Positions 1 to 16,579 of a stretch of 16,579 bases of DNA are shown here, in pieces. A program made the translations under genes and the position numbers. Below the pieces are notes generated by a model that was not told the origin of the DNA, did no database searches, and worked only from the letters and a program-made list of their open reading frames with translations. The stretch's first letter is position 1; the number at the start of each line of letters is the position of its first letter. This DNA comes from a virus (taxonomy: Duplodnaviria; Heunggongvirae; Uroviricota; Caudoviricetes): the IMG/VR virus record IMGVR_UViG_3300014205_000209. One strand, 5' to 3'.

Positions 1-237
1 ACAAGTGAATGGATCACATCCTATAATATTTTTACAATTTAATTTTGAAATAATCAAACTAATTTCTCCACTTCCACAAGCTAAGTCTAATATATTTTTA
101 TTTGGTAAATTCCATTCTTTCCATATTTTAATTGTGCCTTCATTTAATTTGTCAAAATGAGGATTCACATAATTATTACCAAAATTTTCATAATAATTTT
201 TAACACCATATTTTTCGTATTTTTTTCTTATAGACAT
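1..237 (-). CDS. Class I SAM-dependent methyltransferase (partial, runs off the window start)
   Basis: Not in the track. ATG at 237 overlaps the upstream TAA (TAATG). Manual translation gives MSIRKKYEKYGVKNYYENFGNNYVNPHFDKLNEGTIKIWKEWNLPNKNILDLACGSGEISLIISKLNCKNIIGCDPFTC, with motif I (LDLACGSG) and an acidic motif II (IIGCDP). Confidence 0.85.
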   Translation of the reverse strand, partial: MSIRKKYEKYGVKNYYENFGNNYVNPHFDKLNEGTIKIWKEWNLPNKNILDLACGSGEISLIISKLNCKNIIGCDPFTC

Positions 238-1466
238 TATTCTAATTTTGTACCACAATCATCACAAATAGTTAAATCTTCACCAGCAACACCAAGTGAA
301 ATTTTATTGTTATGATTACATTTAATAGTGCATGATGTAACTCCAGTAGGGTTAGCAACACTTAAAAATAATTTATGTTGTCGTATGAAACTACCATTAG
401 AATAAATTAACACATTATCAATAAATACATCTACATTTTTCATTGATTTAACTATATCCCAATGTAATCCTGATTTATTTAGTCCACCAGCATCAGGATA
501 AGATGCACCAATAGCCATATGCATCGTTCCACCTATTTTTTCGTCGAATAAAATACTTTTTGAAAATGTTTTAATATTTTTATTTATTCCAAAAGCAATT
601 TCACCAATTTTATTAGATCCTTCATCCATTGAAATCATTTTATTTAGAAATTCATGATTCTTTTTAGCAAGTGCACTTATAATGATTCCGTCTTTTATTT
701 CTAATTCTACACCTTCAACTTCGAATCCATTATAACAAGCTGGATAATCAAATTTTATATAACCATTAACACTATCTTCTACAGGTGAAGTATATATTTC
801 TCCATCAGGCATATTACATTTACCATCACAATTAATCCATTTTCTACCTTCAACATTTGCTGTAATGTCTACATCATTTCCTACTATTCGTATTTGTTTT
901 GCATTTTCAAAAAGTTTAAGATATTCTTTTTGTTCATTTGAAATGTTTTGCCAATATAAAATAGGATTTTCATTTTTTAATCCACAAGCTTCATATACAA
1001 ATTCAGTATATTCTTCCAAACTCATTTCTGCATCTTGAGCTTGTGATAGAGTTGGATATGGACAATATACCCATTTATAATTTCCTGCAGTTTCACGTTC
1101 ATCATAAATATCTCTGACAATTTGATGTGCTTTTTTATATTTTGCAATTGTAGATGGATCTATTTTAGATAATTCTTTAGTATTAAATGGTCCATCAATT
1201 ATTATAGTATAATCTATTGTTTCTGCAGTAAATTTTCTAAATGGATTTAAAAATTCAATATTTTTACAATGTTTATAATAAGAATATGCTTGTCCTTCAA
1301 ATGACATATTAACTATTGGATAAGCACCACGTTTAAGTATTATTTCATATAATTCTTTAATTAAAGAAACAGCAATACTTGTACCATTTATTTCTACAAT
1401 TTTATTTGGCTGTACATTTAAAGAATAATCAACTAACAGTTCTGCTAATTTTCGTTCATTAATCAT
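237..1466 (-). CDS. Aminopeptidase, peptidase family M29 (AmpT/AmpS/PepS-like), with a 49-aa Cys-rich C-terminal extension
   Basis: M29 motifs NMPDGEIYTSP, IGEIAFG, LFDEKIGGTMHMAIGASYP and SGLHWD carry the Glu/His/Asp metal ligands. The N-terminus KLAELLVDYSLNVQP is typical of the family. Confidence 0.95.
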   Translation of the reverse strand: MINERKLAELLVDYSLNVQPNKIVEINGTSIAVSLIKELYEIILKRGAYPIVNMSFEGQAYSYYKHCKNIEFLNPFRKFTAETIDYTIIIDGPFNTKELSKIDPSTIAKYKKAHQIVRDIYDERETAGNYKWVYCPYPTLSQAQDAEMSLEEYTEFVYEACGLKNENPILYWQNISNEQKEYLKLFENAKQIRIVGNDVDITANVEGRKWINCDGKCNMPDGEIYTSPVEDSVNGYIKFDYPACYNGFEVEGVELEIKDGIIISALAKKNHEFLNKMISMDEGSNKIGEIAFGINKNIKTFSKSILFDEKIGGTMHMAIGASYPDAGGLNKSGLHWDIVKSMKNVDVFIDNVLIYSNGSFIRQHKLFLSVANPTGVTSCTIKCNHNNKISLGVAGEDLTICDDCGTKLE

Positions 1467-1879
1467 TTTTTTATACTTTCTAATTTAACTTTTAAAACAA
1501 TACTTGAGCTATATCGATCTTCATTAATAGTCGACATAGAATAACTTTTCATAGTTGGATGAGTTTGTTTTAAATATTTTTCTACTGTCATCCATTTAAA
1601 TTTATTTCCTTCACATCCAGAACCTTTGGTCATTATGCATACTTTTCCACAAGAAAAATCATAAAAAGTTGTACCATAATCTGTTAACTTTAATATAATA
1701 GTATTTTCTTCTAATTGTTGCTGAACAGTTGATTGTACTATAATTTTATTTCCATGTTTTGATCCAACATTAGATCCAACGTATCCTCCAACTGCACCAC
1801 CTACAGCAGAACTAACAAATCCTGCGTTAACACTAAAACAAAATGGTAATAACATAAATATACAAATTATTTTTTTCAT
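1463..1879 (-). CDS. Exported/membrane hypothetical protein with glycine-zipper segment
   Basis: Signal-peptide-like N-terminus MKKIICIFMLLPFCFSVNA followed by GGAVGGYVGSNVG (GxxxG repeats). ATGA coupling to the next gene. Confidence 0.7.
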   Translation of the reverse strand: MKKIICIFMLLPFCFSVNAGFVSSAVGGAVGGYVGSNVGSKHGNKIIVQSTVQQQLEENTIILKLTDYGTTFYDFSCGKVCIMTKGSGCEGNKFKWMTVEKYLKQTHPTMKSYSMSTINEDRYSSSIVLKVKLESIKK

Positions 1880-2794
1880 TTATTCTTTCACCTCATAAAT
1901 AATAGAAGAAAATGATGGGACCATAAATTCATCTTCTATTTCGCTATTAAATAATCCTACGTTCATTTCATATTGTTTATTAGTATTTAATTGTTTGTAT
2001 TTTACTGAAGAAATATGGGTTGCAAAATTTTCTGAAAATGCTATTGATGGTTTTATTAAAAATAAATTAATAAACCATCCTGACATCGCTGATTGATGTC
2101 CAGAACCACAATTTTTAATTAAAAACATATTTTTCCAAAAATCTATAGAATCAAATTGTGTTATTATATTGTTTAAAATAATGCTAATTGAAATAATCCA
2201 ATCTTGATTTGATTTTATATTTTTTGATAATTCTTCCCATTGTAACTTTAACATTTTCCAATCATCAAGTGTACCTTTAATGTTAATATATGGAAATCCA
2301 CAAAGATACATACTATAATTATAATAAGGACTACACATATCACAAAATGCTGCTTGAAAAGCATATTCACTATTTTTAGTGAAAGTATCAAATTTAGGAA
2401 AATAAATAGAAGAATCAGTAGGTATAGTATTTTTTAAAACCTCTGATAATTTATTTAATGGCATTACTACTAAATCATGACTTAAAATTTTTATTTCTTG
2501 TTTTTCTGTTGAATTTGAAAAAAGTAATCTATAATCTTCTGGTGATTGTTTTATAAGACTTATTACTTCATTTAAAATTGTGTACCAAATTATATCTGGT
2601 GTTATAGTTATACTATAATGATTAGCATAACACAACTCTAAATATGTTATATAATTTGAATGATATAATACTGCATTATTAGATAATGTTTCATGTACAT
2701 GTATTTTTTTTCTACTATCTAAAAACTTTTTTTTCATTAACTCAGGATCTGAATTTAAAGCAATTAACTTATCTTCTGATAATTTTAAAATCAT
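1880..2794 (-). CDS. DUF4419-family protein
   Basis: Motifs CYANHYSITITPDIIWYTIL, YYNYSMYLCGFPYINIKGTLDDW and SGWFINLF resemble DUF4419 (recognition from memory). Confidence 0.8.
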   Translation of the reverse strand: MILKLSEDKLIALNSDPELMKKKFLDSRKKIHVHETLSNNAVLYHSNYITYLELCYANHYSITITPDIIWYTILNEVISLIKQSPEDYRLLFSNSTEKQEIKILSHDLVVMPLNKLSEVLKNTIPTDSSIYFPKFDTFTKNSEYAFQAAFCDMCSPYYNYSMYLCGFPYINIKGTLDDWKMLKLQWEELSKNIKSNQDWIISISIILNNIITQFDSIDFWKNMFLIKNCGSGHQSAMSGWFINLFLIKPSIAFSENFATHISSVKYKQLNTNKQYEMNVGLFNSEIEDEFMVPSFSSIIYEVKE

Positions 2795-2924
2795 CTTTTT
2801 CCTTTTTTATTTTAGGATTTACACTTAATACTTTGCAACTATTAGTTGCACAAAAATAAATTATTTGATTATGTTGATTTCTCAAAATTTTAAATTTAAT
2901 TCCACATTGTTTACATTTTTCCAT
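2769..2924 (-). CDS. 51-aa zinc-ribbon microprotein (C-x2-C-x17-C-x4-C)
   Basis: Not in the track. ATG overlaps the upstream TAA (TAATG). Translation MEKCKQCGIKFKILRNQHNQIIYFCATNSCKVLSVNPKIKKEKDDFKIIRR; fills the 2795-2923 gap. Confidence 0.7.
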   Translation of the reverse strand: MEKCKQCGIKFKILRNQHNQIIYFCATNSCKVLSVNPKIKKEKDDFKIIRR

Positions 2925-3184
2925 TATTTTTCCAAAGGTGTTCTATTTGTTTGTTTACAATAAAAATTTATTTCTTTCGTTTTCTCTAACAATATTTTCT
3001 TTGCTTTAGAATAATCCAATTTACATCGTTTTAATAATTTAGATTTTGAACCTACTTCATCTTTATATTTAAGATTACACTTAAAACCTTCTTTTGAAAA
3101 CATTTCTATCATTTTTGCAATAAAGAATGATTTTCCTGAACCTACAGATCCTGCTAGTTCTATACTTAAAACATTTTTTTTCAT
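2924..3184 (-). CDS. Small P-loop-containing protein (Walker A only)
   Basis: IELAGSVGSGKS matches GxxxxGKS after a beta strand. At 86 aa it has no clear Walker B. Confidence 0.6.
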   Translation of the reverse strand: MKKNVLSIELAGSVGSGKSFFIAKMIEMFSKEGFKCNLKYKDEVGSKSKLLKRCKLDYSKAKKILLEKTKEINFYCKQTNRTPLEK

Positions 3185-3187
3185 GTA

Positions 3188-4597
3188 TTACTCCCTATAA
3201 GTAATTTCAATTTTTGTTTTTCCTTTTTGATTCCATCCAAAAATTCTACTTTTATCATTTAAGTTTGCTCTTATTATTTTATCATTTATTTTTATAATAA
3301 TAGCTTTTGTTTCTGGAATAAAAATTTCAGTATTACAATCTAAGGTATGATTATATGTTAATGTAAAACAATTATCGACAGTATTAAATTTAAAATTTGA
3401 ACCTGCAATTTTTCTAGGATATATTCTAATTAGTTTTTTAAGCTGTTGAGTTTCTTCACCATTAGTTAATACTCCAAATGGATGATTATCGTAAGTAAAA
3501 TAAATCCAACTAATATTAGATTTATCTGTTAAAGTTAAAAAATCATTCAAATAATCTAAATATCCTTCTGATGTTGAAGGAGCACCAAATTCACCAAAAA
3601 CTATAGGTGTTTTGAATTTTTTAGCATTTAGTAATGTACCTTTGATTTCTTGTTTCATTATTTTTTTTGCTAATTTAGAATATGGTTTACCTTCATGAAC
3701 TTTCAAATCATAATAATGAGGAGTAAAAATAGCTGGAATATTTGGTTTAAAATTTAATATTGAAGGAATACCTGAACTTGTCCAAATAGCTGGTTCAAAC
3801 CATATTGGTTTTCGAAATCTATTTTCTAAAACCATTTTTTGAATTTTATCATAAAATTTTGGTAATGTTTCACGTTCAAATTTAATTAAATCTTTCGAAG
3901 TTTCTTTTATTAAATATAATTCTTTAGTAGTTGTTAATTCTTTGATATTAGATGGTAATGCTGGAAAAGGTTCATTCATTAAATCGAATCCAACAACGTT
4001 AGATAAAGAATCAAATGATGTATAACATTTTTTTACAAATTCAACATATTTAGCTTGTAATGATTCACTTTTCCAGAAATTAGAATAACATGCTAACATT
4101 GCAGGTTGCAAATAATTATCACTCCATTTAGCTTGTTCAATAAAAGGTTCATTATTAGTATTTGCTGTCCAAGCTGGAAAACCATTACCGGTATAATTTA
4201 ATTCAGGTACTGGTCCATATAAATCCTGATGTAGATCTATTACAACATCAATTCCTAAACTTTTCAATTTATTTATTTGTTCAATAACTTTATCAAAATA
4301 TGTTTGTGATATTGCACCTTCTAATGGTTCTGCAGCATGCCAAAATATTAAAAACCTTACTAAATTAAATCCCCATTCATTTAATTTTTTATAATCTTCG
4401 TCAGTTTGCCATGGCAAATAAAAATTTTGACCGTTATGTTTTGAAAAATTTGAAACGTTCAAACCATGATATATTAATGTTCGTCCTTTAGTATCTTTAA
4501 TGTGATATTTATTTTTTGGTGTAGGCATTATCAAATGTGTACATTTTACCAAAAACAAAGACAACAACAAAATTAAATATTTTAACTTCATAATCAT
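3188..4597 (-). CDS. Glycoside hydrolase family 5, endoglycoceramidase-like, predicted lipoprotein
   Basis: DTKGRTLIYHGLN, GFNLVRFLIFWHAAEP, VVIDLHQD, acid/base GFDLMNEP, FTPHYY and nucleophile VFGEFG. C-terminal beta domain RIYPRKIAG. N-terminal hydrophobic stretch ending FLVKC. SD AGAGGTG upstream. Confidence 0.9.
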   Translation of the reverse strand: MIMKLKYLILLLSLFLVKCTHLIMPTPKNKYHIKDTKGRTLIYHGLNVSNFSKHNGQNFYLPWQTDEDYKKLNEWGFNLVRFLIFWHAAEPLEGAISQTYFDKVIEQINKLKSLGIDVVIDLHQDLYGPVPELNYTGNGFPAWTANTNNEPFIEQAKWSDNYLQPAMLACYSNFWKSESLQAKYVEFVKKCYTSFDSLSNVVGFDLMNEPFPALPSNIKELTTTKELYLIKETSKDLIKFERETLPKFYDKIQKMVLENRFRKPIWFEPAIWTSSGIPSILNFKPNIPAIFTPHYYDLKVHEGKPYSKLAKKIMKQEIKGTLLNAKKFKTPIVFGEFGAPSTSEGYLDYLNDFLTLTDKSNISWIYFTYDNHPFGVLTNGEETQQLKKLIRIYPRKIAGSNFKFNTVDNCFTLTYNHTLDCNTEIFIPETKAIIIKINDKIIRANLNDKSRIFGWNQKGKTKIEITYRE

Positions 4598-4601
4598 ATT
4601 C

Positions 4602-4706
4602 TCACCTCTTTAAAATAACATCAATATTAGAAATTAAAATAATTCCACAAATTATACAAATTACTAATAATATAAAGACTGCTGGTAATTGTTGTTTAAA
4701 ATTCAT
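4602..4706 (-). CDS. 34-aa single-transmembrane microprotein
   Basis: Not in the track. MNFKQQLPAVFILLVICIICGIILISNIDVILKR; ATGA-coupled to the upstream microprotein, and its 3' end contains the SD of the GH5 gene. Confidence 0.7.
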   Translation of the reverse strand: MNFKQQLPAVFILLVICIICGIILISNIDVILKR

Positions 4707-4786
4707 TTCTTTTTCTTTATAATTAAAAAAGTTACAACTGCAGCAATGATACCAAGTACAACAAAAAAGATAGATTTCTTCGACAT
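4703..4786 (-). CDS. 27-aa single-transmembrane microprotein
   Basis: Not in the track. MSKKSIFFVVLGIIAAVVTFLIIKKKK; strong SD AAGGAG (taaaaggagtcaaaATG). Confidence 0.75.
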   Translation of the reverse strand: MSKKSIFFVVLGIIAAVVTFLIIKKKK

Positions 4787-4797
4787 TTTGACTCCTT

Positions 4798-4911
4798 TTA
4801 ATGCATTTTTTTAAAAATTAATAAACAAAACCCAATAAAAATCAATACCCCAATACCAGAATCAATCATAGTTAATTTTCTGATAATTATATCTGCTTGT
4901 TCAGTAGTCAT
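4798..4911 (-). CDS. 37-aa single-transmembrane microprotein
   Basis: Not in the track. MTTEQADIIIRKLTMIDSGIGVLIFIGFCLLIFKKMH; SD GAAAGGA upstream. Confidence 0.7.
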   Translation of the reverse strand: MTTEQADIIIRKLTMIDSGIGVLIFIGFCLLIFKKMH

Positions 4912-4943
4912 TTTAATTTCCTTTCAGATCAACTTTAAACAAC

Positions 4944-4971
4944 AATAGCTATTCAATTAAGAATAGCTATT
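4944..4971. repeat. Perfect 11-bp inverted repeat whose arms each contain the palindrome AATAGCTATT (operator or hairpin)
   Basis: AATAGCTATTC-aattaa-GAATAGCTATT in the 4912-5033 intergenic gap. Confidence 0.75.
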
Positions 4972-5033
4972 TATCTTCATAGAATGTGATTTTTTTGACA
5001 TGTTAAAATTATCAAAAAAAACTTTACTTAAAG

Positions 5034-5414
5034 CTAAATATTTTTGAAAATATCTTTACTTATGTTTCTTAATTGTTCTATTTTAGTTTGTAATTCTGGT
5101 TTATCATTTCTACTTAAAACTTTAATCAATTGAGAAAAAAGATCCACTGGATTTTCTTTATTAAAAGCTTTCTTATCTATTGCTAATTTAATAGTTTCAT
5201 CAGCAATAAATGTAACTTTCTCTGGTAATCCAGTATGTTTAGTATGTGCAAAATCTGATAAATCTTTTTTCTTCATAGAATCAGCAAGATTTTTAACAGT
5301 TTCTCTTACCCCTTCTGGAATATCATTTAATGATAAAGCACCATCTCTATAAGCCCAAGCCATTCCCATCAATCTTTGTTGTGACTTAGAAACTGATTTA
5401 GATTCTAGATTCAT
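5034..5414 (-). CDS. DUF3008-domain protein with C-terminal extension
   Basis: SVSKSQQRLMGMA...LADSMKKKDLSDFAHTKHTGLPEKV resembles DUF3008. Start moved from 5423 to 5414 because AAGGA lies 8 nt upstream of that ATG. Confidence 0.8.
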   Translation of the reverse strand: MNLESKSVSKSQQRLMGMAWAYRDGALSLNDIPEGVRETVKNLADSMKKKDLSDFAHTKHTGLPEKVTFIADETIKLAIDKKAFNKENPVDLFSQLIKVLSRNDKPELQTKIEQLRNISKDIFKNI

Positions 5415-5449
5415 CTCAAACATCCTTTTTAATGTTATAATGGATTATT

Positions 5450-5478
5450 ATTATATTGAAAATTAAAGTTGACTTAAA
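5450..5478 (-). promoter_or_regulatory. Putative sigma70-like promoter for the DUF3008 gene
   Basis: Minus strand TTTAAG-N17-TATAAT; AT-rich background lowers specificity. Confidence 0.4.
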
Positions 5479-5752
5479 TGCTTACAGTAACTATAGGAAT
5501 TATTTTAGACAAATTACATAGTTCAGCATTTTTAATAAATTCTTCTGATGTATTGATAAAAAATGTTTTTCTATTTTGTTTAACAAATTCTTTATGAAAT
5601 TGAATAATTAAACCAATATATCCACTATGTAAGATATTTATTTTGTTACAATCTAAATAAATATCTTCTTTTGATTTTTCAGCTTTTTGTAATTTTGATT
5701 GTAAATCTAAAATTCCGTCAACAATATTCTTATCATTTATTTGAATTATCAT
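5474..5752 (-). CDS. STAS-domain protein (anti-sigma-factor antagonist-like)
   Basis: IYLDCNKINILHSGYIGLIIQFHK aligns to the STAS consensus LDLSxVxFIDSSGLGxL. C-terminal LCNLSKIIPI is typical. 92 aa. Confidence 0.8.
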   Translation of the reverse strand: MIIQINDKNIVDGILDLQSKLQKAEKSKEDIYLDCNKINILHSGYIGLIIQFHKEFVKQNRKTFFINTSEEFIKNAELCNLSKIIPIVTVSI

Positions 5753-5764
5753 AATTTTATTGAA

Positions 5765-5793
5765 ATTATAAAAGCAATGTAAAATTAATTCAA
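5765..5793 (-). promoter_or_regulatory. Putative sigma70-like promoter upstream of the STAS gene
   Basis: Minus strand TTGAAT-N17-TATAAT, with the -10 box ending 12 nt before the ATG; no SD, implying a very short leader. Confidence 0.55.
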
Positions 5794-6132
5794 AACTGTA
5801 ACAATAGTTTTGTTTTTAATAACTGCTTTCATACCATCACAAATAGGAATTGTACCATTAATACAAAAATCAATTAGATTAATAACTTTTTCTGTCATGA
5901 TTTTTGATGTAATTTCTTCTATATTTAATTTTCCAGTTCTTTCTAAATAACGTAAAATTGCATGTTCACTTAAAATTGGTTTCGCTTGATTGTCTTTAAT
6001 TTTACTTTTTATTTTATCAAGTTCTTGATATTTTTTATTTGACTCTAACTGTAAAACATTGATTCTTTGTTTCAATTGTTGTAATTCTTCTTCTAATTCT
6101 AGTTTTCTTGAATTTAATTGTTTGATTGACAT
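5785..6132 (-). CDS. Hypothetical protein: coiled coil plus SEHAILRYLER motif domain
   Basis: Heptad-rich N-terminal half; the C-terminal HAxxRxxER motif recurs in small phage proteins. Confidence 0.65.
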   Translation of the reverse strand: MSIKQLNSRKLELEEELQQLKQRINVLQLESNKKYQELDKIKSKIKDNQAKPILSEHAILRYLERTGKLNIEEITSKIMTEKVINLIDFCINGTIPICDGMKAVIKNKTIVTVLN

Positions 6133-6141
6133 TAAAATAAC

Positions 6142-6417
6142 CTAAATAGGAATGAATTTTATTAGTATATCTTCGTCACCATCAACTTTAATTTTACAAT
6201 TTGGAAAATCTTTATCACTTTCATTTAAAGACATTCCAAGTGTCATTTTGTTTTTAGGACATTCATTACCACATCTATCAAAATAACAACCATAACATTG
6301 AGAAGCAGTACCCTCGAAATGTTGTTTAATTTTGAATTTTATCCCTTTTATAATAATCTTGTCATGTGAAAATTTTGCAGGGATATATTTTTCTGGCTCA
6401 ATCAGTGTTATTTTCAT
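6142..6417 (-). CDS. Cys-rich hypothetical phage protein
   Basis: CYGCYF..C...C...C pattern; ATGA-coupled to the upstream gene. Confidence 0.65.
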   Translation of the reverse strand: MKITLIEPEKYIPAKFSHDKIIIKGIKFKIKQHFEGTASQCYGCYFDRCGNECPKNKMTLGMSLNESDKDFPNCKIKVDGDEDILIKFIPI

Positions 6418-7385
6418 GGTATAAATGGTGTAATATTTGTTATTTTATTTAAAGCTCTTAAAGCAGAACTTGAAATGTGTTCAAATTGTTTATCGCAAGG
6501 AATATAAATTACTTTAATATCATTTTTATAATATTTCATAAATTGAAGTTGATTCATTTCATAATCTAAATCATAACCATTTCTTAAACCTCTTATAATT
6601 GTTATATCTGCATAATCCTCTTTTTCTTTTACAAAATCTGTTAATAAACCTTCAAATGTTTGTACATCATAAAACCATAATTGTTCTTTTAATTTAACAT
6701 AACGTTCATTAAAACTTGCGGAATCTTTTTCTGGATTTTTTCCAATTGCTATTATAACTTTATCGAATAATTTAGATGACTTTAATAAAATATCCATATG
6801 ACCATTATGAAATGGGTCGAATGATCCTGCATATATACCTATTTTAGGTTTCCAATTTTTAACCAAATCAACCAAATAAAAAAGGTTATGATATTTTTCA
6901 TGTGAATTTGCAACATTTAAAAGAAATTCTAACCTTTTTTTTTTGAAAAATGGATAACTAATAAATTGATATTCTTTAAAAATTTGATAATTATAATCTA
7001 GCAATTTACTAATAGATTTATTTTCTAAAATTTCACAATCAATATTTTTAAACATTTGAAATAATTCATCAGTTGGTTCTTGATCAGTAAAATATAAACT
7101 AGTATTTTTAATAAATTCAACTATTTTATCTGCACATTTTTGATCAATGTCATATATTTTTTTATTAAAATCTTCAATAAATATTTTAGCACTTTCTTCT
7201 TCATTATTTCTTCTATTAGGATAATATACAATGTCATGATATTTTGCTACAATATTAAGAAATTTTCTATTTTCATTATCAATATCTAATTGTTTTATTC
7301 CCCTAAAAACATTTATTAAATGTTGAGTAGTATGAAAAAAACGATGATGTTCATTATATCTTAAATAAACTTCTTCAGTAAGCAT
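6414..7385 (-). CDS. coaD: Fusion of an HD-superfamily phosphohydrolase (COG4339-like) and phosphopantetheine adenylyltransferase
   Basis: N-terminal half: HRFFHTTQHL, YHDIVY, NEEESA, DCEIL. C-terminal half: GIYAGSFDPFHNGHMDI, DKVIIAIGKNPEK, IIRGLR, DLDYE and ISSS, all PPAT signatures. Confidence 0.88.
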   Translation of the reverse strand: MLTEEVYLRYNEHHRFFHTTQHLINVFRGIKQLDIDNENRKFLNIVAKYHDIVYYPNRRNNEEESAKIFIEDFNKKIYDIDQKCADKIVEFIKNTSLYFTDQEPTDELFQMFKNIDCEILENKSISKLLDYNYQIFKEYQFISYPFFKKKRLEFLLNVANSHEKYHNLFYLVDLVKNWKPKIGIYAGSFDPFHNGHMDILLKSSKLFDKVIIAIGKNPEKDSASFNERYVKLKEQLWFYDVQTFEGLLTDFVKEKEDYADITIIRGLRNGYDLDYEMNQLQFMKYYKNDIKVIYIPCDKQFEHISSSALRALNKITNITPFIP

Positions 7386-7389
7386 AATT

Positions 7390-7875
7390 TTACCCCATTG
7401 GATTAAATAAATTTATCATTTCATCTTTTTTATAAATGTTTTCAGCTAAAGATGATCTTGGTTGCGCAAAATCATTTTGAAGTGTACTTTTATAATATAA
7501 AGCATCTATATCTACAGTTAATTTCAAAATTTCCAATATTTTATTTATTTGTTTTTTCAACAATTCATTTTCATATTTTAAATTAGATTCAATAATTCCT
7601 ATATTTTGATTTATTGTATCAAGATTAATTAAATTTTTTTGTATTAAAATTTTAATCAAATCATTAGTTAATTCATTTTTTTGTTTTTGTGATAATAAAT
7701 CAAATGTTTTATTTTTTTCTGATGAAAAAAAGTTGTTAAGAAAATCTATATCTTCATCAGATACATTACTATCTATAAAACGTTTTTGAAAATTAATACC
7801 AGTATCAGTAATTTCTATTTTAATTTCTTCTTCTTTTTTATTAGATTCTTTAAAAATAAAACCTAAATTAACCAT
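7390..7875 (-). CDS. Hypothetical protein
   Basis: 161-aa ORF in operon register; no motif recognised. Confidence 0.65.
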   Translation of the reverse strand: MVNLGFIFKESNKKEEEIKIEITDTGINFQKRFIDSNVSDEDIDFLNNFFSSEKNKTFDLLSQKQKNELTNDLIKILIQKNLINLDTINQNIGIIESNLKYENELLKKQINKILEILKLTVDIDALYYKSTLQNDFAQPRSSLAENIYKKDEMINLFNPMG

Positions 7876-7878
7876 TGT

Positions 7879-8097
7879 TCAATCTTTCACTTGACAAATT
7901 GCTGCTTTATACGTTCCTATCACAATTACATATTTTTTTCCTTCTAATTCTACTATTCCTACATAATTATTATTAGGGTCAGGTGATTCTATTCTATGTG
8001 TTAATACTATTTTTTGTATATCTGTAGTAATTTTTGATTTATGTGAATTATCTTTACATCCCATCAACAATATAAACAAACATAATAAAATTTTCAT
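7879..8097 (-). CDS. Small predicted lipoprotein
   Basis: MKILLCLFILLMGC lipobox; SD AGGAGG upstream. Confidence 0.75.
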   Translation of the reverse strand: MKILLCLFILLMGCKDNSHKSKITTDIQKIVLTHRIESPDPNNNYVGIVELEGKKYVIVIGTYKAAICQVKD

Positions 8098-8114
8098 TAA
8101 TTTCCTCCTACCAA

Positions 8115-8124
8115 AAATATCAAT
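8115..8124 (-). promoter_or_regulatory. Repeated ATTGATATTT element, copy 1
   Basis: ATTGATATTT-ttggt-AGGAGG-aaatta-ATG; identical 10-mers occur at 12671 and 15357. Confidence 0.6.
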
Positions 8125-8463
8125 TTAAATAAATAATTTAGCTACTTTTTTTCTAAATTGATCGAATTGAAAAGGTTTTGGTAAAATATCAACATTAGTA
8201 AAATCTTTCAATTGAAAATATCCTGAAGTTAATAATATTTTAACATTTGGATTTATTTTCCTTAATTCAATAATTACCTGATCACCATTCATTTTAGGCA
8301 TACAAAAATCAGTAATAACTGGTAAATGCTGATTCTCTAAAAAAAATGGTAACATTTCTGTAGGATCATTAAATTTAATTGCTTCTATTTCTAATTCTAA
8401 AAGAAATTCGTAAAATAATTCCAACAATACTAAATCATCATCTAATACAATTATTTTTTTCAT
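8125..8463 (-). CDS. Stand-alone response-regulator receiver (CheY-like)
   Basis: Acidic pocket VLDDD, phosphoacceptor ITDFCMPKMNG, TSG and ILPKPF; no output domain. Confidence 0.93.
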   Translation of the reverse strand: MKKIIVLDDDLVLLELFYEFLLELEIEAIKFNDPTEMLPFFLENQHLPVITDFCMPKMNGDQVIIELRKINPNVKILLTSGYFQLKDFTNVDILPKPFQFDQFRKKVAKLFI

Positions 8464-8465
8464 AT

Positions 8466-8786
8466 TTAATCTGAAAAAGAAACTTTATTAGTTTTTATTT
8501 TTTTGAATCCTTTCTTCAATAAAAACTTTTTAAATAAATCTGGATATTTATCATGATTTTTTAATCTTGTAATGGTATCTCCACCCTTCGTATAACTATA
8601 AATTACTGGTACCATAATGGTATGGTTAACATCTTCTGGATCATAATTATAACCTTCATTTTGAAGATTATAAAGGGAATAAAATTCTTTAAGTAATGAA
8701 TTTATACTGATTGAATCTGGACATTCAATAATGCAATCTGTTGTTGGAACATCAAAATCAGCATATTTTTCTATTTCTATATACAT
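8466..8786 (-). CDS. Hypothetical protein
   Basis: Track start is 8801. The ATG at 8786 has GAAAGGA 6 nt upstream and is preferred. Confidence 0.65.
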   Translation of the reverse strand: MYIEIEKYADFDVPTTDCIIECPDSISINSLLKEFYSLYNLQNEGYNYDPEDVNHTIMVPVIYSYTKGGDTITRLKNHDKYPDLFKKFLLKKGFKKIKTNKVSFSD

Positions 8787-8807
8787 TACTTTTCCTTTCA
8801 TTTATTA

Positions 8808-8837
8808 ATATATCATCTAATTATTTAAAAAAAGTTA
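8808..8837 (-). promoter_or_regulatory. Variant TGATAT element (T-tract-N-GATGATATAT) directly downstream of a terminator
   Basis: taac-T7-aaataatta-GATGATATAT-taataaatg-AAAGGA aligns without gaps to the 12671 and 15357 copies over the T-tract-to-core segment. Confidence 0.5.
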
Positions 8838-8839
8838 AA

Positions 8840-8882
8840 ATAAAAAAGAAAAGTCATAAAGTGCTTGTACACCTTATGACTT
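8840..8882 (-). terminator. Rho-independent terminator
   Basis: Minus strand AAGTCATAAGGTG-tacaag-CACTTTATGACTT (13-bp stem, one G-U pair) followed by TTCTTTTTTA, about 30 nt after the 8912 stop. Confidence 0.85.
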
Positions 8883-8911
8883 TAATACATGATTAATAAT
8901 GTATGAACTTA

Positions 8912-9157
8912 TTATGCTATTATTTCATTCCATTCAGGTTTTTCAAGTTCAACAAGTATTTCTGAATGAGAATAATCAATAAATTGTGTAATACTTGCTG
9001 GTTTTGTGCCTTCATATTTTAAAATTGTCTTAGAATGGTCATTATTCCATCTAAGTGTATTAAAATCTGTTTCAAGGCAATCTTCTATCATTTGTATGGT
9101 TAAATCAGCTTCCGGAATAATTACATACCTACGTTCTTCAATTCCATTAATTGGCAT
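8912..9157 (-). CDS. Conserved small phage protein (RYVII...TLRW..D.SKTILKYEG..P...YSHSEIL..L...EW type)
   Basis: Strong SD AAGGAG. The pattern recalls a widespread uncharacterised phage family often seen near virion genes (from memory, unverified). Confidence 0.75.
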   Translation of the reverse strand: MPINGIEERRYVIIPEADLTIQMIEDCLETDFNTLRWNNDHSKTILKYEGTKPASITQFIDYSHSEILVELEKPEWNEIIA

Positions 9158-9174
9158 TTTAAACTCCTTCTTTT

Positions 9175-9188
9175 TATTTAGTATTTAG
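9175..9188 (-). promoter_or_regulatory. Tandem CTAAATA x2, possible T4-like late promoter
   Basis: Minus strand CTAAATACTAAATA just upstream of the SD of 8912..9157; similar to the T4 gp55 late -10 element TATAAATA. Confidence 0.35.
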
Positions 9189-9228
9189 AGTAATATGTAA
9201 AAATATAAAACCAATAGAAAATTAGTTG

Positions 9229-9375
9229 TTATTTTTTGATTACAGGACACTTATCTTTACCAGGACAAAGATTAGCTTTTGGATTTATACATTTATCACA
9301 AATTGAGTATTCTTTTTCCGGAATAATCATTACATGATCAGCCCATCTTTCAGGTTTATTCAAATCATAAAACAT
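9229..9375 (-). CDS. 48-aa Cys-rich microprotein (C-x2-C-x7-C-x5-C)
   Basis: Not in the track. MFYDLNKPERWADHVMIIPEKEYSICDKCINPKANLCPGKDKCPVIKK; SD AAAGGA 7 nt upstream. Confidence 0.72.
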   Translation of the reverse strand: MFYDLNKPERWADHVMIIPEKEYSICDKCINPKANLCPGKDKCPVIKK

Positions 9376-9550
9376 TAGTTTTTCCTTTAAATTTCAAAAA
9401 ATCATTTTTAGATTCATCAGTGTTGTTAGAAAATAAACGTTTTGCATATTCAATGTCAAACATTCTTTCATTATTTTCTACAAATAGAATATTTTTTCCT
9501 TGTTTAATAGCTTCCTCTAACATTCTAAAATGCAAATTAGTTTTTAACAT
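9365..9550 (-). CDS. Hypothetical protein
   Basis: 61 aa, TAATG-coupled to the HD gene. Confidence 0.6.
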   Translation of the reverse strand: MLKTNLHFRMLEEAIKQGKNILFVENNERMFDIEYAKRLFSNNTDESKNDFLKFKGKTNVL

Positions 9551-10101
9551 TAATCACCTAAATAAAACCTTAATTGTAAAAATTTTAAAGTAACATTTAT
9601 TCCATTTATTAACGTTGTTTGTATTTCATTAAATTGTCTATTTTGTAATTCAAATAAGATATATGTTGTTTCAGACCAATATTTTTTAATAAATTTTAAT
9701 GGTACATCATCATGTTCCATAAATAAAACATTATGGTATCTATCTGCCAATTTAACAGTTAATGCATCATCTGACATATTTAACATCTTATTAGCTAAAT
9801 AATGCTTCTTTCCTAATTCTTTTACTTTGTTTGAATCACTTGATACTTCTAATACTATTTTTGCTATTTTTTCACCAAACATTTCTTTTATTTCATCATA
9901 AGTAGCATCTGTATCTTCCAAAGTATCGTGAAGTAATCCAGCAATTATTAGTGTTTCATTATGAGTTATATGTTCAAGTATTCTTGCGACTGCTTTTGGA
10001 TGTGAAAAGTATGGTAATGGTGGTTTTGTGAATGAACGTTGCTTATCACCATGTTTTTCTTTTGCATAGTTATAAGCTTCAATTATTTTTTGTTTTAACA
10101 T
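9550..10101 (-). CDS. Small alarmone hydrolase, Mesh1/SpoT-type HD domain
   Basis: YAKEKHGDKQR, PYFSHPKAVA, AGLLHDTLEDT and VKLADRYHN are the RelA/SpoT hydrolase signatures; no synthetase domain is present. Confidence 0.9.
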   Translation of the reverse strand: MLKQKIIEAYNYAKEKHGDKQRSFTKPPLPYFSHPKAVARILEHITHNETLIIAGLLHDTLEDTDATYDEIKEMFGEKIAKIVLEVSSDSNKVKELGKKHYLANKMLNMSDDALTVKLADRYHNVLFMEHDDVPLKFIKKYWSETTYILFELQNRQFNEIQTTLINGINVTLKFLQLRFYLGD

Positions 10102-10103
10102 AA

Positions 10104-10325
10104 TTATTTCTTTTCACGAAAAATTATTCTACCTTTTGATAAATCATAAGGTGAAAGTTCTAAAGAAACTTTATCACCTGGCATAATACGAATATTATTT
10201 ATTCTAATTTTTCCAGATACATGTGCTTTTACAATATGATCGTTTTCTAATTTAACATCAAATGTTGCATTTGCATGTGAAAGTATAACTTCACCACTCA
10301 TTTTAATTGAACCTTCTTTAGCCAT
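10104..10325 (-). CDS. infA: Translation initiation factor IF-1
   Basis: [13 protein letters not shown]...[49 protein letters not shown] aligns end to end with bacterial IF-1. Confidence 0.97.
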
Positions 10326-10785
10326 CTTTTTTCCCTTTATTTATTTCAGCTAGAATACTTTCACTTAAAAAACGTAAAAATTCTAAATGATCAACTTCTT
10401 TCCATTTTTCAATTATTTCATTTTTTTCTTTTTCAATATTAAATTCAGGATCTTTTGCAATCCATGGACATCCTGTTTCACTTCTTTCAACAATTGCATG
10501 TTCACTCATAGATTCACCTAATTTACATTTTTCTTCAAAATTTTCTTCTTCTGAAACTGATCTATTAGTACAAATTAAACAAGGTGACATTTTGTTAATA
10601 TTTTCTAACTCTGATTTTCTACATTGCATTTTAACATCTACTGTTTGTTTTAACAATTCTTTCATTTTTCCTTTAAACAAATTCATTTCATTTGTCATGA
10701 TAATATCAGGTACATTAAATTTGCGTAAAAAATGTAGTCTTACATAATTAAGCATTAATGATTGGAAAAGCATGCTGTTATTCAT
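10318..10785 (-). CDS. Hypothetical protein with Cys cluster (CLIC...C...CPW)
   Basis: Track start is 10809. The ATG at 10785 is ATGA-coupled to the HNH stop and is preferred. Confidence 0.65.
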
Positions 10786-11048
10786 TTTTTCTTTTTCCTT
10801 TTCATACAAACGCTGTTGTCTTTACGTTTACTTATAAATTTAATCCATTTTTGCACTTTTTCATTTGCTAAAATTTTGTCTAATGTATTATATAAATATT
10901 TCAATTCTTGAATAGAAAATAATTGATGTAATTGATCTCCACATGGAGGACACACAGGTATTGTTTCAGTACCTTTTTTAACTTTTGGAGTTAAATGATG
11001 TTTTTCAATTACATCAACTTCTCTATTACAAATTGAGCATTCATTCAT
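10782..11048 (-). CDS. Small HNH-family (YisB-like) zinc-binding nuclease
   Basis: CSIC..EKHHLTPK..G...VCPPCGDQLHQLF..QEL...YNTLDKI...KWI. Likely start MNECSIC at 11048 (track start 11063). Confidence 0.8.
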   Translation of the reverse strand: MNECSICNREVDVIEKHHLTPKVKKGTETIPVCPPCGDQLHQLFSIQELKYLYNTLDKILANEKVQKWIKFISKRKDNSVCMKRKKKK

Positions 11049-12198
11049 AGTCATCATCTTCAATAATATTAAAATTTTTATTAAATTTTTGTTTTAAATT
11101 TAAAATTTCATATAATTTTCTAACTTCAGCTTTAATGGAATAATCAAATTTAATAATATCTTTAAATGCTTTACCTTTTTTTAGATTAAATAAAAAACTT
11201 GGAATAGAAGGATGATTTGTTTCATCTTTTATAGCTAAAGCAAATTCTTTTTGATTTTCAATATGCTTTAATTTATTCCATATTGTTTCTATATTTGAAA
11301 TGAATTTTTCAAATTCTTCTTTTATAAAACTAACATATATTTTATATTCAGGAAAATAAGATAAAAATTCTTCGTATTCATTTGACAAAACTAATGTTAA
11401 AAGTCTTTTAGCAGAAATTTTACCACCATCTCGAATATGTGCAATTGCAACATATTTTGGATTTTTACATTTTATCCTTTTAAAAGAACCTTCAATTTCA
11501 TAAACACCAACAAAACCTTCTTCAAGTGTTTGCAAAGTTTTTGTGTTTTCAACAACTTCAATCATTGATTCAAAATCATATTGAATAGGTCTATTGATCC
11601 ATGCTATTTTTGCCCAATCATCTAACCTTGAAGATGAATATTCATCACCATTAAGATTATGTCTTGCAGCTAATAATGAAATTTTTGTATCTGAATATTG
11701 TGTTACTATTCTATTTTCAGGAGATGTTAATTCAAAAACCCAAGTTATATTTGGATTTGATTGTTCAATAAATTCCATTATTTTAGTATTTTTAATAGCA
11801 ATTTTAAATAATTCAGCAAATGTTATAGTTCCGAAAGTTGTTAAACCTTCAGCAAATGCCATAGAACGTGTAGCAACATTCCATTTATCTTTATAATAAT
11901 AAACAGATATTAGTGTCCCATCTAATTTTTCAAAATATTTTGCTTTTTCCCATTGAAAAGTTTTTTCACATTCACCTTCACCTAAATTATAAAATCTGTC
12001 AAATGATCTAGCAACTACTTTCCAAGTATTTTTTTCCAAAATTAAAGCTCTACATTGATCACATATTTCATGAAATTTTGGTGATTTAATACCATAATTT
12101 AAAACTACAAGATCTTCATATTCATTAACCTTAATATCAAACTCATCTTTGAGCTTTTGTAAACTATTTTCTGAAAGATATTTTTGAATTGCTAACAT
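11041..12198 (-). CDS. RNA ligase, T4 Rnl1 family
   Basis: VLNY, CRALILEK..WKVVARSFDRFYNLGE, motif I EKLDGTLI, FELTSPENRIV, EEGFV and RIKCKNPKY. Confidence 0.92.
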   Translation of the reverse strand: MLAIQKYLSENSLQKLKDEFDIKVNEYEDLVVLNYGIKSPKFHEICDQCRALILEKNTWKVVARSFDRFYNLGEGECEKTFQWEKAKYFEKLDGTLISVYYYKDKWNVATRSMAFAEGLTTFGTITFAELFKIAIKNTKIMEFIEQSNPNITWVFELTSPENRIVTQYSDTKISLLAARHNLNGDEYSSSRLDDWAKIAWINRPIQYDFESMIEVVENTKTLQTLEEGFVGVYEIEGSFKRIKCKNPKYVAIAHIRDGGKISAKRLLTLVLSNEYEEFLSYFPEYKIYVSFIKEEFEKFISNIETIWNKLKHIENQKEFALAIKDETNHPSIPSFLFNLKKGKAFKDIIKFDYSIKAEVRKLYEILNLKQKFNKNFNIIEDDDYE

Positions 12199-12611
12199 AA
12201 TACACTTTCTATTTCAATTTTCTTTAATGCTATTTTATAATAATCAGTTTCACCTTTAACTGCTTTATAAATATCGAATGCTAATTGCAAATTTTTATCA
12301 CTTAAATCATTTCTATTAGTATCATTTCCTGAAAACCAACCAAAAGTAGCATCAAGAATAGATATCGTACATACCTGTTCATTTGAATCATCATCAACGA
12401 AGTCAATACATAATGTACCACCTGTATAATATATATTAGTAATCAATTTGCTTTTCTGAGGTGCTGATTCTTTGATACAATGTTCCAACAAATTTTCTAA
12501 AATTGGTTCAAGAAAATCATTTGTCAAAATTATAGTTGATTGTTTAATTGATTGAAAAGAATCATTTTGATGTTTAATTCCAAAAATAGTTGTAAAAATT
12601 TTTCTAAACAT
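12192..12611 (-). CDS. Hypothetical protein
   Basis: Track start is 12629. The ATG at 12611 has AAGGAG 6 nt upstream and is preferred. Confidence 0.65.
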   Translation of the reverse strand: MFRKIFTTIFGIKHQNDSFQSIKQSTIILTNDFLEPILENLLEHCIKESAPQKSKLITNIYYTGGTLCIDFVDDDSNEQVCTISILDATFGWFSGNDTNRNDLSDKNLQLAFDIYKAVKGETDYYKIALKKIEIESVLC

Positions 12612-12654
12612 TAAATACTCCTTTTTCATTTTCAGAAATATCAGTGATTTTCAT
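12604..12654 (-). CDS. 16-aa peptide ORF (possible leader peptide or gene remnant)
   Basis: MKITDISENEKGVFNV*; SD AAGGAG-aatt-ATG. Its end overlaps the SD and ATG of the next gene. Confidence 0.45.
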   Translation of the reverse strand: MKITDISENEKGVFNV

Positions 12655-12700
12655 AATTCTCCTTTGATATAAATATCAATAAAAAATTGCAAAAAAGATT
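12654..12700 (-). promoter_or_regulatory. Repeated element copy 2 (AATC-T6-N10-ATTGATATTT-N6-AAGGAGAAT)
   Basis: Near-identical architecture to 15341-15386; also contains the inverted repeat TTGATAT-aa-ATATCAA (12664-12679). Confidence 0.7.
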
Positions 12701-12710
12701 ATTTCATCCT

Positions 12711-13196
12711 TTATAACATTTTATCACATAATTCACGATATAATTTTGGAAAATTTGTAGTACTCATGGCTGCTTTTTGTAGAAATTCAAGCAAACTTAA
12801 TTTTTTTTCAATATCAATTCTAAAATTAGTTCTATCCCAACCATCTGGATCTAAAATTTTAACACCGATAAGTTTTGTCCATTTTTCTGGTTTGAAAATT
12901 TTGTTAGAATATTTAGAAATAAAATCATCAACTGATATTTCTTTAATCATAAATGGTTTTGAAATTTTCCATGCTCTTTCTATATGTTTTTTAACATTCG
13001 AAAGTTCACGTGATGCTAATTGCAATTGTGTAGCCAATTGACAACGATTATTTTTTAAATCTTCATTAGAATCTTCAATAAGTTTTTTAGAAAGATGTTG
13101 TATAAATTCTGCCAAAGCATCATATCTTAAATTTCCGACATCTACACTTAACATTCTAAGTGTACCTTTATATTTTATAACTTTTTTTGCGTGCAT
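12711..13196 (-). CDS. Hypothetical protein, probable two-domain fusion (GNLRYDAL helical domain plus ILDPDGWDR domain)
   Basis: SD AAAGGA; two motifs that I recall from separate small-protein families. Confidence 0.7.
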   Translation of the reverse strand: MHAKKVIKYKGTLRMLSVDVGNLRYDALAEFIQHLSKKLIEDSNEDLKNNRCQLATQLQLASRELSNVKKHIERAWKISKPFMIKEISVDDFISKYSNKIFKPEKWTKLIGVKILDPDGWDRTNFRIDIEKKLSLLEFLQKAAMSTTNFPKLYRELCDKML

Positions 13197-13437
13197 AAAA
13201 TTCCTTTCTCATACGTTCAAATTCTTCATCCATAAAACCAAAAAAATCAAATTTTATAGGATCATTATTGTTTTGTACACTAAGTAATGATTTTAATTTA
13301 TTCGATAAATCAGCAACATTTTGTGGTGTATTACCTGAAATTTCAATAGTTAAAATTTCACAATCTTTTGCTTTTACTTTAAATCGTGAAATTACTGTAC
13401 TTTTTTTCTTTTTCCAAAATTTGAGAAAATTAAACAT
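13168..13437 (-). CDS. Hypothetical protein
   Basis: 89 aa in operon register. Confidence 0.6.
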   Translation of the reverse strand: MFNFLKFWKKKKSTVISRFKVKAKDCEILTIEISGNTPQNVADLSNKLKSLLSVQNNNDPIKFDFFGFMDEEFERMRKEFYARKKSYKI

Positions 13438-13440
13438 TAG

Positions 13441-13767
13441 TTACTCCAAATAAAACGGTGTTGTATGATCCCCAGGATACATCATATCTTTATCTGCCTT
13501 CCAATGTCTTAAAGCTTCCATAAATAATGTGAAAGTAATATGACTGATAAATTGTTTTTCAGTTTCAGAAGCATATTTTATAAAATAATCACGATCTAAC
13601 CACCATTCAGGCAACATTGGATAACCTTTATAATTTTTAGCTGATTCAAAATATTTTTTTAATCTTTCAATAAATACCAAATATGAATCATAAATTTTCA
13701 ATTCAACATCATTCCTGATTGTACTTGTTTTTGCTTGATATTCATTTAATAATTCATCTTTTGTCAT
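13441..13767 (-). CDS. Hypothetical protein
   Basis: Track start is 13791. The ATG at 13767 has SD AGAGGA and ATGA coupling. Confidence 0.65.
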   Translation of the reverse strand: MTKDELLNEYQAKTSTIRNDVELKIYDSYLVFIERLKKYFESAKNYKGYPMLPEWWLDRDYFIKYASETEKQFISHITFTLFMEALRHWKADKDMMYPGDHTTPFYLE

Positions 13768-14117
13768 ATAATCCTCTTTAATTTTTTCCATGGTATATTA
13801 TTTTCGTCGGAAGAATAAATACATTTATCAGGTAAAACATAACTTGTTGATTTCAATGGAAAAGTATTACAATGTTTAGGTTTATTTTTTCCATGTAATT
13901 TGCACAAATTATTTTTAGATAATTGCGGACAACGATATGGAACAAAAAAACAATTAAACTCTTCGTTTTTACTTAAACATCTATATACCCTTATTTTTGT
14001 TACTTTTAATCTTTCTATAAATGCTTCATTAAACGATTTACTATCATGTTTTTCAAAATAAACCCACCACTTACAACATTCACCACATCTTTTCGGACAT
14101 TCTTTAATTGTTGACAT
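13764..14117 (-). CDS. YkgJ-family Cys-cluster (Zn/Fe-chelating) protein
   Basis: CPKRCGECC...CPQLSKNNLCKLHGKNKPKHCNTFP...C. Start moved from 14252 to 14117 to remove a 149-nt overlap with the ligase gene. Confidence 0.85.
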   Translation of the reverse strand: MSTIKECPKRCGECCKWWVYFEKHDSKSFNEAFIERLKVTKIRVYRCLSKNEEFNCFFVPYRCPQLSKNNLCKLHGKNKPKHCNTFPLKSTSYVLPDKCIYSSDENNIPWKKLKRII

Positions 14118-15123
14118 TAAATTTTTTCCATTGAGGTACACTTTTAGATCTGTCATATTGTTCATATACAAATTCTTTGTTTCTTTTATAAAATGAACCA
14201 CCACCTTTACATGGCTGATTATATGATGGTCCATGATTTTTAAATCTACCATTTATAGTAGTCACATACTTATGACAAATATGACATTTTTTCTTGTTTG
14301 AATTATATGAATGTTCAGTTGTAGTTTTAAATGATGTTTTTTGTTCTGGTGCACATTTGAATTGTTGTAATGTACACATATCTGGATTTTTGTCAGTTCT
14401 AAAATGTTCAAAAGACGGATGTCTCAATTTTCCTGATTCAAAAACACCTTTTCCAGAACATTGAATTACTTTACCAATATATTTTTGCTGATTATTATAT
14501 GCATCAACCCTTAGATTATAATCTAATCCACCTCCGACATTCCCTAGTTCAACTAATGTACCATTGATATATAATCCAATTTTAAAACCTTTAATGGCCA
14601 CTCCGTTGAATGATTCTGCATCAGATAATTCTATTCCAGTGATTACATAATCACCAGTATATGATTGTTTATATCTAAAAAATTCACCTGTTATTAAATT
14701 TTTAAGAATTAAACCTTCAAATCCACTTATTATTTGATCAAAATTTTCACGAACTTGTTTATGTGTGAAACGAGGAACCCAAAAACCTAAATTTGAATCA
14801 AATTGTGAACCATATTGTTGATTTGACCAATGAACAATCAATTTATCTTTATGCTTGTGTTTTATAGCCCATTGTGTACCTTGTAAATACTCACAATTAT
14901 AAAATTGACCTTGTTTAGATTTTATATCTGATCTTAGTAACCTTCCAGTTTTAGAAAAAAGACCAAGTTCACATAATGTTGTGAACCATCCATCCCACTT
15001 TTGTTCAACAATCCAAGTTGGTTCTGGACAACTATCCAACATTTGTAAAAATTCTTGTTTAGAATTTATGTTAGAATAAGGGAACTTAGTATGAAAAGTT
15101 CCATTTTGAATTTCTTGTAACAT
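14104..15123 (-). CDS. Compact ATP-dependent DNA ligase with C-terminal zinc finger
   Basis: Motif I EQKWDG, motif IV EGLILK, motif V YK..TGDYVITG, OB-fold GNVGGGL and KLRHPSF..FRTDK; tail C-x2-C-x13-H-x7-C. Confidence 0.85.
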   Translation of the reverse strand: MLQEIQNGTFHTKFPYSNINSKQEFLQMLDSCPEPTWIVEQKWDGWFTTLCELGLFSKTGRLLRSDIKSKQGQFYNCEYLQGTQWAIKHKHKDKLIVHWSNQQYGSQFDSNLGFWVPRFTHKQVRENFDQIISGFEGLILKNLITGEFFRYKQSYTGDYVITGIELSDAESFNGVAIKGFKIGLYINGTLVELGNVGGGLDYNLRVDAYNNQQKYIGKVIQCSGKGVFESGKLRHPSFEHFRTDKNPDMCTLQQFKCAPEQKTSFKTTTEHSYNSNKKKCHICHKYVTTINGRFKNHGPSYNQPCKGGGSFYKRNKEFVYEQYDRSKSVPQWKKFNVNN

Positions 15124-15338
15124 TAACTTAATTTACCGGATATAAATTTCAAAATTCTAAATGCCCAATAAATAGGCCATAAAACAGCAATTATTAAACA
15201 ACTTAAATTTATACTAAAAAAACGAATTAAATCGAAACGTTGCTGTGATTGAATACTTTTCAAAACACAAAAAGTTGAAACCGCGATAAATGAATAAAGT
15301 ATCAAATTCTGTGAAATTAGTGAAATTAATTCTGTCAT
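15123..15338 (-). CDS. Small two-TM membrane protein
   Basis: Two hydrophobic segments and an LWPIY motif; SD AAGGAG; TAATG-coupled to the ligase. Confidence 0.7.
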   Translation of the reverse strand: MTELISLISQNLILYSFIAVSTFCVLKSIQSQQRFDLIRFFSINLSCLIIAVLWPIYWAFRILKFISGKLS

Positions 15339-15340
15339 AT

Positions 15341-15386
15341 ATTCTCCTTTTTATAGAAATATCAATTCACTTTGTAAAAAAAGATT
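15341..15386 (-). promoter_or_regulatory. Repeated element copy 3 / putative promoter TTTACA-N17-TATAAA
   Basis: AATC-T7-acaaagtga-ATTGATATTT-ctataaa-AAGGAGAAT. Confidence 0.7.
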
Positions 15387-15387
15387 T

Positions 15388-15726
15388 TTATTTTGACAAT
15401 TTTTCGAAATGTGAAATAGTATTTTTTCCTTTGTGTCCAAACTTTTCAACTAATTCATGATACATTTTAGCAACAATACTATTATTTGTTCTACCATCAA
15501 ATCTAATGTTTCCACCACTATTTTCAGGAATATATTCAATCCATAATCCTGATTGATTTTCAAAAATTTGAAAATCCCAAAATGGTTTTTCATTTTTAAT
15601 ATGTACAAACCAAATATCGTCTTCGTCATCATGTTTAACATCACAATTTAATTCATTTGCGAAATTATAACATTTTGTCACAACTGGCACTATTTCATTT
15701 TCTGGCATTTGTCTAATGTCAAACAT
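15388..15726 (-). CDS. Hypothetical protein
   Basis: 112 aa; SD AGAAGGA upstream. Confidence 0.65.
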   Translation of the reverse strand: MFDIRQMPENEIVPVVTKCYNFANELNCDVKHDDEDDIWFVHIKNEKPFWDFQIFENQSGLWIEYIPENSGGNIRFDGRTNNSIVAKMYHELVEKFGHKGKNTISHFEKLSK

Positions 15727-15737
15727 ATTTTTTCCTT

Positions 15738-16220
15738 CTAAAAATTTTTATTTAAAAAAATTACAAATCTATTTTTTATCGATTTAATTAGTGATCTTTT
15801 TTCTTCTGTTTTAAAAATCCATTGTATTTTTGTTATTGCATTCTTTTCAGGTTGTTTTACAAATTCAAAATTTTTAATAGCATTTTTAAACATAAGCATT
15901 GTTCTGGAACTTGGACGTGATTCAACAAATTCAACTTCAGATCCAAATGAAGTAAATATTCCACTTTTTAACCATGCATAATATTTGTTTTCATTCCAAA
16001 ATTTAAATATTACTCCATTAGAAAAATAAATTTCAGTTGTTGTAATATTTTCAGTGTCTGAATTAACTCGTAAATTTTGATTTATTTTAACAATTTTTTC
16101 AGTTTTTAATAAGTTTGAAAGTCGTTCATCATATTCAAAATTCAATTTATAATTGTAATGAAAATCTGGAAATCTTCTATAAATTATGTCATTGATTAAA
16201 ATTTTAATTTTTTTCTTCAT
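15738..16220 (-). CDS. Hypothetical protein
   Basis: 160 aa in operon register. Confidence 0.6.
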   Translation of the reverse strand: MKKKIKILINDIIYRRFPDFHYNYKLNFEYDERLSNLLKTEKIVKINQNLRVNSDTENITTTEIYFSNGVIFKFWNENKYYAWLKSGIFTSFGSEVEFVESRPSSRTMLMFKNAIKNFEFVKQPEKNAITKIQWIFKTEEKRSLIKSIKNRFVIFLNKNF

Positions 16221-16579
16221 TTACTATATTTTTTAAATTTTTATAAAATGTTTCAATATCTATATCTGATAGCCCAGCCATTTGTCCATCATTTATTTCT
16301 ACTAAAATCCATCCACCTTTTTCTTTTTCAGCAATATCTAAAACAAAAAAATTAGCATAATTACTAACTATTTTTGCAATTGTATTGGCAAATTCTATCG
16401 CACCATTATCATTTATTTGTGATTTGTCATCAGCTAATGACCAATAAAATCCATGTGCTATCATTTTATCTTTATAATAGAAAAAACGCCATTCATTACT
16501 AAATGGTAAACCATTAATTCCAACACCAATACTTTTAAGTTTTACATATTTTCTGTATATAATATCCTGTGAACATATT
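16204..16579 (-). CDS. ATP-grasp domain protein (DUF4343/R2K-like), partial, begins upstream of the window
   Basis: The frame is open to the window edge (ICSQDIIYRKYVKLKSIGVGINGLPFSNEWRFFYYKDK-MIAHGFYW...). Motifs EWRFF, FFVLDIAE and WILVEINDGQMAGL. Confidence 0.85.
   Translation of the reverse strand, partial: ICSQDIIYRKYVKLKSIGVGINGLPFSNEWRFFYYKDKMIAHGFYWSLADDKSQINDNGAIEFANTIAKIVSNYANFFVLDIAEKEKGGWILVEINDGQMAGLSDIDIETFYKNLKNIVNEEKN

Follow-up and report, generated by a model that had tools for sequence, protein, structure and literature searches.

Three short hydrophobic reading frames ahead of a phage GH5 gene: probable lineage-specific membrane microproteins without a conserved GH5 pairing

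Small hydrophobic orphan ORFs are known to be frequent in phages. Single-helix microproteins of phages and bacteria act on membrane proteins or on the bilayer itself, with outcomes such as superinfection exclusion, inhibition of envelope enzymes and the timing of lysis. Examples at the phage side are the single-gene lysis proteins, with E of phiX174 (91 aa) targeting MraY and LysM of levivirus M (37 aa) targeting MurJ, and the holins, characterised members of which are not known to be shorter than about 60 aa. In bacteria, AcrZ, MgrB, MgtS, KdpF and CydX are single-helix regulators and TisB, Fst and Ldr are type I toxins; AcrZ and MgrB regulate membrane complexes, and membrane depolarisation is the effect of the type I toxins. 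For phage genomes, small-gene families were reportedly described by Fremin et al. in 2022 (Cell Rep 39:110984). Among small-protein families, 15.3% are predicted to be transmembrane or secreted (PMC11364881).

Here we describe a locus with three candidates of this kind in a stretch of 16,579 nucleotides (hereafter the window) of the virus record IMGVR_UViG_3300014205_000209. The original prediction for this DNA stated that an apparently empty gap holds ORFs of 37, 27 and 34 aa (ORF1-ORF3), and proposed that these form a co-expressed module with the GH5 gene that follows or are small inhibitors of host membrane complexes. Our analysis favours, with moderate confidence, three separate and real orphan genes that are specific to the lineage of an uncultured, low-GC large phage and encode single-pass membrane microproteins. 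Their adjacency to GH5 is best read, from the sequence comparisons given below, as positional (a probably shared transcript) and not as a conserved functional pairing.

The window is phage-like, with a GC content of 22-29% across its length (about 25% overall) and about 35 tightly packed genes that are all located on the minus strand. Its gene content is of the type found in accessory regions of large phages: products include a T4-type RNA ligase, an HD hydrolase, an HD-cytidylyltransferase fusion, a CheY-like receiver, a STAS protein and DUF3008. The neighbours of ORF1-ORF3 encode DUF3008 (stop at 5034 on the minus strand, upstream of ORF1), the endoglycoceramidase-like GH5 protein, an 86-aa P-loop-like protein, DUF4419, a glycine-zipper protein and an M29 peptidase. 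The gap that holds ORF1-ORF3 measures 436 nt; no other large gap interrupts the dense packing of the window, and small SD-led ORFs also occupy other gaps. The sequence is present in landfill and groundwater metagenomes. Its sole DNA-level similarity to deposited phages concerns two uncultured megaphages of 635-642 kb (LR745206.1 and LR756502.1): 78% over 141 nt (window 6450-6590), in the cytidylyltransferase (PPAT) half of the HD-fusion gene at 6414-7385, a half that shares 49% amino-acid identity with the megaphages over 140 residues.

The adjoining 10 kb of the same phage contain genes for a sigma-70 factor and a MazG-cytidylyltransferase fusion as well as a TnpB-like gene. The latter (contig L111, 7845-9071, minus strand; 408 aa, OrfB_IS605 / Cas12f1-like_TNB) lies outside the window and is opposite in strand to the otherwise co-oriented phage genes around it. 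Also outside the window, an uncalled ORF of 74 aa (L111, 5052-5276, plus strand) occupies a 220-nt gap between called genes; it has an AAAGGA site, and its product contains two or three hydrophobic helices.

The elements of the locus, in their order along the minus strand, are as follows.

4944-4971, minus strand: terminator-like hairpin between the DUF3008 gene and ORF1 (perfect stem of 11 bp, loop of 6 nt, then GTTGTTT)
4926-4932, minus strand: TTGATCT element, directly 5' of the ORF1 binding site
4919-4925, minus strand: ORF1 binding site GAAAGGA, 7 nt 5' of the ORF1 ATG
4798-4911, minus strand: ORF1, 37 aa (charged N-terminal 17 residues, hydrophobic stretch of 16 residues, KKMH tail)
4787-4797, minus strand: ORF1-ORF2 spacer of 11 nt, containing the ORF2 AAGGAG (4792-4797) right after the ORF1 TAA
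4703-4786, minus strand: ORF2, 27 aa, 84 nt (MSKKS, hydrophobic helix of 19 residues, KKKK)
4602-4706, minus strand: ORF3, 34 aa (hydrophobic helix of 18 residues)
3188-4597, minus strand: endoglycoceramidase-like GH5 gene, 469 aa (N-terminal signal peptide, conserved Cys)

On the minus strand the hairpin is thus followed by SD-ORF1, SD-ORF2, coupled ORF3 and SD-GH5, with no terminator between, and from 4911 to 4598 only 15 of the 314 nt are non-coding. The description of the layout in the original prediction was accurate throughout: the coordinates of the ORFs match exactly, the SD sites of two ORFs and the ATGA coupling of the third are read at the positions given, and the SD site of GH5 is indeed found within ORF3. 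More precisely, AAGGAG precedes the ORF2 ATG by 5 nt, the start of ORF3 overlaps the TGA stop of ORF2, and the final codons and stop of ORF3 (AAG AGG TGA) make up the GH5 binding site AAGAGGTGA, at 4 nt 5' of the GH5 ATG at 4597. The expectation that gene callers overlook all three ORFs holds for ORF2 and ORF3, which are absent from the public protein collection, and fails for ORF1, which was already called on two contigs by an independent public pipeline (P0121; gene 2876-2989 of L001). With its 84 nt, ORF2 falls under the usual gene-caller minimum of 90 nt (the Prodigal default).

Each ORF contains one hydrophobic helix with basic flanks, as had been proposed, and the basic residues lie C-terminally. 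Defined as runs without charged or polar-amide residues, the hydrophobic stretches measure 16, 19 and 18 residues in ORF1, ORF2 and ORF3, and the corresponding Kyte-Doolittle maxima over 17 residues are 2.39, 3.14 and 3.56 (ORF1 being the weakest helix of the three). The ORFs are not copies of one another either, their pairwise identity amounting to only 15-22%.

Several observations show that the arrangement is not random. When the 436-nt gap was shuffled 20,000 times with its dinucleotides preserved, three ATG-initiated ORFs of at least 27 aa appeared on the same strand in 0.47% of cases; among antisense windows of equal size the count was 0 of 323. Among ORFs from shuffled sequence 0.5% are helix-like, and none of the 33 spurious ORFs of 25-45 aa in the window passes the helix filter. 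Given that an out-of-frame ORF inside the DUF4419 gene (2248-2364) does pass a looser version of this filter, the chance rate of hydrophobic ORFs in such AT-rich sequence is low, not zero. On the coding strand all five AAGGAG sites are found at binding-site spacing before an ATG; the opposite strand has one such site, with no ATG after it. Clear binding sites are seen for about half of the genes in the window. The codon-position composition of ORF1-ORF3 mirrors that of the 28 long genes (G 22% at position 1 and 11-12% at positions 2 and 3; C 4% at position 3). In-frame codon-usage log-odds are +14.4 bits for ORF1, +1.9 for ORF2 and +8.8 for ORF3; calculated per codon, ORF1 (0.40) and ORF3 are within the range of real genes (0.23-0.76) and ORF2 is weak or equivocal. 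Given the shuffles, the rarity of helix-like spurious ORFs, the pairing of AAGGAG with ATG and the gene-like codon-position composition, a chance origin of the ORFs is unlikely. Judged from these sequence properties ORF1-ORF3 are probably coding, and we are fairly confident that at least two of the three are genuine genes.

The strongest alternative considers the 436-nt gap as a leader or regulatory region. The ORFs would then be frames that arose by chance, or else short upstream ORFs that tune GH5 expression through the act of being translated and not through their product. The weak codon score of ORF2 fits this idea, as does the outcome that no homologues were found for ORF1-ORF3 (see below). 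This genome does have mini-ORFs of the leader type, as follows from an ORF of 16 codons (MKITDISENEKGVFNV) at 12604-12654 on the minus strand: it is led by a strong AAGGAG, has a TAATG overlap at its end and includes the AAGGAG that serves the following gene (ATG at 12611), and is thereby a second mini-ORF that bears the binding site of the gene after it. Nonetheless, three consecutive frames with hydrophobic stretches of membrane length are very unlikely by chance, a leader peptide does not need a helix, and both the strong, correctly spaced binding sites and the gene-like composition speak against this reading. Overall, we regard it as unlikely, though it deserves more weight than the alternatives that follow.

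ORF1-ORF3 have no detectable relatives. For ORF3, a phmmer search against 1.84 billion representatives gave no matches. With tblastn no homologue of ORF1-ORF3 was found in 50,697 phage records (low-complexity filter on), and the best hit in 575 kb of retrieved loci had an E-value of about 0.3; for ORF1 and ORF3, five large phage records yielded no homologue. Comparison of the three ORFs with Pfam, PHROGs, NCBIfam and PADLOC produced no meaningful match, and all these outcomes concern hydrophobic queries of 27-37 aa, for which the power to find homologues is low. The public protein cluster of ORF1 has one member. Neighbours of the microproteins in the ESM Atlas score at chance level; for ORF3, the language-model neighbours that come nearest belong to the YoaK, YncL and UPF0387 clusters, small inner-membrane proteins of a generic kind, with scores of 0.77-0.81, which is chance level. 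Lacking a detectable relative, ORF1-ORF3 fall outside any described small-gene family.

All contigs found to span the full locus (L001, L021, L022 and L024) are 100% identical to the window over this region. Short contigs of low depth from other landfill and sediment runs (X3, X4 and X5), with pieces that are 90-99% alike, contribute a handful of variant letters, which are conservative or synonymous. One of them has F28V in ORF1 together with a change in the TTGATCT element; a second, over ORF3 and ORF2, has in ORF3 synonymous changes at V10 and N2 as well as F3I and Q5K, and also contains five gap letters that are unplaced relative to the frames. These variants are compatible with coding, and too thin to weigh much.

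One profile match needs separate mention. ORF2 scores 17.2 bits against the LPXTG signal model TIGR01167 (cutoff 15.9 bits) and 19.8 against PF00746 (cutoff 20), where the LPXTG-model match spans only model positions 8-32 of 34, i.e. the hydrophobic stretch and the basic tail. ORF2 begins with MSKKS, counts 27 aa and has neither an LPXTG motif nor a passenger domain. We therefore rejected it as a sorting signal and attribute the similarity to composition.

The GH5 assignment of the downstream gene is well founded. Its product matches Pfam PF00150 (E = 5e-26) and the PDB structure of endoglycoceramidase II (2osw, E = 2e-37), has 132 database relatives at E <= 0.001, and contains the catalytic motifs N208-E209-P210 and G335-E336, which are invariant in the alignment of GH5 relatives, as expected of a GH5 catalytic domain. 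Against the NCBIfam endoglycoceramidase I equivalog it reaches 110.8 bits, far under the cutoff of 700 bits, so that no substrate is assigned. The public JGI gene call begins at Met24 (446 aa) and thereby drops the signal peptide (window 4528-4597); in the 469-aa form, the N-terminus lines up with the signal peptides that relatives have. The Cys of this form aligns with their lipobox Cys (ISGC, FSGC, LTNC, LIGC), and the window itself reads LVKC, in which K at -1 is off the consensus that we used ([LVI][ASTVI][GAS]C after the hydrophobic core of the signal peptide).

Endoglycoceramidase-like GH5 genes recur in large viral contigs of 138, 330 and 467 kb (L025; L108, L109, L110). On the phage-like contig L025 (3099-5362), the GH5 gene is located 11 nt 3' of a patatin-type lipase gene. 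These occurrences hint at a recurrent role of this GH5 class in phages that attack envelope lipids. Directly 3' of GH5 in the window, the 86-aa protein (2924-3184, minus strand) carries a Walker-A-like GSVGSGKS, has weak P-loop matches only (HerA, HypB and NTPase models; E 0.002-0.1) and falls far short of the length that a complete NTPase requires. Several relatives likewise have a small protein of about 85 aa after GH5; these proteins are mutually non-homologous, and a conserved partner at this side was therefore rejected.

Could the microproteins belong to lysis instead? According to this explanation, ORF1-ORF3 are a holin/antiholin-like set for lysis timing and GH5 attacks an envelope glycolipid late in infection, which would amount to an unusual lysis cassette. 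Small size, a single helix and basic C-terminal tails are indeed holin-like, and the lipase next to GH5 on L025 could be taken as a hint of envelope-lipid attack. Against it, the best match (ORF2 with Phage_holin_2_3) has an E-value of 0.061 and 13.8 bits at a cutoff of 28.8 bits, no holin PHROG is found at E < 0.01, a peptidoglycan hydrolase or spanin was not found in the 26 kb of genome examined, and the genes in front of GH5 relatives generally do not encode membrane proteins. We consider such a lysis set quite unlikely.

The relation to GH5 was assessed at loci drawn from IMG/VR and from metagenomes, among them viral contigs with lengths of 138-467 kb, where a locus counted as assessable with at least 450 nt upstream of GH5. 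A small hydrophobic ORF precedes GH5 at one of the 57 assessable relative loci (L041, a single ORF of 35 aa with a GTG start), and an array of small ORFs at none of these 57. In the closest GH5 relative with DNA available (L002, 55% identity), the GH5 binding site comes directly after a terminator-like hairpin, and microprotein ORFs are absent. In a relative with 57% identity an overlapping upstream ORF of 65 aa is present, the visible C-terminal 33 residues of which are basic, not hydrophobic. Among the 55 upstream neighbours found for GH5 relatives, 48 are without a membrane helix. At the other side of the locus, small hydrophobic ORFs follow DUF3008 relatives at 0 of 17 loci. Since GH5 and DUF3008 relatives essentially lack such neighbours, the adjacency of microproteins and GH5 is specific to this phage lineage.

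These counts speak against the module for envelope remodelling or exclusion of the original prediction, here read as one dedicated unit of the three microproteins and GH5 in which the helices are needed for the action or targeting of GH5. The tight operon layout that is coupled into GH5 speaks for such a module, and so does the presence of further exported products in the co-oriented block (GH5 with its signal peptide and the glycine-zipper protein at 1463-1879). However, GH5 homologues are essentially never flanked by such ORFs, the nearest two relatives included; moreover, GH5 relatives bear their own signal peptide or lipobox, which makes a targeting helper unneeded. Nor does the notion of a candidate undescribed system fare better: the synteny is not recurrent, and the PADLOC defence models gave no match to the region. 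A dedicated module is thus very unlikely. In a more specific form, the three helices would build a phage-specific complex in the host membrane that works with GH5 by giving access to, or flipping, an envelope glycolipid. Recent assembly of such a cassette in this lineage would explain the missing conserved synteny, and, if true, the cassette would represent a novel type of device for envelope attack or exclusion; we rate it as highly improbable.

That ORF1-ORF3 are the fragments of one decayed three-helix membrane protein gene of about 100 aa with two frameshifts, as might be argued from their three different frames, three helices and sum of about 98 aa, is hardly credible given that ORF1 and ORF2 each have an ATG with a strong, well-placed binding site and ORF3 an exact ATGA (unexpected in decay) and that the homologue searches found no intact relative.

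Returning to three separate lineage-specific genes, the structure of the locus suggests how they could be expressed. The hairpin at 4944-4971 likely marks the start of a new expression unit: the RNA from 4930 to 5000 folds at -17.5 kcal/mol (z = -4.4) and none of 200 shuffles folds as well. The transcription unit would thus begin after this hairpin, with ORF1-ORF3 opening it. The TTGATCT element resembles the recurrent ATTGATATTT, which is found at 8115-8124, 12671-12680 and 15357-15366, 5-9 nt 5' of three other AGGAG sites. One possibility is that TTGATCT/ATTGATATTT serves as a phage promoter or regulatory signal that marks unit starts.

Within this unit ORF1 and ORF2 would be translated from their own binding sites and ORF3 by stop-start coupling, so that translation may be coupled from ORF2 via ORF3 into GH5. 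Because a ribosome that finishes ORF3 would stop within the binding site of GH5, translation of GH5 is probably coupled to that of the microproteins. Co-expression with GH5, as originally proposed, is compatible with our data: the layout of the unit, free of an internal terminator, fits both co-transcription and translational coupling. After infection the helices would insert in the host cytoplasmic membrane, where each microprotein might act alone, either on a membrane protein of the host or of the phage to which it binds or through a disturbance of the bilayer, in analogy to the peptides described above. Other products of the unit appear to be directed to the envelope as well, namely the exported GH5 and the secreted glycine-zipper protein. 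The latter (138 aa, 1463-1879, minus strand), predicted as the second exported product of the co-oriented block of GH5, has a cleavable-looking signal peptide ending in FSVNA and a glycine-zipper stretch, and matches Rick_17kDa_Anti at E = 9e-4, which is under the cutoff.

Given that they are without relatives and have no conserved tie to GH5, ORF1-ORF3 look like ordinary lineage-specific small genes of a phage and not like a new system. The finding as such defines no system and opens no new question. If translated, they would add three more unannotated membrane microproteins to a large environmental phage, two of which are invisible to standard gene callers. It illustrates that SD-led mini-genes can go unnoticed in "empty" stretches of a phage genome, and peptides of this kind are candidates for inhibiting the membrane machinery of the host.

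Summarizing the comparison with known systems, ORF1-ORF3 share with the phage small-gene families (Fremin et al.; PMC11364881) a length of less than 50 codons, a predicted direction to the membrane, partial omission by gene callers and the lack of an annotated function; the members of such families recur from genome to genome, which is what defines them, whereas ORF1-ORF3 have no detectable relative. Holins and antiholins of dsDNA phages are likewise small membrane proteins in which the C-terminal tail is basic, and their genes lie in tight operons with those for envelope-degrading enzymes. ORF1-ORF3, however, are with 27-37 aa under the characterised size and match no holin family, and the enzyme next to them is an endoglycoceramidase-like GH5 instead of a hydrolase of peptidoglycan. 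In bacteria, the single-helix regulators and the type I toxins resemble ORF1-ORF3 in size (26-50 aa), in having one helix and in their charged flanks; they differ by the absence of significant similarity, of an evident antisense RNA or partner complex, and by the phage setting found here. The single-gene lysis proteins ("protein antibiotics") come from tiny ssDNA and ssRNA phages without holin-endolysin and show no sequence similarity to ORF1-ORF3. Yet these too are phage peptides with a single helix, down to 37 aa in length, that bind a host inner-membrane enzyme, and by this analogy their action offers a plausible working model for ORF1-ORF3.

Follow-up and report, generated by a model that had tools for sequence, protein, structure and literature searches.

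An accessory-gene block with an RNA ligase, IF-1 and a small alarmone hydrolase in an uncultured phage: known parts in a lineage-specific arrangement

The stretch of DNA analyzed here (16,579 nt, hereafter the window) belongs to a large, AT-rich, uncultured phage, probably of a Bacteroidota host, recovered from landfill and groundwater metagenomes. Between positions 12710 and 8850, its minus strand carries a block of closely packed genes that includes an RNA ligase, a zinc protein resembling HlpB, an ORFan, a translation initiation factor IF-1 and a small alarmone hydrolase (SAH). Base composition is uniform across the window, and a megablast comparison of the window with the phage collection gave no match. 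No tRNA genes were detected in the window or in contigs L001 and L004, and the Rfam family search was also negative.

The block is preceded by an intergenic gap of 81 nt (12630..12710, minus strand) containing a palindrome (TTGATAT-TT-ATATCAA, 12664-12679), a strong AAGGAG ribosome-binding site and the beginning of a leader ORF of 16 codons (12604-12654). The initial annotation had placed five genes, from the ligase to the SAH, downstream of one TGATAT element. This element exists (12673-12678), but it precedes a 145-aa gene instead of the ligase, and the hexamer shows no enrichment, occurring 25 times in the window and 28 +/- 5 times in shuffled sequence. A sigma-70 promoter scan returned 39 sites for 52.5 expected and was uninformative, the model being unsuited to a Bacteroidota-type host. 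At the other end, a terminator-like hairpin of the intrinsic type (8850..8883, minus strand), made of a 15-bp stem followed by a T-run, is the sole terminator predicted on the minus strand from 8000 to 14000. Since none was predicted from 12710 to 8883, co-transcription is plausible; the block between about 12710 and 8850 is probably transcribed as one unit, and a nine-gene transcript ending at the hairpin is likely.

The first long gene of the block (12192..12629, minus strand) encodes 145 aa, or 139 aa if translation starts at the second ATG, and overlaps the ligase start by 7 nt. Its product had no match in Pfam, PHROG, NCBIfam or PADLOC; the one lead came from a language model, which weakly linked it to GHKL/HATPase domains (score 0.90, 130 shared features).

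The next gene (11041..12198, minus strand) encodes an ATP-dependent RNA ligase of 385 aa, assigned to the Rnl1 family by its matches to PF09511 (65 bits, cut-off 28.3), phrog_562 (2.5e-47, with a profile alignment reaching residue 348 of 385) and the T4 Rnl1 structures 2c5u/5tt6 (4e-9). Motifs I (KLDG, K91), III (FELTSP, 155), IV (EGFVGV, 227) and V (KCK, 243-245) all align with those of T4 Rnl1. The similarity with T4 RNA ligase 1 (gp63, RnlA) therefore covers the PF09511/phrog_562 family, the nucleotidyl-transferase motifs including the motif I lysine, and a comparable length (374 aa for the T4 enzyme). However, the score against TIGR02308, the T4 RnlA equivalog, was 73 bits for a cut-off of 242.25, and judging from these profiles the product is a member of the Rnl1 family and not an orthologue-grade match to T4 RnlA. 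Neither the ligase nor the HNH-like protein described below retrieved any relative when scanned against IMG/VR. The ligase is carried on a contig of 80.6 kb.

T4 Rnl1 is known to reseal nicked tRNA and, together with Pnkp, forms a tRNA repair system that counters the PrrC anticodon nuclease. As already reported for the window, no Pnkp is encoded there, nor in the 4.6 kb beyond on the same contig (about 21 kb in all), and the same region has no Walker-A kinase of plausible size. In Vibrio phage D69 and Pseudomonas phage phiPMW, which host the closest cultured Rnl1 relatives, a polynucleotide kinase (Pnkp) adjoins the ligase, whereas the corresponding slot holds no kinase-phosphatase in the window phage. 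Phage RNA-repair clusters likewise show Rnl1 amid enzymes acting on nucleic acid ends (Pnkp, Thg1, RtcB, Rnl2, phosphoesterases): among the contigs compared, Rnl2-like, RlaP and Thg1 genes surround Rnl1 on L020, and RtcB is found near it on L006. The neighbours of the window ligase are instead IF-1 and SAH, a combination that was met in no other phage among the loci compared. The ligase would rejoin broken RNA, the classical case being tRNA that an anticodon nuclease has nicked, after healing of the ends by an enzyme that would be encoded elsewhere.

The third gene (10782..11048, minus strand) encodes a stand-alone HNH-like zinc protein of 88 aa (91 aa if the start is at 11057). It has the layout CxxC..HH..CxxC..H; the Pfam HNH match was under cut-off, and the HNH protein of the initial annotation is better described as HlpB-like, a DNA-directed family. 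It matched NCBIfam HlpB (NF058586) over residues 3-86 of 88 (2.2e-15), at 56.9 bits for an equivalog cut-off of 130. Its family comprises 537 representatives of about 90-100 aa, and the ten representatives checked all match HlpB, likewise under the equivalog cut-off. The likeness to B. subtilis HlpB lies in the size of about 90-100 aa, the CxxC..HH..CxxC..H layout and the full-length model match; the window protein differs in being phage-encoded, in having Glu for the canonical Asn and in having Gly for the His after the second CxxC. In B. subtilis, HlpB binds DNA and is tied to AddAB end processing, and its loss is lethal unless AddAB is deleted (PMC3765158). By analogy, HlpB-like proteins would point to DNA ends and not to translation, and the window protein may bind DNA and act on DNA-end or recombination intermediates.

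The adjacent ORFan (10318..10785, minus strand; 155 aa) had been described as a Cys protein, and five cysteines are indeed found (55, 69, 72, 87 and 106). A word-based search retrieved only the protein itself among 5.8 billion clusters, no family matched in Pfam, PHROG or NCBIfam, and Atlas feature scores were all below 0.8, which corresponds to noise level. An AlphaFold2 single-sequence model (mean pLDDT 58) contains helices towards both ends (2-66 and 117-154), and the part between them, which bears cysteines, is poorly predicted. A PADLOC hit to Cas13a (E 0.0055, 15 bits) was sub-threshold and was discarded as noise.

The following gene (10104..10325, minus strand) encodes a bacterial-type IF-1 of 73 aa, matched by PF01176 (1.8e-21) and by TIGR00008 infA (109.4 bits, above the cut-off of 61.15). 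It aligns end to end with solved bacterial IF-1s (1.5e-25; full length about 72 aa) and is 60-62% identical to the copies of Bacteroides phages DAC19/20/22. IF-1 and tRNA-ligation genes have been reported from huge phages (Al-Shayeb et al. 2020, PMC7162821). The huge-phage and DAC19/20/22 proteins are likewise full-length, bacterial-type and carried by large phages; their genes are found amid unrelated ones, whereas the window gene is wedged between the ORFan and the SAH, which was seen only here. On the 30S subunit, its product would supplement host IF-1 or take its place.

The SAH gene (9550..10101, minus strand) encodes 183 aa forming a hydrolase-only RelA/SpoT-homologue HD domain. It matched PF13328 (HD_4) at 2.1e-16 (60.5 bits, cut-off 27.2); the closest solved relative is human MESH1 (3nr1, 2e-18), and Rel/SpoT hydrolase domains match too. 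Residues H34, H58-D59, E62-D63 and D120/N124 are present, and H34, H58-D59, E62-D63 and D120 align with MESH1; no synthetase domain (PF04607) was matched in the 183 aa. The readings proposed initially for the ligase, IF-1 and the alarmone hydrolase were thus borne out, all three being intact family members by profile and structure matches. MESH1, PaSpo (Salmonella phage SSU5) and ATfaRel share its architecture: one hydrolase-only RSH HD domain, about 180 aa long, that bears the HD and ED motifs. PaSpo is phage-borne, like the window SAH, and was also matched by tblastn; the window SAH is about 30% identical to it over 58% of the length. SAHs including MESH1 reverse the pyrophosphorylation of the tRNA CCA end by toxSAS, and MESH1 restores the aminoacylation of pyrophosphorylated tRNA (bioRxiv 10.1101/2021.04.30.441581), while PaSpo neutralises toxSAS toxins (PMC9712102). 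We infer from these likenesses that the window SAH would act on (p)ppGpp/(p)ppApp by stripping the 3'-pyrophosphate, and might do the same on tRNA with a pyrophosphorylated CCA end. Such an activity would dampen the stringent response or abortive infection of the toxSAS type. No toxSAS (RelA_SpoT synthetase) gene was found in the window or in L001 and, with no such gene adjacent, the SAH is not the antitoxin of a toxin-antitoxin pair. The large proteins encoded after the SAH in LR745206, BcepSaruman and Va1 share no homology with one another or with any protein of the window.

Two small coupled ORFs (9229..9550, minus strand), of 61 aa (9365-9550) and 48 aa (9229-9375), continue the overlapping run. 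After a gap of 71 nt comes an 81-aa gene (8912..9157, minus strand) with its own GAAGGAG ribosome-binding site, the last one before the hairpin. None of these three products had a family match.

The five consecutive genes of the initial annotation are real, all ORFs being present on the minus strand at the coordinates given above, and their junctions can be read from the sequence: neighbouring genes overlap by 8 nt at 11041-11048, by ATGA at 10782-10785 and by another 8 nt at 10318-10325, and 2 nt separate 10104 from 10101. Since these genes are translationally coupled and leave no promoter-sized gap, their expression is linked. However, the limits set to this group could not be maintained. 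The coupled run extends to eight genes (12629 to 9229, from the 145-aa gene to the 48-aa gene), and coupling is found throughout the window, with overlaps at 14 of the 32 junctions and gaps of 0-11 nt at nine others. Tight coupling is the norm across the window and not special to the five genes.

Conservation of the gene order was assessed on relatives that were distant (identity of 58% or less) and mostly found on short contigs. The window arrangement itself was present only in three contigs, which are 100% identical to the window at the nucleotide level. Neither IF-1 nor SAH accompanied the ligase relatives (48-56% identity) in any of seven contig groups (L004/5, L006/7, L008/9 and L018-L021; flanks up to 8 kb), and neither IF-1 nor a ligase was found in the three contigs with SAH relatives (L022-L024, 50-58% identity). 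L022 and L005 were obtained from one sample, and L022 has four genes in common with the window phage, in a different order; as L022 carries the SAH and L005 the ligase and the HlpB-like gene, these appear to be apart in the nearest relative. In that relative (L004/L005), only the ligase and the HlpB-like gene stay paired: the product of the gene after the ligase is 83% identical to the window protein over 52 residues, and the gene is still ATGA-coupled to the ligase. Phage HlpB-like proteins can therefore be found directly coupled to an RNA ligase. IF-1 loci of other phages had no second member adjacent (0/9) and their neighbours were unrelated. Complete huge phages with all three genes have them scattered: LR756511 carries its ligase at 9 kb, SAH genes at 104 and 246 kb and an IF-1 gene at 180 kb, and the positions of SAH, IF-1 and the ligase in LR756508 are 85, 432 and 472 kb, respectively. 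The five-gene order is not conserved in any relative examined, and the conserved synteny to be expected of a dedicated cassette was absent from all ligase, SAH and IF-1 relatives compared.

This lack of conservation argues for a shared transcript of separate helpers over a dedicated system. On balance, we favour the view that the block from 12710 to 8850 is a co-transcribed operon of accessory genes whose products act separately, and not a conserved machine. The locus is made of known parts in a lineage-specific arrangement; on this view, the genes are adjacent because the phage arranges all its genes in head-to-tail succession and collects the accessory ones in a single region. Several observations nevertheless speak against separate helpers. 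Three of the five encoded proteins relate to translation or tRNA, a coherence that a random choice of phage accessory genes would not usually yield, the expression of the five genes is linked, and SAH genes located 1.9 kb from a ligase in LR745206 and ACP17 hint at a link between the two.

This last point leads to another explanation, in which Rnl1 and SAH form a pair reversing tRNA damage: the ligase would seal nicks in the anticodon loop, the SAH would remove the 3'-pyrophosphate of the CCA end, and the other three products (IF-1, the HlpB-like protein and the ORFan) would have no part in it. The 3'-end healing that the locus otherwise lacks might then even be carried out by the SAH-type HD hydrolase. 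SAH and RNA ligase genes are close in three unrelated lineages, namely the window (about 0.9 kb), the huge phage LR745206, where SAH lies 1.9 kb from Rnl1 and has a PF09414 ligase and a small HNH gene within 3 kb on its other side, and Acidovorax phage ACP17, where it lies 1.9 kb from an annotated RNA ligase, together with an AAA_33 kinase and a phosphoesterase. On L010-L012, SAH is 4.5 kb from a PF09414 ligase. The restoration of tRNA aminoacylation by MESH1, the closest solved relative (bioRxiv 10.1101/2021.04.30.441581), is in agreement with such a role, as is the slot that Pnkp occupies in D69 and phiPMW and that is without a kinase-phosphatase here. However, PF09511 and PF13328 genes are 29-387 kb apart in five of the six complete phages with both, the partner is absent from the three closest SAH and the seven closest ligase relatives, and the 'RNA ligase' of ACP17 is not detectably PF09511. 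A 5'-kinase would still be missing, and to our knowledge no SAH acts on RNA ends with a 2',3'-cyclic phosphate or a 3'-phosphate. Moreover, phages group their accessory genes for nucleotide and RNA functions in any case, so that a null model of uniform placement overstates the ligase-SAH signal. Their proximity is a weak but recurrent signal, and we regard the tRNA-repair pair as unlikely.

A broader version would make phage SAH-type HD hydrolases RNA-end enzymes partnering RNA ligases in general. In the window phage, whose Rnl1 has no Pnkp beside it, the SAH would clear blocked tRNA 3' ends (the CCA pyrophosphate, perhaps other 3' phosphates), Rnl1 would seal anticodon nicks and, with IF-1, both would constitute a compact kit restoring translation once host defences have attacked tRNA. 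We consider this decidedly unlikely; if it were true, the recurrence of SAH and ligase in LR745206 and ACP17 would reflect function and not chance.

Another possible explanation is based on DNA ends. A 339-aa protein encoded 1.9 kb upstream (14104-15123) is a minimal phage DNA ligase; its assignment to the PF09414 type was rejected, as it has no similarity to the PF09414 ligases of L010-12, L020 and L030 and is of the DNA-ligase type. This DNA ligase, Rnl1 and the HlpB-like protein would form the conserved core of an end-repair region that guards the ends of phage DNA and RNA from host nucleases such as AddAB/RecBCD, or repairs them; the genes for IF-1 and SAH would have been inserted later. 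L004/L005 keep exactly these three genes (DNA ligase 58%, Rnl1 56%, HlpB-like 83% over 52 residues), with the DNA ligase still beside Rnl1 in L004, and the AddAB-dependent lethality of HlpB loss in B. subtilis (PMC3765158) fits such a function. The basis is however a single relative, the remaining ligase relatives are without both partners, and the closest HlpB-like homologue (61% identity) is encoded on a contig of 2 kb, where no ligase gene immediately precedes it, which makes an end-repair core very improbable.

Just as hard to sustain is the dedicated five-gene cassette of the initial annotation, acting in concert against tRNA breakage, alarmone or toxSAS signalling and initiation shut-off: coupling within one transcript-sized block, the translation-related biochemistry of three genes, the neutralisation of toxSAS toxins by PaSpo (PMC9712102) and the IF-1 and tRNA-ligation genes of huge phages (PMC7162821) speak for it, but the order is unconserved, the HNH-like member falls in a DNA-directed family, the ORFan has no relatives, the coupled run continues beyond the five genes, no product matches a PADLOC defence model and no IF-1 locus elsewhere adjoins a ligase or SAH.

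The locus shows that, in a genome of this kind, tight gene coupling is not evidence for a functional module. It mainly adds another large phage to those carrying IF-1, SAH and Rnl1, each of which had already been documented in phages. Should the genes nevertheless work as one kit, they would illustrate in compact form how one phage can counter several defences directed at translation, and would extend SAH enzymes into RNA repair.

The five minus-strand genes at 9550-12198 do exist, and profile and structure matches for the ligase, IF-1 and the small alarmone hydrolase (SAH) supported good gene-level identities. The Rnl1-family RNA ligase (11041-12198) was well over the PF09511 threshold and matched phrog_562 (2.5e-47); alignment to T4 Rnl1 structures located the motif I lysine K91 as well as motifs III, IV and V. 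The following 88-aa HNH-like protein (10782-11048) displayed a CxxC..HH..CxxC..H layout with a sub-threshold Pfam HNH match. An exhaustive HMMER search retrieved 537 cluster representatives of it, nearly all of 85-120 aa, and all ten representatives scanned matched HlpB. For the 155-aa ORFan (10318-10785), the word-based homology search returned only the query and profile searches gave no family match; its single-sequence model was poor, with helical ends and a low-confidence, Cys-bearing middle. IF-1 (10104-10325) exceeded the infA equivalog cut-off and aligned over its full length with solved bacterial IF-1s. The 183-aa SAH (9550-10101) was a hydrolase-only RelA/SpoT homologue, with human MESH1 as its best solved match and intact His-Asp and Glu-Asp pairs.

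The initial annotation had proposed a dedicated five-gene cassette for translation rescue or anti-defence. The four junctions on which it relied were found exactly as described; overlapping or touching junctions are, however, the norm in the window, where 14 of 32 overlap and another nine are separated by 0-11 nt. The overlapping run starts one gene before the ligase, at a 145-aa gene (12192-12629) that shares 7 nt with the ligase start, and continues past the SAH through two small ORFs down to 9229. Since the nearest promoter-sized gaps lie at 12630-12710 and 9158-9228, and the only terminator-like hairpin on the minus strand of the scanned region is at 8850-8883, the likely transcript comprises nine genes rather than five. 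The TGATAT element was indeed located upstream of the block, but it precedes the 145-aa gene and not the ligase, and the hexamer was no commoner in the window than in shuffled sequence. It lies inside a perfect 7+7 palindrome (TTGATAT-TT-ATATCAA, 12664-12679), followed by a strong AAGGAG site and a 16-codon ORF whose stop overlaps the second ATG of the 145-aa gene by 8 nt (12604-12679); palindrome and ORF may represent an operator and a leader peptide heading the operon. The 145-aa product itself showed a weak language-model likeness to GHKL/HATPase kinase domains (score 0.90), with no match in profile searches, and has the size of anti-sigma serine kinases; a STAS protein, an orphan receiver and a sigma-70-type gene occur in the same phage.

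The order of the five genes was not kept among the examined relatives of the ligase, the SAH or IF-1, and the system-level claim of a cassette fails on synteny, the exception being the pair of ligase and HlpB-like gene. On the ligase side, seven metagenomic contig groups (ligases 48-56% identical, fetched flanks up to 8 kb) were searched by precomputed Pfam and by tblastn with every window protein, and neither IF-1 nor SAH was found in any of them. Only the nearest relative (contigs L004/L005) retained any of the block: there, the ligase is ATGA-coupled to an HlpB-like gene (83% identity over 52 residues). A small DNA ligase is also kept upstream (L004 3-1277, 58% identity), the window counterpart being a minimal two-domain ATP-dependent enzyme (14104-15123) with a KWDG motif I and a C-terminal Cys/His-rich tail. 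In both contigs a TnpB/Cas12f-like gene (L004 3938-5203; L005 3933-5198) directly follows the HlpB-like gene, whose product is 64 aa long versus 88 aa and has lost its basic C-terminal tail; the arrangement resembles an insertion into that gene or next to it. TnpB/Cas12f-like genes are scattered across the phage group, one copy lying at 3823-5049 of the ENA contig matching the window (L001).

The varied neighbours of ligase relatives often suggest RNA repair. RtcB is encoded 5.2 kb upstream of one relative (contig L006), a PF09414 ligase, Rnl1, RlaP nucleotidyltransferase, Thg1 and YqeY form a rich RNA-repair neighbourhood in another (L020 6747-12023), and a faint phosphatase match was found near a third (L021). 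For the three cultured phages whose Rnl1 is most similar (35-39% identity), annotation places a polynucleotide kinase 1.3 kb downstream of Rnl1 in Vibrio phage D69 (L040 353-8704, together with a nucleotidyltransferase, Thg1, an HNH protein and a phosphoesterase) and one gene downstream in Pseudomonas phage phiPMW, and phosphatases on either side in Paraglaciecola virus GD1.

Neither IF-1 nor a ligase was found in the fetched flanks (up to 8 kb) of the three closest SAHs (50-58% identity, on phage contigs L022-L024). Contig L022, from the sample that also yielded L005, has four genes in common with the window phage, one at 81% identity, in a different order; in what is probably the nearest related phage, the ligase with its HlpB-like partner and the SAH therefore appear to occupy different places. 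Neither SAH nor Rnl1 was found near IF-1 at any of nine loci: two IMG/VR contigs, Bacteroides phage DAC19, Sinorhizobium phage Phosso, a Lak phage, two LR7565xx huge phages, a faecal contig and a bacterial-looking record. Two huge phages possessing ligase, SAH and IF-1 had them spread over hundreds of kilobases, and the PF09511-to-PF13328 distance was 29-387 kb in five of the six complete phages having both. Relatives of an HD and phosphopantetheine-adenylyltransferase (PPAT)-like fusion protein (window 6414-7385) adjoin SAH genes elsewhere: a homologue of the HD half begins 3 nt after the SAH in L023 (6755-7315), one of the PPAT half is separated from the SAH by about 5 kb in IMG/VR contigs L010-L012 (about 580-1475), and a cytidylyltransferase-like gene occurs 1.6 kb after the SAH of Vibrio phage Va1 (L033 4607-5071). 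The SAH's link to IF-1 may be less well conserved than its link to this nucleotidyltransferase.

A functional link between SAH and RNA ligase is a live but minority reading. Proximity of the two recurred in three unrelated lineages, window included. In LR745206, a 635-kb phage, SAH and Rnl1 are divergent and 1.9 kb apart with an adenylate kinase in between; on the opposite side, a small HNH gene and a PF09414 RNA ligase are found within 3 kb. The IMG/VR relatives of LR745206 have the SAH 4.5 kb from a PF09414 ligase, and no Rnl1. Acidovorax phage ACP17 encodes RNA ligase, AAA_33 kinase, SAH and phosphoesterase within 3.9 kb on one strand. Its annotated ligase gave no PF09511 match in our search; ligase-like motif IV-V residues are present. 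Uniform placement predicts about 0.1 close pairs among the seven genomes; given the clustering of accessory nucleotide and RNA genes in phages, that null is too generous. The link is conceivable in the light of published biochemistry: once toxSAS toxins have pyrophosphorylated the CCA end of tRNA, its aminoacylation is restored by MESH1 and ATfaRel (bioRxiv 10.1101/2021.04.30.441581), and PaSpo, the SAH of phage SSU5, neutralises toxins of this kind (PMC9712102).

We lean towards an operon of independent accessory genes. Packing and the absence of terminators suggest co-expression, and family membership suggests the substrates. The ligase would seal RNA nicks after end healing by an enzyme encoded elsewhere; the initial annotation had noted that the window lacks Pnkp, and no kinase-phosphatase was found in the 21 kb searched, adjoining contig included. 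The HlpB-like protein may serve DNA-end metabolism, as may the small DNA ligase close by; in B. subtilis, HlpB is a DNA binder that does not cleave, and cells that lose it survive only when AddAB is also removed (PMC3765158). Phage IF-1 would supplement initiation, as proposed for huge phages (PMC7162821), and the SAH would degrade alarmones or de-pyrophosphorylate tRNA.

Gene content of window and flank gives the picture of a large uncultured phage. G+C is 25% throughout, and the minus strand carries essentially all genes, further products including an M29 peptidase, a GH5 glycosidase, the HD-PPAT fusion, a receiver domain, a STAS protein and the small DNA ligase. An 86-aa ORF (2924-3184) with a Walker-A-like GSVGSGKS at residue 12 has no family match on record and is below normal P-loop NTPase size. 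Sequence matching the window at 100% nucleotide identity was found on three metagenomic contigs, from ENA (41 kb), JGI (7 kb) and Logan (6 kb), the ligase protein is also recorded on an 80.6 kb contig, and the DNA is present in landfill and groundwater metagenome runs. The 4.6 kb of contig past the window contain a sigma-70-type and a TnpB-like gene, along with numerous small unknown ORFs. The best phage matches of IF-1, from Bacteroides phages DAC19/20/22 (60-62% identity), would be compatible with a Bacteroidota host, short of proof. Every identified part of the block adds a new member to a family known from phages before, and the arrangement is confined to one lineage; the residual value of the locus lies in the SAH-ligase proximity and in the phage HlpB-like family.
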